Source: Candidatus Aenigmatarchaeota archaeon
Lineage (GTDB): Archaea; Aenigmatarchaeota; Aenigmatarchaeia; Aenigmatarchaeales; JACQIB01
Reading direction: 5' to 3'
DNA length: 64,000 nucleotides
Assembly: GCA_043799675.1 (NCBI GenBank)
Contig: JAZDNN010000024.1
Span: 32,412 to 96,411 of the forward strand
Shown: piece after piece, positions 1-64,000 of the stretch
How positions within the stretch are numbered: position 1 is the stretch's first letter
How the letters are laid out: each line of letters opens with the position of its first letter
Translations under genes and position numbers: made by a program
The notes under the pieces: model-generated
Databases searched by the model: none
What the model was told of the DNA's origin: nothing
The model's input: the letters and a program-made list of their open reading frames with translations, nothing else

Positions 1-951
1 CCGGTCAAGCCGGCAGGAAAGGCCGGCAAGGGCGTCAGTAAATGCCCCGAGTGCGGGACGATGCAGTTCTTCGAGGACGAATCGCGGGGTGAAAGGGTCT
101 GCGCGCGGTGCGGACTGGTGCTTGAGGAAAGCATGGTCGATACCAGCCCCGAATGGCGTGCTTTTGACGAGGACCAGAGAGGAAAACGGACCAGGACGGG
201 AGCACCCCTCACAAGGACCAAGCACGACATGGGAATGACCACCGAGATAGGGAGGGGCAAAGGGGAATTGTTCAGGGTCACGCCGGAGAAGAGGGCGCAA
301 TACCACAGGCTCAAGATATGGCAGAAGAGACTGGTCGAGAGCAAGGACAGGAACCTTTCGTTCGCATTGTCGGAGCTTCAACGGCTCGTGAGCTTCCTGG
401 GGTTGCCGAAGGGAGTGCACGAGGAAGTGGCAAAGAAGTACGAGCAGGCGGTCGACCGCGGCTTGGTCAGGGGCAGGTCGATGGAATCGGTCATTGCTTC
501 ATTATTGTACGCGGTCACCAGGGAACTGGGGACGCCAAGGACGCTCGAGGAAATTGCCGAAGCAAGCGGCGTGGAAAAGAGGGAAATCGGAAGGACCTAC
601 CGTTACATCGCAAGGGAACTGCATATCAGGATACTGCCGGCTCCGCCGGAAGACTATGTGCCAAGATTTGCCAGCATGCTCGGCCTTTCCGACAAGGTGC
701 AGGCAAGGGCGATACAATTCTTGAGGAGCGCCAAGCGCGATGAGGTGACGGCAGGCAAGGGCCCTACCGGAGTGGCTGCGGCCGCCCTTTACATCGCGGC
801 TGTGCTTGAGGGCGAGAAGAGGACGCAGAGGGAGATAGCGGATGCGATAGGCGTGACTGAAGTGACAATCCGCAACAGGTTCAAGGAGCTCGTTGAGAAG
901 CTCGGAATAGAGAAGGAAGTCGAGGCAAAAGTAAGGGAAATCGGCGGATGA
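1..951 (+). CDS. tfb: Transcription initiation factor IIB (5' partial; frame is open from position 1)
   Basis: Zn ribbon CPECG...VCARCG, PEWRAF B-reader motif, two cyclin repeats (GRS, GKGP, VTEVTIRNR). Confidence 0.97.
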   Translation, partial: PVKPAGKAGKGVSKCPECGTMQFFEDESRGERVCARCGLVLEESMVDTSPEWRAFDEDQRGKRTRTGAPLTRTKHDMGMTTEIGRGKGELFRVTPEKRAQYHRLKIWQKRLVESKDRNLSFALSELQRLVSFLGLPKGVHEEVAKKYEQAVDRGLVRGRSMESVIASLLYAVTRELGTPRTLEEIAEASGVEKREIGRTYRYIARELHIRILPAPPEDYVPRFASMLGLSDKVQARAIQFLRSAKRDEVTAGKGPTGVAAAALYIAAVLEGEKRTQREIADAIGVTEVTIRNRFKELVEKLGIEKEVEAKVREIGG

Positions 952-957
952 AAGGAA

Positions 958-1191
958 ATGATTGGAATGAATCTTAACAAGGCCGCGGAAATAGAGAAAT
1001 TCAGGCAGGCACTTTCGGAACGAACCAAAAGGCCCGTTGTTTACGACGCCCAGATAGACGCGTACAGGTCCGGGCCTGACGGGAGCGTCCTGAAAATAAC
1101 GAGGGATGCGCAAGGCACCGCGGGCAGGATTGAAATAGACGGGGAGACCTTCCCGTTCGAATACGATCCGCAGACCGGACGTTACACATAA
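958..1191 (+). CDS. Hypothetical protein (77 aa)
   Basis: ORF directly after tfb with normal composition. Confidence 0.55.
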   Translation: MIGMNLNKAAEIEKFRQALSERTKRPVVYDAQIDAYRSGPDGSVLKITRDAQGTAGRIEIDGETFPFEYDPQTGRYT

Positions 1192-1211
1192 TTTTACATA
1201 TAAAAGCTTAA

Positions 1212-1544
1212 TCAGAACCGCTTCAGCTTTTCCTCGATGAATTTCAGCCTGGCATCAATCGTGTCCAGCTTGCTGAGAATCAGCTCAAGCCTGTCATTCT
1301 CGGCGTGGGCATGCCTGGGCTCTTCCTTCGGCTTCTCGCGCTCGGGCGGGGGCTCGGGATGCTTGCGGGGTATGGTGATATCGAAGCCGCCTATCTCCGG
1401 CTCGTGCCTGACCAGCGGGTCGCCCAGCTCGTCTTCCGGAACGTCCTCGGGACCGGGCAGTCTGAGTTCCCTCTTTACCCTTTCCAGCCCTCCGGGCAAG
1501 TCGTCGTCAAGGGAGCCCTTCTTCCTCTTCAGGCGTTCGAACAT
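1212..1544 (-). CDS. Hypothetical protein with C-terminal coiled coil
   Basis: Start MFERLKRKK overlaps the upstream stop (ATGA); ends LELILSKLDTIDARLKFIEEKL. Confidence 0.65.
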   Translation of the reverse strand: MFERLKRKKGSLDDDLPGGLERVKRELRLPGPEDVPEDELGDPLVRHEPEIGGFDITIPRKHPEPPPEREKPKEEPRHAHAENDRLELILSKLDTIDARLKFIEEKLKRF

Positions 1545-2065
1545 CAGCCTGGCCTCCTGTTGACGGATTCGCGGACATGCGCGTGGGTTATCCCGAACCT
1601 TTCGCGGAGCTCCGCATCGAAGCTGCGCACCTTCGCCTGGGAGTCGGCCAGGTACCTGCGCAGGACGGGCTTGTAGAACGTGTTGAAATACATATAGTAA
1701 AGCATGCCCGTGAACGGATTGTGCCATTCCAGCTCGGTGGTCATGGTAGGCTTCACCCTGACGACTATGTTGCCCGTCTTGGTCTTCTTGTCATACGTGC
1801 CCTGGCATGCGACCTTTATCCAGATTGTCGTCCAGACGTCCTTCTTGTCCTTGTAGCGCCACTCGCCGTACCAGTGGACAGGGTCGCCGGTCACGTCCCA
1901 TTCCAGCCGGTCGGTGAAGGTGCATGAGCTGGAGACGCGCCAGTTCCATTTTGCAATATCATTCATCTCGGCAATCACGAAAGTGGGCTTCGGGACGTTC
2001 TTGAACTCGCCCGACCAGTCGCGGTTCGGTGCCAGCACGTCCTGCTGGAACTGTATCTTCGACAT
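1544..2065 (-). CDS. Hypothetical protein, distant paralog of 2067-2576
   Basis: Operon spacing; shared QxDxLxP start and FY..R C-terminal helix pattern. Confidence 0.75.
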   Translation of the reverse strand: MSKIQFQQDVLAPNRDWSGEFKNVPKPTFVIAEMNDIAKWNWRVSSSCTFTDRLEWDVTGDPVHWYGEWRYKDKKDVWTTIWIKVACQGTYDKKTKTGNIVVRVKPTMTTELEWHNPFTGMLYYMYFNTFYKPVLRRYLADSQAKVRSFDAELRERFGITHAHVRESVNRRPG

Positions 2066-2066
2066 C

Positions 2067-2576
2067 TCAATCTTCCTTCCGCTCGTTCGTGATTTTCTTT
2101 ACCTCGTCAACGAAGTTCGCTATCATCCGCCGCCCGTTGCGTATCCACTGCTCGCGCTTCCTCTCGTAGAACATGGAATGCCAGACCATCCTCAGCACCT
2201 CGTACAGCAGGCTCCTCTCCCAGACGGTGTCCTGCGGGTATTCGGTCCTCAGGTTTGCCTCCTTGACCGCTATCTTGACGGTGCCGTAGCCCTTGTTCTC
2301 GCTCCCGCTCAATTCCACCTCAATATAATAATAGCTGAAGTTGTCGAGGTCCTTGTCGGCCTCCCAAAGGACGCTGAACTTCTCGGTCTCCCCTTTCGTC
2401 CAGCTTATCTTCTTCTCCTGAATCTGCCCGGTGTGCACCTTGAACGCGGTGGCCATCAGGTTCGGTATTTCCTTGTAAAGCTTCGACGGTTCCGGGCCCG
2501 TATAGGTTATCTGGACCATCGGCCGCGGGCGCAGCAGATCGTCCTGAAGCATCAGTTTGGTCCGCGCAATTGTCAT
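2067..2576 (-). CDS. Hypothetical protein, distant paralog of 1544-2065
   Basis: GGAGG Shine-Dalgarno upstream of ATG 2576; similar length and pattern to neighbour. Confidence 0.75.
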   Translation of the reverse strand: MTIARTKLMLQDDLLRPRPMVQITYTGPEPSKLYKEIPNLMATAFKVHTGQIQEKKISWTKGETEKFSVLWEADKDLDNFSYYYIEVELSGSENKGYGTVKIAVKEANLRTEYPQDTVWERSLLYEVLRMVWHSMFYERKREQWIRNGRRMIANFVDEVKKITNERKED

Positions 2577-2756
2577 CAGCAAACCTCCGTGCAATTGTCA
2601 TGTTTGCGGGACTGCAAGCATGCCTGCTTGCGTCCAGGAACGAAGTTCCTTGATGCCGAAACATTGAGGATGTTTCTCATACGGAGAGATTGCTTAGTCG
2701 GAATATAAGTATTCGCATGAGGGTAACGCTTTAAGTATCGGCTGCCATCTTATGGC

Positions 2757-3020
2757 ATGTCCTCTCTTTTCGAGCGGATGGAAACCAACATGCAGACCGG
2801 ACGGGTGTTCCTGGTGTTCGTTGCGATCGTCCTGTTCGCATGGGGACTGGCCAGCATAAGCCTCAAAATCCTGGGGGTCGCGGTCGCGACGCTCGGGTTC
2901 GCATTCCTGATATGGTTCCCGGGAAGAATCGAGCACCAGAGGAAGCTCTACACAAACGCGATAATAAAACTGGGAGTGCTCTTGGTGGCTGCCGGGCTGC
3001 TGATGCTGATATTCGGGTGA
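2757..3020 (+). CDS. Small membrane protein
   Basis: Three hydrophobic segments. Confidence 0.7.
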   Translation: MSSLFERMETNMQTGRVFLVFVAIVLFAWGLASISLKILGVAVATLGFAFLIWFPGRIEHQRKLYTNAIIKLGVLLVAAGLLMLIFG

Positions 3021-4835
3021 ATGAATGACAAGCAAAAACCGGGGAATGATGGGATGAGCGACGGAGAAAAACCGTTCTTTCCGCTGCTTGCGTCAGGCAC
3101 GAAAGGCAAGTTTGAGACGCCGATGAAGGCCGACCTCAGCAACCAGGACAAGCCGGGAATAATCACAAGTGCCGGCAACAGTCCCTGGTCGAGCAGGCTG
3201 TTGTGGGCCGGCGAAACACTGCCGCCAAGGAGGGAGATCGGAGGCAACCAGTTCATAGCCCTGGACTACACAGGGCCGCCAGGCGAGGGAAGCGGGATCT
3301 ACTACAGCCTCATGTTCCAGATGCTCAAGTGGAGATGGAACATCGTGAAGGTGGACGAGAGCATAGAGGTCAGCCCGACCCACCGCGAATACTACGAAAG
3401 GACCATAGCCACGAAGGGGGCGCTGGAAGGGACCATCAAGGAGGGATTGCGCAGCGCGGCCCAGGCGGTGGCGGATTACGAACTCATACTGCACGACATC
3501 CGAAAATACAAGGAGATAATGGACTACTTCGAGGCGGTCGCAAAAGCCAGGCAGACCAAGGACAAGGAGGAAAGGAAGAAGAAGGTCGCTTCGGCGGAGC
3601 ATGTGCTGAAAGCAATGTACGCGGATCAGGTGGACATCCACACCGGAAACAGCAGCATCGTCCAGATGGCGCAGACGCGGTGGCCGACCATCCTTTCGGA
3701 CTTCATGCGGCTGACCGAAGACATGGACACCATGGACAGGATAAAAGGGGACCTGAAAATCAGCGGCGCGGAAGCTTTGGTGCTCAAGACCAAGAACGAC
3801 CTGTTCAGGGAGTGGCTGAAAATATTCGGCCGGGCCGTCCAGGAAAGGTACGAAAGGCTGACCGGGATAACGATCGCAAGGAAGCGGTGCGTCGAGGAGT
3901 ACAGGGAATGGATCAAGCCTTACGTTACCAGGTTCAAGGCGATGAAGACCGGGTCGAACCGGGAGGCGTTCAAGTCGTTCATCGACATAACCGGCCAGGC
4001 GCTGTACAGCAACGAGATAAAGCTGTGGGCGTGGCAGCCGTACAGGGCGGTCGAGATACACAAGGCGCCGATGGTAAAATCGGGCGACTTCACTGTCGAA
4101 CCCGCGGACCCGTGGACGGTTGAGCACTACATAAAATCGCAGGTCACCGGTCTCGCCCACAAGGATTATTATCCGTGGCTGCTGCAGGAGGAATCCCCGA
4201 CGTTCAAGAAGGCGTCGGATTATCCGTGGCTCGCCGGATTCAGCACCGAAAAGAAGGTGACCATGGCCGACAACATGATAGCCAGGATACGGAACAACTG
4301 GAAGAAGGGGGAGATACCGTGCACGGACCCCAACGACAACTACTACCTCTTCATCACCATGGACATCGACCGGGCGGGGAGCCGGCTGCCCGTAGGAGAG
4401 CTTGAGGACATATTGTTCGACATGCGCATGCACGTCATCTCGCACAACGCGCTGCTGATAAAGATGGTGGAGCTCGACTGCCGGGAAAAGGAGATTGACA
4501 GGTACATAGAGGAAATACTGGGCATCAAGAAGGACGACAAGAGCATAGAAGAGCTCGTCAAGAAGGAGTTCCCGGACCTGTTCGGGGTACAAAAACCGAA
4601 GGAACCGACTCAGTTCGAACTGTTCAAGAAGGAATGGAGCGACACCATAAACGGTTTCATGGCGCCGTTCAAGAGCGCGAACAAGACGCTCACGAAATCA
4701 CGCCCGTGGCTGGTCAAGACCGGCCCGTACGAGACCGACTGGGACGAAAGGATAACCAAGCACTACCTCATCCCGTCCGGGCAGGTGTTCGGCATGGTCA
4801 CCGGATACCTTATGTCGAAGATGGGCATCGAATAA
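3021..4835 (+). CDS. Hypothetical protein (604 aa, helical)
   Basis: Long ORF with genome-typical codon usage; no recognised motif. Confidence 0.8.
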   Translation: MNDKQKPGNDGMSDGEKPFFPLLASGTKGKFETPMKADLSNQDKPGIITSAGNSPWSSRLLWAGETLPPRREIGGNQFIALDYTGPPGEGSGIYYSLMFQMLKWRWNIVKVDESIEVSPTHREYYERTIATKGALEGTIKEGLRSAAQAVADYELILHDIRKYKEIMDYFEAVAKARQTKDKEERKKKVASAEHVLKAMYADQVDIHTGNSSIVQMAQTRWPTILSDFMRLTEDMDTMDRIKGDLKISGAEALVLKTKNDLFREWLKIFGRAVQERYERLTGITIARKRCVEEYREWIKPYVTRFKAMKTGSNREAFKSFIDITGQALYSNEIKLWAWQPYRAVEIHKAPMVKSGDFTVEPADPWTVEHYIKSQVTGLAHKDYYPWLLQEESPTFKKASDYPWLAGFSTEKKVTMADNMIARIRNNWKKGEIPCTDPNDNYYLFITMDIDRAGSRLPVGELEDILFDMRMHVISHNALLIKMVELDCREKEIDRYIEEILGIKKDDKSIEELVKKEFPDLFGVQKPKEPTQFELFKKEWSDTINGFMAPFKSANKTLTKSRPWLVKTGPYETDWDERITKHYLIPSGQVFGMVTGYLMSKMGIE

Positions 4836-4933
4836 CCTTTTGCTCGCTGCTTACCGCAGCTCCAAAAGGTTAATCAAAACATTTACTGAGCCTGTTTCAT
4901 AAAAGCTAAATACCAGACAGACGAACCCATGTC

Positions 4934-6565
4934 ATGGCTTATGTTTTGGGCGTGAGCACGGGAACCTTCGGGATAGCCCGGTCCGCCGACCCGGAGACCA
5001 GGCACGAATACATCGGAATCCCGAAGAAGGCGCTCTGGAGCATCACCAAGGGGGTGAACTTCGCCCAGGTGGACATGGAGAGCGTGTCCGAGTTCATCGA
5101 GCCGGACCTTGAGAAGCAGATAGCCGCGCTTGAGAGGATAGGCATCGACGTCGGCATACACGGGGAGGCGAAGGAATACACGAGCGTGATGCCGTACCTG
5201 GACAGCGCCCTGTTCGAAGAGTGGCACCGGAGCCATGACAGGCTGATAAAGTCCCTCACCGGCGCCGGAAAGGACATCCATGCGAAATACTTTTTGCTTC
5301 ACAGCTCGGCGAGCACCAGCTGGCAGACGCTCTGGCACGAGTTCCAGCCTACTAATCTGGCCGACATCTGGGGGCGCAGGCTGGACAAGTTCCTTGAGGA
5401 CAATCCGGACGTGCAGGAATGGGCGATATCCTCGGAAAGGGTGATGGAGGTCGCCGGCCACCGGACAACCATCATGCCGAAAATTGAGGACCAGAAGAAG
5501 GAAGCGTTCGAGAACTACGTGGAAAGATGGAAACAAGGGCACGAGGGGAAGGAGCTCAGCTCCGATGAGCTTTCAAAAATGAAGAAGGAAGCGGAAGAGG
5601 CGACGGTGGAACAGTTCAAGCGGATACTGGAAAAATTTGTCACCACCTCCGAGCAGACCTACGGAAGCGAAAGGGTGGCCTACTATTGCATCGGGTACTG
5701 GATGCAGGAAGGAAGGAGATGCCCGGTACAGCTGAGGGAAATCTGGAAGAGCATCTGCGGAAGGGGAAATGTATCAGATCATAAATGGGCGGAGGCGGCG
5801 GGAGGGAACAACTGGGTCCCGGCGGTGACTTGCGCTTATACCTGGGGTCACTTCAACCCGGACAAGTGCCCGTCATGGCCGAGCGACCTGAAGAGGCCGG
5901 AAGACCCGAAGCCCATCCTCGAAAAATACAACCTGCTGTTCGTACTTGAAACCCCGGTCGCGGGGGCGGGCGAGGAGGAGCTGCTGAGGCTTGCCAAGCC
6001 CACTCACATCTACGCACTGGTCAAGAATATGGGCTCGCCGAATGTCGGGGTGGCGTGGGACTCTGAACACCAGCTCTGCGGGGGGATAGACCCGATGAAG
6101 GAGGCGGACAGCCTGCCCGACGGGGCGGGAAAGATGGTAAGGGTGATACACGTCGGGTATCCGGCGGTCCTTGGGCCGGCGCACGTCCCGATACCGCTGG
6201 GGAGCGAGGCGCAGGAATACATCTACAGGATGCTGTGGAAGCTCCGCAAGAAGGGTTTCAAGGACGGGTGGATAATATTCGAACGGGGCGCCGGGCAGGA
6301 ACCTGTCAAAGAAAGCGTTATCTCCCTGAGAAAGATAATCGAGTTCCTGGACAAGGAAATCGTTCCTGAAAAGCTGCCTGACGAATTCTACGGGATGGAG
6401 AAGGGCGGGGTGAGGCTGACCAGGCAGGAAGTGGCCATAAAGGACCACGCGATGGACCCGCTGAAAGGGCTGCTGGTGATACCGGAGGAGGAATACGGGT
6501 TCCTTTCAACCGCAGCGGCGGCCAAGGGCAAACTTGAGGAATGGAAGAAGGCCGAGCTGAAGTGA
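4934..6565 (+). CDS. Xylose-isomerase/AP-endonuclease-like TIM-barrel protein with helical insertion
   Basis: GIHG, LLHSS, VLET, AWDSEH, VIHVG, H.P and IFERG motifs typical of metal-dependent TIM barrels. Confidence 0.65.
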   Translation: MAYVLGVSTGTFGIARSADPETRHEYIGIPKKALWSITKGVNFAQVDMESVSEFIEPDLEKQIAALERIGIDVGIHGEAKEYTSVMPYLDSALFEEWHRSHDRLIKSLTGAGKDIHAKYFLLHSSASTSWQTLWHEFQPTNLADIWGRRLDKFLEDNPDVQEWAISSERVMEVAGHRTTIMPKIEDQKKEAFENYVERWKQGHEGKELSSDELSKMKKEAEEATVEQFKRILEKFVTTSEQTYGSERVAYYCIGYWMQEGRRCPVQLREIWKSICGRGNVSDHKWAEAAGGNNWVPAVTCAYTWGHFNPDKCPSWPSDLKRPEDPKPILEKYNLLFVLETPVAGAGEEELLRLAKPTHIYALVKNMGSPNVGVAWDSEHQLCGGIDPMKEADSLPDGAGKMVRVIHVGYPAVLGPAHVPIPLGSEAQEYIYRMLWKLRKKGFKDGWIIFERGAGQEPVKESVISLRKIIEFLDKEIVPEKLPDEFYGMEKGGVRLTRQEVAIKDHAMDPLKGLLVIPEEEYGFLSTAAAAKGKLEEWKKAELK

Positions 6566-6577
6566 TCCGCGCTCTAT

Positions 6578-7042
6578 CTATGTGAAGAGACTAATGATAT
6601 CAACGAGCTGGATCGCCCACCAGAAAAACAGTCCCGTATTTATCAACGCACCGATGCCGCAGACAGCCACGTCCCTTTTCGAAAAGACGTTGAGATTATT
6701 ACTTGCCTTGGTAACGGCGCTGTAGCCCAGGATGGCACCCAGCCCCCAACATACGGGCGGGAAGATGAACAGGCCGATGATGGCAAGGAACCATGCGGCA
6801 GATGATGTTCCCAGCACGCCATTTCTCATCGCGGGAGACGGCTTCTGCGGCGCATTAGTGGCAGCAGGAGCCGCCTGAGCCTGCGCCTTCGACGTCCCGA
6901 ACACCTTGTCAGCGTCGCCCTTGCAATAAAGTTTGCCCCCGATCTCTACCGAGCATTTCTTGCAGATTCCTTCTCCGCATTCGCGGCAGACGCCGACGGC
7001 ATTGACCTTGGGATGCTTGTAACACTTCATGTTGCCACACAC
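6578..7042 (-). CDS. B-box-like Zn finger membrane protein
   Basis: CxxH...CxxC...CxxC...C N-terminus plus two transmembrane segments. Confidence 0.75.
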   Translation of the reverse strand: MCGNMKCYKHPKVNAVGVCRECGEGICKKCSVEIGGKLYCKGDADKVFGTSKAQAQAAPAATNAPQKPSPAMRNGVLGTSSAAWFLAIIGLFIFPPVCWGLGAILGYSAVTKASNNLNVFSKRDVAVCGIGALINTGLFFWWAIQLVDIISLFT

Positions 7043-7098
7043 TTAATGGCGAAAGCCCGCTTAAATATCTTATTTTACATTCACACCCGCAATAATCT

Positions 7099-8019
7099 TC
7101 ACTTTTGTGCCGTAAGGTTCAGGCAGATTCCTTTCATGCCGTATTCCGTGCTCTTTATTTCGTTACAGAGAGCTGTGTCCCTGTTTTCGATTGCGTACCA
7201 TTGGATGCACAGGTCCTGCTGGATATCGATATTCTCCATGGCGCAGGAAATGTCGCATGTGATTTTCCGGCATTGCGTCCAATCCCTGGTCGCCTTGGCC
7301 TTGCAAAAGCCCTTGGTCTTCGGCATGCCGGTAAGGTCGCATACGGAAACATCCCCCGTGGCGAGCGCATAGGCCCTGATGCAATCCTCCTCGCCAAACG
7401 TGGTCGAGTTGAACAGTTGGTATACCAGATTGCAGGCGCCTGGGTTCCTGAATTCGGCTGCAATCTTTGCCACGCATCCGGCAATCTTGCCTTCGCGCGA
7501 CCATCCGTTCACATCAACAACCGGCTCGGCCATCAGGCGGCTGCAATTGCTCCTGACCGCCTGCTCGAGCTTTGCCTTCTCCAACATCGTGTCGAGTATG
7601 GAAATGCTGGTCCTCGCAACCACGGTCCCGCTGCCGCCCCTTATTGTAAGAAGCTCGACCGTGTATTTTCCCGGCCCAAGGTCGCGATAATATTTGTTTG
7701 CTTCCACCCAATCGACCGCCTTTGCAGTGAACGTTTCATACACCGGCATGGTCACAAATCCGTTCGCATCGATGACCCTGAACCCGTAGGTTGTCCCTTC
7801 AGGAAGCCCTTTTTGCTGGAGAAAGAACCATTCGCCCGTTCCGAGGGATGTCACCGCATTATGGTCGTTGTTCAGGACGAACACCCCGACGCCGGGTGAG
7901 ATGCCATCGGAAACGGTCAGGTTCAATCCCGGCGGTAGCGTGGCGGGTATCATGCCGTTGAGGATGAACAACGCCAGAGGTATGAAAACAACGCACAGAA
8001 GCAGATACTTCTTTTTCAC
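7099..8019 (-). CDS. Secreted/membrane-anchored protein with Cys-rich repeats
   Basis: Signal/TM N-terminus; repeated C-x-A-x-D-x-x-C units. Confidence 0.7.
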   Translation of the reverse strand: MKKKYLLLCVVFIPLALFILNGMIPATLPPGLNLTVSDGISPGVGVFVLNNDHNAVTSLGTGEWFFLQQKGLPEGTTYGFRVIDANGFVTMPVYETFTAKAVDWVEANKYYRDLGPGKYTVELLTIRGGSGTVVARTSISILDTMLEKAKLEQAVRSNCSRLMAEPVVDVNGWSREGKIAGCVAKIAAEFRNPGACNLVYQLFNSTTFGEEDCIRAYALATGDVSVCDLTGMPKTKGFCKAKATRDWTQCRKITCDISCAMENIDIQQDLCIQWYAIENRDTALCNEIKSTEYGMKGICLNLTAQK

Positions 8020-8128
8020 ATGCCTGATTTACAGATGCCGGCTTAAAAATGCGGCCACCGCTAAAGCGTGTGATAAAGCAGGACCGATGTAAAAGCCATT
8101 TAAAAGGATAGCTGCCATATTTGGTTCG

Positions 8129-9610
8129 ATGAGCAGACCAAAAAAGAAAACGGTGAAAAAGCAGAAAACGATGCTCCCCAACGTGCCGGCCGAGCTGGCG
8201 GAAAAGGCGAACATAGGATTCAGTGATATGGGCAGCGAAGCTGCCAAGGACGGCATTGCCGCCAAGGGCGGACATGCCATGAAGGGCAAGCAGCCGGTCG
8301 GGCAGAAGCTCAGGAAGTTCTCGCTGGAGACGAGGCTGAAAAGCTCGAACGAGTTCACGGACAAGGTCGTCAAGACGTTCAAGGACTACATCAAATCCGT
8401 GGTGGTTTGGGGTTCAATAACGAGAGGGGACTTCACCGGCAAGAGCGACGTCGATTTGTACGTGATATTTGATGATACCAAAATGCCGCTGAAAAAGTTT
8501 GATGAACTGAGGGAGAAGATAGACAAGGACCTGTACAAGATGGCTTCCGATACCGACCCGAGGCTGCACGTACAGCCTGTGCTTGCCCTTACCGAGTTCT
8601 GGGACGGAATAAGAACCTGCCATCCCCTGTTCTACAACATCGTCAGGGAAGGGTATGCACTTCATGATACCGGATTCTTCATCCCGATGAGGAAACTGCT
8701 TGAGTGGGGCAAGTTCCCCGCGACCATGGAAGCGGCCGAAATCAGGATGGAAGGGGTGCCGAAGAGGATAAGCAGAGTCCAATCGGTCAAGCTGTACATG
8801 ATTGCCGAGGACCTGTACTATGCAATCACCGATGCCGCGCAGAGCGTGCTGATGTACGTCGGGGTCGGGCCGCCGGCACCGAAGGTCCTGGCGAAGGAAG
8901 TGAGGAAGCACCTGGTCGAGACCAAGCTGCTGGAAGAGGAATGGGCGAAGCTGATTGAGGATGTCATGAGCTTCAGGAAGGCGGTGGAGCACAAGGAAAT
9001 CAAGGAAATCACCGGGCAGGAGCTGGACAATTGGATAGCAAGGACGGACAAGTACGTCAAGAGGATGGGGGGGCTGCTGGACAACCTGGAGATCGAAAGA
9101 AAGGCATATGACATCAAGAAGAATTACGAGGTCATGATAAAGGCGAGCGTGGCGGCATTGAAGGCAATCAACAAGCTACCGCCTGAGCCGGAAAAGCTGC
9201 CCGCAGCGTTCAAGAAATACCTGATCGAACCCGGGCTGGTGGCTCCATGGTATTCGGAGGTTTTCGGAAAGGTCATCGAGATGCGGAAGATGCTCGAGGA
9301 CAAGAAGATGACGGACATCCCCGAAAGGGACGTCTACATGAGCAAGGAGTACGTGAGACGTTTCATCATGGACGTCAGGCGGGTGGTGGAGAGCAAACGA
9401 CCCGAGCAAAAGCAGATGGAGATACCTTCAGAGCCGATTGACAAGATGTCCGAGGCCGGCGCAATGATCAACACGGCCAGGGAAATCGGCATGCAGCAGG
9501 AGGCGGTCGCGGGCATGAAACTTCCTTCTTCCGCCGACAGCAAGGTCAGGAAGATAGCGGAAAAGATTGAGAAAGGCAAGAAGGAAGCGCACAAGAAGCG
9601 CGGGGAGTGA
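8129..9610 (+). CDS. Minimal nucleotidyltransferase fused to HEPN-like domain(s)
   Basis: WGSITRGDFTGKSDVD (GS..DxD motif); YYA..DAAQS and RKAVEH (Rx4H). Confidence 0.8.
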   Translation: MSRPKKKTVKKQKTMLPNVPAELAEKANIGFSDMGSEAAKDGIAAKGGHAMKGKQPVGQKLRKFSLETRLKSSNEFTDKVVKTFKDYIKSVVVWGSITRGDFTGKSDVDLYVIFDDTKMPLKKFDELREKIDKDLYKMASDTDPRLHVQPVLALTEFWDGIRTCHPLFYNIVREGYALHDTGFFIPMRKLLEWGKFPATMEAAEIRMEGVPKRISRVQSVKLYMIAEDLYYAITDAAQSVLMYVGVGPPAPKVLAKEVRKHLVETKLLEEEWAKLIEDVMSFRKAVEHKEIKEITGQELDNWIARTDKYVKRMGGLLDNLEIERKAYDIKKNYEVMIKASVAALKAINKLPPEPEKLPAAFKKYLIEPGLVAPWYSEVFGKVIEMRKMLEDKKMTDIPERDVYMSKEYVRRFIMDVRRVVESKRPEQKQMEIPSEPIDKMSEAGAMINTAREIGMQQEAVAGMKLPSSADSKVRKIAEKIEKGKKEAHKKRGE

Positions 9611-10425
9611 ATCCGTTGCGCATCCTGGTGATGGGGGACTTCGAGGGAAGCGTCCCGAATGGTTTGAAGAACTTTGTTAAGAGAGAGAAAATAGACTGCA
9701 TGATAAGCCCCGGGGATTTCTCGGACACGGCGGAAATAAAGAAAATCGAGTTCGGCAACTGGGGCAAGAGATGGGCCGGGATTGTCGGTAAGGAAAAGGC
9801 GGAGAAACTGATTGAAAAGTCGTTCAGGAACGGGATTGCAACGCTTAAGGTGCTTGATAATATCGGCATTCCGGTTTATTGCGTCTACGGGAACAATGAC
9901 GTGTATAGAATCGGAAATAAAAAACACCCGTTAAGCAGGAAAGTTTCAAGCATGAAAAACGTCAGGATGATCGGAGGCAAAACGGTGATGCTCGACGGCT
10001 TCACACTGGCCGCGCACGGCGGCTACAGGGGGTTCGGGCAGAAAAAAGACAGGTTTGAGAAAGTGGATGCGAAGACCGCAAGGAAAATCGAAGACATCAG
10101 GAAAAAATGGCGCATGCAACTGAGGAAACTGCTGGAAGGAAAGAGAAATGTCATGCTGCTCACGCACGACGTGCCGTACATGTGCAAGCTGGATATGATC
10201 CGGAACAAGAAATCGCCGCTGGACGGCAAGCACATCGGCGACGAGCTCATCCGGGAAGCCATACTCAGGTACAAACCTGTGATTCACTTGTGCGGGCACA
10301 TGCACGAGAACCAGGGAACATGCAGGGTAGGGAAAACAACGATAATCAACGGCGGTTTTGGTCGGTTGGGGCAGGCTGCAATCCTGGAACTGCCGGAAAA
10401 ATCGGTAAAGTTCGTCAGTATCTGA
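9607..10425 (+). CDS. Metallophosphoesterase (calcineurin-like)
   Basis: GDFEG, PGDF, GNND, THDVP, CGHMHE motifs. Confidence 0.9.
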   Translation: MNPLRILVMGDFEGSVPNGLKNFVKREKIDCMISPGDFSDTAEIKKIEFGNWGKRWAGIVGKEKAEKLIEKSFRNGIATLKVLDNIGIPVYCVYGNNDVYRIGNKKHPLSRKVSSMKNVRMIGGKTVMLDGFTLAAHGGYRGFGQKKDRFEKVDAKTARKIEDIRKKWRMQLRKLLEGKRNVMLLTHDVPYMCKLDMIRNKKSPLDGKHIGDELIREAILRYKPVIHLCGHMHENQGTCRVGKTTIINGGFGRLGQAAILELPEKSVKFVSI

Positions 10426-10664
10426 ATTGCCTGTCAAAAGTTTTGGAAAAACCGCGCCAAGCTTTTATAACGATGTTATAAGAACCCGCCGATGATAGTA
10501 AAAATAGTTTTAAAAGGGGTTAAATGTGGCCGTGGGCCGATAATCTTATATGCTAATCGGTAGATTACTAAAGGATTAAGAAAAGCTGATAAGACCAGAA
10601 GTGATCATATGCAAGTCAACAAAGTTGACCAAACAACAATTGGCTGCCAGAGGCAGCAGGTGCT

Positions 10665-10928
10665 ATGAGTATGGGAGACACAAAAGGCATTATCGTCACC
10701 TACCACATCGCCTATACCAAGGAGGTGCTGGTGCGGGTGCCCGGAATCAACAGCCGCAGGGACGCGGCGAAGCTAGTGGGCAAAAGGGCGACATGGTCCG
10801 ACCCTAAAGGGGAGAAATATACGGGCATGGTCAATGGATTGCACGGGACCGCAGGGACGGTGAAGGTCAAGTTCAAGAGCCCGCTTCCTCCGACAGCCTT
10901 GGCGAAGCCCATTGACATAGCGGGCTGA
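10665..10928 (+). CDS. rpl35ae: 50S ribosomal protein L35Ae
   Basis: A.KLVGK..W...G....G....HG..G.V.VKF..PLP pattern. Confidence 0.85.
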   Translation: MSMGDTKGIIVTYHIAYTKEVLVRVPGINSRRDAAKLVGKRATWSDPKGEKYTGMVNGLHGTAGTVKVKFKSPLPPTALAKPIDIAG

Positions 10929-10977
10929 CAAAAACACGCCCAATACGCCGAAGCTATTTATGTAAACGGCTTTATTC

Positions 10978-13674
10978 TTGTCCATGAAAAACGGCATTGA
11001 CAAAGGAAGGCTGTTTTTGTCTCTCATGGTTATAGCCGGAACGTTTCTGCTGACCGGCGTCGGGGGAGTCAGCGGTTATCTAGTCATGACCGACACCATC
11101 CAGCCTGACAGCGGCGGGAAGGACGCCCATATGATATCGGGTTCCCCAAATTTCAATTACGGTGCGGATACAGGGATGGACATAAGAGGCGACGATAACA
11201 GGCGCGCCCTGATAGAGTTCAACCTTTCGAACGCATCGGCGTACACCAACATGATTTCCGCCACCATGAGGCTTTACGCGACCGCAAAGGGGTCCGCAGA
11301 CCCGGTAGTGTACGTACACAGGGTGACCAATCCGTGGGTCGAAGGCAGCGGCACGGGTTCCAAAACGGGTGACGGCGTCACATGGAACAACCGGTCCGGC
11401 TCGCAGGCATGGACTTCGTCGGGCGGCGACTACGATCAGAACATCATTACGAACACCACGGTAACGGGCACGAACGCGTGGTTCAGCTGGGACGTGACCG
11501 ACCTGGTACGAGGCTGGGCAAACGGGACGTATTCCAACTACGGCCTGCTCATCAGGACGAACACCACCAGCAGCGCCACGACCACCTTTTCCACCAGCGA
11601 CAACGCGAATTCGAGCAGGCGGCCCGTCCTTGAAATAAGGTATTTCATACCCCTCAATATCGGTTTTGTGAGCCCGACCCCCGACAGCGGGAGCACGGTG
11701 AACCAGACATGGGTGTATGTCAACGTGACCCTGTCCAACGGCAACGCCACTGCGGCAAAACTGGAGTTCAACGGGACAAACTACACGATGAGCAACGCCT
11801 CCGCAACACCCGGCGTCAGGTGGTTCTACAACAAGACAAACATGGCCAACGGGAACTACACGTACAGGGTCTATGCCAATGACACCGATAACAGGGTTTT
11901 CTATAATTCCTCGGTCAGGACCGTCACCGTCAATGTCTATACGGATTCCACACCGCCGCAATGGAGCAATGCAAACAGTTCAACACCGGCAACATATTCG
12001 ACAACTTCATCATCGTTCAACGTCGCATGGACAGACAATGCAGGCATCTCCATTGCGCTGTTCGAATCGAACTACAGCGGAACGGCAACGAATTACACCA
12101 TGTCCGGCTCCGGCACCTACAGCTATAGCGCCGTATTGCCGGCCGGGACGTTCTACTGGAAGAGCTATGCGAACGATACCAGCGGTAACCGGAACAGCAC
12201 GGGCATTCGGTACTTCACAATAGGCAGGGCAGACAACCCCGTCAACCTTTACCTGAACGGAAACAGGAACAGCAATATTACGATCGCTTACGGAACGCAA
12301 TCCAACGCCACGGGAACTGCCCAAGCAGGAACCGCGACCATGTTCAGAAACGATGCTTCAATCGGCAACCCTGAAACGGCCATATTCGGTGTCAACGCTG
12401 CCGGACATGCATACAAGGTCAACGCCACCGGAAACGCCAACTACTCAGATAACACCACCGGCATCACATATTACCTGATTATCAGCAAGGCGGCCTCGGC
12501 AGCTTCGTTGACGTTTTCACCGGCCTCGCCGGTCTCATATGGCACCGCGACAACTGCAAGATGTTCTTCAACAAATCCGGAAGGTGCGGCCAGGCTTTAC
12601 AGGGACGGCACGGATGTGACGACCGAGAACAATACCGCAATAATCCTTGGCGCAGGCACTTACGGGTATGTGTGCAACGCCAGTGCAACGCAGAACTACA
12701 CGGCTGCAAACAGCAACAGCAGCTACGTTGTGAACAAGGCGGCCACAACTACAGCCTTGTTAATAGACGGGACACAGGCCGACAAGACCGTGACCTACGG
12801 CACGCAAACCAACGTGACGGCAACGACGTCCACCGGATCGTTGACACTTTACAGGAACGGGCTGGTCGTATCCAATCCTGACATCACAAACCTCGGGAAC
12901 GGAACGTACAACTACACGGCATACAACTACGGAAATGCCAACTTTTCCGGCAGCTCGGTGACACGATGGGTGACCGTGGGCAGCATGACCTCATCCGTCC
13001 TGCTCATGCTCGACGGGCAGCAGGCCGACCTGTCCGTGACCGCGGGGGATTCGGTCAACATAACCGCGGTTCTGGTCTCGCCTGCGGCAGGGAACCTGAA
13101 CCTGGCCATGGACGGCACGACCATCGATTCCGGCCCGTCGCCGCTGCAGAACATCACACTCTTTGCTAATGCAGGCACGTTTTTCATCAATGCGAGCTAT
13201 GCGGGCAACGCCAACTATACCCCGGCCAACGCGGGCCTGTACGTGACGGTGCAGAACTCAAAAGCACCCTCCAAAAAAGCGCTAGTGGTCCAGGCGGGCC
13301 CGGACGCGTGCCTGAGATGCCCGCCCCTGACCGACTGGTCCGCATGCGCTGACGGGAAGCAGACAAGGACCGCCTATGATTGCGCCAGCACCACCGCCTA
13401 TCGCTGCATCCCGAGGACCGAGGAAAACGCCTGCACCAATCCTGCGCCCCCGATAGTCCAGGAAAACCGGCCGGCCCAGACCGCGCAAGGGGCAGCCGGA
13501 AATGCCAACAATCCGGCGGGCGGGACCGCCCCGCTGGCCGCAGTGACGGGCGCGGCAGGCGCCATGCCGGGCCTGGAACTGATTGCCGGCCTGGCAATCC
13601 TGGCCGGAGGCATAGGGCTGGTCTGGATGAGGCGTACACGGCATCCGCACAGACCGTCAAAAAGGCCCCGCTGA
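10978..13674 (+). CDS. Large cell-surface glycoprotein (DNRLRE-like N-domain, Ig-like repeats, Cys-rich repeat, C-terminal TM)
   Basis: Signal peptide; RALIEF, SATMRLY, WDVTDLV, NYGLLI, RPVLEI; many N-x-S/T sequons; C-terminal anchor. Confidence 0.85.
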   Translation: MSMKNGIDKGRLFLSLMVIAGTFLLTGVGGVSGYLVMTDTIQPDSGGKDAHMISGSPNFNYGADTGMDIRGDDNRRALIEFNLSNASAYTNMISATMRLYATAKGSADPVVYVHRVTNPWVEGSGTGSKTGDGVTWNNRSGSQAWTSSGGDYDQNIITNTTVTGTNAWFSWDVTDLVRGWANGTYSNYGLLIRTNTTSSATTTFSTSDNANSSRRPVLEIRYFIPLNIGFVSPTPDSGSTVNQTWVYVNVTLSNGNATAAKLEFNGTNYTMSNASATPGVRWFYNKTNMANGNYTYRVYANDTDNRVFYNSSVRTVTVNVYTDSTPPQWSNANSSTPATYSTTSSSFNVAWTDNAGISIALFESNYSGTATNYTMSGSGTYSYSAVLPAGTFYWKSYANDTSGNRNSTGIRYFTIGRADNPVNLYLNGNRNSNITIAYGTQSNATGTAQAGTATMFRNDASIGNPETAIFGVNAAGHAYKVNATGNANYSDNTTGITYYLIISKAASAASLTFSPASPVSYGTATTARCSSTNPEGAARLYRDGTDVTTENNTAIILGAGTYGYVCNASATQNYTAANSNSSYVVNKAATTTALLIDGTQADKTVTYGTQTNVTATTSTGSLTLYRNGLVVSNPDITNLGNGTYNYTAYNYGNANFSGSSVTRWVTVGSMTSSVLLMLDGQQADLSVTAGDSVNITAVLVSPAAGNLNLAMDGTTIDSGPSPLQNITLFANAGTFFINASYAGNANYTPANAGLYVTVQNSKAPSKKALVVQAGPDACLRCPPLTDWSACADGKQTRTAYDCASTTAYRCIPRTEENACTNPAPPIVQENRPAQTAQGAAGNANNPAGGTAPLAAVTGAAGAMPGLELIAGLAILAGGIGLVWMRRTRHPHRPSKRPR

Positions 13675-13733
13675 CATAACCGCCAACGGAAGAAGGCAAC
13701 GCATTTTATAAGCCAGCTTTGTTAAAATTACAT

Positions 13734-14441
13734 GTGGTAAAGAAAGCCGGAAAAACCGAGGAACGCCCGACACTTCAGCGGGTGACGACAGGCATCACGG
13801 GGCTTGACAAGCTTCTGGAAGGCGGCCTGGTGAAAGGCAGCACCGTCCTGCTCGCCGGCGGACCCGGCACCGGAAAGACCATTTTCTGCGCCCAGTTCCT
13901 GATGGAGGGGCTGAAAAGGGGCGAAAAGTGCCTTTACATAACGCTTGAAGAAAGTCCCGAGGACATAATCGACGACTGCATGCGGTTCGGGTGGGACCTT
14001 TCCAAATACCTGGCCAACTGCCAGCTGAAAATCGAATTCAAGGACCCGCTGGAAATGGTCGACGTCAAAAGGGAGTTTCTGGACAACCTGTGCCGGCTGA
14101 AAATGGACAGGGTGGTCATAGACAGCACATCGGTGATGGGGCTCTACTTCAAGAACCCGTCCGACATCAGGAAGAACCTGTACCAGACCCTGCAGGCCAT
14201 CAAACGGAGCGGCGCGACCACGGTAGTAACAGCGGAAGCGCCGGAAGAAGGGAAGACCATAACGCGATTTGGGGTGGAGGAATACGTGACGGACGGCGTG
14301 ATAACCATGCATTTTGTCGGATTCGGTGGCGCTTCCTACCACAGCCTCCAGATACGGAAGATGAGACGGACCGACCACGGCAAGGACATCTACCCGATGT
14401 TCATCAACAGGAACGGTATCGAAATAAAGAAACTGGAATAA
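13734..14441 (+). CDS. KaiC-like/RecA-superfamily ATPase (single domain)
   Basis: TGITGLD, GGPGTGKT Walker A, LEE, VVIDS, IRKMR. Confidence 0.92.
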   Translation: MVKKAGKTEERPTLQRVTTGITGLDKLLEGGLVKGSTVLLAGGPGTGKTIFCAQFLMEGLKRGEKCLYITLEESPEDIIDDCMRFGWDLSKYLANCQLKIEFKDPLEMVDVKREFLDNLCRLKMDRVVIDSTSVMGLYFKNPSDIRKNLYQTLQAIKRSGATTVVTAEAPEEGKTITRFGVEEYVTDGVITMHFVGFGGASYHSLQIRKMRRTDHGKDIYPMFINRNGIEIKKLE

Positions 14442-14443
14442 AA

Positions 14444-15817
14444 TTAGAACTTCTTGACTATACGAAGGCGCTTGGGGGTGCCGTTTACCACAAGCATCTT
14501 CTGGAATTCGTCATGCGGGACGGGATGAACGTTAACGTTCAGTATTCCCGCTTCATACGCCTGGAACAGCTGCTCCGTACGCTGGTCCTTTGAGAGGCTA
14601 TCCAGGATGGCATCGGTTATCCGCCCCTTGTCAAGCCCGCCATTGTCAATCAGTATGTCGAACTTGTGGGTCTTGCCTTCGGAATCCTTGCTCCAATGTA
14701 TCTGCCAGTCGGGTATCAAATACTCCTGTCCGACCTCCTCGAACCTGCGCTCTATGTGATTCTCATAGGTCTTGGCCCCGCCTATGTTCAGCACCTTGTC
14801 TGTCCTCGATATCACGCGGGCGTTCGGCGCGGTTATGCCGCACGGGCATTCGGTATCAATGATCTCGATGACGTCCCCTATATCATAGTTGATGAGCGCA
14901 AAGGCCTCCCTGTTCGGGGTTGTGGCACGCAAGGGCCCGATGTCCCCTTTCTTGCATTCCCACAGCCACTTGGGTCCCTCGTCGGTCATGAGCTGGTAGA
15001 TGTTATCATCGAGAAACATGTGTGAACCTCGATGATGCTTGCATTCGACCGCCGGGGACGAAAGCTCGGCGGAGCCGTACATCTCGTATGCCTCGACTCC
15101 GAACCTTCCGAACGCTTCCCTCTGCTTCCCGTTCATCGCCTCGCCTGCCATCACGGCCATCCTCAATTTCGGGAACACCTTCTTCAGCGGGGCGGGAATC
15201 TTTTCGGCCATCGTATCCAAGAAGCGTATGCCTATCGGGGGCACCCCGGTCAGCCCGACTATGCTGCCCGCGTTCTTCATCAGGCTGCCCATAAGCTCCT
15301 GGGGTCTTGCCATGATTCCCCTTGTCACCGGTATGCTGCCGAGACCGTACGCGTCGGACGTCCAGCCGGACATTATCTGGGAACAATGGGGTGGCTCCGC
15401 TCCGATGTTGATGACCACGTCGCCCTTTGAAAGCTCCGACATGAATGCATACCTTGACCCATAGGCCCCCAGCCTCCTGGTATCATACTCGCTGAACGGA
15501 TAGAACTTCATCTTCCTGCTGCCGGTGGAACATAACCAACCGTCATTGGCCTGTTTCACCGGTCCGGATGGGATGAGAGGGTCGCGTTCCTTGAAGCCCG
15601 TGTAGAAATCCGGCGTAAGAACCGGAACCTCCTGAAGGACGGCGAGCTCGGCAGAATAGCTTTTCCCGCCCCAGAGAAGCCTGTAGACCTCGGATTTCTT
15701 CGCACGCTCCATGACTTCCGATTCGGCGAGCATCGTCTCCGCCTGCTCCCTGAACTTGGAGCGCGGCATGTACATCGCTTCTTTCACTTCATCCAAAGAG
15801 GGTATCGGTCTCATCAT
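14444..15817 (-). CDS. Phenylacetate-CoA ligase-like adenylate-forming enzyme
   Basis: STGS, AGE, YGSAE, YDIGD, CPCG, RTD motifs. Confidence 0.8.
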   Translation of the reverse strand: MMRPIPSLDEVKEAMYMPRSKFREQAETMLAESEVMERAKKSEVYRLLWGGKSYSAELAVLQEVPVLTPDFYTGFKERDPLIPSGPVKQANDGWLCSTGSRKMKFYPFSEYDTRRLGAYGSRYAFMSELSKGDVVINIGAEPPHCSQIMSGWTSDAYGLGSIPVTRGIMARPQELMGSLMKNAGSIVGLTGVPPIGIRFLDTMAEKIPAPLKKVFPKLRMAVMAGEAMNGKQREAFGRFGVEAYEMYGSAELSSPAVECKHHRGSHMFLDDNIYQLMTDEGPKWLWECKKGDIGPLRATTPNREAFALINYDIGDVIEIIDTECPCGITAPNARVISRTDKVLNIGGAKTYENHIERRFEEVGQEYLIPDWQIHWSKDSEGKTHKFDILIDNGGLDKGRITDAILDSLSKDQRTEQLFQAYEAGILNVNVHPVPHDEFQKMLVVNGTPKRLRIVKKF

Positions 15818-15819
15818 AA

Positions 15820-16353
15820 TCACTTCACTTTCAGCACGAACTCGCAGTAAGGCGCGCCCATCGCGAGGCACCTGGTCTCCTCGCACCCGAACTTCTTGCC
15901 CTTGAAGGCGCTCTCGAACACGCCGACCATGGTGCCGCAGAAGAACCAGTCGACGGGGAACCTGGTCTTCCCGTTCAGCTTCAGCACCTCGCGCGCCATG
16001 GTGGAATCCCTTATGTGCACCGTGGCTTCGCCGCTGAACGGGTCGTACTTGGTGACCTCCATCAGGCCGATGCCCATCATGTTGCTGCTGTCGGCCATCT
16101 GGTCGGAGAACTTCTGCTTGTCGACGCCGAAGTGCTCCATGGAGACCTTGCCTATGAGACGGCCGTGGTTCATGCCCGCTTCGTAGAACATGTCGAACGC
16201 TTTCTTGCCCTCCGTCTTGTAAATCTTCAGGAATATTTCCGCAAGGACGGGCGAGGAAACTATCACGGCACCGACGCCCATTATCTCTATCTTGCCCTCA
16301 TCGAAGCTGGCGAGGTTGGCGAAAATCATCTTGTTCATGAACTTGGAAAACAT
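15820..16353 (-). CDS. V4R-domain protein
   Basis: EETRCLAMGAPYCEF C-terminal signature. Confidence 0.88.
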   Translation of the reverse strand: MFSKFMNKMIFANLASFDEGKIEIMGVGAVIVSSPVLAEIFLKIYKTEGKKAFDMFYEAGMNHGRLIGKVSMEHFGVDKQKFSDQMADSSNMMGIGLMEVTKYDPFSGEATVHIRDSTMAREVLKLNGKTRFPVDWFFCGTMVGVFESAFKGKKFGCEETRCLAMGAPYCEFVLKVK

Positions 16354-16445
16354 ACGATACCAGTCTTACGATACCTATTTTCACAAATAAAGGTTCCTCC
16401 CGACAAAAGTTAACGGGATTTATCCTTTGCGCCTGAAGTATCCGC

Positions 16446-18071
16446 ATGGCGAGAGTGTTCCTGAGCCCGATATACGGCGACAAGAAAACGCAGACGTTCG
16501 ACTGCCTGACGCCGAATCCGGGTCCGGCAATGCTGGCAGCCTCGCTGCTGAAGGAAGGCCAAACCGTCCGCATCTACGACCCGAACCTTCCGCGCAACAG
16601 CATGAAGGGGCTTGAGACTTGCATAGACGGGTACGACCCCGACCTGCTTGCCCTCAGCGTCTACCAGAACGGCTTCTTCGACACGATAGACCTGGCAAAG
16701 AGGGTCAAGAAAAAACACCCGGAAATCAAGATAGCCGCCGGCGGACCGCAGATAACCACATGGGACTCCTACGTCTACAACGTGACCGATGCGTTCGACG
16801 TCCTCGGCATCGGGGAAGGCGAATACACGATAACCGGCCTGGCGGATTGGGCGGACGGCGGTAAGCTGGGCGAAGTTCCCGGAATAATCTACAAGGAAGG
16901 GGGAGAAATCAGAAGGAACCCGCCGAAGGTGTTCACGAACCTTGATGAGCTTCCCTCACCCGCATGGCAGCTGTTCGAGCTGGACAAGTACCTGCCGATG
17001 TTCCCTCTCGAGCTCGGAAGGAGCTGCCCATGGGCCAAGTGCGCATTCTGCGTGCACGGAAAGCTCTCGGGAAAGAGGAGGGAACGCTCGCCAAAAATCT
17101 CTGTCGACGAAATGGAGAGAGACATAAAGGAATACGGAATGACCAACTTCAGGATAACCGACTCATCGCCCACACATCGCACGCTGGAAGGCTTTTCGGA
17201 CGAGATTCTCAACAGAAAACTGAAGGAGAAGTATGACGTCAAGTGGTGCACCCTGGTAAGGGCCAAGGAAACGGATTTCCCTTTATCGAAGAAGATGCAT
17301 GCGGCCGGATGCGTTGCCGAATTCATCGGTGCGGAGTCCGGGGACGACCAGATGCTCCGGCGCATGAACAAGGGCGAAACAGCTGACGAAAATCGCAAGG
17401 CAATCATGGCGGCAAAAGATGCCGGGGTGAAGGCGTCTGTCAGCACCATAATCGGCTTCCCGGGGGAGACCGAGGAGAGCATCCAGAAGACGGTCAATCT
17501 CATTTACGAGACCATGCCGGACTCTGTCATGATATACCCGCTGGGCGTGATGCCCAGCACGCCGCTGTCGGGAAACCCCGAAAAATACGGAATCAAGCTG
17601 CATGAAGACTGGAAAGAAAAGTTCATGAAAACCAGTGTCAAGCTGATAGGCGGAAGGATGAAGGTGCCCCATTATTTCGATTACGCGGACGGGAAGCCGA
17701 ACACTTATTACGGCAAGAAAGTTGGCAAGCTCCTCATGAAGAACGCGAAGGCGCTGGTCCGGAAGGGGGTGCTCATCCAGGTACCGGAGCACCTGTTCCT
17801 GTTCGCGGAAATGCTGGAAAAGGAGAAGGCCGGAAGGCTCATCAACAATCCGGAGGCGGCATACGAATCCAAAATCAAGAATGCCTGGACCACCGTGAAA
17901 AAGAAGGCCGTGAAAGCGATGGGCAAACCGGATTTCCCGTACGAGATGAAAATGATGAACGGCTTCCACAGCTGGCTGAGGAACGGGTATGCCGAGGGCG
18001 TTGAAGAGATTGTCGGCATGATGTGGGAAAACAGCAGGGCCCGGGCCGGGGGCAAAGCGAAGGCATTATAA
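16446..18071 (+). CDS. B12-binding-domain radical SAM protein
   Basis: GGP, GEGE, GRSCPWAKCAFC, GAESG, IGFPGET. Confidence 0.93.
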   Translation: MARVFLSPIYGDKKTQTFDCLTPNPGPAMLAASLLKEGQTVRIYDPNLPRNSMKGLETCIDGYDPDLLALSVYQNGFFDTIDLAKRVKKKHPEIKIAAGGPQITTWDSYVYNVTDAFDVLGIGEGEYTITGLADWADGGKLGEVPGIIYKEGGEIRRNPPKVFTNLDELPSPAWQLFELDKYLPMFPLELGRSCPWAKCAFCVHGKLSGKRRERSPKISVDEMERDIKEYGMTNFRITDSSPTHRTLEGFSDEILNRKLKEKYDVKWCTLVRAKETDFPLSKKMHAAGCVAEFIGAESGDDQMLRRMNKGETADENRKAIMAAKDAGVKASVSTIIGFPGETEESIQKTVNLIYETMPDSVMIYPLGVMPSTPLSGNPEKYGIKLHEDWKEKFMKTSVKLIGGRMKVPHYFDYADGKPNTYYGKKVGKLLMKNAKALVRKGVLIQVPEHLFLFAEMLEKEKAGRLINNPEAAYESKIKNAWTTVKKKAVKAMGKPDFPYEMKMMNGFHSWLRNGYAEGVEEIVGMMWENSRARAGGKAKAL

Positions 18072-18093
18072 GCGGCAGAATGCTTTTTCTCTG

Positions 18094-19749
18094 ATGTCGT
18101 GGCACGAGCTGAAGGCGGAAATTGCGAAGCATCTTGATGTGCCGGAGCAGGAAATAGAAGAGCCCGGCAAGGAAGGTTTCGGGGACTTTGCGTGGCCGGC
18201 ATTCTCGAAAGCAAAGGCAGAAAAGAAGAACCCGGTCGAGATTGCAAAGGCACTTGCAGCCAAGCTCAAGGTGAAAGGGATAAAGGAAATCAAGGCGGTC
18301 GGGCCGTACGTCAACTTCTTTGTCGACTGGGCTGCGCTTGGGAACGACATTCTGAAAGAGGCCGGATCCGGCTACGGAAAAGGGAAGGAAAAGAAAAGAG
18401 CGGTCATAGACCTGAGCAGCCCGAACCCCGCACACCCGTTCCACATGGGGACGGTGAGGAGCACGGTGATAGGCGAGGCGGTAGCAAGGACACTTGAAAG
18501 CAGGGGATGGAAGGTCGACAGGCTGTGCTATGTCAACGACCTTGGAAAGCAGGCAGCCACTTTGCTTACAGGATACCTGCGCTATGCGAACGGGCAGAAA
18601 CCGGAAGGAAAGCCGGACGTCTGGCTCGGCAAGCTTTACATGAAAATCAACGAGGAGAGCGAACAGATAGAGGACGAGGTGTTCCAGAACCTGCACAAGT
18701 ACGAGCTCGGCGACAAGACGATGAGGGAGCTCGGAAGGAAGGTTTTCGGCTGGTGCCTTGAAGGGTTCGGGCAGAACTGGAAGCTGCTCGGGGTTAAGTT
18801 CGACCACATGTTCTGGGAATCCGACCTGGTCGGGGAGAGCAAACTGATAATCAAGGAGCTCGAGAAGAAGAAACTCACGTTCGAATCGGAGGGGGCGATG
18901 GTGCTGAATCTTGAGCCGCACGGCCTTCCGAACACCATAATCCAGCGGAAGGACGGCTCCGGTCTCTACCTCTCAAGGGACATACCGCAGGCGATATGGA
19001 GATGGAAGAACATGAAGCCCGACCTGAACCTGTACGTGGTCGCGGAGGGGCAGAGCACCCACTTCAACCAGCTGTTCAAGACGCTGGAGCTGCTCGGCCA
19101 CGGGGAGCTGGCAAAGAGGAGCAGGCATCTCGCTTACGGGACGGTGCTACTTGAGGGGGAGAAGATGTCCTCAAGGAAGGGCATCACGGTCCTGTGGGAC
19201 CAGCTGCTTGAAGAGGGGATAAAGCGGGCCAAAGAGGAGATAATCGGGCGCTGGCCCGACCTGAGCGAGAAGGAAAGGAATGAAAGGGCGGAACAGATAG
19301 CGGTCGGCGCAATCGTATATTACATCCTAAAATATTCACCGGAGAAGACGGTCAACTTCACCTGGAGCGAGGCAATGAGGTTCGAAGGGGACACCGGACC
19401 ATACCTGCAATACACCCATGCAAGGGCCAAGAGCATACTCGCAAAGGAGAAGGCAAAATCGTTCGATGCCAAGCACCTCACGGATGAAAAGGAGAAAAAC
19501 CTGCTGAGGATGCTTGCCCAGTGGCCTTCCGTGCTGAAAAAATCGGCAGCGGACCTCCAGCCTCATCAGGTCGCCGAATACCTCCACAGGCTTGCCGATT
19601 CATTCAACGAGTTCTACCAGACGGTAAGGGTGATACAGGCGGAAAAGAACGAGCAGAAGCAGGCGAGGCTGAAACTGGTCGAGGCGGTCTCCGAGGTCCT
19701 CAAGACGGCGATGACACTGCTGGCAGTTCCTTCACCTGACAAGATGTGA
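18094..19749 (+). CDS. argS: Arginine--tRNA ligase
   Basis: SSPNPAHPFHMG (HIGH-like), KMSSRKG, GPYLQYTHAR. Confidence 0.97.
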   Translation: MSWHELKAEIAKHLDVPEQEIEEPGKEGFGDFAWPAFSKAKAEKKNPVEIAKALAAKLKVKGIKEIKAVGPYVNFFVDWAALGNDILKEAGSGYGKGKEKKRAVIDLSSPNPAHPFHMGTVRSTVIGEAVARTLESRGWKVDRLCYVNDLGKQAATLLTGYLRYANGQKPEGKPDVWLGKLYMKINEESEQIEDEVFQNLHKYELGDKTMRELGRKVFGWCLEGFGQNWKLLGVKFDHMFWESDLVGESKLIIKELEKKKLTFESEGAMVLNLEPHGLPNTIIQRKDGSGLYLSRDIPQAIWRWKNMKPDLNLYVVAEGQSTHFNQLFKTLELLGHGELAKRSRHLAYGTVLLEGEKMSSRKGITVLWDQLLEEGIKRAKEEIIGRWPDLSEKERNERAEQIAVGAIVYYILKYSPEKTVNFTWSEAMRFEGDTGPYLQYTHARAKSILAKEKAKSFDAKHLTDEKEKNLLRMLAQWPSVLKKSAADLQPHQVAEYLHRLADSFNEFYQTVRVIQAEKNEQKQARLKLVEAVSEVLKTAMTLLAVPSPDKM

Positions 19750-19820
19750 GCCCCGAGAGAACCTAGGTTCCCTTAAGGGTTTATTCCTCCTAAATTGGCT
19801 GCGGCCATAATGAGAAAATA

Positions 19821-20231
19821 TTATTTCTTTTTTCCGGCGCGCAATATCCTGTAGACATCCTTGTCGACAAGGCACGGGCATTTGTCGCAGGTTTCGTTCC
19901 TGCACTTGTAGCCGACAATCTTTTCTTCCGATTTCACTATCTTGGGGTCTCTTGAATCCGGGAGCTCGGCCTCAAGGTCTTCAACCTCTGAAATGGAGTC
20001 TTCGTTCTCAGGCCTCCTTTCATACGTGAGCGTCATGGTGATGGACGCTTCGCGCACGGAAAGTATCGGAGAGGTCGTATCTTTAAAGTATTTTATCAGG
20101 GCCTTCTTGCCCAGATAAGCCGGCAACGCGCTGACAACCTCATTGTCGTCCCTTGAGTCGCCCGTCTTAAAACCGAAAACACACCTGCAGTCCTCGTATT
20201 CAGCCATATTGTTGCCTGAAATCAGTTGCAT
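19821..20231 (-). CDS. Hypothetical protein with Cys cluster
   Basis: ORF; C-x4-C-x2-C-x-C near C-terminus. Confidence 0.55.
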   Translation of the reverse strand: MQLISGNNMAEYEDCRCVFGFKTGDSRDDNEVVSALPAYLGKKALIKYFKDTTSPILSVREASITMTLTYERRPENEDSISEVEDLEAELPDSRDPKIVKSEEKIVGYKCRNETCDKCPCLVDKDVYRILRAGKKK

Positions 20232-20393
20232 GGAAAAGGATTTAAACGGGCATCATCCGCTTGCAGAAAACACCGCTTCCGTCGGAAATGATTCCTTCCT
20301 ATTTCCGCTTGTGCTTCGCCTTGAGCTTACCCATGAACGTATTTCCGGCATTCAGCTCATTCGATGCATCATCGAAATCGTTTATCATCATGA

Positions 20394-20897
20394 TCACGAG
20401 CAGCTCAGCAGGGCCTGCAGCTTCTCGGCCGAGCTGAAAATGTTGTTGAGATTGACGCCCACGATGGGAATCTGGTAGCGCTTGCCGTGCATCGCCGTTT
20501 CCAGCTCCTCGATCAGGACCCCCTTGCCCGGAACGTTCCTTGTGCCGTTGGCGAGCTGATGGACCGCCCAGGTCGGGTTGAACTCGACCCCTAACACCCC
20601 AACTATCTGGTATTTTGATTTCATGTAACTCTCAATCTGCCTGACAATATCGTCGGCGTGCTTCTTGCAGGTGCCCCTGTAGGCCTTGGTGTCGAGCGCC
20701 TCCTTCCCTTTCGACTTGCGGTCAAGGCCGAAGCACTCGAGCTCGGGATCAGGAAGCTGTATTATGCCTATTCCGGATTCCCCCAGCAGTTCAAGCAGTT
20801 CCTTGACGGCACCCGGAGCGCGTTCGCAACCGGCGGCAGCCGCGTTCTGGTTCAGAAGCAAGTGCGAAACAAATATTACTTTTCTGCTCCTTTCCAT
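20394..20897 (-). CDS. DUF523/TudS-related protein with substituted Cys ligands
   Basis: SHLLLNQNA, QLPDPE, GVLGV..PTW, GVLIEEL; positions usually Cys are L/D/W. Confidence 0.7.
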   Translation of the reverse strand: MERSRKVIFVSHLLLNQNAAAAGCERAPGAVKELLELLGESGIGIIQLPDPELECFGLDRKSKGKEALDTKAYRGTCKKHADDIVRQIESYMKSKYQIVGVLGVEFNPTWAVHQLANGTRNVPGKGVLIEELETAMHGKRYQIPIVGVNLNNIFSSAEKLQALLSCS

Positions 20898-21105
20898 GAT
20901 CAAACCACTCAATAGGGGGGTCCGTTTTGCAAAACCCCAGAACCGCCCTGACATATACTGTGGCCAACACGTATTTAAAGTTTACTCGGATTGTGTAGTG
21001 AACAGAACAACCGTTCGGCAATGGTCGAAGCGATACGACGAGCTTTTATCCATTGTGACGGAACAACATAATCCGGATTGAAGCTGCCGAAAGAAGGAAT
21101 GAAAA

Positions 21106-21969
21106 ATGCCAAAGGAAACGGATGAAGAACTGCTGGACGACATGACAGCGGCGGAAATAGACTTCATACGCTACAGCGAGATTGTGGACTGCCTGAAGGA
21201 CGTGAACGGACCGAGAGGTCCGCCGCTGAAGAACGCGAACGACATGTACACTTTCTTCATGCGATATGCGCGCGACCATACGGATGATCCTTACAACAAA
21301 TTCTCATGGTATCCCGAAAGGGACGGGCCGAACGGATACGTGCGCCGCCTGGATGATTCCATAGAGAAGGCGGAAAAGAGCGTGTTCGAAATAAGCGGTG
21401 ACGGGGACTTCGCAAAGAGCGATGAACGGATGGCGATGTACAAACGGAAAATAGCCGGCGAGGTCGTTTCGACGGTAAGGAAGGCGGAAGACGGCAGGGA
21501 CGAAACCGTACAGACGGAAAAGAAAGGGATACAGATGCGCTTCATGCTCGATGTCGAGGAGGGCTGGCTTAAATCGCTTGACAACTTCGAGCGGTTGGTG
21601 GAAGCCGGCGCGGAGATAAGAAATTTCATACCCGGCACGCCCTATGGAAAGTCCCATTTCGGCGTAATCGACGATAAAATGTTCTTCAGCATAACCAGGC
21701 AGCAGACGCCGGAATCCACCATATCAAAGACCGTCGGGGAACCGCAGATGGAAAAAAGCATCAAGGAGAGCACCGGCGAGACCATACAGGAAATGAGATA
21801 CGCCATGTTCACAACCGAGCATCCTGTCGTCGTGAAGACGGCGAAAGGCGTGCTCAAACGCTGGTGGGCAAACGCCGAAGAGTACGAGCCTGCCGTGAAA
21901 AGACTCGGAGGTTTTCACGAGGAGCATTCGGTAATCAACGGCGCCAACGGCAACGGAAAGCGATATTAA
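21106..21969 (+). CDS. Hypothetical protein, possible TrmB C-terminal/PLD-like domain
   Basis: GAEIR..HFGVIDDK pattern; convergent with a TrmB gene. Confidence 0.6.
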   Translation: MPKETDEELLDDMTAAEIDFIRYSEIVDCLKDVNGPRGPPLKNANDMYTFFMRYARDHTDDPYNKFSWYPERDGPNGYVRRLDDSIEKAEKSVFEISGDGDFAKSDERMAMYKRKIAGEVVSTVRKAEDGRDETVQTEKKGIQMRFMLDVEEGWLKSLDNFERLVEAGAEIRNFIPGTPYGKSHFGVIDDKMFFSITRQQTPESTISKTVGEPQMEKSIKESTGETIQEMRYAMFTTEHPVVVKTAKGVLKRWWANAEEYEPAVKRLGGFHEEHSVINGANGNGKRY

Positions 21970-21979
21970 ATTCTGAAAA

Positions 21980-22807
21980 TCATTTCAGCTGCTTCCAGCA
22001 ATTCTCGAAATTCTCGCGCAGGGCCGTAACAAGCGGCTGGCTATCGATGGTCATGAACTCGTAGCGGAACTCGGAATCGGTCCCGGGCTCGCCGGATGAG
22101 ATTTCGGCCCCCTTCACCAACGGTATCTTGCTTATCACTATCGCCATGCAGCTGTCGGCGACATGCGCGCGGAGGTCGCCTGCATAGCCCGAGCGGACGG
22201 ACAGGCCGAGCTGCTTCGCCTTCCGTATGTTCTCGGCTATCTTTTTGTTGCCTGTCGGGTCCTTCAAAATGACACGGACATGGATGCCCTTGCGGACCAT
22301 GCTGCGAAGGACATCAGAGGACTCCCATATCCAGGACATGTCACCGGCGAAAATCGCGACGTCCTTCCTTGCGCACTTTTTTATCTCGTCAAGGAGCTTG
22401 CTGACGTTCGCCCTTTTCTGGGTCGACCAGATGTTCGAGCTGTCATCACCGACCACGAGCTCCGGCTCTATGTGCGAAAGGACCTCGGCGGCATCCTTCA
22501 CGCGCGCCTTCATGGTCTCGAGCTGGGCGGTCAGATGCTTGTTTCTGGTCTCGGTGTAACGCTCAAGGGCGGTTGCAGCCGGGACGGCCTTGAACACCTT
22601 CGGCCTGGTCTTGCTGACCAGAACAAATCCTTTCCGCTGGAGCTCGGTTATGGTATCATAAACACGCGGAAGCGGGATGTGAGCCATCTCGCTTATCTTC
22701 TCGGCAGTAAGGGTGCCGTAACGCAAAAGAGACACGAACGCCTTCGCCTCGTACTCCGTGAGGCCTATCGACTTGAGCACCGCTTCCGGCTGTTCCATTT
22801 CCCCCAT
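21980..22807 (-). CDS. TrmB-family transcriptional regulator
   Basis: GLTEYEAKA..L, IPLPRVYD..L..KGFV...P..F. Confidence 0.93.
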   Translation of the reverse strand: MGEMEQPEAVLKSIGLTEYEAKAFVSLLRYGTLTAEKISEMAHIPLPRVYDTITELQRKGFVLVSKTRPKVFKAVPAATALERYTETRNKHLTAQLETMKARVKDAAEVLSHIEPELVVGDDSSNIWSTQKRANVSKLLDEIKKCARKDVAIFAGDMSWIWESSDVLRSMVRKGIHVRVILKDPTGNKKIAENIRKAKQLGLSVRSGYAGDLRAHVADSCMAIVISKIPLVKGAEISSGEPGTDSEFRYEFMTIDSQPLVTALRENFENCWKQLK

Positions 22808-22927
22808 TAACCCACCATCAGTTTAATTCGCTGCGGCGTAATAGCTCCATAAAAGGTTATAAAGCTATTGGACTGGCGCAAGGCATTTCACGACCGGTCA
22901 TTTAAGAGCCGGAAAACAAAGCTGCTC

Positions 22928-23359
22928 ATGCCGAAGTTCAGGTTCATTCCCGAGATAGCGATAGCTGATGTAGCCTTCGAAGCGGAAGGTAAGGACATCA
23001 ATGAGCTGTTTGTGAACTGCGCCCTTGCAACCGAGGAATCCATGGTCAACACAAAGAAGGTGAAGCCGAAGGTCAGCAAGACCATAAAGCTGGAAGCGGA
23101 TGCGCTGGACAGACTGATGATTGACTGGCTGAACGAGGTGATTTACTACAAGGACGCGGAGGGGCTGCTGTTTTGTGAATTCATCGTCAAGGTATTGCAA
23201 AAGGGAAAGAACTGGACGCTTGAAGCCACGGCAAAGGGCGAAAAGAGGGACCCGAAGAAGCACGAGCTCAGGGCGGATGTGAAGGCGGCGACTTGGCACC
23301 TTTTTGAACTGAAGCAGGAAAAGGGCAAGTGGAAAGCGAGGATTGTAGAGGATATCTGA
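22928..23359 (+). CDS. Archease (RtcB cofactor)
   Basis: ADVAFEAEG..ELF, WLNEVIY, VKAATWH, C-terminal DI. Confidence 0.93.
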   Translation: MPKFRFIPEIAIADVAFEAEGKDINELFVNCALATEESMVNTKKVKPKVSKTIKLEADALDRLMIDWLNEVIYYKDAEGLLFCEFIVKVLQKGKNWTLEATAKGEKRDPKKHELRADVKAATWHLFELKQEKGKWKARIVEDI

Positions 23360-23368
23360 TTACAACGC

Positions 23369-24202
23369 TTAGCTGCGTATTCCGCGGATTGTCCCTGTCG
23401 TGAACACATTGTTGCCCTGGTCGACGTAATCTATCCGCACCGACACGCTGTACGGGTCCCCTGCGTTGCCGTTATTTCCCCGGCCGACATACCATGCGCT
23501 GTAATCGGGTTCCAGAGTTGGCGCGTTGATGTTGCTCAATAACGTTCCGTTCAGGGATACCAAGGCAATAGTTATAGCGTAATTGAAATGGGAATTCAGC
23601 AGGAGCATCCTGAAAGTGCCGTTATGCGAGTAATCTGCATCGATCACGTCTATGCTGCCGAAATCGGATATCATCTTCGGCGTGCATGCCTGCGATTCCT
23701 GCGGTTTTGTATTATTCAGACCGCACGAAGCGGCATCAACACACGTACGCGTCTGCATCGCATTGGCGCCGCAAACCGACCACGCGCTGCACTGCCATAC
23801 CGGGGCGCACGTGCATGCATCGCTTTCGGATGGCTTGCCTACGGTCGTCCCGCAGTGGTTCGAATCGCTGCACGTCCTTGTCTGGGTTCCCCCGACGCAC
23901 AGGGACCACGCACCGCAATACCAGTTCGGCGTACAATGGGTCACCTGCGCACAGCCGTTGGTTTCCTCCGGCCTGCCCGTGTTCGTACCGCAGGAGTTCT
24001 CATCAACGCACGTCCTGGTCTGGACTCCGGAGACCGAGCATGCGCTCCATGCGCCGCACTGCCAGTCCGGCGTGCATACAGCTGGTGTCGGTTCGGGTTC
24101 AATCGGCCTTACAATAAACTGCATGACGAATACCAACGCAAGCGCGATGAGCATCAGGGACAATATCAGGATGACGGCGTTTTTGCTTCCGAATTTCAGC
24201 AC
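23369..24202 (-). CDS. Membrane-anchored protein with three Cys/Trp (TSP1-like) repeats
   Basis: CTPxWxCxAWSxC...QTRTCxD..C repeated three times; paralog of 24267-25133. Confidence 0.82.
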   Translation of the reverse strand: MLKFGSKNAVILILSLMLIALALVFVMQFIVRPIEPEPTPAVCTPDWQCGAWSACSVSGVQTRTCVDENSCGTNTGRPEETNGCAQVTHCTPNWYCGAWSLCVGGTQTRTCSDSNHCGTTVGKPSESDACTCAPVWQCSAWSVCGANAMQTRTCVDAASCGLNNTKPQESQACTPKMISDFGSIDVIDADYSHNGTFRMLLLNSHFNYAITIALVSLNGTLLSNINAPTLEPDYSAWYVGRGNNGNAGDPYSVSVRIDYVDQGNNVFTTGTIRGIRS

Positions 24203-24266
24203 AACTGAAATGGTGATTATCGCTTAATAAAGAAAAATTTCGGCTTTGCTATCTGATTGCAGGCGC

Positions 24267-25133
24267 TTAGCTGCGCTCTCCGGAAACCGTTCCGGTAACT
24301 GAAAACCCGTTACTGCCGCTATCCAAGTATGTCATCGTTACAGCGAGGGTATATGGATCTCCAACGTGGCCATTCACTCCCATGGTATTTGTGCCTGTCA
24401 GCCATACCCTTTCCAGAGGGAATAAGTTCATGGGCACGTTCATGGATGGTATTTGTAAACCGTTGACGCTTACAGACGTAATGCTGATGGTATCGCCAAC
24501 CCTGTCCTCCACCCACAATTTTAACGTACCATTTGCAGCGTAATCGACATCCAGCACACCTATGTTCGTGAAGCCGCTGATTGTCTTGGGAGTGCAGGTC
24601 TGTGATTCCTGCGGTTTGCTTGTCGTTGTCCCGCAAGAATTCGTGTCAATGCATGTTCGCATCCGCGTTCCGCCGGCACCGCACGCGGACCATGCATCGC
24701 ATTGCCAGTTAGGAGTACATGTACATGGTTGTGTTTCCAAAGGCCTGTCGCTAAACAGATTGCATCTGTTTGCATCCGTGCATACCCTGCTCTGATTTCC
24801 CGAATTACTGCAATTGGTCCATGCACTGCACTGCCAGTCAGGCACGCAGGGTGGCGTGCAGAACTGGGTTTCAACAGGCTTGTTATAATTCACGCTGCAG
24901 GAATTCGCATCTATGCATGTCCTTGTCTGCGTTCCTGAAGCGGAGCATGCATTCCACGCCCCGCACTGCCAATCAGGCGTGCATACTGGGGGCATCAGAG
25001 GCCCACTTGGCTTAATCAGGGATTGCACAATATACAACGATGCAAGCGCAACGATTATTACAGCCAGAACCAAGATAATGACGTTTTTCTTTTCGGATTT
25101 AGGCACACCTATTTTCTTTTCTGACTTAGGCAC
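24267..25133 (-). CDS. Membrane-anchored protein with three Cys/Trp (TSP1-like) repeats
   Basis: Same architecture as neighbour; duplicated upstream region. Confidence 0.82.
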   Translation of the reverse strand: MPKSEKKIGVPKSEKKNVIILVLAVIIVALASLYIVQSLIKPSGPLMPPVCTPDWQCGAWNACSASGTQTRTCIDANSCSVNYNKPVETQFCTPPCVPDWQCSAWTNCSNSGNQSRVCTDANRCNLFSDRPLETQPCTCTPNWQCDAWSACGAGGTRMRTCIDTNSCGTTTSKPQESQTCTPKTISGFTNIGVLDVDYAANGTLKLWVEDRVGDTISITSVSVNGLQIPSMNVPMNLFPLERVWLTGTNTMGVNGHVGDPYTLAVTMTYLDSGSNGFSVTGTVSGERS

Positions 25134-25216
25134 ACCAAAAATGACTATTACCGCTTAATAAAGATGAATTTTGGCTTTGCTGCTTGATTTATTAGCGGCG
25201 CAAACGATTAGCTGGC

Positions 25217-26801
25217 ATGGAGCAGGAACCTGAAAAGCAGACAGGCAGTCTGCCGAAGGAAATCAAGAAAATCAGCGAGGTCGTCTGGGAACTGCCCACC
25301 AGCTACAAGAAAGGCATGCGCGTGCCGGCAAGAATATATGCGACCAAGAAGCTGCTCGATGCGATGGACGCGGGAGTGTTCGAGCAGGTCACCAACGTCG
25401 CGACCCTGCCGGGAATCGTCAAGCATGCGTTCTGTATGCCGGATGGGCACTGGGGTATGGGTCAAGTCGCGGCTTGATTCACTCAAATATGGGTTCCCAA
25501 TCGGCGGCGTGGCTGCATTCGACCCGAAGGTCGGCGTGATCAGCCCGGGCGGCATCGGGTTCGACATCAACTGCGGCATGAGGTTCGTCACTACCAACCT
25601 TACTGTCAAGGACGTCAAACCCAAGCTGAAAGAACTGGTGGATATCCTGTTCAGGACGGTTCCCGCGGGCGTGGGCGGGGAAGGGTTTGTAAAATTAAGC
25701 CGCAGCCAATTCGACGAAATAATGGTCCAAGGGGCCAATTGGGTCATCGAGCACGGCTACGGTTGGAAAGAGGACACGGAAAGAATAGAGGAGTACGGCT
25801 GCATCAAAGGTGCTGATCCGTCAAAGGTCAGCGACAAGGCAAGGACCAGAGGCATCACGCAGATGGGGACGCTCGGCTCAGGGAACCATTACCTGGAAAT
25901 CCAGACTGCCGAGAAAATTTTCCTTCCCGAAGTCGCAGAGGCATTCGGCGTGAACGAACAGGGGCAGATAGGGGTGATGGTGCACTGCGGCTCGAGGGGG
26001 TTCGGCCACCAAATCGGAACGGATTATCTCAGGATATTCGACATGGCAATGAAGAAGTACAACATCACGGTGCCTGACAGGGAGCTTGCCTGTGCGCCTT
26101 TTGCGAGCCAGGAAGGACAGGATTATTATCACGCGATGGCCTGCGCGGCAAACATGGCTTTTGCCAACAGGCAGGTGATTTTGCACAGGATACGCGAGGC
26201 TTTTGCAAAGGTGTTCAGGAAATCCCCCGAAGACATGGAAATGCACCTGGTGTACGATGTCGCGCACAACGTGGCCAAGGTGGAGAAACACCTGGTCGAC
26301 GGTCATGAAAAGGAACTGGTGATGCACCGGAAGGGGAGCACGCGCTGCTTCGGTCCGGGTAGGCCGGAGATTCCTGAAGCTTACCGCAAGGTCGGCCAGC
26401 CGGTGATTGTGGGCGGCAGCATGGAAACGGGCAGCTTTTTGTGCGTGGGCACGGACAAGGCTCTGACAGAAACATGGGGAAGCACCATGCACGGCGCGGG
26501 CAGAACCATGAGCAGGACTTCAGCGAGGAACCAGGGCTCGGGCTTGGCGTTGCAGAAGAAGATGGCCAAGGAAGGGATACTGGTGGAAGCCACGAGCATG
26601 AGCGGGCTTGCAGAGGAAGCGGGCTTTGCCTACAAGGACCTGAACGAAGTGGTCGAGACCATGGAAATCGCGGGCGTGAGCAGGAAGGTCGTTCTGCTGA
26701 GGCCTTTGGGTAATATTAAAGGCACCGCCCGGGCCTCATACAGCCTTTTAGCTTTCCCCATACTTGTCATGGTCTTGGCCTTGATTTCGTCCCTTATCTG
26801 A
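25217..26801 (+). CDS. rtcB: RtcB RNA-splicing ligase, join(25217..25456,25488..26801)
   Basis: MPDGHWG|YGFPIGG, GFDINCG, GNHYLE, HCGSRG, HN, HRKG, HGAGR, EEAG.AYK, NIKG; a single frame is restored by removing 31 nt. Confidence 0.95.
25457..25487 (+). other. 31-nt BHB intron in rtcB mRNA
   Basis: Central helix UGGG(25451-54)/CUCA(25482-85), bulges GU^A and AA^U, 10-bp intron stem closing a CGCG loop; cuts give TGG GGT TAT GGG (WGYG). Confidence 0.88.
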
Positions 26802-27865
26802 ACGATAAGCGGTTCGACCTGTTTCCACCTCGTGATGTTCTTGCCGATTATTTCGAGAATCAATTCCTTTTTGGCCGTTTTCTCGGGATGCCTCAACGGC
26901 AGCAATTCGAGCATCCGACGGACATCGGCCTTCCTGAAGATTTCTAAGGCGAAATAATCCTTGCTGTATCTTATACTGACCCCATGAGTGTCTCTGCCGT
27001 CCCCGCGCCTGAAAATCCTGTATAGAATTGGATTAAAGCCCTGTTCCCTTAGTTGCCGTTTTATCCTACCAAGCAAGGTTTTATTTTCGGTGCCTATCCG
27101 CATACAACACTGCAAATTTTCCCTGATTTTCTTGACCAGAAGCGACCCTTCCGCATCGAAGTAGCCGGCCAGGAACGACAGGAAAACATTCCGTTCGGAT
27201 TCGACCAACTCTGAAATCAATCGTTTCCTGTTTTCCAGCAAGAGGAAGTCGAAGCTGTTGTCGAGGTCTGCGGATGTCGTCCACATGTAATTTCCAAAAG
27301 TTCTGTTCTTCGCAGGATATGTCCTTACCTTCGCATATCCTTTGAACAGGCTCTCGAAGACATCCAGGAATCCTTCATGAGTCGTGTTGGTTATGGCCCG
27401 AATGGTATGCTTCGATCTTCTGAAGGCTGTCACATCACCCTCCACGAAACCAACCATGTAAGCCTTTTCTTCATCCTTTCCATCAAAACTTTGCCGTTCA
27501 TGTTTCCTGTTTGTCAGCAGGATAGCCTCATCGTTTCCACGCACCCGAAAGCCGTTTTCTTCCAGCACCTTATGCAACGTGCCTTTGGAAGAACCAAATT
27601 TCTTGGCCAGCTTTTTCAACGATATTTTCTCCGTGTCATAAAGTCTCAGAATTTCCGTCACAGGCAGGTGTTTCCTGTGAGACAACGAATGTGCCTGACT
27701 GAGATTCCTTATCGGTATGTCAAGTTTGATGAACCGTTTTCTTACGGCCGACCACGATATATCGTCTCCGAGCTTAACACTCAATATCGCCGCCACTTCT
27801 TTGAACGTCTTACCGGACGAATAGAGACTCTCGGCTTCCTTCAGGAGTTCGCTGTTCAGCTTCAT
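26630..27865 (-). CDS. Free-standing LAGLIDADG homing-endonuclease-like protein with N-terminal HTH repeats
   Basis: AYMVGFVEGD and FLAGYFDAEGS motifs; LPLRHPEK. Confidence 0.88.
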   Translation of the reverse strand: MKLNSELLKEAESLYSSGKTFKEVAAILSVKLGDDISWSAVRKRFIKLDIPIRNLSQAHSLSHRKHLPVTEILRLYDTEKISLKKLAKKFGSSKGTLHKVLEENGFRVRGNDEAILLTNRKHERQSFDGKDEEKAYMVGFVEGDVTAFRRSKHTIRAITNTTHEGFLDVFESLFKGYAKVRTYPAKNRTFGNYMWTTSADLDNSFDFLLLENRKRLISELVESERNVFLSFLAGYFDAEGSLLVKKIRENLQCCMRIGTENKTLLGRIKRQLREQGFNPILYRIFRRGDGRDTHGVSIRYSKDYFALEIFRKADVRRMLELLPLRHPEKTAKKELILEIIGKNITRWKQVEPLIVQIRDEIKAKTMTSMGKAKRLYEARAVPLILPKGLSRTTFLLTPAISMVSTTSFRSL

Positions 27866-27920
27866 GGTCGTCTATTATATCCCGTTAGGCACTATAAATT
27901 GATATATATTCTCGAGCACA

Positions 27921-28997
27921 CTAATCATGCAGAATACATCCAAAAATATTATTATACCTTCCAGCGAGCGCATTTCTCAACCTGAACGTGTCGCCCTGCG
28001 CCGCATAGGCCATCCAGCCCTCAAGGCTTTTCGCAGCCTGTTCTGCCGAAATCTCACCGGATTCGTACTGCAGTCTGAGTGCCGTCATCCTTTTTTCGAG
28101 CTTCAGCAGGTTCCTCCTTTTTGGAATCCTGTAGTGGTAGAACACCCTGAAGCCGAGCAACGATATCCCCTTATGCAAAGGGTAGACCTGCGATTTTTCC
28201 TCATGCAACTCTAGCTTTAACCGTTGTTTGAGGAACCCGTTTATCCCGCTCCTGAACTGCATCAGCGCGGCCTCAGACCTGTCCAGAATCACGAAGTCAT
28301 CTACATACCGGAGATAGAACCTTGCCTTAAGCACGTGCTTCACGAAATGGTCCAGCTCATTCAGGTAGACGTTCGCGAAGAACTGGCTCGTCTGATTGCC
28401 TATCGGCATCCCCTTCGGCAGGGCAGGGTCGTTGTTCGACAGGATTTTCCGTACCAGCCAGAGCACGCTTTCGTCCCTTATTTTTCTCCGTATGATGCCA
28501 ATCAGGACATCGTGGTCGACGCTCGGGAAATAGTGCCTTATGTCGGCCTTCAGTGCATAGCCGACCACCATGTTGTTGTCCTTCGCGCCGTGCACCAAAC
28601 GGCCGTTCCCGGAAACCTTTCGCTTGAAGCAATCAAACCTGTCCAATGCTGCCAGGCCGCCCTTTCCCTTCCTGTTGGCGTAGCTGTCGTGGATGAACGT
28701 TTTGTCGAAAATCGGTTCGAGCACGTTGCATAACGCATGATGGACAACACGGTCCCTGAAATGCGAGGCATGAATTACCCGTGTCTTGGGGTCGCGGATG
28801 ATGAACCGTTTCAACGGGCGCGGCGAATACGTACGATTTTCAAGCTCAGTTTTCAAATCTGCCAATTCGCCATCAAGATTAGCTTCGAATCTTTTGACAT
28901 ACCATTTCTTCGACTTGCCCTTCCTCGCCTTTCTGAATGCCAGCAAAAGGTTCTCTGGCGAGCAGACCTTTCCGTAAAGGTTGTCAAATGTTTTCAA
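27921..28997 (-). CDS. DGR reverse transcriptase
   Basis: KTRVIHASHFRDRVVHHA, DIRHYFPS, GMPIGNQTSQFFAN (DGR-type SQ motif), RYVDD, LGF. Confidence 0.96.
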   Translation of the reverse strand: MKTFDNLYGKVCSPENLLLAFRKARKGKSKKWYVKRFEANLDGELADLKTELENRTYSPRPLKRFIIRDPKTRVIHASHFRDRVVHHALCNVLEPIFDKTFIHDSYANRKGKGGLAALDRFDCFKRKVSGNGRLVHGAKDNNMVVGYALKADIRHYFPSVDHDVLIGIIRRKIRDESVLWLVRKILSNNDPALPKGMPIGNQTSQFFANVYLNELDHFVKHVLKARFYLRYVDDFVILDRSEAALMQFRSGINGFLKQRLKLELHEEKSQVYPLHKGISLLGFRVFYHYRIPKRRNLLKLEKRMTALRLQYESGEISAEQAAKSLEGWMAYAAQGDTFRLRNALAGRYNNIFGCILHD

Positions 28998-29046
28998 AAA
29001 TATCCCCTATCGGCGGCCCGTGCTATTGGCGCAGACCCCGTTGTCA

Positions 29047-29079
29047 TTCAGGCTTCCCGCCAAAAGGCAATGAGGAAGT
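29047..29079 (-). other. TR intron 3 (33 nt, BHB)
   Basis: CAGG-AA^A-CUUCC...GGAAG-CCUG-AA^U. Confidence 0.85.
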
Positions 29080-29104
29080 TTCCTGTTCGAGGGCCTGTTC
29101 GCAT

Positions 29105-29135
29105 TTATGCCGGCGGAACGTTTCCTTCCAACCGT
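29105..29135 (-). other. TR intron 2 (31 nt, BHB)
   Basis: AUGC-GA^A-CGGU...GCCG-GCAU-AA^A. Confidence 0.85.
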
Positions 29136-29151
29136 TCGCATTGAAGCACCC

Positions 29152-29168
29152 TTGACGGCCCGAAGGCT
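29152..29168 (-). other. TR intron 1 (17 nt, BHB)
   Basis: GACG-AG^A-GCC(UUCG)GGC-CGUC-AA^G. Confidence 0.85.
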
Positions 29169-29442
29169 CTCGTCCGTGTTCCAATCCGACCTGACGGAAG
29201 GGTTTCGGTAGCCTCTCCACCGACATGACACCGCGGCTTCAATCTTCGGGAACCTACCAACTGAAACCGCTGAATTTAATGGCACAAGCATTCGGACGGC
29301 ATGAAATGCCATCGCACCATCTTGCGCTCTATGGAAAGGCGTATAGCGCGGGCCTTTGCCGGGAGAATGAAATACCCGCCCCCCGATTGGGAAGGAAAGA
29401 ACTCTGTCATGCAAAAATTGAGGGACGAAACGATTTATGCGC

Positions 29443-30189
29443 CTATTTTGAGGTCTTAACCGCTTTTTTTGCGGCGCAGACCCCGAGGTCATGCCTGAGC
29501 GAGGGCCCGCCCGCATCCGCATCGAAGCACCCCCCGTCGGAGTGCCAAGTCGACCTGACGGAAGCCACTTCAACCGGGATTAAGGCTTCTGTTTCGATTT
29601 CTACTATATCCAGTTTGTTGTCTTTCATCCTGTAAGAAGCCGCTTTCTGTTTGGCCAGCTTTTGGATGACCTCAAGATTATGATTCCAGTAATCGTCCAT
29701 CGTTGCCTTGTATTCCTTGTCGGAATTCATCAGTTCAGCCGACTCCTGTGCCTTGAAGTGTCTTACTCCAAAGTCCAGCTTGAACTCCTCGGGTATTCTC
29801 TGATAGACCAGTTCCTGGATTATCCTGTCCGCATTGGCGATGAACCCTTTGCGTTTATAGTCCCTGAACTTTCCTGCGTCCCCTTTGGCCATCAGGAGCG
29901 CATAGCCTTTCTTTTCAAGGTCCTTTTCCAGCCTCTTTCCGTCAATTATGGCCAATATTTCATCGACCTCTCCCAACCTTTCTTTTACAGAAAAATCATC
30001 ATCAAATATTACAGAGCCATTGTAAGCGGCCAGCTTCGAATCATACGCGCCTGCTGCACGCAGATAATCGAGAACACAGCCTTCAACAGTTACAGGCACG
30101 GCTTTTCCCGTGAACCTGAATTCCCCGTCGATAATCCTCACTTCAGGCTCGGGCATCACGACCGTTGTTATTTTGCTCATGATAATCAT
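29443..30189 (-). CDS. DGR target protein 1 (C-terminal VR)
   Basis: C-terminus ASVRSTWHSDGGCFDADAGGPSLRHDLGVCA is encoded by VR1. Confidence 0.9.
   Translation of the reverse strand: MIIMSKITTVVMPEPEVRIIDGEFRFTGKAVPVTVEGCVLDYLRAAGAYDSKLAAYNGSVIFDDDFSVKERLGEVDEILAIIDGKRLEKDLEKKGYALLMAKGDAGKFRDYKRKGFIANADRIIQELVYQRIPEEFKLDFGVRHFKAQESAELMNSDKEYKATMDDYWNHNLEVIQKLAKQKAASYRMKDNKLDIVEIETEALIPVEVASVRSTWHSDGGCFDADAGGPSLRHDLGVCAAKKAVKTSK
29473..29564 (-). repeat. DGR variable repeat VR1
   Basis: 92 nt; 16 mismatches to the spliced TR, 14 at TR adenines (manual count). Confidence 0.9.
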
Positions 30190-30192
30190 TCT

Positions 30193-30918
30193 TCAGAAGT
30201 GCTTCTTCACGACTTCGAGGTCTTTCATCAAAGCGTCATATTTCTTTGACTTTTCCAGAAGCTCCCGGTATTCGCTCTCCGCGACCTCGCACATCTTCGG
30301 AAGCTCGGCCTTCTCGTCCGTTTTAAGGAGGGCGCAGACCCCGTCGTCAGCCCAGTGCGAGGGCCTGCCCGCAGTCGCATTGAAGCACCCCTCGCCCGTG
30401 GTCCAAGCCGACCTGACGGAAGCTTCACCGTTTTCAAACGAGATGCTTCCCCTCCAGACCTTCTTTTTCGGTTTCTTGAACAGCCCGGCATTCACGAGTG
30501 TATCAAAGACGTCCGATTTGCTTATCCCGGCCCTTGTTCTTTTGCCGTCATATTTGAGTTCACCGTTCACTTCCTTCACGACGGGGTCGGCTATTATCTC
30601 GCCCTTCTCAAGGGCGACTTCCCTGTTGTGCAACCAATAATCAATATTCATTTTCTTGAACGACTTGTCCTCGTGCACCAAATCGTAAGAAACCTGCAAC
30701 GGCAGGAGCGTGTAGCGCTCGCCGACCTTCTTTGATACTTCCTGACCGAGAAGCGTCATCTGCCTGTGGTCGAGGTTCGCCACGAGGCCATTGCCTTTGT
30801 AGTCGTTGTGCCCTTCGGCAGGACTTCCCTTCCATTTCGGGAAATACACCGTTTCCTTGCCCGTGGGCGGCACTATCTTTCCCGCTATCTCATGGACGAT
30901 TTCGGCCTGTGTTACCAT
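30193..30918 (-). CDS. DGR target protein 2
   Basis: Contains VR2 (ASVRSAWTTGEGCFNATAGRPSHWADDGVCA) followed by a ~40-aa helical tail. Confidence 0.9.
   Translation of the reverse strand: MVTQAEIVHEIAGKIVPPTGKETVYFPKWKGSPAEGHNDYKGNGLVANLDHRQMTLLGQEVSKKVGERYTLLPLQVSYDLVHEDKSFKKMNIDYWLHNREVALEKGEIIADPVVKEVNGELKYDGKRTRAGISKSDVFDTLVNAGLFKKPKKKVWRGSISFENGEASVRSAWTTGEGCFNATAGRPSHWADDGVCALLKTDEKAELPKMCEVAESEYRELLEKSKKYDALMKDLEVVKKHF
30331..30422 (-). repeat. DGR variable repeat VR2
   Basis: 92 nt; 11 mismatches to the spliced TR, all at TR adenines (manual count). Confidence 0.93.
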
Positions 30919-30978
30919 GAGGACAATACCACCGCAAAGGATTTAAGCGGAAGACTGAACGTAAACGGCTTGAACTAC

Positions 30979-31701
30979 TCAATCGCCGCATTCGTCCAAA
31001 GCCGCTTTCCTAAAATCCAACGATTTAGGAGGGTCCTTCAGAAACTGTTGATATTCGCTCTCCGCAATCTTGCGCACCTTCGGCTTCTCAACGGCCTTGC
31101 CCGTTTTCACGAAGGCGACAACCCCGCGGTCAGGCCCGGAGGAGGGCCAAGACGCACCCACAGCGAAGCACCCAAAACGGTTTCCCGACTTGACGGAAGA
31201 AATGCCGTCATTCTCGTAAATGATGCCCCAATCACAGACGTTGTGATTGAGCTGCTTGAACAGTTTTGCGCTGGCAAGCGTCTTTATCACGGACTCTGCG
31301 TCAATGTTCGCCTTTACGCTCCTGCAACCATCATTGAGCCTGAGCTCGCCGTCGACTTCGCTGACAATCGGGACGGAAATAACATCCCCGTTTCTCCGTA
31401 TGACTTCCCTGTTGATTATCTTATAATCGGCCATCATTTTCTTGAAACTTCTGTCATTATGCACCAAATCATAACTCGTCTGAAACGGAAGTTCGGCATA
31501 ACGCTCGCCCACTTTCTCGGATATCATCTGACCCAAGAACACGGACTGCCACTTATCGAGAGTCGCAACAAAACCCTTACCGTAACGATCGTTGCGTCCT
31601 TCTATCGGACTTCCCTTCCACTTCGGAAAATACGCCGTTTCCTTGCCGGTAGGCATCCTAATCTTGTCCAAAATTTCATAGACGATTTCAGCTTCACCCA
31701 T
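30979..31701 (-). CDS. Paralog of DGR target 2 with degenerate VR
   Basis: Shared PTGKET.YFPKWKGSP.EG and GERY..LP.Q.SYDLVH.D.SFKKM; VR-like segment at 31114-31199. Confidence 0.85.
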   Translation of the reverse strand: MGEAEIVYEILDKIRMPTGKETAYFPKWKGSPIEGRNDRYGKGFVATLDKWQSVFLGQMISEKVGERYAELPFQTSYDLVHNDRSFKKMMADYKIINREVIRRNGDVISVPIVSEVDGELRLNDGCRSVKANIDAESVIKTLASAKLFKQLNHNVCDWGIIYENDGISSVKSGNRFGCFAVGASWPSSGPDRGVVAFVKTGKAVEKPKVRKIAESEYQQFLKDPPKSLDFRKAALDECGD

Positions 31702-31777
31702 TATAACTAACTAGTGGTGATAGTATTTAAGGTTTCTTTTTGGGCTGGTTTATAAACCTCGGAGCAGAAAGTGGCAC

Positions 31778-32062
31778 ATGCCAATCTCGGGAGCACCGTA
31801 CACGCGGCAATGGGAGCACCACAAGGGGCGGGGACACGAATCCTCGGTCACATGCGGCTACTGCGGAAGGCTTGTGCCTCGGTACAAGACGTTCACCAAG
31901 TTCAGGGGCTTCAGAATCACCGATCCCACGATACTTCAGGCGGTGGACAGGCAGTTCATCCACACCTTCAGCCAGAAGATATACGTCTGCCCGAGCTGCG
32001 CGCGGTCCCACAAGATAGTGCAGAGAGGCAAAACGAAGCAGAAAAGCCACATGTTCAGATAG
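31778..32062 (+). CDS. rps26e: 30S ribosomal protein S26e
   Basis: KGRG....V.C..CGR.VPR.K ... Y.C.SCA...KIV pattern. Confidence 0.8.
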   Translation: MPISGAPYTRQWEHHKGRGHESSVTCGYCGRLVPRYKTFTKFRGFRITDPTILQAVDRQFIHTFSQKIYVCPSCARSHKIVQRGKTKQKSHMFR

Positions 32063-32102
32063 GATTAAAAAGAACGGTTTCTATATACTGGAGCAGATAG
32101 AT

Positions 32103-32429
32103 ATGAAAGTCATCGAAATACAACCGACGACCATGGCGGAGGCCAAGGAGATAGTGCTCGCGAAGGAGAAGGACAAGGAGCTGGGCTACGAGCAGAAGCT
32201 CGCGGCGGAGCACCTGAAGAAGTTCACCAAGCTGAAGCGCGAGGATGCCAAGAAGTTCATGAACGAGCTGACTTCCGTGCTGAAGGCCTCGCCCGAGACG
32301 CTGGTGACCATAGCGAACGTCCTCCCGCAAACCACCGATGAGGTACGGCTGATTTTTGCCAGAGAGAAGTTCAGCGTGAAGGAAGACGAGATTTCCAAGA
32401 TACTGGAGATAGTCAAGAAGTTTGTTTGA
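32103..32429 (+). CDS. rpo4: RNA polymerase subunit Rpo4 (F)
   Basis: LGYEQK.A.EHL.KF.K, IAN.LP...EVR.IF; upstream of DUF655. Confidence 0.92.
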   Translation: MKVIEIQPTTMAEAKEIVLAKEKDKELGYEQKLAAEHLKKFTKLKREDAKKFMNELTSVLKASPETLVTIANVLPQTTDEVRLIFAREKFSVKEDEISKILEIVKKFV

Positions 32430-32438
32430 GGGTTTTCT

Positions 32439-33011
32439 GTGGAAAGAGACGAATGGGCCGTAGTTCTAGACTTCCTACCTAAGGGAAAAGCATCCGGCAA
32501 GCCTGAGCCATTGGCACAAGTGCTCGGTACCTTCCGATTCGGCCTGCTGGAAGTGGTGGTAAGGGAAGGGGTCATACTCAAGCCGGGCGAGAGGCTGTAC
32601 ATCGGGGAACAGGAAAGGAAGGAAGTGGACCACATCAAGCGGAGGATAGCCTCCAACGAGCTGACCTCCTTTGCCCGCAATGACCTGCCGTTCGCGGTGG
32701 AAAAGATAGTCAGGGCGGAAGAGGCGAGGTTCGTGGACTTCTTCAACAAGGCCACTTCCATCTCCGTCAGGACCCATCAGCTCGAGCTGCTTCCGGGAGT
32801 CGGAAAGAAGCACATGTGGGACATAATCAACGAGAGGAAGAAGGGGCCGTTCAAGAGCTGGGACGACATCAAGAGCAGGATAAGCCTGCTGCCGGATCCT
32901 GCCAAGCTCATAGTCCAGAGGATTCTCAAGGAGATAGACAACGACGACGAACGGTTCAGGATATTCGTGGTCGGGCCGCCGAGGCCCGAGGACAGATGGG
33001 GCAGACGCTAG
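32439..33011 (+). CDS. DUF655 family putative RNA-binding protein
   Basis: VLDFLP.G, LLEV, FFN.A..I..R.HQLELLPG.GKK. Confidence 0.92.
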   Translation: MERDEWAVVLDFLPKGKASGKPEPLAQVLGTFRFGLLEVVVREGVILKPGERLYIGEQERKEVDHIKRRIASNELTSFARNDLPFAVEKIVRAEEARFVDFFNKATSISVRTHQLELLPGVGKKHMWDIINERKKGPFKSWDDIKSRISLLPDPAKLIVQRILKEIDNDDERFRIFVVGPPRPEDRWGRR

Positions 33012-33018
33012 TGATTTT

Positions 33019-33777
33019 GTGCCAAGAAAGCTCGGCCAGCATTTCCTGAAGTATCCGGAGATAGCGGAGCGGATGGCTGCGCTGGCCATAGTCGATGATT
33101 GTGATATCGTTCTTGAGATTGGACCGGGCCATGGAGAGCTGACCCAGGTTCTTGCCTCCAAGGCCAAAAAAGTGATTGCGATAGAGAAGGACAAGATGCT
33201 TGCCGAGGCACTGGAAGGCAAATTGAGCAATGTCGAGGTGATTGCCGGGGATGCGGTAAAGCTCGAATGGCCGCACTTTGACAAGCTTGTGGCGAACCTG
33301 CCATACGAAATAAGCAGCCCGGTGATGGAGAAATTGTTCGAGAGGAAGCACTGGAAGGTCGCTGTGCTGATGCTGCAGAAGGAGTTTGCGAAAAGGCTGA
33401 CTGCGAAGGAAGGGAGCGAGGAGTGGAGCAGGCTCGGGATGGCTGCCAGTTATTACGTTGACGCGAAGCTGATTGCGAAGGTCGGGCGGGGGGCGTTCAG
33501 GCCCATGCCCAAGGTCGAGAGCGCGATAGTGCTGATGAAGCCCAGGGAGCACCCGTTCAAGACGGACAGCCTGTTCTGGCTGGTGACAGGGAAGCTGTGG
33601 CAGCACCGGAAGAAGCAAGTCAGAGCTGCATTGAAGCACCTCGGCAGGTACGACGGCTGCGGCGTCGGGATAGATTTTGTGCCTCACGGGATTGCGGAGA
33701 AGAGGGTGGAAAGATGCTCACTTGAGGACTTCAGGCTGATTGTTGACACGCTGAGGGAACACCTGGGGAGCGGTTGA
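33019..33777 (+). CDS. rsmA: 16S rRNA adenine dimethyltransferase (KsgA/RsmA)
   Basis: LGQHFL, LEIGPG.G.LT, NLPY.ISS, F.P.PKVES. Confidence 0.95.
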   Translation: MPRKLGQHFLKYPEIAERMAALAIVDDCDIVLEIGPGHGELTQVLASKAKKVIAIEKDKMLAEALEGKLSNVEVIAGDAVKLEWPHFDKLVANLPYEISSPVMEKLFERKHWKVAVLMLQKEFAKRLTAKEGSEEWSRLGMAASYYVDAKLIAKVGRGAFRPMPKVESAIVLMKPREHPFKTDSLFWLVTGKLWQHRKKQVRAALKHLGRYDGCGVGIDFVPHGIAEKRVERCSLEDFRLIVDTLREHLGSG

Positions 33778-34020
33778 ATGGACCTGACCAACGAGAGCTA
33801 TGTTATTCTGATACACACCAAAACGGCCACCGAGCGGTACTACCGGGACAGACAGGGTTGGGTGAAGGTAAGCACCAGAGACAGAAAGTTCCGGGCGACC
33901 GCGGAGCAGGTCCTGAACCACCTGCTGCCCGCGCTGGCCGGACTCAAACCGAACGTGACGGTCGAGGTGAAACACCGCGAGGCAAGGGGCACAAGCCCGA
34001 GGGCAATCGGAAGCGGTTGA
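33778..34020 (+). CDS. Hypothetical protein
   Basis: ORF abutting rsmA. Confidence 0.55.
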   Translation: MDLTNESYVILIHTKTATERYYRDRQGWVKVSTRDRKFRATAEQVLNHLLPALAGLKPNVTVEVKHREARGTSPRAIGSG

Positions 34021-34116
34021 CTGCAATTGTCGACAACGGTTTCGTCAATCTGCGTTTTTAACAGACGCGAAAAAGGCTTTTAAATGGGCGAATGGAATCT
34101 AGCGCAAGGTGAACCA

Positions 34117-34308
34117 ATGAAATACGACCTATACTTCGTCGTGAAGCTGTTGACCATAATCGGTGCCATACTCTGGCTACCGTTGGCCTTCGGCTACAAT
34201 GTGATAGGGACCTTATTCAGCGCCATACCGGTGCTCGTCCAAGCGATATATGTTATCATCGGATTGTGCGGTCTCTACAAGCTGTACCTGCTCTTTACAA
34301 AGAAGTAG
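34117..34308 (+). CDS. Small membrane protein (DUF378-like)
   Basis: L.IIGA..W....FG.N.I..LF....IY.IIGL.GLY pattern. Confidence 0.65.
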   Translation: MKYDLYFVVKLLTIIGAILWLPLAFGYNVIGTLFSAIPVLVQAIYVIIGLCGLYKLYLLFTKK

Positions 34309-34335
34309 GTGCGGAATTTCCTTTTTATTCTTTTG

Positions 34336-35136
34336 TCATTCAGGTGCAGACGGGGGAATGGCGTACAAGGTTGACAGTTCCGCAGGCTTCTTTCCGGTGA
34401 GCTGGCCGACTATCTCAACGTAAGCGTCGTATTGGGCATCCACCTTTTCCTTCGGCCTCCGCTTCGGATCGTAGCTGCCGTTCTCTATCTTCACCACCGG
34501 AGCGCCGAAGCCGAGCTTTCGTGCAAGCAGAGGCATCGCGACGTCGAAGCCCCAGCGCCTGTTGTAATTCCTTATCATCGGCTGGTCAAGCAGGGTTGCC
34601 ATGGCCTTCCGGCTGTAAAGCTGGCTGCCAGCGGAAGGGGGATCGAACTCGGTCAGGCCGAATTCCTCCTTCAGTATCCTGAGCATGTCCTCCCTGCGGT
34701 CGACCTCATGGGAATTCTCCGCCCTGCTTATCTCCCTCCACCTGATTCCTGCAACCGCATCGGCGCCGTTCACTACGAACGGCATTAACCTCTCAAACAC
34801 GGTCTGCTGGTTGAAATCCGCATCGAGATCGGTCTTCAGGAAATAGTCCGGGTTGAACTGTGAAAGTATCCTGATGTACGCATCGTGGACGGTCCTTGCG
34901 ATGCCCAGGTTCTTTTCGTTCCGGTAGGGAATCGCGGGCAGTTCGTAATCGGCACAACAACGCACCATCACATCGTAGGTGCCGTCGGTACTTCCGTCAT
35001 CTATCGGGAACAGCTTGAATGAATTATCATAAAGCCTACGAAACTCATCTATCCCGTCCTTTATGTTTGCAAAGGGTTTCTTCAACCCGTCCGCCTCGTT
35101 GAAAGCGGGAAGCACGACGGCAACGGTCTTCGGCAT
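34336..35136 (-). CDS. Glycosyltransferase family 2
   Basis: VLPAFNEA, DDGSTD.T, N.G, DxD. Confidence 0.9.
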   Translation of the reverse strand: MPKTVAVVLPAFNEADGLKKPFANIKDGIDEFRRLYDNSFKLFPIDDGSTDGTYDVMVRCCADYELPAIPYRNEKNLGIARTVHDAYIRILSQFNPDYFLKTDLDADFNQQTVFERLMPFVVNGADAVAGIRWREISRAENSHEVDRREDMLRILKEEFGLTEFDPPSAGSQLYSRKAMATLLDQPMIRNYNRRWGFDVAMPLLARKLGFGAPVVKIENGSYDPKRRPKEKVDAQYDAYVEIVGQLTGKKPAELSTLYAIPPSAPE

Positions 35137-35238
35137 GCACGTAAATGACCCGCAGACCCTTTAAATATAACTACTTGTTAGGAATATCTTTATATATCAC
35201 TTCGACATATATGTTGTTACAACTGTTTTGGTGCATAC

Positions 35239-35601
35239 ATGACGAACATGAAACTTCCGTTAACGAAACCCGTGTTTGAACCGTTCTTCGGCCTTGTGAG
35301 ACCGAAGCAGCCGCTGTTCAACATAGGCGGCACCGATTACAGGCAGATAACGCCGAAGAGGCCGATGGTCATACGGAAGGGATACAGCGTGAAGAGCTGC
35401 TTCTACTACCGCGGGACAAAGACCTGCATGGGCGTGCAATGCTACTGGCCGAAGGTAGGAACATGCTCATTATACGACAGGCTGTATGCAAACACGAAGG
35501 GCGGAAGGATTGCGGCGATAAAGACCGACAGAATAAAGTTAATCAGGGCGAAACGTGCCAGGATGAAGGGCAGGCCCGCGAAGCCGTGGGGGAAGTCCTG
35601 A
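35239..35601 (+). CDS. Small basic Cys-containing protein
   Basis: KRP.V.RKG..V..C....GTK.C....C.WP..G.CS motif shared with next ORF. Confidence 0.65.
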   Translation: MTNMKLPLTKPVFEPFFGLVRPKQPLFNIGGTDYRQITPKRPMVIRKGYSVKSCFYYRGTKTCMGVQCYWPKVGTCSLYDRLYANTKGGRIAAIKTDRIKLIRAKRARMKGRPAKPWGKS

Positions 35602-35852
35602 TGCCGGTGCTCCGCCCGACCCCAAGAAGGCCGGAGCCGCGCTGCCCGACATTCATGCCGATGATAATCAGGGCCGGGGAATACAACAAGCTGGATTTCA
35701 AGAGACCCGCGGTGTTGAGGAAGGGAAACGACGTGATAACATGCTATCTCTGGGAAGGGACCAAGCAGTGCCTGAAGGATGCGTGCTTCTGGCCGAGGTC
35801 AGGGAAGTGCAGCATTTTCAGCAAGATAGTCAAGAACGGCAAGAAGAACTGA
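35601..35852 (+). CDS. Small basic Cys-containing protein (tandem paralog)
   Basis: Stop/start overlap with previous ORF; same four-Cys motif. Confidence 0.65.
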   Translation: MPVLRPTPRRPEPRCPTFMPMIIRAGEYNKLDFKRPAVLRKGNDVITCYLWEGTKQCLKDACFWPRSGKCSIFSKIVKNGKKN

Positions 35853-36944
35853 TTATAACAATAATTTCTTCAGTTCCTCGTAGCCTGCATCCGTCTTTAT
35901 CGCCGTGCAATCGAAATGGGTGCGGACAGCCAGCCTTCCGCTTTCATGCAACCTGAGCATCACATCTTCCGTGCCCTTTGCGGGCACCTTGAGCTTCGAA
36001 GCCAGAACGTGCAGGTCCCAGTAGAAGGGAGGGGCATCAGCCTCTTCCATAATCTGGGAAAGCATCTTCGCCTCTGCCGGTTTTTGTTTGAAGTCCCTGC
36101 CTTTGATATCATCGAGGACTTCATTGACGAATACCTTGTCCTGTATCGGACCCAGATAGATGGGGCCGGCGAACTGCCAGTTTTCAATGGGTTGTGAACC
36201 TGTGCGATATTCGCCTGTCTTTGGATTGTAACTCACGAATTTGAACTTCTTCAGCAGACCTTCTATCTCGCCTGCATGCCCGATCCTTCCGTAGCAACGG
36301 AAATAATGGCGCGTGGAATGGGAAAGCACCGGAACAAAAGCCCTGTCCCGGCGGGCGAACGTGAGGATTATGAACGAAACGAGGGTCCTCAGTCCCAATT
36401 CGGAATAGAACGGCGCGCCCTTGAAGGTGACGATGCCGTACTTGCGGAAACAGGCGGCCGGGGCGGAGCCGCTCAGCGGGGCGGTGTCGGTGGCAGTGAC
36501 GGCCACGAAGCCCTTGTGCCAGACGCTGCGTGCAGCACCATCCAGGAAAAGATTGGGGGAACCGAACGGGTCGATGTCGATGAAATCGAACAGACGGTCA
36601 TGGAACAGCCTGTTCGCATCAACACAGGACGTCCTGCATCTTTTCTGAAGTTTGTTGAGCGTGATGTTCTTTTTGATTACTTTGACCGCGAACGGGTTCT
36701 TGTCGTTCAGCACTACCTCCTTCAGTCCTTCGACTTCGGCTGCATAGCGGAGGCCGCGCATCCCGGCGGCTGCCAATGCGTCACAGACCGTGAGCTTCTG
36801 CCTGCTGATTCTCTGCCAGGTCTGAAGGACGGAAATCGAGATGTCGCGCTGGAACTCGGCCGCGGGATTGTAGAACGCGCCCTTGCCGAGCGCAGGGGAG
36901 GCCCAGACTTCGACCTTCCCTTCCCGGACTTTCTCAACACTCAT
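35853..36944 (-). CDS. trm1: tRNA (guanine-26-N2)-dimethyltransferase
   Basis: FYNP....RD, DAL.A.G.RG.RY, DIDPFGSP, VTATDTA, E.GLR, RTHF...IKTDA. Confidence 0.95.
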   Translation of the reverse strand: MSVEKVREGKVEVWASPALGKGAFYNPAAEFQRDISISVLQTWQRISRQKLTVCDALAAAGMRGLRYAAEVEGLKEVVLNDKNPFAVKVIKKNITLNKLQKRCRTSCVDANRLFHDRLFDFIDIDPFGSPNLFLDGAARSVWHKGFVAVTATDTAPLSGSAPAACFRKYGIVTFKGAPFYSELGLRTLVSFIILTFARRDRAFVPVLSHSTRHYFRCYGRIGHAGEIEGLLKKFKFVSYNPKTGEYRTGSQPIENWQFAGPIYLGPIQDKVFVNEVLDDIKGRDFKQKPAEAKMLSQIMEEADAPPFYWDLHVLASKLKVPAKGTEDVMLRLHESGRLAVRTHFDCTAIKTDAGYEELKKLLL

Positions 36945-37141
36945 ATGCCCACCAGAATCTTCCTGGCACCCTTCCTCTCAATTCTGGATTCCATGACATG
37001 CGAGAGGAAGCTCAGCAACCAGCAGGCAAGTGCAAGATAAGCGAACAAAAAATCGGAACTGCCTATCGCCATTACCGTGAAAACCGCTATGCCGTAGAAA
37101 CCTATATGTTCCAGCAGACCGAACAACCTGACCGCTTGCAT
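36941..37141 (-). CDS. Small membrane protein
   Basis: Two hydrophobic segments; ATGA overlap with trm1. Confidence 0.5.
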   Translation of the reverse strand: MQAVRLFGLLEHIGFYGIAVFTVMAIGSSDFLFAYLALACWLLSFLSHVMESRIERKGARKILVGI

Positions 37142-37201
37142 ATTACGATTGACGTAGGGACACCTTATAACTATAAAAGGATGTGCACGCGTCAGTTGCG
37201 C

Positions 37202-38221
37202 ATGCCCGTGGACTTCCTGAAAGTTCTGGCGGAGAAGAAGAACTTCGTCTGGCCGGAGCTGCAGAGCTATCTGCCGAAAGACGGCTGCCTGCACAGCAGG
37301 ATGATCAGGGACTATCCGGAAAGGGGAGGAAAATACGTGCGTTCGGGCCTGGTGATGCTCGCCTGCGAGGCGTTCGGCGGGGACCCGAAGAAGGCGATAA
37401 AGACGGCGGCGGCGATGGAAGCCAGCCAGAACTGGATACTGATTCATGACGACATAGAGGATGATTCCGACGACAGGAGAGGGAAGCCAACGCTGCACAA
37501 GATGTACGGAAGCGAGCTGGCAATCAATGCGGGCGATGCCCTTCATGTGCTCCAATGGAAGATGCTGGCCGACAACCGCCAGGTGCTCGGGGACGCGATG
37601 ATGTGCAAAGTGCTCAATGAATTTTACAGCATCCTGGAAAGGACCACGCTGGGCCAGACCATCGAGATGGAATGGATAAAGAGCAACAACTTCAATTTCA
37701 CCGAAAAGGACTACTACGTCATAAGCGATTCCAAGACAGGACTTTATACGATAACCGGGCCGATGAGGCTGGGCGCGATAATCGCGGGGGCCCAGGAACA
37801 TGAAATGGTCGCATTGGGAAAGTTCGGCATCCCGTTCGGGCGGGCGTTCCAGATACAGGACGACGTATTGAATCTGACAGCCGAACAGGCGAAGTACGGG
37901 AAGGAAATCGGCGGAGACATCCTTGAGGGAAAGAGGACGCTGATGGTGGCACATCTTCTTGCCAACACCGACGGGCATGAAAAGCAAAAGGTGATTGAGA
38001 TTTTCTCGAAGCCGCGCCAGCAGAAGACGCAGGAAGAGACGAAATGGGTGCTGGACATGATGAGAAGGAAAGGTAGCATAGATTTCGGGAAGCGGAAGAG
38101 CCTGGAATTCGCAAGGGAAGCGGAACAAATCTTTGACAGGGAGATGGGGTTCCTGAAGGACAGCCCTGCAAAGGAAGCGCTAAGGGCGGGAATAGAATTC
38201 GTGGTCAAACGCGACCTTTAG
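37202..38221 (+). CDS. Polyprenyl (geranylgeranyl) diphosphate synthase
   Basis: GGK..R, IHDDIED...RRG, GQ, KT, FQIQDD, DI.EGK.T. Confidence 0.95.
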   Translation: MPVDFLKVLAEKKNFVWPELQSYLPKDGCLHSRMIRDYPERGGKYVRSGLVMLACEAFGGDPKKAIKTAAAMEASQNWILIHDDIEDDSDDRRGKPTLHKMYGSELAINAGDALHVLQWKMLADNRQVLGDAMMCKVLNEFYSILERTTLGQTIEMEWIKSNNFNFTEKDYYVISDSKTGLYTITGPMRLGAIIAGAQEHEMVALGKFGIPFGRAFQIQDDVLNLTAEQAKYGKEIGGDILEGKRTLMVAHLLANTDGHEKQKVIEIFSKPRQQKTQEETKWVLDMMRRKGSIDFGKRKSLEFAREAEQIFDREMGFLKDSPAKEALRAGIEFVVKRDL

Positions 38222-38288
38222 CCGCCTTTTAAGCGTGATTTTTTTAATACGGCAATCGGTGAATAAGGCAATTGTCGCGGTCTGCGTT

Positions 38289-38942
38289 ATGTATGGAAAG
38301 GACGTGGATGTTGTGATGCCGAACCGGTCGATTCCGAATATGATTGGACGAAGTATTGCTTTCACGGACTGCACCGACATGTACATGGACGAGGTGAGGC
38401 CGCTGGCGGAAAGGTTCGGTCTTTACGGGGCGTACATGGAATCCAAGTCCAATCTTGACGGAAAGAAACTGAAGAAATACTCGATGCTTCTGCAAGGGCA
38501 CAGCCTCGGCGAGGTGGAAGGCATGATGACCGCCGAACCGTTCGAGGGCGCCAGGGGCGTCATACACGCCCTGAAGAACTCGGGCTACGAGGTGCATGTG
38601 ATAAGCGACAACCCGCTGCTTACCCTCCCCGGGGCGTCCAAGAAGCTGTACCAGCTCGGTATAGGATACATCCATCCGACCATCAAGCTGGACGTCAGGA
38701 ACGGCTGTTTCACCGGCTATCTGGACAGCTACAGGCCGAAGGAGGAGATAGTGATGGAAGTGGTGAGAAAGATGCAGCCCGACCGCATTATCGGGATAGG
38801 GCACGCGAACAACGACAGGGACATGCTGGAAATCGTGAAGGATCTTGAGGGGACCACGATAGCCATCGGGAAAGAACTCGAAGCCGACCACAACGTGAAT
38901 GATCTGGACGAGCTCGCCCGCCTGATTCCGATGCTCCCATGA
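38289..38942 (+). CDS. HAD-superfamily hydrolase-like (phosphoserine-phosphatase-like, degenerate motifs)
   Basis: FTDCTD, ISD, K, GHANND. Confidence 0.6.
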   Translation: MYGKDVDVVMPNRSIPNMIGRSIAFTDCTDMYMDEVRPLAERFGLYGAYMESKSNLDGKKLKKYSMLLQGHSLGEVEGMMTAEPFEGARGVIHALKNSGYEVHVISDNPLLTLPGASKKLYQLGIGYIHPTIKLDVRNGCFTGYLDSYRPKEEIVMEVVRKMQPDRIIGIGHANNDRDMLEIVKDLEGTTIAIGKELEADHNVNDLDELARLIPMLP

Positions 38943-38973
38943 ACTTTTAAACACCGCAAAGCATCTGCAGCGT

Positions 38974-39378
38974 ATGCTCAACCAAAGGGTGATGGTCACC
39001 GCGGTGATACGGAAAGGCGACAGGTATCTTGTTCTCAAGCGGAGCAGATGGAATGAGGCATACTCCGGTCAGTGGCAGTTTCCGGAGGGCGGGGTGAAGT
39101 TCGGGGAGAGCCCGGAAAAGGCGCTGGCAAGGGAACTGAAGGAAGAAACGGGACTCGTGCTGAAGGGAGCAAAGCTCATTGGAATCTCATCGGGCAACAT
39201 CCGCTACTTCAACAAAAGGGTCTGGCATTTCATCAGGATACTTTACGAGTGCGAAGCGGAAGGAAACATCAACCTGTCAAGGGCGCACGAGAAGCACGAA
39301 TGGGTGGGCAGGGACAAGCTGAGGGAGCTCAGGTGGCTGCGCGGGTTCAAGTTCATCGACGTGAAGAATTTCCTTTAG
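38974..39378 (+). CDS. NUDIX hydrolase
   Basis: GGVKFGESPEKALARELKEETG Nudix box. Confidence 0.93.
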   Translation: MLNQRVMVTAVIRKGDRYLVLKRSRWNEAYSGQWQFPEGGVKFGESPEKALARELKEETGLVLKGAKLIGISSGNIRYFNKRVWHFIRILYECEAEGNINLSRAHEKHEWVGRDKLRELRWLRGFKFIDVKNFL

Positions 39379-40279
39379 TACCTATCGCGGCCCTGAGGGT
39401 CCTGAAACCCGCCTTCTCTATCGCTTCCGAGACCTCTTCCTGCAGCACGGGCGTCAGGGCGACGATGCAGCCACCGCCGCCTCCGCCGGTCATCTTGGCC
39501 CCATAGGCGCCGGCATCCTTCGCTATCTTCACCAGACGGTCGAGCTCCGGGGAGGAAACGCCGAGTTCCTGCAGCAGCTTATGATTATCGTCCATGGCCC
39601 AGCCGAAATTGATGAGATCGCCGCGCCGAAGGTCGGACAATGCAAGCATCTCGAAATCTTCCGCACGCTTGAACAGCGGGAGATACTTTCCGGGCTCGTC
39701 GACCTTTCTTCTTGCGACACCCTCGACCATCGCCTTCGTCTCGGCCACTATCCCCGTGTCGGCTATGACCAGCTCGAACGGTTCGTTCACTTCAATCGGT
39801 TGAACGGCTCCTTTATCGAAACGCAGCAGGCCGCCGTAGACGGCGGCGGCGTTGTCTATTCCGGACGGGTTGCCGGCAAAGGACTTTTCCATCTCGTACG
39901 TTATCCGGTTTATCTCCTCGTCCTCCAGGCGCATGCAGTATTCATCCGAGGTCGCCCTGACCATCGCCGCGCTGCTGGCCGCGGAGCAGCCGAGGCCGCT
40001 CATCACCGGCAGGTCTCCGCTGAGATAGACGTCGACACCTCCCGTCACGCCCATCAGGCCGAGCATCCTCTTGATAGATTCCGTCTGCTGGGCCTTCTTG
40101 GCGTCGGTGTAACCCTTGGTCCCTTTCCTGTTGTCATAGACGACTATTTCACCGTCGTGACGCGCCATCACGGTGGCGTCGGTGGTCCTGTCAAGTGCGG
40201 CCACTATGCCCGGCACCCCGTGCACCACGAAGTGGTCGTTGAAAAGAATGACCTTCCCGTAGCCCGAACCGTGTCCCAT
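39353..40279 (-). CDS. mvk: Mevalonate kinase (GHMP family)
   Basis: GKVILFNDH.VVHG, P..SGLGCSAA, PSGID, GAKMTGGGGGG. Confidence 0.88.
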   Translation of the reverse strand: MGHGSGYGKVILFNDHFVVHGVPGIVAALDRTTDATVMARHDGEIVVYDNRKGTKGYTDAKKAQQTESIKRMLGLMGVTGGVDVYLSGDLPVMSGLGCSAASSAAMVRATSDEYCMRLEDEEINRITYEMEKSFAGNPSGIDNAAAVYGGLLRFDKGAVQPIEVNEPFELVIADTGIVAETKAMVEGVARRKVDEPGKYLPLFKRAEDFEMLALSDLRRGDLINFGWAMDDNHKLLQELGVSSPELDRLVKIAKDAGAYGAKMTGGGGGGCIVALTPVLQEEVSEAIEKAGFRTLRAAIGTKGNSSRR

Positions 40280-40387
40280 CGAATCGGAAATAATGAAGGC
40301 ACAAAGGATTAATACCCAAACGGCGGGTTCGACAGGAAGTATCGCAAAGACTGACACCTTTAAGAAGTTTTCCGGTGTACGGGTGCC

Positions 40388-41188
40388 ATGCAGACCGAGA
40401 AACGTTTGACAATTCTGAAGATCGGCGGGTCCGTGATAACCGACCGGACCAGCGAGGTCCCGAATATAAACCATGCCAACCTGTCGAGGCTTGCAACCGA
40501 GATAGCGGAGGGCATGAAATCGGAAAATTTTCAACTGGTGATGGTCCATGGCGTGGGTAGCTACGGCCACCAGATCGTGAAGAGGACGGGCATCGACAAG
40601 GGGATTTCCAATGATGAGCAGAAATTGGGGATGGCACAGACGCAGATGCAGGTGAGCGAACTGAACGTGCTGGTATGCAAGCAACTGCAGGAGGCGGGCA
40701 TACCGGCAATGCCGTGCCAGGCGAGCGCTGCGGCGGTGATGAACAACGGAAGGGTCTCTGAGTGGGACGTTTCCGCAGTAAGGGAGATGCTTTCACGGGG
40801 CGTGGTTCCGGTGCTTTACGGGGTGCCTGCCGTTGACAAAAGCATGGGCTGCTCAATCCTTTCCGGCGACCAGATAGCCCCTTATCTTGCGAAACACCTG
40901 AAGGCGGACAGGATAATCCACGGAACCGATGTGGACGGGATATTCACAGGCGACCCCAAGAAAGACAAGAACGCAAAACACATCCCGCTCATAAACGCGG
41001 AGAACATCGAGCAGGTGAAGACCATGCTCGGCGGCTCAACGAATGTTGACGTCAGCGGCGGGATGACGGGAAAGGTGGCGGAGATAGCGGGCACGGGGAT
41101 ACGGACCATGATAGTCAGCGCGACCGTCCCGGGCAGGATAAGGGCGGCACTGCTCGGCGAGAACATAGGAACGCTGATAAGGATATAG
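40388..41188 (+). CDS. ipk: Isopentenyl phosphate kinase
   Basis: KIGGSVIT, HG.GSYGH, YG, SGD, DVDG, DVSGGM.GK. Confidence 0.92.
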   Translation: MQTEKRLTILKIGGSVITDRTSEVPNINHANLSRLATEIAEGMKSENFQLVMVHGVGSYGHQIVKRTGIDKGISNDEQKLGMAQTQMQVSELNVLVCKQLQEAGIPAMPCQASAAAVMNNGRVSEWDVSAVREMLSRGVVPVLYGVPAVDKSMGCSILSGDQIAPYLAKHLKADRIIHGTDVDGIFTGDPKKDKNAKHIPLINAENIEQVKTMLGGSTNVDVSGGMTGKVAEIAGTGIRTMIVSATVPGRIRAALLGENIGTLIRI

Positions 41189-41195
41189 GATTTTC

Positions 41196-41900
41196 ATGCT
41201 TCCCACGGACCACCCTATCCGATGGCTCAGGCAATTCGAGCTGAAGCCGGGGAGCGTTCTGGACGTCGGGTGCGGGAACGGATACCTTTCCAAAGAACTG
41301 ATAAGGATGTACCCGCAGGCGGAGGTGTACGGCCTTGACATGGATTCGCTTACCCTCGCCGTCGCCCTGCACCGCAGGAACCTGAGGAAAGATCATGCCA
41401 TCTGCGGCGACGCAAAATACCTCGGAAGGCCACAGGCGGACAGTTTCAATAAGATTGAAATAACGGAAGGGGCTCTAACCTGGGACAGGGAAATACAGAA
41501 ATATGACGAAGACTGGCGGAAGATACACAGGCTCGAAGCCGAATTTCCCAAGGAATTCGACCTCGTGTTCGCAAACGATGTCGCGCACATGATGGACCTT
41601 GAAGACTGGGGAAAGGCGATGCACGGGGCGACGGATTCAAACCCGCCCACAATCGGCGAGATGGGAAGGGCGGTCGGCCCGGGCGGCCACATGCTGTATT
41701 CCGCCCCCGCGTTCAACAGGTATGTGGACGGGAGAAATATCACGGCGGAAAAGACCAGGGAGTTCGTTGAAGAAGTAAGGAAGGACGCGGAAGGCGCGGG
41801 GCTGAAGCTGGTGAGATGGAAATACATGGGTGACAGGAGAAAATTCCCAAAAAGAGACGATACCGAGCTCGACATCGGCTTTTTTTGCAGGAAAATCTGA
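41196..41900 (+). CDS. Class I SAM-dependent methyltransferase
   Basis: VLDVGCGNG, GLD, FDLVF, PGG. Confidence 0.85.
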   Translation: MLPTDHPIRWLRQFELKPGSVLDVGCGNGYLSKELIRMYPQAEVYGLDMDSLTLAVALHRRNLRKDHAICGDAKYLGRPQADSFNKIEITEGALTWDREIQKYDEDWRKIHRLEAEFPKEFDLVFANDVAHMMDLEDWGKAMHGATDSNPPTIGEMGRAVGPGGHMLYSAPAFNRYVDGRNITAEKTREFVEEVRKDAEGAGLKLVRWKYMGDRRKFPKRDDTELDIGFFCRKI

Positions 41901-41972
41901 TTTCACGGCAATGGTCGATTTATCGTCCGTTGCCGAAGCGGTGCGTGATAACGTTATAAGCGATTTTGAAGC

Positions 41973-42878
41973 ATGTCGCCCATGTCAAGCCCGCCGAAGT
42001 ATGAAATCGAACTGAGAGCGCCCCTGCACCCGGAAATTCCGAAAGACGCCGAGCCCCTGAAAACATATTCCAGAATAGATGACACCTACTACATGATGCA
42101 GCCGCGGCTGCGCGTGCGGAAGGCGGTGTTGACACAACCGGACGGCCCGCGTAGAATCGGAGCGATGACGATGAAGACTATGCTCGGCCGCAGCGCGGGA
42201 AAGGTCATAGAATATGAGACGGACGTGGAGGACGGCGAGGCGATGATGGTCGCGTTCGACAAGATTGCCAAGAAAAGAATCTTCGAGATAAACGGTTCCA
42301 GAAAAACGTACACACTCCCGCTTTCGTACGAGCTGAGAAAAAAATACACCGACACGCTTTCCGGAACATCATCGGTCGAGCTTTGCATAGACACGATTGA
42401 AGGATGGAAAGTCAGCAAGTGGTCAGAGATAGAGGTGCTCCTTCCGCCAGACCAACGGATGCTCAAACCTGCGATGGACTTGTTGCACGACGTGTATGAA
42501 AAAATGCTCGGGGTCGACAGAAACCTCATGACCGAGACCGATTACGTGGAGTGGAAGCTCTACGATGCCATCCTCTGCAACATCGCAAGGTGCGCCCAAG
42601 ACGGGGTACCCGCGACGTATGACACGATTTACAAAGACTTCAATAACGGAAACCCCGAAACATACCTGCAAAAGGTGTGCGATGCGTTGTGCCAGAAGGA
42701 ACTGATTGACGAGAACGAGGAGCAGCTCACCCTGAGGATGTCCCTTGCAAGGGCGCGAAACAGCGGAAGACTGTGGCAGCACAAAATTCCGAGATCGCCA
42801 AGGCATGAAGCGGCAGAACCGGAGGGAAAATCCGAAAACATCCTGCATGTCCCGTGGAGCGAGGAAATAGACATATAA
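41973..42878 (+). CDS. CYTH-domain-like protein
   Basis: EIELR, D.YY, LRVR, EYET.V, D.I......EIE. Confidence 0.7.
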   Translation: MSPMSSPPKYEIELRAPLHPEIPKDAEPLKTYSRIDDTYYMMQPRLRVRKAVLTQPDGPRRIGAMTMKTMLGRSAGKVIEYETDVEDGEAMMVAFDKIAKKRIFEINGSRKTYTLPLSYELRKKYTDTLSGTSSVELCIDTIEGWKVSKWSEIEVLLPPDQRMLKPAMDLLHDVYEKMLGVDRNLMTETDYVEWKLYDAILCNIARCAQDGVPATYDTIYKDFNNGNPETYLQKVCDALCQKELIDENEEQLTLRMSLARARNSGRLWQHKIPRSPRHEAAEPEGKSENILHVPWSEEIDI

Positions 42879-42986
42879 TTTCTCCGTTTCGCCGAGTGAA
42901 TAAAGTTAGGCATTTGCCTTACTTCGGCAAAAAACGTAGGCGTACCCTCCTTTTTATAAATGGGCGGCTGCACTAGCTGCCACATT

Positions 42987-44057
42987 ATGACGGTCGGGAA
43001 CAGCCCTGAAAGTAGACTTACGGTTATCCAACGCCGGAAGGCGGAGCATCTCCGCATCTGCGCCGAGGAGAGGGTGACCAACGGTGTGAGCCCCGGCTTC
43101 GAAAAGGTGATGCTCATTCATCGCTCCCTGCCTGAGCTGAACTTCTCCCAGATAGACACTTCCGTTGAATTACTGGGGAAGAGGCTGCAGGCGCCGATAA
43201 TCATAACCGCGATGACCGGGGGCTGCCAGGAGGCAAAGGAGATAAACCGGAACCTGGCCATAGCTGCGCAGAGGGTCGGGGTCGCGATGGGCCTGGGCAG
43301 CCAGAGGGCGATGCTGATGCAGCCCGAACTGACATCCACGTACGAGGTCAGGGATGTGGCGCCGTCCATACTTCTGTTAGGTAATATAGGCATGGTTCAG
43401 TTCGCAAACGGCTGCCGGCTGAAGGAATTCGCGGCAGCCAAGCAGCTGGGCTGCGATGCCATTGCCGTGCACCTCAACCCGCTGCAGGAGGCGGTGCAAC
43501 CCGAGGGGGACCGGAACTGGGCGGGCTGCGGGAATGCGTTGAAAGAGATATGCGCCCAGAGCGAGCTGCCGATAGTGGTGAAGGAGACCGGGGCGGGAAT
43601 ATCCGCCGAGATTGCACATGTGCTGGAAGAGGCGGGGGCAGAAGCCATAGACGTGAGCGGCTGCGGGGGCACGAACTTCGCGCTGGTCGAGGCGTTCAGG
43701 GGCTCGCCTGCCGGCGATGTCTTTCATGATTGGGGAATTCCGACCGTATGCTCGTTGCTGGAAGTGAAGAGCTCGGTGAAGGTGCCGATAATCTGCAGCG
43801 GCGGCGTGACCAACGGGCTGGAGGCCGCAAAATCGCTGGTGATGGGAGCGACGGTAGCCGGCATAGCAAGGCCCCTGCTCAAGCCCGCGATGGAGGGACC
43901 GGAAGCGGTCGAGAAGAAGCTGAGGGAAATAATCGACCAGCTGAAGACCGCGATGATGCTTGTCGGGGCAAGGAACATCCGCGAGCTGCAGGCCGCACGG
44001 TATGTCACCACCGGCTTTGTGAAGGAATGGACGGACCAGCGGCTGAGACTGAGTTAG
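42987..44057 (+). CDS. fni: Type 2 isopentenyl-diphosphate isomerase
   Basis: RK.EH, AMTGG, GSQR, HLNPLQE..QPEGD, VKE.G.G, GGT, WGIPT, SGG. Confidence 0.96.
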   Translation: MTVGNSPESRLTVIQRRKAEHLRICAEERVTNGVSPGFEKVMLIHRSLPELNFSQIDTSVELLGKRLQAPIIITAMTGGCQEAKEINRNLAIAAQRVGVAMGLGSQRAMLMQPELTSTYEVRDVAPSILLLGNIGMVQFANGCRLKEFAAAKQLGCDAIAVHLNPLQEAVQPEGDRNWAGCGNALKEICAQSELPIVVKETGAGISAEIAHVLEEAGAEAIDVSGCGGTNFALVEAFRGSPAGDVFHDWGIPTVCSLLEVKSSVKVPIICSGGVTNGLEAAKSLVMGATVAGIARPLLKPAMEGPEAVEKKLREIIDQLKTAMMLVGARNIRELQAARYVTTGFVKEWTDQRLRLS

Positions 44058-44060
44058 GGC

Positions 44061-44474
44061 TTACCAGTTCCAGTAAGCTGAAGCTCTTCTGACCAGGCCC
44101 TGCGCGAGGGCTTCCCATCTTCCCTCGTACTTTATCTTCCTGGCAAGCGTGGCAAGGGCATTCCTGACCATCCTCTCGTACAGGTCCTTCCCGGCGAGCC
44201 TGGTCTGCGCATCCATCCAGCTTATCTTCGAGCCGATGAAGGCGACCAGGGCTATCATCGCCCCCTCCTTGGTGTTGATTATGCCGATGTTGAACGGGAC
44301 GTTCCGATAATCCTCGACACAGCCCCTGCCCAATATCTCTATTGCCTTCGCAAAGGCCGCACGCTCCGCAGGATCCCTGCTGACCTGAAGCATCCCCTCA
44401 AGGACGGCGACGGTATAGGGTATCGGTCCCTCCTCGACCACCGTCAGATGAGCCCGCAGTCTGACCATAGCCAA
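44061..44474 (-). CDS. Hypothetical protein
   Basis: ORF only. Confidence 0.55.
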   Translation of the reverse strand: MAMVRLRAHLTVVEEGPIPYTVAVLEGMLQVSRDPAERAAFAKAIEILGRGCVEDYRNVPFNIGIINTKEGAMIALVAFIGSKISWMDAQTRLAGKDLYERMVRNALATLARKIKYEGRWEALAQGLVRRASAYWNW

Positions 44475-44513
44475 AGCTGGGACAGCCAGAATAAAAAGAA
44501 AAGGAAAAAGTTC

Positions 44514-45167
44514 CTAACCCATCAAGCTTGCCAAACCGAGGCCACGTAAGACCGTCATGGCAAGCGACGCGACGAGCACGAACACCACTATCACAGGGAG
44601 CAGCCATGTCAGGGCCGCCTTGGACATGCCGTATTCATGCGTCTCGCACAACGCGAGCGTCAGCAGGTAGAGCCCGTAGAGCCACACCAGAATGCCCAGG
44701 CCGCTGCCCACGAACGGTATCAGGGCCAGCACCGCGGCCAGCACGGACACCGGGGCAAGGTATATTGCAGTAAGCCATGCCTGCGTGTTGAAACTGCCCT
44801 TTCCGCCAAGCATCTTGGCCACCAGGAGCAGTACTCCGGCGCCTATCAACCAGCCGACCAACGTCATGACCGGGGTTGCCACAAGGGTGTAGACAGTGCC
44901 GCTCGTTCCGCCGAGCATTGCAGAGATCCTGGTACCAAGCATCGCGTTCTGTATCACGCTGAGGACACCGACGATGACGCCGGCTATCAGGATGTGCTTT
45001 GCACCCTCACCCAGGTCCGCATTCTTCTTCTCGCGCTTGAAGGTTTCCGCGGGTTTCATGAGTACTTGTTTCCATACATCGAGGAAACCATCGAAGAAAC
45101 CCGTCTTCTTGTTTCCGACCGGCATCTCCTCGATGCCGGCGGATTTCTTGATTTTCGCTTTTGGCAT
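44514..45167 (-). CDS. Yip1-family membrane protein
   Basis: P.E.F, A..LGGKGSF, five TM segments. Confidence 0.82.
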   Translation of the reverse strand: MPKAKIKKSAGIEEMPVGNKKTGFFDGFLDVWKQVLMKPAETFKREKKNADLGEGAKHILIAGVIVGVLSVIQNAMLGTRISAMLGGTSGTVYTLVATPVMTLVGWLIGAGVLLLVAKMLGGKGSFNTQAWLTAIYLAPVSVLAAVLALIPFVGSGLGILVWLYGLYLLTLALCETHEYGMSKAALTWLLPVIVVFVLVASLAMTVLRGLGLASLMG

Positions 45168-45211
45168 GCCAGAATTGGGGAGCCGCTATTTAAACCTGAC
45201 ACGGGATGAAG

Positions 45212-45502
45212 TTATTCCTTCGCATGCGGGAATATTTTTCCTGCGTCCAGCAACCCGAGAATCACGTCGGCTCCTGCGACCCTAACCTCGTGCTTCCTCC
45301 TGTATTCACGCACCTTTTCCATCACCTTTGCCAGCGTATCCTCCGTCCCCGTCAGCTCGCGCACGACGCAATCATCAACATCCGCCTCGTCGTAAACATC
45401 AAAGCTCCTGTAGCTTTCCGGCTTGCAGGCTATGACCCATTCGGGCAAGACGACCGAGTTCAGGGAGCGGCTCCTAAGATGCATCAGATAAAGTTTGGCC
45501 AT
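45212..45502 (-). CDS. Hypothetical protein
   Basis: ORF abutting the endonuclease IV-like gene. Confidence 0.5.
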   Translation of the reverse strand: MAKLYLMHLRSRSLNSVVLPEWVIACKPESYRSFDVYDEADVDDCVVRELTGTEDTLAKVMEKVREYRRKHEVRVAGADVILGLLDAGKIFPHAKE

Positions 45503-46300
45503 TCATACCACGCCTGATATTTTTTTCAGCACCAGCGCGCTCTCCTCGAGGTCAGGCGTTTCAGAAATAAATACGCAATCAATCTTTCTTTTCAACACCT
45601 CCCTGACTATAGGCGCATACGGCGGGTTGTTCCCTATCGGGGTATGGATGTCCGCCCAGCCGGTCTTCGTCCTCTTCGCGCCTGCAAAATGGAAGTGCAG
45701 GTGCTTGAAGTGCCTCAGCTGGTCGAGGACTTTTCCTGCTTCAAGCAGGCCGTTGGTTCGTACCCAGAGATGGGCCCAATCGATGACAGGCACGCATTGC
45801 GGGACGGCCTTGCAAGCTTGAACCAGTTCCTCGACCGAACCCCAGGCGGCCTTCTTGGCGGTGACCTCGAGGCCGATGGCGACAGAGTCCCACCCTTTAA
45901 GCATGGCCTGTTTCGCAATAAGCTCGAACTGCTCCGCCATGGGTTGCATGGCCTGTTCGCTCGTTAGCCCCCCATAATAACCCGGATGAAAGACGGCAAC
46001 GGTACCTCCGGCGGCATGCGTCCTTTCGATGGTATCCAGAATCATCTTCCGGCTGTTCACCACCTTGGCAGGCTCCTTCGAGAGGAGATTAATGTAGTAG
46101 GGTGCGTGGGCCGACAAGGAGACATCAAGCTCCTTCGCGACCTTTCCGACCTCCTTCGCCGAGGCAACGCTCATCCGCACGCCCCTGACGAACTCCATCT
46201 CCATCGCATTGAGCTTTAATTCGGCTATCCTTCTGATGCCGCCGACCGAGCCCTCCTCCTTCGCCGAGAAAGGTATGCCCCCGGTACCGAACCGAATCAT
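45503..46300 (-). CDS. Endonuclease IV-like TIM-barrel protein
   Basis: FG..G.P, E.EFVRG, HAPYYINL, FHPG, IDWAH, HFHF, ISE.P.LE. Confidence 0.9.
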   Translation of the reverse strand: MIRFGTGGIPFSAKEEGSVGGIRRIAELKLNAMEMEFVRGVRMSVASAKEVGKVAKELDVSLSAHAPYYINLLSKEPAKVVNSRKMILDTIERTHAAGGTVAVFHPGYYGGLTSEQAMQPMAEQFELIAKQAMLKGWDSVAIGLEVTAKKAAWGSVEELVQACKAVPQCVPVIDWAHLWVRTNGLLEAGKVLDQLRHFKHLHFHFAGAKRTKTGWADIHTPIGNNPPYAPIVREVLKRKIDCVFISETPDLEESALVLKKISGVV

Positions 46301-46348
46301 GGTCAGATTTAACTGGGCTGATATAAATCGTTAGCTTGGCTCATCGTC

Positions 46349-46651
46349 CTATTTTTTATGTCGCTTGAGTCGCGGCACCAGCAACGAAAGCAGAATGACC
46401 GCTACCAGATACCATACCACAAGGTCAGCAATCAGACCGCCGAAATAGAGCGTCACCCCGACGCTACCCAAAATCAGCATGGACCCGATTGCAGAAGCCC
46501 CGAATGAAAACAGCATCGCTTCCAGAGGCAAGCCCGCCGAAAACGCATCAGCAAACACCGCCCCTTTGTAAAATAACGACAGACCAAACAGCATCAGGCA
46601 GAGGAGCGCCTTCTTCCAATCCGGTCTCAATAGCTCCCTGATGTTTGCCAT
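46349..46651 (-). CDS. Membrane protein
   Basis: Hydrophobic; LRPDWKK start and GLP motif. Confidence 0.55.
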   Translation of the reverse strand: MANIRELLRPDWKKALLCLMLFGLSLFYKGAVFADAFSAGLPLEAMLFSFGASAIGSMLILGSVGVTLYFGGLIADLVVWYLVAVILLSLLVPRLKRHKK

Positions 46652-47529
46652 GCACATTGTAATGCATTCCGGTTTAAAAAGGTGCGAATCATCACGGATT
46701 GACTTCGACAATTCCGGGAACGCGCTGCTTCAGAACTTCCGGGCTCAAATCAGTCTCCACGTAATACATGTGGCCGTCGTCCCCGCGACCCCTGCGATCC
46801 TGATAATTCAGGACATTTCCGATCTTTGACAGATACTCGTCAATCCTTCCTGCAGAAATGACAACAATCTTGCGCATGAAATCAGACCTTCAACGCAATC
46901 GAAAGCACTATCTCAAGCACAATGAAACCGATACAGATTGCAAGCACGTGCTCGGGCTTGAGCTTGACGAGGGCCTTATCGTCATCGTAATACCTTACCA
47001 GTCCGGCCATGCCCTGCGGTGCCTGCGATTCTTCCTTCTGCGCCATAAGTCATATCACCAATACAAACTACTTAAGCGTTTGCCCTCAGAGGTGGTCGCC
47101 CATCAGGTCAGATATTGCCTCATGCCCCCGACGCTTGCTCAGGGAGGAGAGGGGGCCTATCGCCTTCCTTTTTTCGGGCGAGGGACATGATTCCGAGAGG
47201 TTGTATGCAAACGTAACCAAATCCGCGAGACCGTAGACGGTCCCGCCAAACAGCACTGCACCACAGACGTATTCCATCACGGAATAACTTGGCGCAAAAG
47301 GCTCTTAAGCTTTATCGCGCGCCTTCTTTTCCCCGGCGAGCTCGTGGAGCCTGGGCTGTGAATAGAAGAATCCCGTGATGGGCCCGGTCCACATGAGGAC
47401 GGAAACCTCATCAGGGCTGCCCCTGACATTCTTTGCAAATTGATAGGTGATGCCCTCATAGGCAATATACGCCAAAATCAAACCGGCCGCATATGCGACA
47501 TATTCGCCGCTCATGAAAACATTCCCGTC

Positions 47530-48117
47530 TCAGTCCTGTTCAGGCTTCTTCGTTATCAGATGATGCTTCCTCGCGGCGGCCTCGAGCACCATCAGGGCAT
47601 TCGCATATGCACCGTCATATACCTGCCTCTTCCCCTCGTCAATCCCCGTGAACTCCACCGAGCGGCCCCTGATGCGTATGCCGATATCGTAGCCGCCGTA
47701 CTTGTATTTTTTCGGGTCGGAACTCTCGGGCAGGCTCGCCCTGACAACGATGTCATCCGGCCGTATCTCCCTTCCCATCATCTCGAAATCCAGCACCATC
47801 CCGAAAGGGACATCCGCCACGTCGGTAAAAACGGATTTTACGCACAACTTCATTCTCCTGCAGCCGACATATTCCGTTTTCATCCGCAGTTTCTCCTCCC
47901 CTTCCCCGCCGAGATTGACGTCCATGCCTTCCATGCCGGGCATCAATACACTGGGTTCATAATCCAAGCTCACCTCGACCGCGTCCGTATTCGCATGTAT
48001 GCTGTCAAGGAAATCGGAAACACGCACCTGGTACCTCGCCAGCTCCTGGGATTTGCCCCAGGCCTCCTTCATCGCCTTCCTTGCCGTGAGCAAACTCTTG
48101 CCGACTGACAAACGCAT
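47530..48117 (-). CDS. Hypothetical protein
   Basis: ORF with TATA-like TTTAAA upstream. Confidence 0.55.
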   Translation of the reverse strand: MRLSVGKSLLTARKAMKEAWGKSQELARYQVRVSDFLDSIHANTDAVEVSLDYEPSVLMPGMEGMDVNLGGEGEEKLRMKTEYVGCRRMKLCVKSVFTDVADVPFGMVLDFEMMGREIRPDDIVVRASLPESSDPKKYKYGGYDIGIRIRGRSVEFTGIDEGKRQVYDGAYANALMVLEAAARKHHLITKKPEQD

Positions 48118-48188
48118 GCCGACTTAATGCACAAAAAAGGATTTAAACGGGCCCTAAGGTTCATTCCTCCTAGATTGGCTGCGCAATA

Positions 48189-48692
48189 TCATGACTGCTT
48201 TTCGTTCTGCCAATGCCCCTGGTAGATGACATCGGAGGGCTCGCCGTCTTCCAGCGTGAACTGCAGCCAGGGCTCGTCCTTGTGAATTCTGAACATCCGT
48301 ATCGGCACATACACAGTCTGCGTGCTGAATCCGCTGTAGCCGGAATCCCATACGGCCGCGGGGGCCTTAAGCATGCCAAGCCGGTTGAGGGAGGAGCGCG
48401 GGAATCCCCTTCCGATTGCATTGGACGGGACCGTTATCCGGTTTGCAAGCCGCACTTCGTAGGTTCCCTGGCGGAGGTTGTAGAAACCATCGGAGTCGGG
48501 CAGAATCCGCTGCTTCTCCGGAGACGTCGTCCTGACGCCCCCCTTCAGCGTCGAGACCGAATCTGGGTGGAACATCCAGACGTCGGAGACGCCTATGTCA
48601 ACGCCGTTCGGATTGATTTTCACCGCGGGCGGCTGGCTGACATATTCCGAGACCCGCTTGCCTGACCAGACGACCATACGAACAGAAAGCAT
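48189..48692 (-). CDS. Trimeric dUTPase/dCTP deaminase family protein
   Basis: PNGVD, PRSSL.R.G, WDSGY.G, Q, YQG.WQ. Confidence 0.88.
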   Translation of the reverse strand: MLSVRMVVWSGKRVSEYVSQPPAVKINPNGVDIGVSDVWMFHPDSVSTLKGGVRTTSPEKQRILPDSDGFYNLRQGTYEVRLANRITVPSNAIGRGFPRSSLNRLGMLKAPAAVWDSGYSGFSTQTVYVPIRMFRIHKDEPWLQFTLEDGEPSDVIYQGHWQNEKQS

Positions 48693-48725
48693 ACCAGAAA
48701 TAAATAGTCATTAGCGGTCGAGAGA

Positions 48726-49298
48726 CTACTCAATTACGAAGGTCGACCAGACCCACCGTTCGCCTGAGACCCATGGAGAGGCCGAATGCGGCTCGTACTC
48801 CACCAGGAAGCCTATCATGCCGATGTCACCGATTGCCATGTTCTGCTGGTATTCCTCCGCGCGCACGTTGCAGATGCTGTTGAGGCGGACCGGTACGTTC
48901 CCTTCAGCCCGGTTGGCGGTGAGGTTGACCTCCCAATCACAGGTATTGCTGAACAGATGCATTACGTCACGTTTGTTCAGGTCGCCGTACTTTATTTCGC
49001 TTATCTTCAGCGTATCCCCGCCACTGGTATCGGGCGTGGTGAAAGTGAACACCATGTCGCCGGGCTTGCCGGATATGGTGAAGAGGAAATGACCGCCCTG
49101 GCTGTTCTCATACATCTTCAGTCTCATCATTATTTCGTTCGAATTCTCGTTTGACTTTGTCAACTGGGCCGTCAGGAGGCTTTTGTCCGCGGTCAGCTGT
49201 GCGACATTGTCGTTCAGGCCGGTAATCGTGATGTAAGAATAGGCGGCAAGCGCGGCAATGATTAAGACGGCAACAACCAGCGGAATCCTCATGTCCAT
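48726..49298 (-). CDS. Membrane-anchored hypothetical protein
   Basis: N-terminal TM helix plus coiled coil. Confidence 0.65.
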   Translation of the reverse strand: MDMRIPLVVAVLIIAALAAYSYITITGLNDNVAQLTADKSLLTAQLTKSNENSNEIMMRLKMYENSQGGHFLFTISGKPGDMVFTFTTPDTSGGDTLKISEIKYGDLNKRDVMHLFSNTCDWEVNLTANRAEGNVPVRLNSICNVRAEEYQQNMAIGDIGMIGFLVEYEPHSASPWVSGERWVWSTFVIE

Positions 49299-49331
49299 AT
49301 ACTGGTTGCGGCATGCAGGTTTAAAAATGGA

Positions 49332-49646
49332 CATGCCCTCGGTCCAAATCCCTAACGTCAATCGACGAAAAAGGCGATGATACGTTCTTATGTTAAGTTT
49401 GTTCAGCTTCCGATTGCCGCCGGAGGCAAATCGGGTGATGCTGAAAACATCAGGCAATGCGTGCCACTAAAGCACATATCGGCCCGACAACCGTGACGGG
49501 ACTGGGCTGAAACATCTCCCCGAACGGCAACCGTGTCAGATAGAGCATCGCATCCTCAGGCCGGAATCCGAAAGCCCGGGTCGAGCACTTCGGTGTCAAA
49601 CAGGACTTATGGGTTAACGGCCTGTCCGAGCCCATTCGGCGGCATG
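49332..49646. ncRNA. Putative structured non-coding RNA (~315 nt), unclassified
   Basis: Termini CATGCC/GGCATG pair; several hairpins; crossing pairings ATGGG/CCCAT and ACAGG/CCTGT. Confidence 0.4.
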
Positions 49647-49648
49647 AT

Positions 49649-49867
49649 TCAATTCTTCAACTCATACCTGAGATTTTCCCACACCTGCTCTTCCATCGTG
49701 CGGTAGAACCGCGGGATGTCCGTATCCGGCAAGAGCCTCTCGTATATCCGGTACAGAGTGCAATCCACGGCCGTGGCGACCGAACAGTGGCCGCCGGAGC
49801 AGGTCCGCCCGTTCGGGCAGCCCTTCAGAACGTACTTGCACGGTTCAGCCAGCGTTTCCTCCGCCAT
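49649..49867 (-). CDS. Small Cys-rich hypothetical protein
   Basis: Five Cys in the N-terminal half; TATA-like element upstream. Confidence 0.5.
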   Translation of the reverse strand: MAEETLAEPCKYVLKGCPNGRTCSGGHCSVATAVDCTLYRIYERLLPDTDIPRFYRTMEEQVWENLRYELKN

Positions 49868-49926
49868 GGGACAATCGGACACGAAAAACTTAAATAGCCG
49901 TTGAATAATCACTCGCCAGAAATTAC

Positions 49927-49940
49927 AGAAAACTTATATG
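49927..49940 (+). promoter_or_regulatory. BRE/TATA promoter (AGAAAA-CTTATATG)
   Basis: Archaeal consensus about 25 nt upstream of the BHB-bounded RNA. Confidence 0.55.
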
Positions 49941-49970
49941 TGACTTTTGCGAGCGTTGTGTAAAGGACAA

Positions 49971-50176
49971 ATCGGTTGCCCTGGAAAGGGTGGGAGTACG
50001 GCAGCTTAGGTTCGATGTTCGGCCAGGTACGCGGCGACTGGACTACAACTCGCCGCTTGCGTCTGCATCGATCATGCTTGTTGGTAGCCCGTAGGAGATA
50101 ACCTGTCGAAAAACCCTACACACGGTAGATGAGGCCCGAACCGTACAAGGTACAGGCACTCTTGCACCGAGTCCAG
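49971..50176 (+). ncRNA. 206-nt BHB-bounded structured RNA (leader intron or circular ncRNA)
   Basis: GGAC-AA^A-UCGGU ... ACCGA-GUCC-AG^A; internal stems UCGAUG/CAUCGA, GCGGCGA/UCGCCGC, GUAGG/CCUAC, ACGGU/ACCGU. Confidence 0.65.
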
Positions 50177-50178
50177 AT

Positions 50179-50364
50179 ATGCCAAAGAAACGGAAAGTGA
50201 GGAAAGTCTCACGTAAGACAGTCAGGAAAGGACACAGGCAGCGCGGTCCCAGCGGCAAGAGCAAGGCTTCCAAGGTCAGGAAACTGATGAAGCTCGCCAA
50301 GAAGCCGAAGAAGGAGCCTGTCAGGAAGCAGAAGAAGACGAAGAAGAAGCATCACTGGTTCTGA
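50179..50364 (+). CDS. Very basic Lys/Arg-rich small protein
   Basis: 61 aa, roughly half K/R. Confidence 0.6.
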   Translation: MPKKRKVRKVSRKTVRKGHRQRGPSGKSKASKVRKLMKLAKKPKKEPVRKQKKTKKKHHWF

Positions 50365-50468
50365 GTTCCCAGGAAACGGACGTTTGACCCTTTACTGCCG
50401 GTGTTATCGGGCACATGGCTCAAGCTAAGGCATGAAAAGCTATAAGCGGGCTCCGGCCAACTCCTGTC

Positions 50469-51368
50469 ATGCGGAAGCTGGTTCTCATCGCCCTGACGAT
50501 CATGCTCGCCCTTGCAGGCTGGTATCTCTATGCCGGCATGCCCTTGGCCGATACGACCCCGACCTTGATAACCGGCAAGACCATCATTTCCAAAACTGGG
50601 AACTACGTCCTTGGCAGAGATATCTCGTGCACCGCTGCCGGCGAAATGGACACATGCATCGAAATCCGTGCAAACAATGCCGTGCTCGACTGCCAGGGCC
50701 ACAGCATGACCCTGAAAAACCGTAACATCCGGGCCCCGGCCAGCACAGGCATATTCATGGCAGGCGTGAGGGATGTGAGCATTAGGAACTGCAGGATTGA
50801 AAACTTTGACTTCGGCATATTCCTCAAGGGAAGTTACAACAACTTCACCAACAACACCATAAGCAACAACGGCATGGGCATCTACTACGACGACTATTCC
50901 TCCCACAACAATTTCGTGAACAACACAGTAAGCGACAATGACAACAGAGGCGTCTACCTGTTCATGCGCTCGTCCAACAACACGTTCACGGGCAACACCA
51001 TAAGGAACAACGGGATATACGGCATCATCATCACCTGCGCGGCGCACCACAACACCTTCTCCAACAACGTGATTGAAGGCAATGGATATGACAGCATAAG
51101 TGGCGATTCCGGCGGGGTCTATATCCTCAATTCATATGCCAACGTCTTTTCAAGCAACAGAATATGCAACAACTCTATAACCGTCAGATGCGAGTTCGAT
51201 CCAAGGATGGAAAGCACGACTGAAATGTGCTGGCTGCAAGAACTTCCGCACACGGTCCCGATTGATGCGAACGCGGAAAGAGCAGGCGCCCTGATTGACG
51301 GCGGAAGAAACGCGTGCCAGAACCCCGTGAGCTGCGACGGAACATTCATCAGCTGCAGCGCGTGTTAA
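50469..51368 (+). CDS. Secreted parallel beta-helix (NosD/pectin-lyase-like) protein
   Basis: LDCQGH; NNTISNN..GI repeats; signal peptide. Confidence 0.85.
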   Translation: MRKLVLIALTIMLALAGWYLYAGMPLADTTPTLITGKTIISKTGNYVLGRDISCTAAGEMDTCIEIRANNAVLDCQGHSMTLKNRNIRAPASTGIFMAGVRDVSIRNCRIENFDFGIFLKGSYNNFTNNTISNNGMGIYYDDYSSHNNFVNNTVSDNDNRGVYLFMRSSNNTFTGNTIRNNGIYGIIITCAAHHNTFSNNVIEGNGYDSISGDSGGVYILNSYANVFSSNRICNNSITVRCEFDPRMESTTEMCWLQELPHTVPIDANAERAGALIDGGRNACQNPVSCDGTFISCSAC

Positions 51369-51418
51369 TGGGCACGTCCTGAAAGAGCTATAAGCGGGCC
51401 ATCATCCAATATTATAAC

Positions 51419-52195
51419 GTGAAGCTCGCCCTGGGCAGGAAACGCGCGGTCATTGCCATTCTAATCGTGGCAGTACTTGGAGCGGTCGCCTATCAAAGCA
51501 TGCAGCCGGGGCAGGAGAACCCGGTGGTCACGCTTTGCGAGCAGCAGTTCAGGCAGGGTAATGCAGGAAACTATTCCGGATTTTTCGCCTGCATAACCGA
51601 ATCCGCAGTGGCCCAGCTCGACCCCGGAATATGCGGGACGCGGATGGACACATGGATGCAGTCCGACTGCATAAAGGCGGTGATTGCAGCGGCGCCCGAG
51701 GATCCGGCGGTCTATGAGAAGCTCCGGAACCCGTACCTGCGGGGAATGCTCCAATATCAAAAGGGCAACTTATCTTCCGATGAGTCCAATCCTGACTTCG
51801 GCATAGAGATATACTTTCTGGACATCGTCAGGAACGAGACGAACATCCCAATCAACACCTCGGAAAAGCACATGTTCATCTGCGAGGAAATCGACAACGT
51901 CTATCCGAGAAGCCAGTGCTACATGGCCATCGCATGGGCAACGAACAACACCTCAGTCTGCGAAAGGGTCCAGATTGATTCCTACAAGGACGGATGCTAC
52001 TGGAACATCGTAAATAAGATACCCGACCCGACGATTTGCGGGAATATCGTGGACATACTCACGCGGACCGACTGCTATTCCTATATCGCCTCAATGACAA
52101 AGGACGCTTCAATCTGCGAGAAAATTGAAATCCCTGAAAGAAAGAACATATGCTACCAGTCCGTATCGGAAATGAAGACAGGAGTCAAAACATGA
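51419..52195 (+). CDS. Membrane-anchored protein with Cys-rich repeats
   Basis: C-x2-I...CY..IA....D...C repeats. Confidence 0.75.
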   Translation: MKLALGRKRAVIAILIVAVLGAVAYQSMQPGQENPVVTLCEQQFRQGNAGNYSGFFACITESAVAQLDPGICGTRMDTWMQSDCIKAVIAAAPEDPAVYEKLRNPYLRGMLQYQKGNLSSDESNPDFGIEIYFLDIVRNETNIPINTSEKHMFICEEIDNVYPRSQCYMAIAWATNNTSVCERVQIDSYKDGCYWNIVNKIPDPTICGNIVDILTRTDCYSYIASMTKDASICEKIEIPERKNICYQSVSEMKTGVKT

Positions 52196-53394
52196 AGACC
52201 GCCAATCAATGGAAAAAGCTGCGGACCGCCGCAATCATTATCATAGTAGTTGCGCTGATTTACTCCCAGGCGGATTCTATCATGTGCTCGATAACAAACG
52301 TCCTAACCCCCGAGCACCCGTGCTCCTGTCAGGTCGCAGCTGAGAAGAACAGGGTGACCGTTGTCGTAGAAGAGGGCGGGATATATGACACCGATGTGGT
52401 CACTTCCGCGATTTCTGGGTACTTCGCATCGGTAAAGAAGGACCTGAACATCGAGAATGCCGGCATAAAGAAGTTTTCAGGAAAGACCGTGGGAGAATTA
52501 GACAAATTCGTCGATGACTTGTATACAAATGACAATGTCGGCTACATCATCCTGCTCGGGGACGATCTGCCGACCACGGACATCAACACGACCAGCTTTG
52601 AAAACATTGCAGCCATATACTGGAAACTCAAGTGCGTGAACGGGGACTGCGGCTGCTGCAACTGCAGGGACATGGCGATATCGTCCATAATGCCGCCGTT
52701 CGCCTATGCGGATGCCGAAAAGATTAGCTTCATCATCAGAATGGTGGAAACGTACACGGACTACCACAACAACTTCGCGAGCTACATGGAGAAGTACCCG
52801 CGAAAGGCTCTCCGCCTCACGGACTACATGGGAAGCGATAACGGGGAATACATCGGGCTTGAAGACCCGAAAACCTGGCTCGGCTATGACATGCCCCAGG
52901 AATACGTCTTCAACACGGAATACCAACGGGTGGCTGACGAATTGAGCGGCAAGCACCTTGTGCTGCGCTTCAGCATACACGGGGACCCGAACACGGGAAG
53001 GGACATGTCATTGAGCATCGTAGGCAAACAGCAGCTTGAACGGATGGGAGGGCAGATGTTCCTGTCAGCAAGCCATACGAGCCCATACTGGTCTACCGTT
53101 GACGAGTACCTGGAGTTCGCTAGGGAGAACGGCACACCCGCGCTGTTCGTGGATGCCATGTCCTGCGGGGACATCATTATCAGGTCACCAACAAATAGTT
53201 CGAATTACTGCTGCTGGCCGCAGGCGTTCACGGACACGGGCACGTGGGCATATTACAGCTTCGGCGGCGGCAACGAGGAAGTCATGAGGATGAGGAAGGC
53301 CCTCTCGAACGAGCAGACCATAGGCCTTGCGATGAGGAAGTACCTGGTGCAGCAGGACTTCGTGTTCGGCGACATCCTGGCGCATATGAGGTGA
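52192..53394 (+). CDS. Secreted peptidase C25 (gingipain)-like protein
   Basis: YIILLGD, IHG (His), AMSC (Cys), FGD near C-terminus. Confidence 0.6.
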   Translation: MKTANQWKKLRTAAIIIIVVALIYSQADSIMCSITNVLTPEHPCSCQVAAEKNRVTVVVEEGGIYDTDVVTSAISGYFASVKKDLNIENAGIKKFSGKTVGELDKFVDDLYTNDNVGYIILLGDDLPTTDINTTSFENIAAIYWKLKCVNGDCGCCNCRDMAISSIMPPFAYADAEKISFIIRMVETYTDYHNNFASYMEKYPRKALRLTDYMGSDNGEYIGLEDPKTWLGYDMPQEYVFNTEYQRVADELSGKHLVLRFSIHGDPNTGRDMSLSIVGKQQLERMGGQMFLSASHTSPYWSTVDEYLEFARENGTPALFVDAMSCGDIIIRSPTNSSNYCCWPQAFTDTGTWAYYSFGGGNEEVMRMRKALSNEQTIGLAMRKYLVQQDFVFGDILAHMR

Positions 53395-53398
53395 TCTG

Positions 53399-54583
53399 GT
53401 GAAAAGAAGAAGCAAGATTATACTGGCGGCCGTGGCGGCGTCCCTTGCCTTCTGCGTTATCGCGTTCAGTGACGAGATCAGATATTTGACCAACAGCATC
53501 AATGCCAATGCCATCTGTTTTCCGGACTCGTCAAAGGACAAGATTTCATTCATCATCGCCGAGAACGGGACCTATGACAACGAAAAGGTCAGCCTGCAAA
53601 TCTCAAAGTATTTCGATTCGGTCAAAAAGGACCTGAGCATCGACAATGCCGGCATAAAGAAATTCCCGGGGAAAACAGTGGACGAACTGGACAAATTCGT
53701 TGACGACCTTTATTTGAACGATGATGTCGGTTACATTATTCTGCTCGGGGACAATCTGCCGGTCGCCAACGTTACCGAGAACGATGCCACCAACCAGGCT
53801 GCCATCTATGAAAAGCTTTCATGCGTAAACGGGGACTGCCTGGTCAGAAAGGAACGGGGAGACTCTCCGACCGTAACGGGACAAGAGGCATACTATCGGT
53901 GCCATGATGTGGCAATTTCGTACATACTGCCGCCAATTCCGTATTCGGACAGCGAGAAAATCGACTTTGTCCTGAAAATACTGGAGACTTATACGGACTA
54001 CCACAACAACTTTGCAACTCATATCGGCAAATACCAGAAATCGATGCTTCACATCGCGGACCCGTACTTCGTGGGAGATTGTCTAAAATCATCAATAGAC
54101 AACCCGATATTAAGATATGACCTGCCTGTAATTACCATCTCGGGCACAGAGCGCGAAAAGGTATTTGACGAACTTAAGAACAAATACCTTATCCTGCATT
54201 ACGGCATACACGGTTCAACTTGGATACTGCAGCTTACCAACGGTTGTTCCAACGAAAGCATCCAGCCTCAAACTCTGAGGTTGAGCGAGTATTCGAACTT
54301 TACAAAGGAATACGGAACACCGGCGCTTTTCGTTGCCCCCGGCGCATGCGAAGCCATGACAATTAGAGATGACCTCGACCCCTGGGAGTTATCCAAATAT
54401 CCTGAAAGAAGGCACTGCTGCTGGCCTCAGATATTCATGGAGTCCGGAGCCTGGGCATACTATTATATGCCACATGGAAGGGGGAATACCTTTTTGTACG
54501 AAAAGACAATAGGCCTGGCCATCAGGAAAAGCAATGTGGAACAGTTTTTCATCTTCGGAGACATACTGGCGCATATGAGGTAA
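53399..54583 (+). CDS. Secreted peptidase C25-like protein (tandem paralog)
   Basis: YIILLGD, IHG, GAC; identical FGDILAHMR end. Confidence 0.6.
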   Translation: MKRRSKIILAAVAASLAFCVIAFSDEIRYLTNSINANAICFPDSSKDKISFIIAENGTYDNEKVSLQISKYFDSVKKDLSIDNAGIKKFPGKTVDELDKFVDDLYLNDDVGYIILLGDNLPVANVTENDATNQAAIYEKLSCVNGDCLVRKERGDSPTVTGQEAYYRCHDVAISYILPPIPYSDSEKIDFVLKILETYTDYHNNFATHIGKYQKSMLHIADPYFVGDCLKSSIDNPILRYDLPVITISGTEREKVFDELKNKYLILHYGIHGSTWILQLTNGCSNESIQPQTLRLSEYSNFTKEYGTPALFVAPGACEAMTIRDDLDPWELSKYPERRHCCWPQIFMESGAWAYYYMPHGRGNTFLYEKTIGLAIRKSNVEQFFIFGDILAHMR

Positions 54584-54589
54584 CGTTAA

Positions 54590-56332
54590 ATGAAAAAGAT
54601 ATATTTCATGGTTCCATTATTGATTCTGATTGTTTTTGTTAGTGGATGCGTCGGGCAGGATGAAAGTCAGGCGGGCAATCAGACGCCGGCAGAAGACCCC
54701 GAGAAAGAACTGGCCGCCGAGCTTGGGTTTTCCGAAGGCTACAGGGCGGAGTTCCTGCTCCAACCGGAGCTGCTCTCGCCGCTTTACATCACCGCGACCT
54801 CCGACGACCAGCTGCTGGTGGCCGAACATTACGGCGACCGCCTGCTGCGCATAGACCCCTTGACCGCCAAAGTGGATGTCCTTTACAATCTGCCTCGTGA
54901 GCAGTATGTCTGGAACGCCCTGTTGTCCGATGGTGCTGACGGCGCCTACATGGCCATTAGGGGCAAGCTTGCACACATAGACGGGAAGGGTGTTTACACG
55001 GTCTATTCCGACCATTACATGAACCCGACCGCGCTCGGCCCGAACGGCGAGATTTACGGGTTCACGGAACATGATGTGCTCGTTCTCGAAAGCAAAGATG
55101 CCGAACCGAGAATCATCGCCACCGGTTTCTCCTCCTTTGCCGACCTGATCCGCGACAGAGAAGGGAACCTGTACGCATCGGACTGGGACATGGGCACGAT
55201 AACCCGCATAAGGCCGGACGGCACAAAGCAATTGCTCACTTCCGCAGTAAATCAGAAAGACCCCATCGACCTGGGATTCGCGCCGGACGGGACAATGTAC
55301 GTAAATGAAGGCACTCCCGGATTAAGCCGGATTGACGCAACCAGCGGGACCCTGGAAAAAATCGATTGGTTTGGCGGTTATGAGGGCATGCACCCGACCG
55401 ACTTTGCCTTCCTTTCCAACGGCAAGGCATACTTCGTCGATCCCACCCATAATAATATCTTTAGTGCCGATTTCCAAAAGGAAAAGATGGAACTGGTCAT
55501 CAGAGGAGGGGGAAATTCGCGTGCAATGGACGTGGGTCCGGACGGTGCCGTTTACATCGGGGATAACAACGGATATCCGTTTTACCGTTCCAGAATATTG
55601 CGCATACAATTAAACGGTTCAACAGAGGTTTATGCAGACAATCTGGATGCCATAAACGACCTGAGCTTTGCCCAGGATGGCAACGTGCTTGTCACCACAA
55701 AGTACATTGGAAAGGAAAGCGGACACGGAATCAACTCCGTTCTCCTGATAACCCCTGAGCGCGAGGTAAGAACTCTGGCATCCTGGTATAACCGCAATCC
55801 CGGAATGCGCGAGCCTGGGAGCATAAGCGTGGACCCAAAGACAGGGCTGGCAATAGCATATGACCAGATGAACAACAAGTTAATCAGCATGGATGAAAAC
55901 GGAAACGTTTCCGTACTCCCCAACTCGTTCGATTTTGATGAAATACAATCTGTTTATTTGGACCATGCCGCAGACGGCACATTGTTCGCCATAGAGGTCA
56001 ACAGGAAAGGTTTCGGCATAGGTCCTGTCATCGAAAGGAACATCATCCGATTTGACGGAGAGGGCAAGCCCCAGATAATCGCCGATTTCAACCACATAGG
56101 TTCCGGCACAGCTGAGAACATTGCAATCGCACCTGACGGAACCATTTACGTCCTTGGGTTTAAGCTGGAAGGGGAAGACATGTCTTTGTGGATAATTACA
56201 AATAACGGGGAAAAGATATTGCTCGCGGATAAGTTTCCCATAGATCCATTGTCCGTTGCCGCTGACGGCGAAGGCAACGTCTACGTTGCGTGTTCTGCCG
56301 GATTGCTGAGAATCTGGGAGGGGAGCAAATGA
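54590..56332 (+). CDS. Beta-propeller (NHL/SGL-like) lipoprotein
   Basis: SGCVG lipobox; repeated P.D.AF.PDG.LYV blades. Confidence 0.82.
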   Translation: MKKIYFMVPLLILIVFVSGCVGQDESQAGNQTPAEDPEKELAAELGFSEGYRAEFLLQPELLSPLYITATSDDQLLVAEHYGDRLLRIDPLTAKVDVLYNLPREQYVWNALLSDGADGAYMAIRGKLAHIDGKGVYTVYSDHYMNPTALGPNGEIYGFTEHDVLVLESKDAEPRIIATGFSSFADLIRDREGNLYASDWDMGTITRIRPDGTKQLLTSAVNQKDPIDLGFAPDGTMYVNEGTPGLSRIDATSGTLEKIDWFGGYEGMHPTDFAFLSNGKAYFVDPTHNNIFSADFQKEKMELVIRGGGNSRAMDVGPDGAVYIGDNNGYPFYRSRILRIQLNGSTEVYADNLDAINDLSFAQDGNVLVTTKYIGKESGHGINSVLLITPEREVRTLASWYNRNPGMREPGSISVDPKTGLAIAYDQMNNKLISMDENGNVSVLPNSFDFDEIQSVYLDHAADGTLFAIEVNRKGFGIGPVIERNIIRFDGEGKPQIIADFNHIGSGTAENIAIAPDGTIYVLGFKLEGEDMSLWIITNNGEKILLADKFPIDPLSVAADGEGNVYVACSAGLLRIWEGSK

Positions 56333-58002
56333 GGAAACCTGTTTTCATCATTCTTCTGCTTGTTTTGATTATTTTTATCAGCGGGTGCATAGGGCAGGAA
56401 AACCCAGCAGAAGAGCAAGCGAACAAGTCCGGAGAAACTGGCATAGAGCATGGCGCCCCCGTTCATGTGCCGGACGGATATGTTGCATCAAATGTTTTCT
56501 CTTCCGCATTGTTGGCACCCTGGGACCTGGCCTTTGGGCCCGATGGCAACCTCTATGTTGCTGAGTTTACCGGCAGCAGGATTTCTAAGGTAACTTCCAA
56601 TGGCTCTGTATCCACCTATTTAGAAATACCTGAATCGTTCCGAGGCCATGCCAAAAGTCTTGCCTTTAGCCCCTCAGGCGATTTATACGTGCTTATGTCT
56701 GGTAATGGAGAGGGGAAATTCAACGGGATTCTCAAGATTTCTACCGACAAAACGATAAATGTCCTTGCCGAAGTTGGCGGCGTAGAACAATTAACCATAG
56801 ACCCTTCTGGAAACGTCTTTGTCGCTGGAACTGGGGCGGGTGAAATCCTCAGGATTACTCCAAATGGAACGCTCACAACTTTTGCGTCTGGACTCTCGCG
56901 TCCTTTGGACCTTGAATTTGGGTCCTCAGGTGGTCTCTTCGTATTCGAGTCAGGCACAGGTGATATCTCCAGAATCGCGCCCGACGGCGGGAGAATCACC
57001 TTTGCCTCGGGATTTGCTGAAGGGATATCATACTTGACTTTTGATGCCCAAGGAAACCTATTCCTGGATGATTGCTCCGGGGACCTTTACCGTGTTACTC
57101 CAAATGGCATAGTGACACCACTAGAACGTTTCTCTGACATGGTGCCTGGTTGTTACAATAATATGGTATTCGACACCTACGGGAATTTGTACGTGGTGGA
57201 TGCCACTGGATCAAGGATAATCAAGGTCTTCCCTAACAACACAGCCAGCGTTCTCGTCGATGGATTCATGTCAACGGGTTTGGCCGTGGGTCCTTCCGGA
57301 GGTGTTTATGCAATCGATACGGCCTCCATACGAGGGAACCCTCTATCCACGGACATCATCGAAGTGTCGCCTAACAAGACAACCTTTGCCACCGTATCGG
57401 GCATAGCTTCTGACATGGACTTCGATGCCTCCGGAAATCTGTATGTTGCCATATTTGACGGGGGCAGGATATTGAAAATCAATCCAAACGGCGAAATCAG
57501 CACATTTGTGACAGGGCTGCACGGCCCCGGGCGCCTGGCTTTCGGTAAGTCGGGCGACCTGTTTGTATTGGAAAGCCGCAACGGCAACGTGCTAAGGATT
57601 ACCCCGGAGGGGGAGACAGCGACCTTTGCCACCGGCTTTGGGGACGTTACGACCGGGTCTTTGTATGGAGGTTTGGCCGTTGACTCCCTAGGAAACGTCT
57701 TCGTTGGTTCCATGGGCGGGAACAACACAATCTATGAGACTTTTCCAAACGGGACAGTAACGACTTTTGCCAGTGATGTTAGTGATGCGGGGTCCTGGGA
57801 CAGTGGGGACATAGCCGTATGTTCAAACGGAGAAATCTTTGCAACAGAAGCAGGCAGAGGCAGATTGTTTAGGATTACTGAGAGGGAGGTTATGCTATTT
57901 GCCACAGGTTTAGCAAATGACGCCCACAGCGTAACGTGCAGTCCTTCCGGTGAGCTATTCATTGGCAGAGCAGGAAGCATAGTAAAAATTTCAGCCGGAT
58001 AA
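56329..58002 (+). CDS. Beta-propeller (NHL/SGL-like) lipoprotein
   Basis: SGCIG lipobox; FD..GNLYV / I.P.G...TFA.G repeats. Confidence 0.85.
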   Translation: MRKPVFIILLLVLIIFISGCIGQENPAEEQANKSGETGIEHGAPVHVPDGYVASNVFSSALLAPWDLAFGPDGNLYVAEFTGSRISKVTSNGSVSTYLEIPESFRGHAKSLAFSPSGDLYVLMSGNGEGKFNGILKISTDKTINVLAEVGGVEQLTIDPSGNVFVAGTGAGEILRITPNGTLTTFASGLSRPLDLEFGSSGGLFVFESGTGDISRIAPDGGRITFASGFAEGISYLTFDAQGNLFLDDCSGDLYRVTPNGIVTPLERFSDMVPGCYNNMVFDTYGNLYVVDATGSRIIKVFPNNTASVLVDGFMSTGLAVGPSGGVYAIDTASIRGNPLSTDIIEVSPNKTTFATVSGIASDMDFDASGNLYVAIFDGGRILKINPNGEISTFVTGLHGPGRLAFGKSGDLFVLESRNGNVLRITPEGETATFATGFGDVTTGSLYGGLAVDSLGNVFVGSMGGNNTIYETFPNGTVTTFASDVSDAGSWDSGDIAVCSNGEIFATEAGRGRLFRITEREVMLFATGLANDAHSVTCSPSGELFIGRAGSIVKISAG

Positions 58003-58009
58003 AAAATGG

Positions 58010-58930
58010 ATGATTATGAGAAAATCAATTTTCGCGATACCTTTGCTGGTTTTGATTGTCCTCGCCAGCGGCTGCGTCGGGCAGGAAACCACCACAACTC
58101 CAACCGTGATAACCGGCAAGACAGTCATTTCCGACAGCGGTACTTACATCCTGGACAGCGATATCTCGTGCATCGTTGACTCTGAGGGTGCGTGCATAGC
58201 TATGCAGGGACGTGATATTGTGCTTGACTGCCAGGGCCACAGCATAACCCGAACAATCACGGACGCCAGAAAAAAAGCCGGTAGTGCCGGAATAGTCGTG
58301 GCAGGCGGCGGCGTGGGGAAGGAGAGCACCAAGAATACCGTCAGGAACTGCAGGATAGAGAAATTTGCAATGGGCATATTTCTCAAGACAGCCCACAGCA
58401 ACTTCACCAACAACACCATCAACGACAACAATATTGGAATCTACTACGACGACTATTCCTCCTACAACAACTTCGTGAACAACACGGTGAGCGACAACAA
58501 CAAGGGCATCGACATTTTCATGCGCTCCTTCAACAACACGTTCACGGGCAACACTGTAAGGAACAACGGGATATACGGCATCAGCATCACCTGCGCGGCG
58601 CACCACAACACCTTCTCCGACAACGTCATTGAAGGCAACGGGTACGGCAGCGCGAGTGAAGAGCACGGCGGGGTCTATATCCTCAACTCATATGCCAATG
58701 TCTTTTCAGGCAACATAATCTGCAACAATTCGGAAACCATCGTGTGCAAGTTCGATGCCGCAATGGAAGGCATAAACGACGTTTGCAGACCGCAAGGCGA
58801 CATCCACTTCGTTCAGGTCGACACGAATGCGCAGGAAGCCGGGACACTGATTGATGGCGGGGAAAACACCTGCGGCCTAGGCTCCATGAGCTGCGACGGC
58901 GCAACCATCGGCTGCGTTGCATGCCCGTGA
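58010..58930 (+). CDS. Parallel beta-helix lipoprotein, paralog of 50469-51368
   Basis: SGCVG lipobox; near-identical beta-helix core. Confidence 0.85.
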   Translation: MIMRKSIFAIPLLVLIVLASGCVGQETTTTPTVITGKTVISDSGTYILDSDISCIVDSEGACIAMQGRDIVLDCQGHSITRTITDARKKAGSAGIVVAGGGVGKESTKNTVRNCRIEKFAMGIFLKTAHSNFTNNTINDNNIGIYYDDYSSYNNFVNNTVSDNNKGIDIFMRSFNNTFTGNTVRNNGIYGISITCAAHHNTFSDNVIEGNGYGSASEEHGGVYILNSYANVFSGNIICNNSETIVCKFDAAMEGINDVCRPQGDIHFVQVDTNAQEAGTLIDGGENTCGLGSMSCDGATIGCVACP

Positions 58931-58978
58931 GCACAGCTCGCGCTGAGCCGTGAAGCAAAAAGAAAAAATTAAGGTAAT

Positions 58979-59314
58979 TCAGCACCACTTGCATTTGCAC
59001 TTGCACTGGGCGAAATAGTTCCAGACCAGTGCGAACACGTAACCCATCACATAACCTGCAACGAATGTCATCACCAGCAGGCCCAACGCGTACAATGCGT
59101 TGAACGGGCCGATGACGATGGGCAGGGATATCATGTGCATGGCCAGCATGAAGTTGACCCAGAACTGTCCGATTCCGGAAGCAACCAGAACCGACCAGAA
59201 CAGGTGTATCAGTGCTACAAATACACCGAGCGCCATCGCGACCTTCTTTGGCGTCAGCAGGCATGTGCACGGTTGGCAGCCTTCCTCCGCCATGGCTTTC
59301 TTTTTTCTTGGCAT
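58979..59314 (-). CDS. Small membrane protein
   Basis: H..W, H, G...A..WN pattern; two TM segments. Confidence 0.65.
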   Translation of the reverse strand: MPRKKKAMAEEGCQPCTCLLTPKKVAMALGVFVALIHLFWSVLVASGIGQFWVNFMLAMHMISLPIVIGPFNALYALGLLVMTFVAGYVMGYVFALVWNYFAQCKCKCKWC

Positions 59315-59399
59315 CCACAGGCTTGCAGGGACGGGTTGATATAGCTTGCGGCGAAAGGGGCAAAACAAAAGATATAAACCGACAATCGGAACCTCTACC

Positions 59400-61415
59400 A
59401 TGCACCTTAGGACCGTAGCGTTACTTGCCGCATTGGTTCTGGTGAGCGGCTGCGTGGGGCAGGGAGGGACCGATGCGGAATTCACGGGAACGCTGCCGCA
59501 GCAGGCCGTCATAGGATACATGGACCAGACGGGCCACAGCCTCGAGATGACCGGCTATCCGGGCTATGTGTACATTTTTGCAAACACGTCCACGGCAAAT
59601 GACATAATCAAGGAAGCGATAGAAGTGAACGGCGGCGAGATTGTTGATTCGCTGTCGGACGCGGGCATCTACACCGTAAAGGTGGACACGGGAAAGGAAG
59701 GGACGTTCCTTTCGGCCATGTACGGGCAGAGCTGGTTCGTTGACGGCTCGCCGGCGTTTGAATTCGATATAAGCGACATGTTCATGTACGACTTCTTCAG
59801 CCACGCCGCGAACCCGAGCAGCTGCAAGGACGACCACGGCGATCTGGGCAGGCTGAAGGCGGAGAGCCTTGGCGGCACCGTCAATTCCATCGACGTGCGG
59901 AGCGTAACAGGTACGCAGACCGTGGGGATGGCGAAATCAATAATACAGAAAGCGGAGGACGCGGAAAGCAGGGGTGTTCCTGCGGTATTCAGCTTCTCGC
60001 TCCAGTCCCATGAATCCAAAATCACGCACATAACGGACGATGCCAGGGCGGGTGGCTGCCTCGTCCCCAATTGCACAATCGTCCGCAACGCGCAGCGCGC
60101 TTTCCTGCGCACGTTCTTCCAGACCATGGACGCCGAGATAAGGGCCAATCCAAGGGTAGCCGACAACATGATGCTGGTGATAGCTTCGGGAAATGCGGGC
60201 GCAGACCTGGACAACCAGCTCAGGAGCCTGAAGCAGAGGTATCCGGAAGCGTACAAGAGGATAAAGATAGTCGGCGGCTCCTTTGAGAACGGCGCCATCA
60301 TTCAACAGTACAACTACATGAAGGACAACTCAGGCATCGACATGGCGTACGCAAGGGGGACAAATGTCCAGATATACAACCCCGACACGGGCACGACCAC
60401 GTTATGCCACGGCACTTCTTTCGCAGCGCCCGAAGTGGCCGCAGTGCTCAACGAGATATGGACGAGGAATCCCACGCTGACTTCTGACCAGGTCATCGAC
60501 GCGTTCAACCGTGCGCTGGCTGAACTGGGCACCAACGGCGTGATGCCGCAGGACCAGTACGGCGAGACCACTACCGCCTTCATAGACCGCGCCTCCGCAC
60601 TGGCAGGCAATCCCAACGGCGGGGGAGGAGTGACGCCTCCGGCCGGCAGCATAACGTTCACGGGGCCGTCCCTTCTGACAGCAACGAAAGGCGGGGTGTT
60701 CAGCTATTCGCTCTGCAAACCCGATGTCGCGGGACCGGGCGCAACGTGCGGCGGCCTGGTACAAGCCACAAACCCGACCGGGGGCAGCCCGCCGTATTCC
60801 ATCTCAATCAGCTCGGGCGGGGGATTCCTGCCGCCCGGAATAACGCTGAACCTGAACGGCCTGCTGAAAGGCACGCCGACGACCAAGGGGAACTACCCGT
60901 TCAGGGTCTGCGCAAGGGACGGGGCAGGGCTTGAGGGCTGCACGAACGTCGTGATAAACGTAGAAGAAGCGGTGCCGGTGCAGCCGACCGAGACGACCTA
61001 CAGCGGCCAGTTCAGCGGAAGCGGACAATACGGAAGACCGTGGCCGGAATACGGCACCACCTGCGTGTTTGACGACAGTTTCTCCGGAACGATGGACCTG
61101 GACATGACCGAGGCGGCAGGAGGTTCAGTGAGCGGCACCGCGACGATCACAGGGACGTTCACCTCCAACACAGTGTCGGGGAGCGTGCCCGGCTTCGATT
61201 GCCTGAGCAGCTCTGTCTCGATGGACGGCTCTGCAACGGTCTCTGGAACAACGAGCAACATCATATTCACCCACCACTTCTACACGGCGGGAGGGAGCGA
61301 CTATGCGGGCGCATTCACAGGCTCGCTGAGCGGAAGCACGATAACGGGCACGTTCACTGAAACTTCTACATGTTGCTCTGGCTCGGTCTCAATACCGGTC
61401 ACGCTGGCGGCATAG
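59400..61415 (+). CDS. Subtilase (S8)-like lipoprotein with Ig-like domain
   Basis: SGCVG lipobox; DHG, ASGNAG, GTSFAAPEVA; LPPG.TL...G.L.GTPT Ig-like module. Confidence 0.8.
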   Translation: MHLRTVALLAALVLVSGCVGQGGTDAEFTGTLPQQAVIGYMDQTGHSLEMTGYPGYVYIFANTSTANDIIKEAIEVNGGEIVDSLSDAGIYTVKVDTGKEGTFLSAMYGQSWFVDGSPAFEFDISDMFMYDFFSHAANPSSCKDDHGDLGRLKAESLGGTVNSIDVRSVTGTQTVGMAKSIIQKAEDAESRGVPAVFSFSLQSHESKITHITDDARAGGCLVPNCTIVRNAQRAFLRTFFQTMDAEIRANPRVADNMMLVIASGNAGADLDNQLRSLKQRYPEAYKRIKIVGGSFENGAIIQQYNYMKDNSGIDMAYARGTNVQIYNPDTGTTTLCHGTSFAAPEVAAVLNEIWTRNPTLTSDQVIDAFNRALAELGTNGVMPQDQYGETTTAFIDRASALAGNPNGGGGVTPPAGSITFTGPSLLTATKGGVFSYSLCKPDVAGPGATCGGLVQATNPTGGSPPYSISISSGGGFLPPGITLNLNGLLKGTPTTKGNYPFRVCARDGAGLEGCTNVVINVEEAVPVQPTETTYSGQFSGSGQYGRPWPEYGTTCVFDDSFSGTMDLDMTEAAGGSVSGTATITGTFTSNTVSGSVPGFDCLSSSVSMDGSATVSGTTSNIIFTHHFYTAGGSDYAGAFTGSLSGSTITGTFTETSTCCSGSVSIPVTLAA

Positions 61416-61617
61416 GGCTGACGGAAACCTCGCGCAAATCTCTTCCGACCCTCTCCAAAATTACTTTTCTCTCGTTCTGGTCCACCGTATGAAGATAGTA
61501 TCCGATGTCCTGGTTCTTTACATCGGCATAATAAAACAACCTCTGCAGGGCCGCGTAAAGCCCGGGCTTGGGCTCCCACCTGATATTTTTGTACTCGAAA
61601 TTCACTATAGGGACCAT
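61399..61617 (-). CDS. Hypothetical protein
   Basis: Short ORF coupled to the next ORF. Confidence 0.45.
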   Translation of the reverse strand: MVPIVNFEYKNIRWEPKPGLYAALQRLFYYADVKNQDIGYYLHTVDQNERKVILERVGRDLREVSVSPMPPA

Positions 61618-61859
61618 CAGACCACCGCCACCGGGTCCCGCCTGAAATAATCACGCAGGTCCATGATGCCCTCGTATATTCGCTCTGAAATCCCTTTCCC
61701 GGTCCTGTCCCTGTAGTAAACATCACAAACCGCGAAGGTGCCCATTCCTGCCACCACGGGAAAGATGGCCATGCCTGCGGACAAGCTCGCAACAAAGCTC
61801 ATGCACGTCGCATGAACGTATCCGGCGTTATCGCACATATTCATGTCCACTATGTCCAT
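61617..61859 (-). CDS. Small hypothetical protein
   Basis: Short ORF with a hydrophobic segment. Confidence 0.4.
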   Translation of the reverse strand: MDIVDMNMCDNAGYVHATCMSFVASLSAGMAIFPVVAGMGTFAVCDVYYRDRTGKGISERIYEGIMDLRDYFRRDPVAVV

Positions 61860-62364
61860 GACAATCCAACACAATGCGAGGATTTAAAACAGAGCTTCCG
61901 CTCGCTTGCGGAATGGGAAAGAAAAATATTGAGATCAGCAGAGGAGAGCAAAACTTCAGCGCAGCCATGCACGCTTGCACGGCATGCGATTGAGGGGGTC
62001 CGGCTACCAAAATTGGCACAGCCAGCACTCACGCTAACAAGGCGAGCTTGCGCTCGCCAAGCTAGATGAGAGGCTGACCGCCAAAACCATTTGGCAGTTA
62101 GTGGACGCGGACTGAACACGTCGCCGAAGCTTCGTGCGTACATCCCGTCCCTATCAAGGAAGTCGTCTAGCTTCCAGCCAATGCCTATTTTTCCCGGCCG
62201 TTTCGCGCTTAGATGCCTTCAGCGCTTAAGGGCGATCGCGTGGCTGCCCGGCGTTGCCTTTCGACAACCGGTAAACCAGAGGCGACCGAGCGGCGTTCCT
62301 TTCGTACTTGCCGCTCGTTCGGGTCAGGCAATAGCACCCTCGGTAGATATAAACCGTACTGTCT

Positions 62365-63006
62365 ATGTCGTCCAACGTAGATCGTTTATGATACTTTCGT
62401 ATCATTGTATTGGACTTTTTCTCGGTGGGTCGAAAAAGAGTGTAGATCAATATAGACAGGAGTCTCTTTCATCTCTACATCTTTTCAAAAATTTTGCGTA
62501 TCCCGGAATCGTTGGCTCACTAGCTACTCCATTTCGCACATTCATAGCATTGGCTTGCGCCAGGCCATGTTGGGAGTGCATTGGGGCGGTGCGTTCATTG
62601 CCGCCAGGATACTTTACCGTGACTGGTATACCGTTTTCATAGCAGCGGTTATCAAACTCTGGAGTTCGAACATCACCGCACGGCCGCTCAAACTATCGAC
62701 ATTGATATTTCATAGCAGCCCGAGCTAACGCTCATGCTCAACGGTTCTTCTCGTCACGGAGCGGCAGCTCGCTTTGGTAAGCAAAGCTGCCAATTCGCAA
62801 GTCGATTGTGACTTCGGTCAAATCATCGCAACAGGCAAAGAAGACCTTCCGGTCTTCAGAGCTTTTGCTCGCTTGACTTCAGATTCTCTCATCCTTGCAA
62901 GACCCACCTATTTTCCGCGCGATAACACGCGCAAGGCTAGATGCACTAGCATTTGGTTGCCCTGCGCTGTCATCACAACAGATCCAATACTGATCCACAG
63001 TCAGAT
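62365..63006 (-). other. 23S BHB intron (~E. coli 2597), 642 nt, no long ORF
   Basis: GUCG-UG^A-UCUGAC ... GUUGGA-CGAC-AU^A; splicing restores GUCGUGAGACAG. Confidence 0.88.
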
Positions 63007-63027
63007 CACGACGTACTGAACCCAGCT

Positions 63028-63120
63028 CTGACGAGAAGCCAAGAGTTGGATATAGATAATTCTGTCTACCAATCTCAAAATTGGAAGAATTACCCAAACC
63101 CGCATTCTCCTGCACTCCCT
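63028..63120 (-). other. 23S BHB intron (~E. coli 2576), about 93 nt
   Basis: GACG-UU^A-GGGAGU ... GCUUCU-CGUC-AG^A; boundary uncertain by 1 nt. Confidence 0.8.
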
Positions 63121-63246
63121 AACGTCCCCCTTTAATCAGTGAACACCTGCACCCTTGGCTGCTACTGCACAGCCAGGAGGGGGGAGCCGACAGCGAGGTA
63201 GCAACGCGCGGGGTCGATAGGAGCTCTCGCCCGCCACGACTCTGTT

Positions 63247-63888
63247 ATGAGGTGGCTAGCATAGAGAAGCGGTCTTCAACTTTTCTAAAAGCAATATTTG
63301 TTTTTCAGGGTGATGAAACCCGAACTTCTGCCGAAACTTTTTCAGATTCTGTATTCCATAGATGTGGAGAACCCATATCCCGCGCTTGTCTTGCAACAAG
63401 TGAACGGGTTTTATTCCGGCACGTTCCAAAACAGTTTTGGTGACATGAAGCAGTTCATGCTTCTTGTTGTATGCACGCAAGCTATAGCGTCGCTTTGAAA
63501 CGCTTCCTTCGGCGTCGAACAGACCCTGAACGAATCCTTTTTGAAATGAAGCCGGCATTGACAGAACTCTGCCAAAATCCTTTCTCATCTCAATGAGTTC
63601 GTTGTAAAGGTCCTTCGAATAAACCACAAGCCTGTAGTATTTTCTGCTCTTCCTTTGTCTGATACTGGACTTGAGGTGAAAACCCTGTTGAAGGGCTTTC
63701 CTTACTTCAAGCAGCCAGCGCCGATCCAACTGTTCTATTTCCAGGATGTATTCAAACTTCTTTTCCTTGAAGTAGACGGTCCCGTCCTCGGCCGCGCCGA
63801 AGACGAATCCGCGCTCGCGCTGCATGCAATAACATTGCCGAAGGTACAAATAAAGTTGAAGACCCAATTTTGTCTCTACGCTAGCCAT
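63247..63888 (-). mobile_element. 23S BHB intron (~E. coli 2449), 642 nt, encoding a homing endonuclease
   Basis: GGGG-AU^A-UGGCUAGCGUAGAGA ... UCUCUAUGCUAGCCA-CCUC-AU^A; splicing restores GGGGAUAACAG. Confidence 0.92.
63256..63888 (-). CDS. Intron-encoded LAGLIDADG homing endonuclease
   Basis: GFVFGAAEDG and GFVQGLFDAEGS; FGFHHPEK. Confidence 0.9.
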   Translation of the reverse strand: MASVETKLGLQLYLYLRQCYCMQRERGFVFGAAEDGTVYFKEKKFEYILEIEQLDRRWLLEVRKALQQGFHLKSSIRQRKSRKYYRLVVYSKDLYNELIEMRKDFGRVLSMPASFQKGFVQGLFDAEGSVSKRRYSLRAYNKKHELLHVTKTVLERAGIKPVHLLQDKRGIWVLHIYGIQNLKKFRQKFGFHHPEKQILLLEKLKTASLC

Positions 63889-64000
63889 ATCCCCGGGGTA
63901 GCTTTTCTGAAGTCACCGACGGCCATCAGTGCCCAGCTCGGTGTATCGCTATGCCCGACTTTCGTCTCTCAATCCTTTGCTTTGCGGGATCGAGTCAGGC

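Follow-up and report, generated by a model that had tools for sequence, protein, structure and literature searches.

Predicted BHB splicing of a DGR template and of the neighbouring rtcB gene in a Candidatus Aenigmatarchaeota archaeon: a shared locus, probably not wired together by position

Shared locus of a DGR and an interrupted rtcB

In the genome of Candidatus Aenigmatarchaeota archaeon (GCA_043799675.1), two features predicted to depend on BHB splicing, a DGR and the rtcB gene, were found to share one locus, but they are probably not wired together by their position. The DGR is an element for protein hypermutation, whose RNA template would have to be processed by the tRNA-splicing enzymes, and beside it lies an intron-split gene of the splicing ligase; for this dependence of the DGR on the splicing enzymes, the side-by-side position does not appear to be needed. 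A literature search yielded no paper describing an intron-split DGR template beside an interrupted rtcB.

The window analysed was a stretch of 64,000 nt of JAZDNN010000024.1, and the locus lies at 22928..31701 in it (Table 1; all positions are those of the window). Archease and rtcB are located on the + strand, and the - strand carries a LAGLIDADG gene, a DGR reverse transcriptase (RT), a template repeat (TR) and three target genes. The sequence-only reading had described archease and rtcB as converging on these - strand features, and the arrangement was borne out by Pfam matches and ORF calls. Archease, rtcB, the LAGLIDADG gene and the intron-bearing DGR were all found within 9 kb. The assembly of this genome is 83% complete, and genome-wide negative results refer to its assembled part.

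Table 1. Features of the locus, with window coordinates and the evidence for each
Feature	Position	Strand	Evidence or remark
Archease	22928-23359	+	Pfam PF01951, E 7e-39
rtcB	25217-26801	+	Pfam PF01139, two frames
rtcB exon 1	25217-25456	+	ends ...HWG; RtcB model positions 1-27; predicted BHB cut after 25456
rtcB predicted BHB intron, 31 nt	25457-25487	+	BHB geometry scan and frame restoration
rtcB exon 2	25488-26801	+	RtcB model positions 25-426
LAGLIDADG endonuclease gene	26630-27865	-	Pfam LAGLIDADG_3 and HTH matches
DGR reverse transcriptase	27921-28997	-	Pfam RVT_1
Template repeat (TR), 4 exons = 93 nt, 3 predicted BHB introns	29028-29201	-	VR comparison and BHB scan
TR intron 1, 17 nt	29152-29168	-	BHB scan
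TR intron 2, 31 nt	29105-29135	-	BHB scan
TR intron 3, 33 nt	29047-29079	-	BHB scan
RT-16 RNA (Rfam RF03019)	29203-29379	-	57.2 bits, gathering score 50
Target gene 1, VR1 at 29473-29565	29443-30189	-	ORF and TR/VR match
Target gene 2, VR2 at 30331-30423	30193-30918	-	ORF and TR/VR match
Target paralogue 3, VR-like stretch ~31114-31173	30979-31701	-	ORF and VR1 similarity

rtcB, archease and the splicing endonuclease

The RtcB domain was complete across two exons, with model positions 1-27 in one frame and 25-426 (of 426) in the +1 frame. The insert between them interrupts the conserved H-x-G-Y-G-F-P-I-G-G motif, a catalytic-site motif, and taking out the 31 nt restored the frame of rtcB, with the motif exactly in frame. 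Its BHB is formed by the 4-bp helix TGGG/CTCA, the bulges gt^a and aa^t and an inner helix of 10 bp. Introns in rtcB were found at two fixed sites, recurring in many DPANN genomes; the site used here was also occupied in two relatives (G023 and G006; relatives are given by G numbers), by BHB introns unrelated in sequence. No paper on an intron in rtcB was found in the literature search. The RtcB domain stops near 26723, the ORF continues for 25 codons into the antisense strand of the LAGLIDADG gene, and the canonical rtcB stop was missing when compared with G001 and G034. No second rtcB was found in the assembly (83% complete). Since the sole rtcB found is intron-split, its own reading frame would need the BHB splicing reaction.

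Archease adjoins rtcB in many relatives; here the two are set apart by a pair of cysteine-rich genes encoded on the other strand. The abstract of PMC3973293 describes archease as an activator of RtcB, and also an archease-RtcB operon. The splicing endonuclease (EndA) was represented by two adjacent paralogous ORFs on another contig (C10), and a tRNA_int_endo domain was present in both. Just one of the two ORFs showed the catalytic-triad His, as judged by eye and not by alignment to characterised enzymes.

BHB introns in the TR

Compared with VR1 and VR2, the TR contained three extra stretches of 17, 31 and 33 nt, and splicing at the predicted BHB cuts gave a 93-nt template colinear with both VRs. 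All four inserts of the locus, in rtcB and in the TR, showed a 4-bp helix between two 3-nt bulges and an inner helix of 3-10 bp, and in 4/4 the cuts fell exactly where the VRs or the RtcB protein motif demand. The cut was placed after the second bulge nucleotide, a position that we took to follow from the canonical tRNA 37/38 site. Intron 1 has the helix GACG/CGTC, the bulges ag^a and aa^g and an inner GCC-UUCG-GGC hairpin; its helix covaries among relatives (e.g. AACG/CGTT in G034 and G023). Intron 2 has the helix ATGC/GCAT and the bulges ga^a and aa^a, and the homologous site is intron-bearing in relatives. Intron 3 has the helix CAGG/CCTG, the bulges aa^a and aa^t and an inner helix of 6 bp; its site was the most widely conserved intron site over the phylum. 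The motifs departed from the strict hBHBh' form, with an outer exon-exon helix of 0-2 contiguous bp in all four. Due to this weak outer helix (relaxed BHB), cleavage would need a broad-specificity endonuclease.

The same geometry was investigated in related genomes. At 8 related loci, a BHB shape was found for 22 of the 111 cut placements that agree with the VRs, as opposed to 21 of 8480 control placements, in which the cuts had been shifted by up to 8 nt. All 22 introns of these loci passed a BHB-plus-junction test; their helices covaried, and their inner stems were unrelated. Elsewhere in the phylum, another 23 introns passed at 18/20 loci with a split TR, as did 2 introns of G088. In total, 47 introns in TRs and 6 in rtcB, those of the present genome included, showed compensatory change in the 4-bp helix and inner stems unrelated in sequence. 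Altogether, BHB-consistent TR introns occurred in 27 DGR loci of the phylum, at homologous TR positions. An intron-less copy of the TR was not found in this assembly (83% complete). We strongly infer that the inserts in the TR and in rtcB are BHB introns of the relaxed form. The proposal that both the ligase mRNA and the DGR template contain BHB introns was thereby upheld as far as sequence goes, all 4/4 inserts fitting the BHB register.

Adenine-specific variation and the DGR RNA

The RT translation showed the motifs I-G-N-Q-T-S-Q and Y-V-D-D, the former of which presumably marks DGR RTs. It gave the single RVT_1 match in the assembled genome, i.e. no second RT was found there. Of 371 genomes from the phylum, 53 had homologues of the RT, and the related loci retrieved included CPR-bacterial and DPANN loci with TR/VR pairs.

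Of the 22 A positions in the spliced TR (93 nt), 14 differed in VR1 and 11 in VR2; of the 71 remaining positions, 3 differed in VR1 and one in VR2. This adenine pattern, by which a TR/VR pair of a DGR is recognized, appeared only once the three inserts had been removed. VR1 and VR2 occupy the last ~40 codons of target ORFs 1 and 2. In two short contigs from one wetland metagenome run, which represent a related population and not reads of this strain, 12 of the 15 listed VR1 differences fell on TR adenine sites. All three target ORFs (29443-31701, - strand) are paralogous. The VR-like stretch of the third showed 73% identity to VR1 over 60 nt and, by eye, differed from the TR and the VRs at several non-A places; it has probably decayed and is no longer rewritten.

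None of the ORFs located between RT and targets gave a Pfam match, and no Avd gene was found, while bAvd-like ORFs flanked 7 related RTs. Avd is not known to be universal among DGRs. The RT-16 RNA match covered model positions 1-158 of 158 and ended right at the start of the TR, and the same placement was observed in 10 of 12 related DGR loci; RT-16, a structured RNA, thus forms the 5' domain of the DGR RNA. The passages on RT-16 in PMC5737381 give no function for it.

As the VRs are colinear with the spliced TR, they would be writable only from TR RNA lacking all three introns. There is thus strong reason to believe that the DGR depends in trans on EndA and RtcB. That the inserts are left unspliced, with the RT jumping over the hairpins, or with the VRs written by some other TR while the present one decays, is hardly credible. 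Such a reading could draw on the 83% completeness of the genome, and no RNA run was listed as containing the stretch, but no other TR or RT was present in the assembly, and the TR exons differ from the VRs almost solely at adenines, as in a live template. It is also countered by the exact BHB register, which predicted the VR junction in 22/111 placements as opposed to 21/8480 controls, by the conservation of position and structure, with compensatory changes, in 27 loci, and by the same motif restoring the frame of rtcB.

Position of the DGR in related genomes

Conservation of the linkage was investigated among relatives. Within the fetched flanks, rtcB was found at 3 of the 27 loci with BHB-intron TRs (the present one, G034 and G088), all three in the interval between rtcB and S26e. 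The geometry was different in each linked case: convergent, with an inverted cassette, or with the RT upstream and two ORFs between. The gene order archease-rtcB-S26e-RpoF-ksgA is conserved in relatives, and in G001 only ~50 nt separate the rtcB stop from S26e. In the present genome and in G034 this gap is filled by the LAGLIDADG gene and the DGR, the cassette being inverted between the two, and in G088 the DGR occupies the gap unaccompanied by a LAGLIDADG gene. The nearest sisters, i.e. G001 (RT 82-83% identical), G023, G102 and G104, were unlinked, yet had kept their TR introns. The DGR of G001 adjoins an integrase and two tRNA genes, that of G023 another LAGLIDADG gene and topoisomerase VI B, and that of G104 lies inside a ribosomal-protein cluster. 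Many contigs were short, and 'unlinked' sometimes means a few kb of flank. A quick RT tree, in which many forks were unresolved, grouped the RTs by host family, and every rtcB-linked RT had an unlinked sister. Within a clade of 8 RTs (support 80), three are located in the same rtcB-S26e interval.

When 151 RT loci were considered, with flanks totalling 1.13 Mb, rtcB was met in 3, with 1.1-1.9 expected, which is near chance. For the 26 intron-TR loci other than the present one, a rough post hoc estimate gave ~0.2-0.3 expected linkages, and 2 were observed. In a metagenome locus (L203), a fourth RT overlaps the start of archease, 2.3 kb from rtcB. Given these two observations and the three RTs of the clade of 8, proximity to rtcB may be more than chance and may bring a weak selective advantage.

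The introns of rtcB did not follow the DGR either. The gene was uninterrupted in G034, G001 and G012, all with intron-bearing TRs, and was intron-free in G088 as well; an interrupted gene was seen in three genomes that yielded no RT (G005, G006 and G024). In an order sample, rtcB was interrupted in 4/8 scorable RT-bearing genomes and in 4/27 others, a weak trend among non-independent relatives. The expectation that linkage of rtcB and archease to DGRs recurs together with TR introns failed, with just 3/27 intron-TR loci linked and unlinked sisters beside them.

The sequence-only reading had proposed a circuit of EndA and RtcB. Its trans dependence of the DGR on both enzymes is retained here as a prediction, while the locus as a functional circuit is not. 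A dedicated circuit, in which archease, rtcB and the intron-bearing DGR are kept together by selection and RtcB/EndA activity licenses hypermutation by way of three splicing steps and the self-activation of RtcB, with linkage serving co-inheritance or co-regulation, is unlikely. The 9-kb span of archease, rtcB and the DGR components would suit it, as would the intron-TR DGRs in the rtcB-S26e interval of three families and the L203 RT ORF overlapping archease; the density of TR introns at fixed sites, which far exceeds that of ordinary genes of the window, suggests selection on the introns themselves. These points are outweighed by the 24/27 intron-TR loci without rtcB in their flanks, the unlinked closest sisters with introns kept, the unlike arrangements, the intron-free rtcB of G034 and G088, the location of EndA on another contig and the near-chance frequency of proximity overall. 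Moreover, the convergent orientation of rtcB and the DGR makes a shared transcript impossible. The other possibility that had been offered, an integration beside rtcB by chance, came closer than the circuit but is too simple: that 3 of the 8 clade RTs lie in the same interval indicates either a location shared since long ago or a hot spot for insertions.

LAGLIDADG gene at the 3' end of rtcB

The LAGLIDADG protein is free-standing, with a double motif and N-terminal helix-turn-helix domains (Pfam). Its gene comes immediately after that of the RT and runs towards rtcB, with 172 nt at its 3' end shared with the rtcB ORF. Across the 371 genomes, the nine best homologues, in 9 other genomes from several families, were all convergent at the 3' end of rtcB; both motifs were kept in 8 homologues, with D144 invariant and E/D239 conserved. 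The gene is a putative homing endonuclease gene specific for the 3' end of rtcB. Among 49 loci examined, 6 (the present one, G034, G023, G264, G172 and G106) had a free-standing LAGLIDADG gene right beside the DGR cassette, with 0.5-1 expected, an association noticed post hoc.

It is possible, if somewhat doubtful, that the DGR travels with, or was captured beside, the LAGLIDADG gene resident at the 3' end of rtcB; a more general form, in which the two are associated via co-conversion or the LAGLIDADG protein is an accessory nuclease of the DGR, is equally tentative. The convergent homologues, the conserved acidic residues and the number of flanked loci agree with this, and in G264 and G172, as here, the RT and the LAGLIDADG gene behind it share a strand. 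However, the DGR of G088 adjoins rtcB without a LAGLIDADG gene, no RT was found near the 8 other rtcB-LAGLIDADG pairs, and the cassette does not keep one fixed orientation towards the LAGLIDADG gene. The flanking LAGLIDADG proteins also belong to different lineages (that of G023 matched at motif level only, and that of G172 gave no tblastn match), and LAGLIDADG domain matches are plentiful in these genomes, with 15 in the present one and 36 in G023; the association itself is post hoc.

Proposed explanation

The preferred reading, two splicing-dependent features that are neighbours but not wired together, would work as follows. The DGR, composed of the RT-16 domain, the three-intron TR, the RT and two live and one decayed target, would be transcribed from the - strand. 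A putatively heteromeric endonuclease encoded on contig C10 would cut the three BHB motifs of the TR, and RtcB would join the exons. The RT would rewrite VR1 and VR2 from the spliced 93-nt template only, introducing errors specific to adenines. As the rtcB intron lies in the catalytic-site motif, the production of new RtcB would require RtcB, assisted by archease, to be present beforehand. The introns of the TR and of rtcB would be traits of the lineage, and the adjacency of DGR and rtcB a matter of positional history, the rtcB-S26e interval being either a long-shared home of this DGR sub-lineage in three genomes or a hot spot for insertions. The interval also hosts the free-standing LAGLIDADG gene, putatively specific for the 3' end of rtcB. 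In sister genomes the DGR would have been relocated elsewhere with its introns retained. The layout of the locus, the BHB fit, the covariation, the adenine bias and the distribution among relatives were observed directly; from these we infer the splicing itself, the order of events, any gating of mutagenesis and the LAGLIDADG homing.

Comparison with known systems

The archease-RtcB operon of PMC3973293 is similar in that the genes are same-strand neighbours, as in the relatives; here, however, the pair is separated by the two opposite-strand cysteine-rich genes, and rtcB is interrupted. The RT-16 motif (RF03019), as far as PMC5737381 presents it, agrees in its place beside an RT gene, and the full model was matched above the gathering score; the match here and in 10/12 relatives differs in ending where the TR starts. 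Archaeal DGRs are known from Nanoarchaeota and an ANME virus, according to parts of PMC4372165 and PMC5758913, in which 'intron' refers to group II introns only. As far as these parts go, known DGRs share with the present one the DGR-type RT, the adenine-specific TR/VR differences, the VR at the 3' end of the target and the tandem targets. The present DGR differs in a TR that is split by three predicted BHB introns and matches the VRs only when spliced, in that no Avd gene was found, and in an RT-16 domain abutting the 5' side of the TR.

BHB introns have reportedly been described in archaeal protein-coding genes, with cbf5 as the case in point (work said to be that of Watanabe 2002, Yoshinari 2006 and Yokobori 2009). 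The rtcB intron resembles the cbf5 type in being a short mRNA intron bounded by a BHB, accompanied by a two-gene, heteromeric-looking endonuclease, but its host gene is the splicing ligase, and it lies in a catalytic-site motif at one of two recurring sites. In T-even phages, free-standing homing endonuclease genes occur beside conserved genes. By analogy, the LAGLIDADG gene is sporadic at one site, the 3' end of rtcB, with conserved catalytic residues and a fast-evolving sequence, and its homing is putative; it differs in directly following a DGR RT.

HAC1/XBP1 mRNA undergoes unconventional cytoplasmic splicing, in which a non-spliceosomal cut is followed by ligation. Splicing of XBP-1 by RtcB is mentioned in the abstract of PMC8718801. 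The principle would be the same here, in that a cut, followed by ligation through RtcB, would precede the functional product and could act as a switch. The present locus differs in having no sensor nuclease such as IRE1, and in that one of its predicted substrates is a template for reverse transcription.

Gene organisation of the locus

The gene layout proposed by the sequence-only reading was correct: archease and rtcB on the plus strand are convergent with the LAGLIDADG gene, the reverse transcriptase (RT), the template repeat (TR) and the target genes of a diversity-generating retroelement (DGR) on the minus strand, and the ORFs of rtcB and of the LAGLIDADG gene overlap by 172 nt. At its canonical end (...N-I-K-G) rtcB has no stop codon, and its frame stays open for a further 25 codons, antisense to the LAGLIDADG gene; the normal stop is kept in the related genomes G034 and G001. 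Archease and rtcB are direct neighbours in relatives, while here a pair of cysteine-rich repeat proteins lies in between, and a similar protein adjoins an RT in metagenome locus L194. The genome assembly comprises 749 kb and is 83% complete. No tRNA genes were detected by ARAGORN in the 64-kb window. Of the 86 stop-to-stop ORFs in the window, 58 were searched against Pfam, ORFs inside 22.8-35.2 kb and obvious antisense ORFs being excluded, and no other clearly split gene was revealed; in-frame introns would escape this search.

Features of the DGR/rtcB locus, of the splicing endonuclease genes and of loci in related genomes
Feature	Sequence	Position	Strand	Remark
Archease	window	22928-23359	+	
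Two cysteine-rich repeat proteins	window	23369-24202, 24267-25133	-	paralogous, 47% identical, without Pfam family; between archease and rtcB
rtcB	window	25217-26801	+	
rtcB read-through	window	26720-26801	+	
LAGLIDADG gene	window	26630-27865	-	
Reverse transcriptase	window	27921-28997	-	
Non-coding stretch	window			446 nt, between RT and paralogous target genes
Sediment contig match	window	28939-29160		
RT-16 RNA match	window	29203-29379	-	
Three target genes	window	29443-31701	-	paralogous
Second free-standing LAGLIDADG gene	window	63259-63912	-	
Splicing endonuclease, two genes	G000 (own genome), contig C10	51469-52295	-	
		53588-53842	+	
DGR of genome G001	locus L044	2520-4307		
tRNA match	locus L044	13418-13536		
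tRNA match	locus L047	13749-13868		
Distant RT to rtcB	locus L203	10001-14762		

Introns in the TR and in rtcB

The Pfam model of RtcB was matched in two pieces (positions 1-27 and, shifted to the +1 frame, positions 25-426), and the TR carries three extra stretches of 17, 31 and 33 nt relative to both variable repeats, VR1 and VR2. All inserts were examined for bulge-helix-bulge (BHB) geometry, i.e. two bulges of 3 nt, one on each strand, with 4 bp between them and cleavage behind the second nucleotide of the bulge, a rule that derives from the canonical tRNA 37/38 site. A BHB was present at the exact required register in all four inserts, restoring the motif H-W-G-Y-G-F-P-I-G-G in RtcB, with the junction between the first G and the first Y, and colinearity with the VRs in the TR. 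The outer exon-exon helix is weak in all four motifs (0-2 bp), indicating that they are of the relaxed BHB form.

Two paralogous genes lying side by side encode the splicing endonuclease, and only one of them, judged by eye, seemingly keeps the catalytic histidine. Heteromeric splicing endonucleases are described as the broad-specificity type in a passage of PMC5829648, and the two-gene arrangement, as far as can be judged by eye, fits this type. A LAGLIDADG ORF of 228 aa lies about 1.3 kb from the endonuclease gene pair. When the RNA-ligase profile PF09414 was searched, one borderline match (27.7 bits, in a 572-aa frame) was obtained. Within the own assembly (83% complete) neither a second rtcB nor a second RT nor an intron-less TR copy was found. 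An ORF-fusion test for further mRNA introns genome-wide gave 3561 matches as against 3695 and 3668 in frame-shifted controls. In counts based on structure alone, the controls contained identical structures, either by construction or through strand symmetry. Both approaches are thus uninformative on intron density.

Distribution of introns among relatives

In eight related loci, 22 introns at homologous TR positions were recognised by the BHB-plus-junction test; their 4-bp helices show covariation, and no sequence relationship is seen between the inner stems. BHB shape was found in 22/111 VR-consistent cut placements versus 21/8480 shifted controls. RT homologues occurred in 53 genomes of a phylum-wide sample of 371, and 40 of their loci were fetched and searched for split TRs, with repeats found by self-BLAST. 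Half of these (20/40) had a split TR, which was always the RT-proximal copy, and 18 of the 20 passed the strict BHB test with 23 introns. Two further TR introns were present in genome G088, and intron-bearing TRs were found at 27 loci in all. As far as sequence comparison goes, the TR introns are real and old. The closest RT loci are labelled Aenigmatarchaeota and other DPANN archaea. In a scan of genome contigs, RT relatives labelled Woese-, Pace-, Nanoarchaeota or CPR bacteria had mostly contiguous TR/VR pairs. A loose junction filter applied to 80 metagenome loci gave many false matches in AT-rich DNA; L145 and L164, the only ones to look credible, were left uncounted.

The rtcB introns of relatives occupy two fixed sites, both within conserved active-site motifs, and all are BHB-structured (loci L029, L030, L032, L012 and L026). 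The first site, used in the own genome, is also occupied in G023 and G006; the second, in G-G-I-G-(Y/F)-D-I-N-C-G directly before (Y/F), is occupied in G005, G006 and G008. At this second site the rtcB genes of G003 and G004 contain an intein-like open frame of about 1000 aa. The in-frame insert in rtcB of G016 includes a TAG, and its BHB would yield a product one residue short. The tRNA matches of 119-120 nt in two DGR loci are probably intron-containing tRNA genes.

No paper combining DGRs or template repeats with BHB introns or the splicing endonuclease was found in a search of incomplete coverage, and no report of an intron in rtcB in the literature on rtcB, mRNA introns, DPANN and Aenigmarchaeota. 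Where two surveys of DGRs mention introns, the passages are about group II introns only.

DGR activity and the RNA domain

Spliced in silico to 93 nt, the TR has 22 adenines, 14 of which are changed in VR1, against 3 of its 71 other sites; in VR2 the changes lie at 11 adenines and one other site. By this sequence pattern the DGR looks live. The VR-like stretch of the third target paralogue is decayed. Two short wetland-metagenome contigs had 15 listed differences from VR1, 12 of them at TR adenine sites. Sequencing runs searched for the stretch gave a best DNA share of 0.09, with contigs covering parts only, and none of the runs found to contain it was an RNA run. One sediment-metagenome contig of 227 nt (run X4) spans TR introns 2 and 3 gap-free with 26 differences, indicating that a related population keeps both introns. 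Structure prediction of target 1 from a 7-row alignment gave a mean pLDDT of 53.6, and of <50 in the VR region. Both the BHB cuts in VR register and the adenine-biased pattern of differences argue strongly, at the sequence level, that the DGR depends in trans on the tRNA-splicing system, as had been proposed.

A match to the Rfam RNA motif RT-16 (RF03019) ends where the TR begins. The motif likewise ended exactly at the TR start in 10 of 12 related DGR loci (L044, L045, L046, L047, L253, L257, L258, L260, L264 and L280), indicating that in this lineage RT-16 forms the structured 5′ part of the DGR RNA. It had been known as an orphan motif near RT genes. Genes resembling bAvd lie beside seven DGR cassettes of the phylum and are absent from the own cassette.

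Linkage of the DGR to rtcB

The gene order archease-rtcB-S26e-RpoF-ksgA is common to relatives, and in G001 the distance between rtcB and the ribosomal protein gene S26e is a mere 50 nt or so. This gap is filled by a LAGLIDADG gene and the DGR in the own genome and in G034, which belongs to a different family and has the cassette inverted. G088 belongs to a third family; its DGR also occupies the rtcB-S26e interval, arranged differently again and with no LAGLIDADG gene. The sequence-only reading had taken such adjacency as one circuit in which EndA/RtcB activity switches on hypermutation. This was not borne out: linkage was present in only 3 of the 27 intron-TR loci, and the flanks of the other 24 contained no rtcB. 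In the RT tree (quick method), RTs clustered by host family and every rtcB-linked RT had an unlinked sister. The DGR of G001, whose RT is 82-83% identical to the own one, is on another contig beside an integrase and two tRNA genes; that of G023 adjoins a different LAGLIDADG gene and topoisomerase VI B; that of G104 sits among clustered ribosomal-protein genes, with rtcB 209 kb away. When the flanks of all 151 RT loci were taken together (1.13 Mb), rtcB was near an RT in three cases, as against 1.1-1.9 expected. The rtcB gene is intact in G034, G001 and G012; it is interrupted in three genomes that yielded no RT, namely G005, G006 and G024. Physical linkage to rtcB thus characterises individual genomes and not the system as a whole, and it should not be taken for an operon-like circuit.

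On the other side, three of the eight RTs of one clade are rtcB-linked, and rtcB is interrupted in 4/8 RT-bearing versus 4/27 other genomes of the order, these being non-independent relatives. At locus L203 the RT is a distant one (39% identity, with a single in-frame stop close to its start); after it come archease, whose ORF overlaps that of the RT by 4 nt, PhoU-like and PHO4 genes, and rtcB; the locus was not counted as a DGR because no TR/VR pair was detected by a repeat finder with a minimum length of 30. Together, the clade, L203 and the interruption trend favour an old shared location or a hot spot over pure chance. The earlier fallback, a chance integration beside rtcB, comes nearer to the evidence than the circuit does, but oversimplifies. 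Weak selection for proximity to rtcB is possible.

The DGR of G001, just downstream of its two tRNA genes and phage-type integrase, resembles an integrated element. DGR cassettes of the phylum (L249-L287) often lie in or beside translation genes, such as Phe-, Ser-, Thr-, Ile- and Leu-tRNA synthetases, the ribosomal-protein/SecY cluster and ksgA (G180).

The LAGLIDADG gene

Both motifs of the LAGLIDADG gene and their acidic residues are conserved. Homologues were found in 51 of 371 genomes, and the nine best, from several families, are all convergent at the rtcB 3′ end: L136-L143 (G203, G301, G104, G073, G118, G126, G072 and G129) and L046 (G034). Eight of these nine have no known DGR, with no RT nearby. 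Placement at the rtcB 3′ end is, from its sequence context, what a free-standing homing endonuclease gene with site specificity would be expected to show. At 6/49 loci a free-standing LAGLIDADG gene is the direct neighbour of the DGR cassette, versus 0.5-1 expected, an excess noticed post hoc, and in G264 and G172 such a gene comes right after the RT, as in the own genome. These genomes are rich in such genes; the own one has 15 LAGLIDADG_3 domain matches, several inside very long, intein-like open frames. The association with DGRs suggests hitch-hiking or a preference for the same sites and not a splicing circuit.

Possible role of the introns

A steep threshold and self-activation of the ligase are hypotheses that do not depend on linkage. 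In a joint reading, which we consider improbable as a whole, the three TR introns would be kept at fixed template positions phylum-wide by selection as a gate, and targets would be rewritten only at times of surplus capacity in the tRNA-splicing system. Since the sole rtcB needs RtcB to mature, the ligase level would be bistable or cytoplasmically heritable, and hypermutation would be turned on or off with the RNA-processing state. The rtcB-S26e interval would be the birthplace of the DGR lineage, and the neighbouring LAGLIDADG nuclease would help to spread the DGR or to integrate its cDNA.

The system offers a test case for whether BHB introns can regulate genes, and for how an intron can be tolerated in the gene of an essential ligase when no other enzyme removes it. 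It also bears on why introns are present in a template, where they might act as a gate, shield the TR against its own cDNA or block recombination between TR and VR. As known so far, DGRs are self-contained units of RT, template and target. Here, at no fewer than 27 loci of one DPANN phylum, the template would be unusable until host tRNA-splicing enzymes have processed it three times, so that accelerated protein evolution would be tied to RNA processing.

Follow-up and report, generated by a model that had tools for sequence, protein, structure and literature searches.

A probable BHB intron in the rtcB gene of an archaeon, with inserts at the same motif in related genomes

The window, that is, the whole stretch of DNA analysed, comprises 64,000 nucleotides from Candidatus Aenigmatarchaeota archaeon. 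Its relevant features are provided in Table 1. The gene of interest, rtcB, is interrupted by an insert of 31 nt following codon 80. From the ATG at 25217 the frame runs through ...MPDGHWG into the residues MGQVAA and then reaches a TGA codon, such that the open reading frame encodes 86 aa. The remainder of RtcB lies in the +1 frame, with YGFPIGG... beginning at 25488. The initial annotation of this DNA had described a PDxHxGYGFPIG motif split by a 31-nt insert with an in-frame TGA and an unspliced product of 86 aa, and the sequence agrees on each count. A gene for archease is located 1.9 kb upstream of rtcB on the same strand.

Table 1. Coordinates of the rtcB gene, its putative intron, the predicted RNA elements and the neighboring archease gene (window positions)
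Feature	Position	Strand	Basis or remarks
Archease gene (RtcB cofactor family)	22961..23356 (G000:C16:55372-55767)	+	Pfam PF01951, E 2.7e-39
rtcB, whole interrupted gene	25217-26801	+	reading from ATG 25217
rtcB exon 1, 80 codons, end ...MPDGHWG	25217..25456	+	ORF list; Pfam RtcB profile 1-27
Putative 31-nt bulge-helix-bulge (BHB)-type mini-intron in rtcB	25457..25487	+	in-frame TGA 25475-25477
rtcB exon 2, 437 codons + stop	25488..26801	+	Pfam RtcB profile 25-426, E 4.2e-157
Outer exon-exon helix, 5' strand (25438-25442, 25444-25447, 25449-25450)	25438..25450	+	free and constrained folds
Central helix H, 5' strand UGGG (Trp codon and first G of Gly codon, exon 1)	25451..25454	+	pairs with 25482-25485
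5' bulge GU^A, predicted cut between 25456 and 25457	25455..25457	+	constrained fold
Intron hairpin h', 10 bp (25458-25467/25472-25481), 4-nt loop CGCG (25468-25471)	25458..25481	+	MFE, centroid and constrained folds
Central helix H, 3' strand CUCA, within intron	25482..25485	+	U-A, G-C, G-U, G-C pairs
3' bulge AA^U (25486-25488), predicted cut 25487/25488; 7-nt loop in fold	25486..25492	+	constrained fold
Outer exon-exon helix, 3' strand (25493-25494, 25496-25499, 25501-25505)	25493..25505	+	free and constrained folds

Exon 1 aligns to residues 5-69 of Pyrococcus horikoshii RtcB (1uc2), and exon 2 aligns to residues 70-477. Upon excision of 25457-25487, the joint corresponds to Gly69|Tyr70 of the Pyrococcus enzyme with no residue lost or gained, and the Pfam RtcB profile runs continuously over it. 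The predicted spliced joint reads ...CACUGGGGU|UAUGGGUUC..., which restores H-W-G-Y-G-F within the full motif H-W-G-Y-G-F-P-I-G-G. The 1uc2 alignment thereby bears out the earlier proposal that canonical cuts would remove exactly these 31 nt and regenerate W-G-Y-G. Codon-usage scores are positive in both exons, and exon 2, with a score of 524 bits against Pfam RtcB, displays 77% identity with an intron-less relative. The 487-aa and 86-aa ORF products gave no exact-sequence match in the protein collection. At the distal end of the gene, the conserved terminus ...NIKG lies at 26723, the usual stop codon (at 26724) is missing, and a 25-aa tail follows that is without counterpart in the seven relatives compared. 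No convincing BHB was revealed when a second intron was sought whose removal would bring back the usual stop behind ...NIKG. Some decay of the gene may have occurred.

The UGGG/CUCA helix, the GU^A and AA^U bulges, and the 10-bp intron stem proposed at the outset are all present where they had been placed. The 4-bp central helix lies between bulges on opposite strands, with each strand running 5' to 3' from helix into bulge. The fold with the central helix enforced has an energy of -26.9 kcal/mol versus -27.4 kcal/mol for the unconstrained minimum, a difference of 0.5 kcal/mol. In the constrained fold, an 11-bp exon-exon helix closes a 7-nt loop holding the predicted 3' cut, in agreement with the relaxed outer helix that had been described. 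Because no pair directly follows the 3' bulge (h=0), the strict hBHBh' form, in which both bulges are 3 nt and helix-flanked, is not adopted. EndA cuts after the second base of each BHB bulge, and this rule gives a frame-restoring joint in the rtcB gene described here and in those of its relatives. As modelled, the putative intron is of the relaxed BHB form, which according to passages in PMC5829648 is acceptable to EndAs of broad specificity. Note that the fold at the rtcB insert is, by itself, not beyond chance, because its local z-score is -1.43 and 16 of 200 shuffled sequences fold equally well. In the free ensemble, each central-helix pair has a low probability (0.07-0.13), and the genome contains 740 occurrences of the strict BHB-like pattern. 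What lies beyond chance at the rtcB insert is the register and not the fold.

In all, 34 distinct loci, each in a different genome, were found to have an insert within one and the same stretch of 10 nt in rtcB. The inserts occupy five positions, are diverse in sequence between lineages, and are 18, 21 or 28-33 nt in length. Their lengths modulo 3 equal 0, 1 and 2 in 19, 8 and 7 of the loci, respectively, and in 32 of the 34 the unspliced reading meets a stop. Within the same order, represented by 42 genomes including the one described here (G000), seven of the 36 genomes with an rtcB match contain the insert (G000, G005, G006, G016, G021, G023 and G024). A 30-33-nt insert is present at the site in 15 of the best 80 rtcB loci from all species genomes, and the phylum sample provided 13 further insert-bearing loci; in a census of the phylum, at least 20 of 237 were insert-bearing among the matches listed. 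Given that the insert-bearing loci are related, these counts overstate the number of independent events. Similar introns are also found at a second motif ~26 codons downstream, and rtcB introns occur in several DPANN lineages. Class C introns, which are situated directly after the His codon of the motif, have in most of their loci a G.A at the position of the outer helix.

The alignment of relatives that had been suggested, namely one that would look for inserts at the same site with covarying stems, is provided by these 34 loci. In the canonical register, 248 of the 272 pairs tested (91%; four in H and four in h' per locus) are standard, a count scripted with the cuts anchored on the protein joint, whereby one to six protein-restoring cuts per locus give it a slight lean towards structure. 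When the 3' partner is shifted by 1-3 nt, only 102-152 of the 272 pairs are standard. The helix strands covary across the loci, as in UGGG/CUCA, GCGG/CCGC, AAGG/CCUU and GGGG/CCCU, and every pair position displays three to seven pair types, indicative of compensatory changes. The central helix contains four standard pairs in 15 loci, three in 15, and two in four, with the group formed by G016, G021 and G024 having two of four. On the 3'-bulge side, 13 of the first 20 loci are without a directly following pair (h=0). When 21 registers were compared, the best-pairing one was a motif-restoring one in 19 of 20 insert-bearing loci versus 3.3 expected. A MAFFT alignment of 11 class-A introns was dropped for the pair counts, the 5' side of two rows having been misplaced.

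Intron-less homologues contain the predicted joint directly. All 86 intron-less rtcB loci have a zero gap at the insertion site, and close sisters on the RtcB tree differ in the presence of the intron (G006 versus G002, L058 versus L053, L047 versus L050, and L104 versus L093). Environmental DNA was represented by six runs, which contain 5-7% of the sampled words. A 159-nt contig from run X3 covers the whole insert with seven differences and no gaps, and a 395-nt contig from run X1, belonging to a more distant relative, also has an insert at the site. From run X4, the contig of a relative skips exactly 31 nt (25456-25486, a cut that leaves the protein unchanged), with 72 nt on the shorter side of the joint. 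In the intron-less mRNAs, the site falls within a predicted hairpin loop in 32 of 86 loci, compared with 327 of 2064 positions elsewhere in these genes; a pre-formed loop as the cause of a hotspot was set aside, the enrichment being modest, derived from prediction only, and too weak.

RtcB, together with archease, ligates EndA-cut exons in archaeal tRNA-type splicing. The genome encodes both a splicing endonuclease and a 3'-phosphate RNA ligase, in the form of an EndA pair, rtcB and archease. The two EndA paralogues are adjacent (contig C10, 51.4-52.5 kb); one is closest to the catalytic alpha chains, and the other to that half of the M. kandleri construct which is EndA-like (beta). Judged by these similarities, the enzyme is predicted to be a two-subunit EndA, alpha-like plus beta-like. 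Of the 16 Rfam tRNA hits, 15 are over-long, spanning 85-161 nt, which points to introns, and they enclose hairpin BHB motifs of compact form, 20-29 nt in length. At 83% completeness, the genome yielded no second rtcB, although one could be unassembled. The genome search also revealed no other convincing ligase for EndA-type RNA ends. A borderline match to PF09414 (27.7 bits in a 572-aa frame) is possibly a DNA ligase-type enzyme, and a match to PF13563 is a 2H-phosphoesterase-type protein; neither is known to be a tRNA-exon ligase.

A search of the genome for further mRNA introns employed several forms of the motif. The loose BHB motif yielded 4879 candidates versus 4711-4947 at shifted cuts, which is noise, and the strict motif in a long-ORF context yielded 58 at the canonical cut versus 53-56, with no signal. 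With a codon-usage filter, the strict motif gave 36 candidates versus 17-21 at shifted cuts. Fourteen of the 36 were inspected by their flanks, and they resemble junctions of neighboring genes; in one example, on C2, a Met-led reading begins a few codons past the candidate joint. A candidate at window position 54077 was rejected since it lies inside one uninterrupted 394-aa ORF. The cbf5 gene of this genome (TruB_N) is a single open frame of 344 aa with no stops, uninterrupted within the TruB_N domain.

On the basis of these data, 25457-25487 is very probably an archaeal BHB intron in rtcB, cut by EndA, with the exons rejoined by RtcB already present in the cell together with archease. The gene would be transcribed with its intron, and the unspliced RNA, as its sequence dictates, gives only the 86-aa fragment. 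The exon UGGG is predicted to pair with the intron CUCA, as supported by covariation, with the 10-bp hairpin on one side and the exon-exon helix on the other. The two-subunit EndA would then make its 5' cut after 25456, within the bulge, and its 3' cut after 25487, within the loop, following which pre-existing RtcB and archease would join the exons and probably circularise the intron. The joined mRNA would encode full-length RtcB with an intact motif, and daughter cells would inherit the ligase needed for splicing the rtcB mRNA. The synthesis of RtcB most likely requires both EndA and pre-existing RtcB because the genome contains EndA, archease and tRNA genes rich in introns, and a second rtcB was not found. 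The reading of the insert as a BHB intron, put forward in the initial annotation, is therefore strongly supported by the comparative data and by the DNA of a relative that is without exactly the 31 nt, and the self-dependence follows from it logically. The positive autoregulatory loop that accompanied that reading is hypothetical. These observations are accounted for equally by an intron, selfish or neutral, that has settled at a conserved position. Our best guess is that the rtcB introns are mobile, largely selfish, and persist at very conserved sites, rather than being purpose-built regulators. By the same reckoning, rtcB is very conserved and is often exchanged between genomes, and the persistence of introns there resembles that of inteins in rtcB.

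Foremost among the alternatives, with a minor though real chance of being correct, is a selected regulatory device that links RtcB output to the capacity for splicing, whether through positive autoregulation or through feed-forward matching of ligase to endonuclease. Such a device would fit the contrast between rtcB, interrupted in seven of 36 genomes, and control genes of the same 42-genome order, in which none of 39 full matches to RpoB domain 6 and none of 23 full matches to TGT is interrupted and stops occur in two of the 150 class-I aaRS matches listed, neither with extra length; this comparison is, however, thin evidence for gene specificity, involving as it does three control families from one order. 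The five positions within one 10-nt stretch and the second motif, which point to repeated independent gain or retention, speak for it as well, as do the interruption of nearly every tRNA gene in the genome, the nearby archease gene, and the proposal by the authors of PMC2738675, in passages of that paper, that the cbf5 intron is a negative regulator. Yet very close sisters are without the intron, and it is thus dispensable. In addition, positive feedback on an essential enzyme would not obviously be homeostatic, in that low ligase leads to still less ligase, and clustering at the most conserved motifs beside an intein site is the pattern of a selfish element.

Somewhat more speculative, and in our opinion rather unlikely, is the notion that rtcB is a preferred and perhaps self-inflicted target for BHB introns, through RtcB ligating free introns into EndA-nicked mRNA or through selection for coupling of ligase to EndA. 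In one version, RtcB would favor its own mRNA as a substrate, and an intron would be ligated into EndA-nicked rtcB mRNA and then copied back into DNA. In the other, selection would keep the intron because ligase synthesis would then follow the activity of the endonuclease in an organism in which almost all tRNAs need splicing. As a separate observation, reverse transcriptases exist in these genomes.

It is improbable that the 31 nt represent an insertion scar or mobile-element remnant that killed rtcB, with the ligase supplied from elsewhere. The termination of the unspliced ORF after 86 aa, the lost stop codon and 25-aa tail, and the incompleteness of the genome at 83% could be taken as signs of a pseudogene, and DPANN archaea do depend on hosts. 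Both exons, however, score as intact RtcB with positive codon usage, no other rtcB was found, the tRNA genes need a ligase, and random scars would not produce, in 34 genomes, inserts of BHB geometry whose removal restores the motif. Translation across the insert in the absence of RNA splicing, by a frameshift or by a bypass like that of T4 gene 60, is highly improbable. The exon-2 frame is indeed open from 25338, so that ribosomes shifting by +1 ahead of the TGA could continue, a stable hairpin lies within the gap, and 19 of the 34 inserts are multiples of three. A frameshift, however, would leave ~10 foreign residues in the H-W-G-Y-G motif, and it offers no general solution since nearly all of the in-frame inserts also carry stops. 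Bypassing requires matching take-off and landing codons, whereas here GGU precedes the gap and AAA precedes the resume point. Neither process has a role for the covarying 4-bp exon-insert helix. Finally, although the source is a metagenome-assembled genome of 45 contigs, an assembly or sequencing artefact is scarcely credible in light of the independent X3 contig running gapless over the insert, the insert-bearing X1 contig, and the inserts seen at this place in 33 further genomes, which come from many studies.

Published cases of tRNA-type introns in protein-coding genes are very rare. Two such archaeal genes are named in a review from 2023, in the passages concerned, and more are expected there (PMC10485636). 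Our search found no published description of a BHB intron in rtcB, the archaeal mRNA introns found in print being those of cbf5 and HVO_1309. In the case reported here, the interrupted gene would encode the splicing pathway's own ligase, its last enzyme, which would depend on prior copies of itself and on EndA. The arrangement is recurrent and not unique, with 34 genomes affected at one motif versus none with such an insert in the three control families of the order. It raises testable questions as to how BHB introns spread and choose their targets, and whether ligase supply is coupled to splicing load. If rtcB were indeed a preferred target, DPANN archaea would harbor a gene-specific, recurrent and self-referential splicing circuit. 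In practical terms, gene callers are expected to give truncated, N-terminally wrong or 'frameshifted' rtcB genes in many DPANN genomes, and the tRNA-splicing pathway may consequently be scored, wrongly, as incomplete.

Among known systems, inteins are found in rtcB itself, namely in G003, G004 and at least 11 further genomes of the phylum sample. The matches restart at residues 95-97 or 74, the open frames measure 882-1010 aa, and the intein site adjoins the second intron site. Like the putative intron, these are selfish insertions that interrupt a catalytic motif of rtcB. Inteins, however, bring a splicing domain of their own and leave at the level of the protein, whereas the insert described here carries a stop and has no coding capacity; being 31 nt in length, not a multiple of three, and having an in-frame TGA, it is not an intein. 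In eukaryotes, the XBP1/HAC1 mRNA is cut at stem-loops by the non-spliceosomal endonuclease IRE1, and the reading frame is altered once a short intron has been excised. In animals, RtcB ligates XBP1 (PMC8718801). Cutting of an mRNA at stem-loops, rejoining by RtcB, and a change of frame would all be shared with rtcB, but in XBP1/HAC1 the nuclease is IRE1 rather than EndA, splicing is stress-regulated, and the target is a transcription factor rather than the ligase. Archaeal tRNA mini-introns, including those of multi-intron tRNAs and those at non-canonical positions, are similar in motif (a 4-bp helix, 3-nt bulges and a hairpin), size range and enzymes, and the hairpins in the tRNAs of this genome are of the same build. 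They differ in that the rtcB host is an mRNA, such that codons constrain the exon side of the central helix and coding sequence forms the outer one.

Closer still are the introns of archaeal mRNAs. According to passages in PMC10485636, the HVO_1309 mRNA of Haloferax volcanii is cut by the splicing endonuclease, and spliced RNA constitutes the main product. It resembles rtcB as an archaeal mRNA with a BHB for processing by EndA, which for rtcB is predicted, but differs in gene, in lineage, in its homodimeric EndA, and in the absence of self-dependence on the encoded enzyme. The portions of PMC10485636 and PMC2738675 that deal with cbf5 describe an intron in a relaxed BHB that is associated with a two-subunit EndA, and in parts of PMC5829648 both (alpha-beta)2 and epsilon2 EndAs cut non-canonical introns. 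As in the cbf5 pre-mRNA of Crenarchaeota, the insert in rtcB is short, lies in a protein-coding gene, and forms a relaxed BHB (PMC2738675, PMC10485636, as far as their passages on cbf5 go). According to the same passages, the cbf5 intron likewise goes with an (alpha-beta)2 EndA, shows patchy gain and loss among relatives, and must be removed for the protein to be made; its cutting by the tRNA-splicing endonuclease and the ligation of its exons have been demonstrated experimentally, whereas the splicing of rtcB is predicted from sequence. The two are of the same kind but not the same intron: an intron homologous to that in cbf5 of Desulfurococcales/Sulfolobales was ruled out, the host here being rtcB. 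Unlike the cbf5 intron, those in rtcB belong to DPANN archaea rather than to Crenarchaeota and occupy several positions within 10 nt plus a second site. Moreover, unlike cbf5, rtcB encodes the pathway's own ligase, and thus its product would be needed for its own synthesis.

The rtcB gene of the window opens with an ATG at 25217 on the plus strand and, by reading of the open frame, runs for 80 codons ending in C-M-P-D-G-H-W-G. These are followed by six unrelated codons and an in-frame TGA at 25475. The remainder of the gene, from Y-G-F-P-I-G-G onwards, lies in the +1 frame between 25488 and 26801. Positions 1-27 of the Pfam RtcB profile are matched in the first piece and positions 25-426 in the second. 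In an alignment with P. horikoshii RtcB, whose structure is solved, residue 69 is the last one matched by the first piece and residue 70 the first one matched by the second, and thus removal of 25457-25487 (31 nt) restores the protein exactly. The identical protein results when both cuts are moved one base to the left. The sole product of the unspliced RNA is a fragment of 86 aa. At its far end the gene lacks the stop after ...KG that is present in seven of the seven relatives checked, and a search of the rtcB 3' end for a bulge-helix-bulge (BHB) motif able to restore this stop gave none.

The elements that the initial annotation had ascribed to the insert, namely a helix, unpaired triplets, and a hairpin, were all recovered by folding and pairing analysis. 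The strands of the central helix are followed by the unpaired triplets GUA and AAU, and the intron interior is predicted to form a hairpin of 10 bp that closes a 4-nt loop. When the central helix is imposed, the folding energy of the 75-nt region is -26.9 kcal/mol, the free minimum being -27.4 kcal/mol. In the constrained fold, the 3' cut falls in a 7-nt loop rather than in a 3-nt bulge. With this loop and a canonical 5' side, the insert as modelled is a relaxed BHB, loose on its 3' side. By itself the fold proves little, since its z-score against shuffles is -1.43 and the 0.75-Mb genome to which the window belongs (G000) contains 740 occurrences of a strict BHB-like pattern.

Features in and around rtcB. 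Positions are those of the window except where an L number (fetched rtcB locus region; genome in parentheses) is given.
Feature	Position	Strand	Remarks
288-aa ORF between archease and rtcB	24267-25133	-	about four Cys-rich repeats (C..W.C..W..C); no Pfam match
Archease gene	1.9 kb upstream of rtcB
Exon-exon helix closing the rtcB motif	25438-25450 with 25493-25505	+	11 bp; constrained fold
Central helix	UGGG 25451-25454 with CUCA 25482-25485	+	4 bp; predicted pairing
rtcB C-terminal extension	26718-26801	+	no stop after ...KG; 25 mostly hydrophobic residues added
Convergent 411-aa ORF	26630-27865	-	LAGLIDADG_3 domain (E 3.3e-09) and weak HTH; 3' end overlaps rtcB extension
Canonical BHB-like match	29047-29079	-	33 nt; 4-bp helix, 6-bp stem
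Second-site intron	L016 (G006) 635-669		35 nt; canonical, motif exactly restored when modelled
Second-site intron	L034 (G005) 1470-1501		32 nt; canonical, motif exactly restored when modelled
Second-site inserts	L027 (G008), L120 (G204), L124 (G211)		in-frame, stops inside

At the level of sequence comparison, it is the rtcB genes of relatives that decide the reading as a BHB intron. The initial annotation had proposed a search of related archaea for inserts with covarying stems, and this was borne out by 34 distinct loci of constant pairing geometry. The order to which the window belongs is represented by 42 genomes; rtcB is matched in 36 of them, and seven of the 36 (G000, G005, G006, G016, G021, G023, and G024) carry an insert at the H-W-G-Y-G motif, the others being uninterrupted there. 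Gaps of 30-33 nt occur at the same place in 15 of the 80 best loci from one-genome-per-species contigs, in records titled Woesearchaeota, Nanoarchaeota, or Aenigmatarchaeota, along with some doubtful names. The phylum sample of 251 genomes yielded 237 rtcB matches, from which 17 regions were fetched that displayed a stop within the match, a start at residues 48-74, or a split match with missing residues (G033). Motif inserts were found in 15 of the 17, two of them from the order; as the 17 were drawn from the matches listed, the count for the phylum is a lower bound. The gene of G033 (locus L132, contig C35) lacks reference residues 141-174 and changes frame at the joint; it is possibly a damaged gene, or one with a larger unrecognised insertion or deletion.

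The 34 inserts measure 18, 21, or 28-33 nt, with lengths of 0, 1, and 2 modulo 3 in 19, 8, and 7 loci, respectively, and for 32 of them translation without splicing would run into a stop. Five positions, all within 10 nt, are occupied: the boundary following the His codon (17 loci), the interior of the Trp codon (2), the Gly-Tyr boundary (the window rtcB only), the point after base 1 of the Tyr codon (12), and the Tyr-Gly boundary (2). Between groups the insert sequences are unrelated and the geometry is constant. Once the cuts are set by protein alignment, standard pairs account for 248 of the 272 tested; displacing the 3' partner by 1-3 nt lowers this to 102-152. In the central helix, codon differences alter the exon strand, and the intron strand changes to match (UGGG/CUCA, GCGG/CCGC, AAGG/CCUU, AGGG/CCUU, GGGG/CCCU). 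For the first 20 loci, the best-pairing of 21 registers was a motif-restoring one 19 times, where 3.3 would be expected. As the 34 loci are kin, they constitute fewer than 34 independent trials, with at least six sequence-unrelated intron groups. The G016/G021/G024 group is weak, having only two standard central-helix pairs, and most introns of the His|Trp class show G.A at the outer helix position.

BHB mini-introns cluster again at G-I-G-F-D-I-N-C-G, ∼26 codons downstream of the first site, here with lengths of 24-35 nt. With both sites occupied, G005, G006, G204, and G211 contain two introns in one rtcB. Insertions of intein size adjoin this second site in many relatives, at or near the catalytic Cys. 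In G003 and G004 (loci L008 and L018) the match to rtcB resumes at residues 95-97 within a long open frame, and the same pattern is seen in at least 11 more genomes (e.g., G191, G243, G213, G244, G147, G249, G153, G232, G085, G114, and G090), the frames measuring 882-1010 aa. The restart in G090 is at residue 74, unlike 95-97 elsewhere, with ∼1.4 kb inserted near residues 72-74 (locus L129).

Within the same 42 genomes, interruptions were found in none of 39 full matches to RpoB domain 6 and none of 23 to TGT; for the class-I aminoacyl-tRNA synthetases, stops occurred in 2 of the 150 matches listed, with extra length in neither. One full-length synthetase match (G007:C48:2845-4659) contains a single in-frame TAA and no added length versus its orthologues. 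The cbf5 gene of G000 is intact, and genome-wide scans of G000 for a second mRNA intron, which were noisy, gave none convincing. The specificity for rtcB speaks for something beyond chance. A hairpin is predicted to be pre-formed at the site in 37% of intron-less loci versus 16% of other positions, which gives such a structure weak support. We favor the explanation that these are mobile, largely selfish introns surviving in places where both the gene and the site are highly conserved and where precise loss is the sole viable intron loss. An RtcB tree of 109 rows pairs genes with and without introns as close sisters in several instances, as in G006 with two introns and G002 with none (branch lengths of 0.02 and 0.05) and in the pairs L058/L053, L047/L050, and L104/L093. 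Nested among the archaeal rows are loci titled as bacteria (Kryptonia, Scalindua, and others; L037-L042, L059, L086, L090, L095, and L099), whose rtcB genes are 66-70% identical to that of the window and in none of which is the intron present; this placement suggests either rtcB transfer between domains or mislabelled bins.

The intron may also have been selected because it would tie ligase synthesis to splicing activity, and its specificity to rtcB is in keeping with such a coupling. That rtcB is a pseudogene is contradicted by its intact, high-scoring exons and by the 34 cases in which the geometry is conserved. Translational frameshifting or bypass is likewise contradicted, given that in-frame inserts contain stops and that take-off and landing codons do not match. 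An artefact is contradicted by independent contigs from environmental sequencing runs, all derived from relatives rather than from the source sample: one of 159 nt (run X3) spans the entire insert with seven differences and no gap, and one of 395 nt from a more distant relative (X1) has an insert with small indels. A contig from a further run (X4), also of a relative, agrees with the presence-and-absence pattern of the tree in lacking exactly 31 nt; its shorter flank at the joint measures 72 nt.

Genome G000 (749 kb, 45 contigs, 83% complete) contains only one rtcB, that of the window. It encodes two adjacent paralogues of the splicing endonuclease EndA, of 189 and 170 aa. The closest relatives of the former are catalytic alpha chains and that of the latter is the EndA-like half of the M. 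kandleri beta-alpha construct, a combination that points to a two-subunit enzyme. Sixteen tRNA genes exceed the Rfam threshold, 15 of them 85-161 nt long, and ARAGORN reports only 10; many are probably too disrupted for detection. In a rough scan, the long tRNA genes contain compact BHB hairpins of 20-29 nt, built as in rtcB. For cleavage, ligation, the acting ligase, and any effect on expression level, we infer a route in which the rtcB pre-mRNA would most likely fold into the relaxed BHB, EndA would most likely cut after 25456 and after 25487, and pre-existing RtcB, together with archease, would most likely join the exons.

No paper on an intron in rtcB was found in the full-text literature, subscription journals lying outside the search, and the terms RtcB and mRNA gave no hits in the searchable text of a 2026 preprint dealing with tRNA introns of Asgard archaea. 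Among archaeal mRNAs spliced by the endonuclease, the pertinent section of a 2023 review names cbf5 and HVO_1309 and expects more (PMC10485636). The (alpha-beta)2 and epsilon2 forms of EndA have been linked, in the passages concerned, to non-canonical introns (PMC5829648), and the relaxed BHB of the cbf5 mRNA intron to a two-subunit EndA (PMC10485636, PMC2738675).

Follow-up and report, generated by a model that had tools for sequence, protein, structure and literature searches.

Bulge-helix-bulge introns in the template repeat of a diversity-generating retroelement from a DPANN archaeon

Organization of the retroelement cassette

The window analysed here is a 64,000-nucleotide stretch of DNA from a genome assembly of 749 kb (45 contigs, 83% complete). 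It carries a diversity-generating retroelement (DGR) whose host is a DPANN archaeon. The window also includes the 3' portion of an archaeal 23S rRNA, and in a genome-collection scan the records of the nearest relatives of the reverse transcriptase (RT) were found to be labelled Aenigmatarchaeota, Woesearchaeota and Nanoarchaeota. The cassette lies entirely on the minus strand and consists, in order, of three paralogous genes, an RT-16 RNA, the template repeat (TR) and the RT gene. Its features are as follows.

31114..31199, minus strand: degenerate VR-like segment in the third paralog, 30979..31701 (240 aa); local alignment score 77
30331..30422, minus strand: VR2, in the target gene 30193..30918 (241 aa)
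29473..29564, minus strand: VR1, near the 3' end of the target gene 29443..30189 (248 aa)
29203..29379, minus strand: structured RNA, Rfam RT-16 (RF03019), 57.2 bits against a gathering score of 50
29028..29200, minus strand: TR, 173 nt of DNA, 92 nt once three inserts are removed
27921..28997, minus strand: DGR-type reverse transcriptase, 358 aa, TTG start, Pfam RVT_1 with E 3e-16

As judged from its sequence the RT is of the DGR type, and its reading frame is intact. It matches PHROG 1423 with an E value of 1e-123, and its best solved relative is 8ub7_A (E 4e-43), with a group II intron RT at E 4e-23. From its length of 328 aa we take 8ub7 to be the RT of the Bordetella phage DGR; the structure table names it 'Reverse transcriptase' alone. 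The I-G-N-x-T-S-Q motif, which is a hallmark of DGR RTs, was observed to be invariant across five homologs of the protein. The RT-16 domain sits directly 5' of the TR and presumably forms the 5' portion of the same DGR transcript.

The two VRs are found at or near the 3' ends of their target genes, as in other DGRs. VR1 ends about 10 codons ahead of the stop codon of its target gene, and about 45 codons lie downstream of VR2 in the other. The third paralog shares about 50% identity with target 2, and its VR-like segment is free of inserts, contains gaps of 4 and 2 nt and differs from the TR at many positions that are not adenine. No sequence match to the target protein was found in Pfam, NCBIfam, PHROG or PDB. 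Its AlphaFold model is poor, with a mean pLDDT of 53.9 and values below 50 over the VR region. An accessory protein (Avd or similar) is not universal among DGRs, and Pfam detected no Avd-like family among the 10 neighbouring ORFs. A LAGLIDADG gene located beside the RT was considered as a member of the cassette and rejected, its homologs being found near a DGR in only two other loci and in a different orientation.

Structure of the interrupted template repeat

A repeat search independently found four blocks of the TR that match both VR1 and VR2. The blocks are separated by inserts of 17, 31 and 33 nt that are missing from both VRs, so that in the DNA the TR is not colinear with the VRs and is 81 nt longer than either of them. 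This four-block arrangement had been proposed in a preliminary description of the locus, and it was reproduced exactly by the alignment and by the repeat search.

29200..29169, 29151..29136, 29104..29080 and 29046..29028, minus strand: the four exons of the TR
29152..29168, minus strand: intron 1, 17 nt; helix GACG/CGTC, bulges AGA and AAG, hairpin of 3 bp with a 4-nt loop
29105..29135, minus strand: intron 2, 31 nt; helix ATGC/GCAT, bulges GAA and AAA, two-part hairpin
29047..29079, minus strand: intron 3, 33 nt; helix CAGG/CCTG, bulges AAA and AAT, 6-bp hairpin

Removal of the three inserts leaves a TR of 92 nt, 22 of which are adenines, and this sequence aligns with VR1 and VR2 without a gap. 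All 11 mismatches with VR2 fall at TR adenines. VR1 differs from the TR at 16 positions, 14 of them adenines and two of them not. The gapless alignment and both mismatch counts agree with those first reported for this locus. The concentration of TR/VR differences at TR adenines is that of a DGR, and five relatives behave likewise.

Each insert was observed to have the architecture of a bulge-helix-bulge (BHB) intron, in which a 4-bp central helix is accompanied by a 3-nt bulge on its 5' side, the hairpin of the intron and a second 3-nt bulge on its 3' side. In all three, the two 3-nt bulges therefore lie on opposite strands with the 4-bp helix between them, and the helices are the ones named in the preliminary description. 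By the established rule for EndA, the archaeal splicing endonuclease, the cut falls between the second and third nucleotides of each bulge. At intron 1 the junction is uniquely fixed by VR2 and coincides with this cut. The G that the BHB cut predicts at that junction, already singled out as a fixed position when the locus was first described, is carried by both VRs. The junctions of introns 2 and 3 are ambiguous because their flanks are A-rich; the VR alignment permits three to four equally parsimonious positions at each, and the BHB cut is among them.

The BHB motifs of the TR are of the relaxed type. The outer pairing ranges from 0 to 3 bp, short of a strict hBHBh' arrangement, with a possible 2-bp outer helix (CA/TG) at intron 2 and a 3' bulge at intron 3 that is left unclosed. 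The minimum-energy fold of the TR includes all three helix-bulge-hairpin units, and the folding stability of the whole TR is no better than that of shuffled sequences (z = -0.63). We noticed that a loose geometric scan for BHB motifs matches many sites in any TR region and is unspecific when used alone. Such geometry is therefore informative only where it coincides with junctions that are defined by the VRs. A further observation concerns the interior of intron 3, where 18 nt are matched exactly elsewhere on the contig, in an intergenic hairpin with no recognisable intron.

Conservation and covariation of the inserts

Of 42 genomes belonging to the same order, nine contain an RT homolog, and RT-16 adjoins the RT in six of the nine related stretches. 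The three-site pattern of inserts between RT-16 and the RT is kept in four of five related genomes, the fifth (L022) having the 3'-most insert only. Altogether, ten or more loci have this set of three inserts. The hairpins of homologous inserts vary in sequence and length among the relatives, and the central helices were found to change on both strands together. As an example, the GACG/CGTC helix of intron 1 is replaced by AACG/CGTT, and the ATGC/GCAT helix of intron 2 by ACGC/GCGT, with ATGT/GCAT also present. The helix of intron 3 is CGAG/CTCG in one relative, which amounts to two compensatory changes. In all five related genomes, a TR spliced in silico at the BHB cuts is gapless with respect to its own VR, and every mismatch is located at an adenine.

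Covariation was assessed on an alignment of seven TRs with three introns, comprising 20 pairs and 135 cells. Pairing was observed in 97.8% of the cells, and 10 of the 20 pairs have changed on both sides. None of 500 shuffles reached the observed level, and structures slid along the alignment pair in 23.6-52.6% of the cells. The structure of the inserts is thus kept through compensatory change. In addition, we noticed by eye that some relatives (L040 compared with L041, and L048 compared with L046) have intron-less TR alleles that equal the predicted spliced product. Such alleles could arise if spliced cDNA were copied back into the TR.

Register of the junctions across DGR loci

The preliminary description had suggested a screen of the neighbourhoods of DPANN DGR RTs with a gapped TR-VR alignment and a BHB model. 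In the genome collection this comprised 32 loci (30 from DPANN and 2 from Verrucomicrobia), or 33 counting the window, and the TR-VR alignment was run with long gaps allowed. A VR was found in 27 of the 33 loci. Twenty of these have inserts that passed the filter, six have none, and the remaining one (L034) has a 17-nt insert that was removed by the flank filter and recognised by eye. Inserts are thus present in 21 of the 27 DPANN loci of the genome collection that have a VR.

The inserts amount to 46 instances when each locus is counted with each VR. These were reduced to 42 entries, which represent 41 distinct inserts since one intron of L039 was entered twice. The register under test places the helix plus 2 nt ahead of both junctions (offset 6). 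In this register all four helix pairs form in 38 of the 42 entries, the other four pair at just three of the four central-helix positions, and at least three pairs are therefore present in 42/42. Random pseudo-inserts of the same lengths (8400 trials) form all four pairs in 10.8% of cases and at least three in 50%. A chance origin of the register is excluded because the inserts of the relatives far exceed the rate of the pseudo-inserts.

Since A-rich flanks blur many of the junctions, their exact position was evaluated only in the 17 instances in which one junction is more parsimonious than all others. Sixteen of these have the complete 4-bp helix at offset 6, and the remaining one has three of four pairs there. 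No complete helix (0/17) was found at offsets 3-5 or 7-10, and two were found at offset 2. With the VR as the read-out, cuts after the second bulge nucleotide would thus give the functional product in 16/17 cases. The register is asymmetric in that the 5' strand of the helix and two bulge nucleotides are kept, and the 3' strand and two nucleotides are lost. This is what EndA cleavage predicts.

In a metagenome collection, 64 of 80 loci were analysable. A VR was found in 25 of them and inserts in six, and all eight inserts (8/8) form the four pairs; one of the six loci with inserts, L067, repeats L025. The best RT identity in this collection is 85%, and the three closest relatives (82-85% RT identity) have the same three introns with variant hairpins. 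Viral contigs served as a control. They contain 62 DGR loci, 43 of them with a VR, and none of the 43 has a real insert. The apparent inserts in L185 and L206 of this set were rejected as spurious 5' extensions of the local alignment.

Splicing machinery of the host

BHB introns are found in pre-tRNA, pre-rRNA and rare mRNAs, where they are cut by EndA and joined by RtcB. Both enzymes are encoded by the host, and the rtcB gene is located about 1.1 kb from the RT.

25338..26801, plus strand: rtcB, RNA-splicing ligase, Pfam RtcB with 524 bits
25457..25487, plus strand: canonical BHB intron of rtcB, 31 nt; helix TGGG/CTCA, bulges GTA and AAT, 9-bp hairpin

The rtcB gene is itself interrupted. When the cut rule used for the TR is applied to its intron, the conserved RtcB motif H-W-G-Y-G-F-P-I-G-G and the reading frame are both restored, and four or more relatives have an interruption at this site too. 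At the level of the predicted protein, this intron provides an internal test of the rule within the same organism. The adjacency of rtcB and the DGR was set aside as evidence and treated as synteny, being present here and in G009 and absent in G033, G016, G026 and G013.

Two genes with an ATGA overlap encode EndA, and when compared with a two-unit EndA model they match its N half and its C half. The second subunit retains the catalytic Tyr and His, between which lies a lysine-rich loop. When the two paralogs are aligned with EndAs of known structure, each has an alanine where the M. jannaschii enzyme has its catalytic lysine. We argue that splicing works in this organism because many of its tRNA genes appear to bear introns. 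Fifteen of the 16 Rfam tRNA matches span 85-161 nt, which suggests that most tRNA genes carry insertions, and a few of them could be long-arm tRNAs. This count relies on the Rfam tRNA model, as ARAGORN detects few tRNAs in this genome. According to the abstract of PMC5829648, the heteromeric type of EndA cuts non-canonical motifs, and cleavage of non-canonical introns is restricted to the heteromeric and three-unit types.

Interrupted template repeats as working templates

The VRs were compared with the TR of their own lineage and with those of other lineages in which the three introns also occur. Within a lineage there are 0-1 non-adenine mismatches in 80 nt, and between lineages there are 4-26. 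The VRs thus track their own intron-bearing TR, and therefore the rewriting happened after the introns were in place. By this comparison the intron-bearing TRs are working templates.

An intact, intron-free TR elsewhere in the genome had been named beforehand as a competing source of the VRs. None was found in the three genomes searched, which are the present assembly, the 1.1-Mb genome of L037 and the genome of L025. In L037 all three VRs are adenine-mismatched, and the interrupted TR is the only copy that bears the adenines.

Alternative explanations

The absence of the inserts from the VRs could also be explained without splicing, if the RT skipped the hairpins of an unspliced TR RNA by jumping across the bases of their stems. 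Every insert does contain a stable hairpin, and the sections of PMC5758913 available to us describe 25 of 372 DGRs in which TR and VR differ in length, a difference put down to slippage at AAC repeats. The segment lost here, however, is asymmetric with respect to the stem and follows the EndA rule, unlike a jump from one stem base to the other. The same point is made by the uniquely resolved junctions, 16/17 of which are in the EndA register and 0/17 in the neighbouring ones. A polymerase has no need of conserved 3-nt bulges or of a 4-bp helix maintained by compensatory change, and the rtcB intron, where a protein motif is restored, has the same geometry. Together with the lack of such inserts in all 43 viral-contig DGRs, these observations make skipping by the RT very unlikely. 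We assign an equally small chance to removal of the inserts from the RNA by a nuclease or ligase other than EndA and RtcB. This alternative draws on the alanine at the catalytic-lysine position of both EndA paralogs and on the weak outer helices of the motifs. Against it, geometry and cut register agree with what is known of EndA substrates, the genome has genes for both EndA and RtcB, which most of its tRNA genes would need, and at 15-40 nt the inserts are much too short for self-splicing introns.

The remaining alternatives concern the TR itself. The two non-adenine mismatches of VR1 and the degenerate VR of the third paralog would fit a TR that has decayed or been disabled, with inserts acquired after the last retrohoming and VRs that are relics. 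Yet the VRs match their own TR even though the same inserts are shared by ten or more loci (0-1 against 4-26 non-adenine mismatches), the RT frame is intact and the introns keep their pairing through compensatory changes, so that we regard decay as highly improbable. It is harder still to credit that an intron-free TR located elsewhere is the real template. The missing part of an assembly that is 83% complete leaves some room for it, but no such copy was found in the 749 kb of this assembly or in the genomes of L037 and L025, and at every locus the interrupted TR is located where a TR is expected, with RT-16 on one side and the RT on the other. Splicing of the TR RNA by EndA and RtcB before mutagenic reverse transcription, as the preliminary description had proposed, is in our judgement very probable. 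It is supported by the conserved positions of the inserts, the register of 16/17 junctions, the tracking of the TRs by their VRs and the presence of both genes.

Relation to known systems

The closest experimental counterpart is the DGR of Bordetella phage BPP-1, which shares with the present system an RT, a TR located just upstream of the RT, a VR and adenine-specific differences. Naorem et al. (2017, PMC5703328), in the portion of that paper at hand, describe that a self-splicing td group I intron engineered into the Bordetella phage TR was excised and that the spliced RNA was the template. The introns described here differ in being natural, three in number and of the protein-dependent BHB type rather than self-splicing. 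Because BHB introns depend on proteins, the template would depend on the EndA and RtcB of the host. The flanking RNA is also different, being the RT-10 region in BPP-1 and RT-16 here (PMC5737381, in the part available). In that part, Weinberg (2017) lists the motifs RT-1 to RT-19, and RT-16 is not discussed.

The DGRs of Nanoarchaeota and other DPANN archaea described by Paul et al. (2015, PMC4372165) come from the same host group and have the same general cassette, but insertions or gaps in the TR and splicing are not mentioned in the sections we had of that paper. TR introns are likewise unmentioned in the available sections of Wu et al. (2017, PMC5758913) and of a 2022 review. The catalogue of Wu et al. 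does share the observation that TR and VR can be unequal in length; in the text accessible to us, indels are reported in 25/372 DGRs, mostly beside AAC, and are ascribed to slippage. The inserts described here are instead structured BHB units of 15-40 nt at conserved sites. With the BHB introns known from archaea they share the 3-nt bulges, the 4-bp helix, the cut at the second nucleotide, the length of 15-40 nt and gain or loss between relatives. They differ from them in their substrate, which is the template RNA of a retroelement, and in their selective read-out, which would be cDNA written into a protein gene rather than a tRNA, rRNA or mRNA.

Our literature search found nothing that joins diversity-generating retroelements with bulge-helix-bulge motifs, or template repeats with BHB, and queries linking DGRs to the splicing endonuclease or RtcB gave unrelated matches only. 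Within the papers covered by this search, we have therefore found no published description of a DGR with BHB introns. This agrees with the earlier statement that an intron-containing DGR template had not been described.

Proposed mechanism and implications

From the sequences we infer a pathway in which the TR is transcribed, cut by EndA and rejoined by RtcB, and the RT works from the spliced RNA. The RT-16 domain and the TR would be transcribed as a single non-coding RNA, in which the EndA of the host would cleave past the second nucleotide of each 3-nt bulge. RtcB would then ligate the four TR exons into a contiguous template of 92 nt. The DGR RT would copy this spliced RNA with adenine-specific errors, and the resulting cDNA would replace VR1 and VR2 in the two paralogous target genes.

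A more far-reaching reading is that DGR hypermutation in DPANN archaea cannot proceed without the tRNA-splicing machinery of the host and may also be regulated through it, with the introns of the TR acting as a gate or safety lock. We put this forward as a possibility only, and rather doubt it. If it were true, only spliced RNA would yield cDNA that fits the target, and the interrupted TR DNA would be safe from being overwritten by its own cDNA. Diversification would be tied to the capacity of EndA and RtcB. Furthermore, as rtcB also has an intron of this kind, the level of the ligase could control hypermutation as well as the production of the ligase itself.

Standard TR/VR finders expect colinear repeats and would therefore miss or mis-draw many archaeal DGRs. 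The VRs would report the exact in vivo splice junctions used in relaxed BHB motifs of uncultivated archaea, and they may provide a testable system for such motifs. The interrupted TR would be the natural counterpart of the engineered-intron experiment, which showed that DGR information passes through RNA, and the known substrates of archaeal EndA and RtcB would be widened to include the template of a retroelement. A retroelement that rewrites protein genes would depend on the tRNA-splicing enzymes of its host, which would link two systems that have been thought of as separate.

Variable repeats, and introns in related template repeats

Single introns were observed to be present in one template repeat (TR) and absent from a close relative in three pairs of DGR loci (L040 vs L041, L048 vs L046 and L032 vs L053), and in each pair the intron-less allele is identical to the predicted spliced product. 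These intron-less alleles are compatible with intron loss via a cDNA of the spliced RNA. In a Woesearchaeota-labelled genome (G042, locus L037 3038-3123) a single-intron TR serves three variable repeats (VRs), the third of which has all of its mismatches at TR adenines (16/16). In the window, a third target paralog carries a related segment:

31114-31199, minus strand, degenerate VR-like segment

This segment is free of inserts but has small gaps and many non-adenine differences, and it is probably no longer rewritten.

We also noticed that 18 nt from the interior of TR intron 3 recur without mismatch at G000:C16:32269-32286 of the genome holding the window, 126-143 nt before the window start (blastn-short E 0.002). 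This second copy is part of an intergenic hairpin that follows a stop codon.

Probably interrupted RNA genes and the splicing endonuclease

The whole genome, which is 83% complete, gave no more than 16 tRNA matches. Of these, 15 have lengths of 85-161 nt, and ARAGORN likewise reported very few tRNAs. From these matches, the tRNA genes of this genome seem to be heavily interrupted. An rRNA gene and an ORF were found at the end of the window:

62079-64000, minus strand, 3' part of an archaeal 23S rRNA gene (Rfam model)
63256..63888, minus strand, 210-aa ORF

Relative to the Rfam model, this 3' part is lengthened by two large inserts, the one about 655 nt and the other about 752 nt, which are probably rRNA introns. 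The ORF lies within the span of the first insert, estimated from the alignment as roughly 63200..63870.

EndA is encoded elsewhere in the genome:

contig C10, locus L001 1474-2552, minus strand, two EndA genes overlapping by ATGA

The two genes are counterparts of the two halves of a two-unit EndA. Where the M. jannaschii enzyme has its catalytic lysine (K156), both have alanine, and the second subunit has a lysine-rich loop between the catalytic Tyr and His.

The ligase gene and its neighbour

Two further features are located at or beside rtcB:

25457..25487, plus strand, canonical 31-nt BHB intron in rtcB (within 25451-25488)
26630-27865, minus strand, 411-aa LAGLIDADG_3 and helix-turn-helix protein, between the RT gene and rtcB

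Loci L026 (39% identity) and L052 have homologs of the LAGLIDADG_3 protein close to their DGRs, in orientations that differ from the window. In the related genome G009 the homolog again adjoins rtcB.

The rtcB genes of two relatives (G029:C25 and G032:C5) are enlarged by an in-frame insert, ~1.4 kb in size and close to model position 48. The insert lies within open frames that span 977 and 1010 aa respectively, and it looks like an intein.

Once the 31-nt intron is removed, rtcB regains its reading frame and with it the conserved motif H-W-G-Y-G-F-P-I-G-G. In G016, G031 and G034 rtcB is interrupted at the same site, and so it is in G023, in a relaxed form. The RtcB ligase would be needed for its own message.

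Follow-up and report, generated by a model that had tools for sequence, protein, structure and literature searches.

Does the leader of a small basic gene in a DPANN archaeon hold an RNA that is spliced out and closed into a circle, and, if so, is this circle a product in its own right or a by-product of mRNA maturation? The question arises from a locus in a 64-kb window (the whole stretch of DNA analysed, 64,000 nucleotides from a Candidatus Aenigmatarchaeota archaeon), where a sequence-only reading had proposed that a bulge–helix–bulge (BHB) element encloses a structured RNA, whose excision would release a circle and join a short leader to a Lys/Arg-rich ORF. The source genome (G000) is a 0.75-Mb assembly, 83% complete, with a single copy of the locus.

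The BHB element and the excised circle

The hBHBh′ motif is defined, in the excerpt of PMC5829648, by two 3-nt bulges on opposite strands with a 4-bp helix between them, placed at the intron–exon boundaries. The locus agrees with this definition, showing a GGAC/GUCC helix and the bulges AAA and AGA, and by sequence all the elements lie where the sequence-only reading had put them (Table 1). In the source genome the outer helix h is reduced to 1 contiguous pair, so that the element has the relaxed HBh′ form; the inner helix, P1, has 5 bp and is nearly invariant. The spacing from TTATAT to GGAC is 25 nt and, on the usual archaeal TATA spacing, the transcript should start near 49960–49965. Cleavage behind the second bulge base on both sides would give the exon join GGACAA/AUAUG, in which AAGGA sits 5 nt ahead of the AUG at 50179, in agreement with the earlier claim. 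A single U separates AGA from this AUG, which opens the 61-aa basic ORF expected behind the 3′ cut. A tRNA scan of the window returned 0 genes. Folding energy by itself would not flag the locus: the minimum free energy z-score is −0.60 for the linear form, with 49 of 200 shuffled sequences equally stable, and −0.51 for the circular fold.

Table 1. Features of the locus, in window coordinates.
Feature	Positions	Strand	Evidence or remark
TATA-like box TTATAT, promoter	49934–49939	+	Sequence; a TATA-like box is also present in 73 of the 79 distinct regions upstream of relatives
GGAC, 5′ strand of the 4-bp central BHB helix H, in exon 1	49965–49968	+	Pairs with GUCC 50171–50174
5′ three-base bulge AAA, cut after 49970	49969–49971	+	Circle junction 50176 to 49971 in X2, X7 and X10 contigs
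Excised RNA, 206 nt, seen as a circle	49971–50176	+	Junction in 3 RNA runs; model R1 243 bits, model R2 160 bits
P1 5′ strand UCGGU, closing stem and inner BHB helix h′	49972–49976	+	Pairs with 50166–50170
P2 hairpin, GGAA (GNRA-type) tetraloop	49978–49991	+	99.4% of cells paired; two-sided changes at 3 of 5 pairs
P5 hairpin	50031–50056	+	Loop CUGGAC (50038–50043), then UACAAC, the most conserved stretch
3′ domain, long irregular hairpin (GUAGGAG/CUCUUGC, CCUG/CAGG)	50091–50165	+	Alifold, 40 relatives
P1 3′ strand ACCGA	50166–50170	+	Covariation alignment, helix 2
GUCCAG	50171–50176	+	Bases 1–4 are the 3′ strand of helix H in the precursor; all six pair with the P5 loop once excised
3′ three-base bulge AGA, cut after 50176	50175–50177	+	Junction; 43 of 50 BHB-type relatives start the 3′ bulge with AG
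ORF, 61-aa Lys/Arg-rich protein, core ..GPSGKSKASKVRKLMKLAKK..	50179–50364	+	About half Lys/Arg

A total of 21 sequencing runs were listed, all with small shares, and four of them were aligned to positions 49500–51500, namely X1, a DNA run, and X2, X7 and X10, which are RNA runs from three different studies. The RNA evidence consists of assembled contigs rather than raw reads. The predicted circle junction, GAGTCCAG joined to ATCGGTTG, appeared in contigs of all three RNA runs, where the sequence goes back 206 positions, from 50176 to 49971. On its shorter side the junction is covered by 23 letters in X2 and 44 in X10, and the X7 contig has 86 letters on either side of it; its position is ambiguous by up to 2 bases, as both cuts are followed by AU. 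In addition, one contig of X2 that stops at 49971 has 12 unaligned letters attached, which match the circle's 3′ end. The DNA contig of X1 is colinear with the window from 49908 to 50364 and crosses both cut sites. The RNA contigs reach neither the ORF nor the exon junction. Word depth is 6400 and 7607 in the two deepest circle contigs listed for X2 and 70 in the sole other X2 contig from 49500–51500, contig depth being a poor measure. The RNA was detected in several freshwater and groundwater metatranscriptomes.

As for the processing enzymes, EndA is represented by two PF01974 (tRNA_int_endo) matches on contig C10 of the source genome (84.5 and 56.6 bits), and RtcB (PF01139) by a match of 524.5 bits in two pieces. 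All together, these data give good support to the release of the circle from an mRNA leader, very probably through the presumed action of EndA and RtcB.

Compared with the window, the strain variant assembled from X1 has 1 change in the 206 positions of the RNA, 3 in the 63-nt leader and 6 in the 186 positions of the ORF; two of the ORF changes are silent, and the remaining four fall in three codons and replace K by R, V by A and K by Q. Another variant, present in X7, has two compensatory pair changes, U–A being replaced by C–G at 50012/50071 and A–U by G–C at 50015/50068. One X2 contig shows a joint from 50055 to 50154 that skips 98 positions, with 25 letters on its shorter side, which is possibly an artefact.

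A conserved RNA family with a kissing pair

The RNA is a member of a conserved, previously undescribed RNA family of DPANN (ultra-small) archaea. A BLAST-type DNA search of 61 genomes (60 relatives and G000) returned low-complexity pieces of the ORF and one 44-nt match with an E-value of 0.009. A search of genome contigs with an exact 16-mer from the conserved loop returned 60 stretches, including 1 true relative, L064, from a genome assembled from a metagenome (MAG) and labelled Nanoarchaeota; at 79% identity, it shares the BHB and the intron length of 206 nt, and its basic ORF is similar. From these two RNAs a covariance model (R1) was made, which matches 7 of 151 genomes of the class to which G000 belongs. 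Metagenome contigs scanned with a degenerate motif yielded 120 stretches, 80 of them with DNA, and R1 matched 60 of the 80, leaving 20 unmatched. In the collected loci R1 makes 69 matches which, together with those later obtained with an improved model (R2), amount to 81 distinct RNAs from DPANN genomes and metagenomes.

In the 69-row alignment, which was fitted to the model structure, 94.2% of cells are paired, compared with 36–52% when the partners are slid. Changes on both sides occur at 33 of the 45 pairs, and none of 500 shuffles reached the observed values. Homologs had been named as the place to look for structural conservation, and they display strong covariation with abundant compensatory change. 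Specifically, helices 10 and 11 of the 3′ domain are paired in 95.7% and 97.8% of cells, and 6 of the 7 pairs that the two contain change on both sides. In P1, four of the five pairs do not vary in any of the 64 scored rows, and the fifth changes on one strand only. In conclusion, the element lies far beyond chance, considering its junction in all three RNA runs, its register in 50 of 76 homologs and its covarying fold. Two resemblances noticed along the way, that of 50083–50107 to 16S helix 45 and that of GAUCACCU-like stretches in relatives, appear coincidental, as covariation puts the bases concerned in other helices.

A further pairing links the P5 loop to the end of the RNA. The six-mer of this loop that precedes UAUAAC (CUGGAC here) is complementary to the six bases that follow ACCGA (GUCCAG). 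At least five of the six pairs form in all 65 rows, with 17 distinct covarying loop/tail combinations, which include CUGAAC/GUUCAG, CUAGAC/GUCUAG, AUGGAC/GUCCAU, AAGGGC/GCCCUU and ACGGAC/GUCCGU. In the circle, GUCCAG plus one base makes up the 7-nt loop that closes P1. Since GUCC is common to this kissing pair and to helix H of the BHB, the two pairings are mutually exclusive. The weakest model match, L258 (17 bits), combines a CUGAGC/GCUCAG kissing pair with a GAGC/GCUC helix H and is, to judge from these motifs, a real and very divergent member of the family.

The BHB was counted by alignment columns over the 76 distinct RNAs for which both flanks are available. It is in register, with all four H pairs, in 50 of them, the helix being GGAC/GUCC in 32, GGAU/GUCC in 11, GGGC/GUCC in 3, GGAC/GUCU in 2, and GGAC/GUUC and GAGC/GCUC in 1 each. 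In these 50 the outer helix reaches 3 bp or more in 28 cases, 5 bp or more in 19 and 7 bp or more in 15, and is often formed by AGCUGACA with UGUCAGCU; the predicted circles span 186–243 nt, the commonest length being 203. The remaining 26 of the 76 are devoid of the full BHB and of the 5′ GGAC, a few retaining the clamp helix only. In many of them a TATA box lies about 23 nt before UCGGUU, so that the RNA would begin at the transcription start. Circularity by the BHB route is therefore not universal and may be unneeded for function.

The family is distributed in patches. R2 matches at least 8 of 151 genomes in the phylum sample of G000 and at least 13 of 151 in the class of the genome that carries L064. 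Among 39 close relatives of G000 it makes 3 strong matches and 1 weak, and 0 in the 6 further genomes of the family to which G000 belongs, these counts being lower bounds as well. One genome, G009, holds a tandem duplicate of the RNA, the copies being 118 nt apart (a distance taken up by promoter and ORF start) and not head-to-tail. No gene neighbourhood is conserved around the RNA: neighbours vary and are mostly housekeeping or translation genes, often with tRNA genes near.

The basic protein and its link to the RNA

The ORF behind the RNA was surveyed at 72 of the 81 distinct RNAs, those with at least 200 nt of downstream DNA, by searching for frames of 30–95 aa with at least 33% Lys+Arg and a start within 140 nt. 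Such a basic ORF follows the RNA in 62 of the 72 loci (56 with an SKVxKL-type motif, 4 Cys-rich, 2 other) and is absent from 10. Forty-seven distinct proteins (alignment A5) give the consensus MAKKK..GRxPSxKSKxSKVKKLIKLAK... The protein is of low complexity.

Used singly, the 61-aa ORF found no match in a protein search. The 47 members gave scattered single matches to Pfam at E ≤1, and 0 matches in a PDB profile search at E ≤10 nor any useful Atlas lead; thus, in Pfam and PDB, the protein is not matched to known ribosomal or chromatin proteins. The 60 database clusters are all unnamed or annotated as 'hypothetical protein', and the sources that are named are Nanoarchaeota or Woesearchaeota MAGs.

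Across the 61 genomes the protein profile matched G000, G009 and G023, plus one weak match in G045, and these three are precisely the genomes with a strong RNA match. This co-occurrence, together with the synteny at 62 of 72 loci, supports the idea of a cognate peptide that the sequence-only reading had put forward. Two further cases are informative. The divergent RNA subtype represented by L107, L108, L242 and L243 goes with another kind of basic ORF, rich in Cys, at all four loci. G252 has an isolated RNA gene, bounded by a 9-bp clamp helix and a T-run, and its protein gene is found on a separate contig with a TATA box of its own; on the evidence of these unlinked genes, the RNA is apparently a product in its own right. 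An upstream Cys-rich ORF of 73 aa on the minus strand was found in G000 only, that is, in 1 of 61 genomes.

Splicing-controlled translation, the other possibility raised by the same reading, fits the source genome, in which exon 1 contains the only Shine–Dalgarno-like AAGGA and exon 2 the AUG. It does not hold in general, because most relatives have a Shine–Dalgarno-like stretch downstream of the intron.

Relation to known RNAs and possible functions

We compared the RNA with known families. With Rfam 15 at gathering scores, the whole window contains just a 23S fragment and RT-16, neither of them on the RNA; at E ≤10, positions 49700–50500 gave two chance-level matches, both within the ORF; at E ≤0.1, the loci of 20 relatives gave neighbouring tRNAs and one 16S rRNA alone. 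The RNA and these 20 relatives thus have 0 matches to any Rfam family, including the C/D-box, H/ACA, riboswitch and ribozyme families, as the sequence-only reading had left to be checked. A search for antisense targets of the circle in G000 gave nothing above 12–13-mers (E ≥2), and no target, ligand or catalytic motif was found for the RNA. Searches of a full-text literature collection returned no description of it. According to the excerpt of PMC12558985, the known archaeal circular RNAs are rRNA intermediates, tRNA introns, C/D-box, SRP, RNase P, 5S and omega RNAs, and the RNA reported here is none of these listed kinds.

SRP and RNase P RNAs deserved a test of their own, since neither SRP RNA (RF01857) nor RNase P RNA (RF00373) was found in the G000 assembly. 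At 83% completeness the two RNAs may simply be unassembled. The covariance models at E ≤10 and nhmmer profiles made from the family's own sequences were empty at the locus, in keeping with the sequence-only reading, which had seen no SRP helix-8 or RNase P P4 motif; in G000 as a whole, the best E-values of these profiles are 0.4 (SRP) and 7.9 (RNase P). SRP RNA is detected in 50 of the 61 genomes and in 6 of 6 of the same family, RNase P RNA in 50 of the 61 and in 5 of 6.

All together, we propose the following scheme. One promoter would drive a transcript made of a 5′ exon of about 8–20 nt, a structured RNA of about 200 nt and the mRNA of a small Lys/Arg-rich protein. In this precursor, GGAC of the exon would pair with GUCC behind the closing stem to form the BHB; EndA would cut past the second base of either bulge and RtcB would seal both products, yielding the 206-nt circle and an mRNA with a short leader, which in the source genome would bring AAGGA to 5 nt from the AUG. 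Within the circle, the freed GUCCAG would become the P1-closing loop and kiss the CUGGAC loop of P5, locking a compact three-armed fold; the sharing of bases would make this state and the BHB helix mutually exclusive. The stable circle would then be the functional species, most likely as a particle with, or a buffer of, the basic protein.

We consider it rather probable that the excised circle is the functional product, in a particle with or as a buffer of the co-encoded protein. We infer this from the conservation of the RNA, its co-occurrence with the protein, the matching of RNA and protein subtypes and the unlinked genes of G252; the binding of the protein to the RNA, and a cellular role for the pair, are presumed. 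A more specific version is tentative, namely that of a new archaeal ribonucleoprotein made of a viroid-sized, DNA-encoded circular RNA and a dedicated basic protein, with maturation gated by the competition between BHB and kissing loop. If true, DPANN archaea would have a new class of stable cellular RNA, and BHB splicing would for the first time be seen to serve as a conformational switch on an mRNA leader. The occurrence of the module in 8 of 151 and 13 of 151 sampled genomes would be odd for a core particle. Divergent members such as L258 lie at the detection limit, so this patchiness is in part a sensitivity effect.

The main rival holds that the RNA acts in cis, as an autoregulatory leader of the ribosomal-protein type or a splicing switch for the mRNA of the basic protein, which would bind the folded leader, stabilise the kissing pair, hide GUCC and block the BHB and thereby the maturation of its own mRNA, the circle being a long-lived by-product. 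It has in its favour that the RNA lies in the 5′ leader at 62 of 72 loci, that the 26 of 76 BHB-less members would remain joined to the mRNA, that the kissing pair and helix H use the same four bases and that, in the source genome, AAGGA and AUG adjoin through splicing only. We nevertheless regard it as unlikely, in view of the RNA gene of G252, which lies apart from the protein gene and terminates at a T-run, the 10 of 72 loci without a basic ORF behind the RNA, the stronger conservation of the loop sequences than of the ORF, and the word depths of the X2 circle contigs (6400 and 7607, roughly measured). The three explanations that follow are each less likely than this one. A selfish or addiction module, in which an excess of stable RNA neutralises a harmful nucleic-acid-binding peptide, loosely as in type III toxin–antitoxin systems, would explain a patchy, transfer-like distribution (3 strong and 1 weak match among 39 close relatives, 0 in 6 other genomes of the family), the self-contained promoter–RNA–ORF cassette in varied neighbourhoods and the tandem duplicate of G009; type III systems likewise have the RNA upstream of the protein gene. 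This reading is nonetheless quite improbable: the alignment contains no repeat array, there is no nuclease-like toxin, the ORF encodes a basic peptide of 40–75 aa free of Pfam matches, and the neighbours are housekeeping and translation genes rather than genes of mobile elements.

That the RNA is a divergent or permuted housekeeping RNA (SRP, RNase P, or a C/D or H/ACA guide) missed by Rfam is very improbable. Such a disguise would account for the failure to detect SRP and RNase P RNAs in G000, and it has a precedent in the permuted SRP RNA of Thermoproteus, reportedly circularised via a BHB. It is countered by the canonical SRP RNA of 6 of 6 and RNase P RNA of 5 of 6 family relatives, by the family-specific profiles, which are empty at the locus, and by 21 members that are free of even a local Rfam match. 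Moreover, G009 and G023 possess an SRP RNA besides the new RNA, and G023 an RNase P RNA as well, none being found in G009. Still less credible is an artefactual junction, arising from head-to-tail DNA repeats in a related strain or from mis-assembly of short RNA reads. All the junction evidence does come from assembled contigs, and tandem copies do occur in G009; however, the identical junction was obtained in one run from each of three studies and coincides exactly with the predicted BHB cuts, the copies of G009 are separated by 118 nt and not head-to-tail, the X1 DNA contig is linear and G000 has a single copy.

The nearest likenesses of the excised circle are among known BHB products. Archaeal BHB splicing has been described in tRNAs, in rRNAs and in a few reading frames, and the tRNA-Trp intron of Haloferax has a role as a C/D-box guide. 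In the excerpt of PMC12558985, the tRNA-Trp intron was found as a circle in every archaeon reanalysed. Like the circular BHB introns of archaeal tRNAs and rRNAs, the RNA reported here is excised at a BHB and sealed into a circle, and in both cases the excised RNA can be a functional product. It differs from them in its host, which is an mRNA 5′ leader, in its multi-helix fold of about 200 nt, devoid of C/D boxes and of an Rfam family, and in having a kissing pair that competes with the BHB and a dedicated protein gene. The cbf5 gene of Crenarchaeota has a BHB intron in its pre-mRNA, a case in which the tRNA-splicing enzymes likewise act on a protein-coding transcript. Such introns are short, interrupt the reading frame and have no conserved internal fold, whereas here the intron lies in the untranslated leader and is itself the conserved part. 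The occurrence of the BHB motif in archaeal pre-mRNA is reported in the excerpt of PMC5829648.

Other systems share single traits. The permuted SRP RNA of Thermoproteus, which is said to be made functional by BHB-dependent circularisation, is also a structured non-coding RNA with a BHB-derived circle as its mature form; the new RNA is not SRP RNA, is not permuted and resides in the leader of a protein gene. Ribosomal-protein leaders and L7Ae k-turn leaders similarly place a structured 5′ leader before the gene of a small basic nucleic-acid-binding protein; unlike them, the new RNA is excised, persists as a circle and can be encoded apart, as in G252. Eukaryotic intronic snoRNAs and the metazoan tricRNAs (PMC4536317, in excerpt) are also stable non-coding RNAs freed from an intron of a host transcript, the latter by a homologous endonuclease and ligase. 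The present RNA is archaeal, its host gene seemingly encodes its own partner, and no guide function is evident.

In this locus, BHB splicing frees a conserved structured non-coding RNA from the mRNA leader of its seeming partner, and the mutually exclusive BHB and kissing pairings offer a concrete, testable model of regulated archaeal splicing. At least 81 distinct members with no entry in Rfam 15 reveal a sizeable annotation blind spot in DPANN genomes. Furthermore, the clamp helix, BHB and compact circle constitute a natural scaffold relevant to engineered circular-RNA expression, which borrows archaeal BHB motifs.

A minor observation concerns the promoters of the family: an AAGTRGT-like element occurs in 24 of the 79 upstream regions, mostly about 8–10 nt before the TATA box, compared with 2 in control stretches.

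Possible promoter element and neighbourhood of the circular RNA family

An AAAGTRGT-like conserved element was found upstream of the RNA in 24 of the 79 loci carrying relatives of the circular RNA (for example L175, L162, L156 and L137), most often positioned about 8–10 nt 5' of the TATA box, and it accompanies BHB and non-BHB RNA types alike. This element may represent a factor-binding site of a strong promoter.

On the L105 locus of the related genome G009, the promoter and the RNA are duplicated in tandem together with the opening 27 nt of the ORF that follows, and the full ORF is retained by the second copy only. The archease, RtcB and L31e genes lie directly upstream of these tandem copies. 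Within the RNA family, L258, from the related genome G017, has diverged furthest; a 16S rRNA gene maps about 330 nt from its RNA on the opposite strand, and the two are therefore divergently transcribed. In the window itself, the RNA is flanked by a divergently oriented ORF encoding a Cys-rich protein of 73 aa, for which no relative was found among 60 related genomes and no match in Pfam.

Coordinates of the features described in this part
Feature	Sequence	Position	Strand	Remark
RT-16 RNA match	window	29203-29379	minus	Rfam, 57.2 bits
Cys-rich ORF, 73 aa	window	49649-49870	minus	divergently oriented
23S rRNA gene, 3' part	window	62079-64000	minus	two long insertions
L105, both RNA copies	G009:C1	93357-93904		tandem duplication
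L105, first RNA copy	L105	1501-1715		tandem duplication
L105, second RNA copy	L105	1834-2048		tandem duplication
L258 locus	L258 (from G017:C5)	1-1168		most divergent family member

Unusual RNA contigs of the circle

In the metatranscriptome run X2, one RNA contig (record 11) joins window positions 50050-50176 to 49971-50029, and thus crosses the circle junction. All the C residues among its 31 junction letters are read as T, and the contig carries 14 other differences besides. Record 11 represents a copy of the circle with C converted to U; the conversion could stem from editing, from chemical deamination or from a library effect. The same run contains a joint inside the circle, from 50055 to 50154, which omits 98 bases; it is represented by a single contig, with a depth of 35.8 and 25 letters on its shorter side.

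Other RNA genes of the window and of the assembly

In G000, the source genome assembly, no SRP RNA and no RNase P RNA could be detected, either with Rfam models or with profiles derived from the copies present in its taxonomic family. Among the family relatives of G000, SRP RNA is present in six out of six and RNase P RNA in five out of six. The completeness of the G000 assembly is 83%, and the two missing RNAs may be unassembled, or heavily interrupted by introns.

ARAGORN found no tRNA genes across window positions 1-64000 (64 kb). A match to the RT-16 RNA was returned by Rfam. Aligned with its Rfam model, the 23S rRNA gene is interrupted in its 3' part by two long insertions, one of 655 nt and one of 752 nt, which are presumably rRNA introns.
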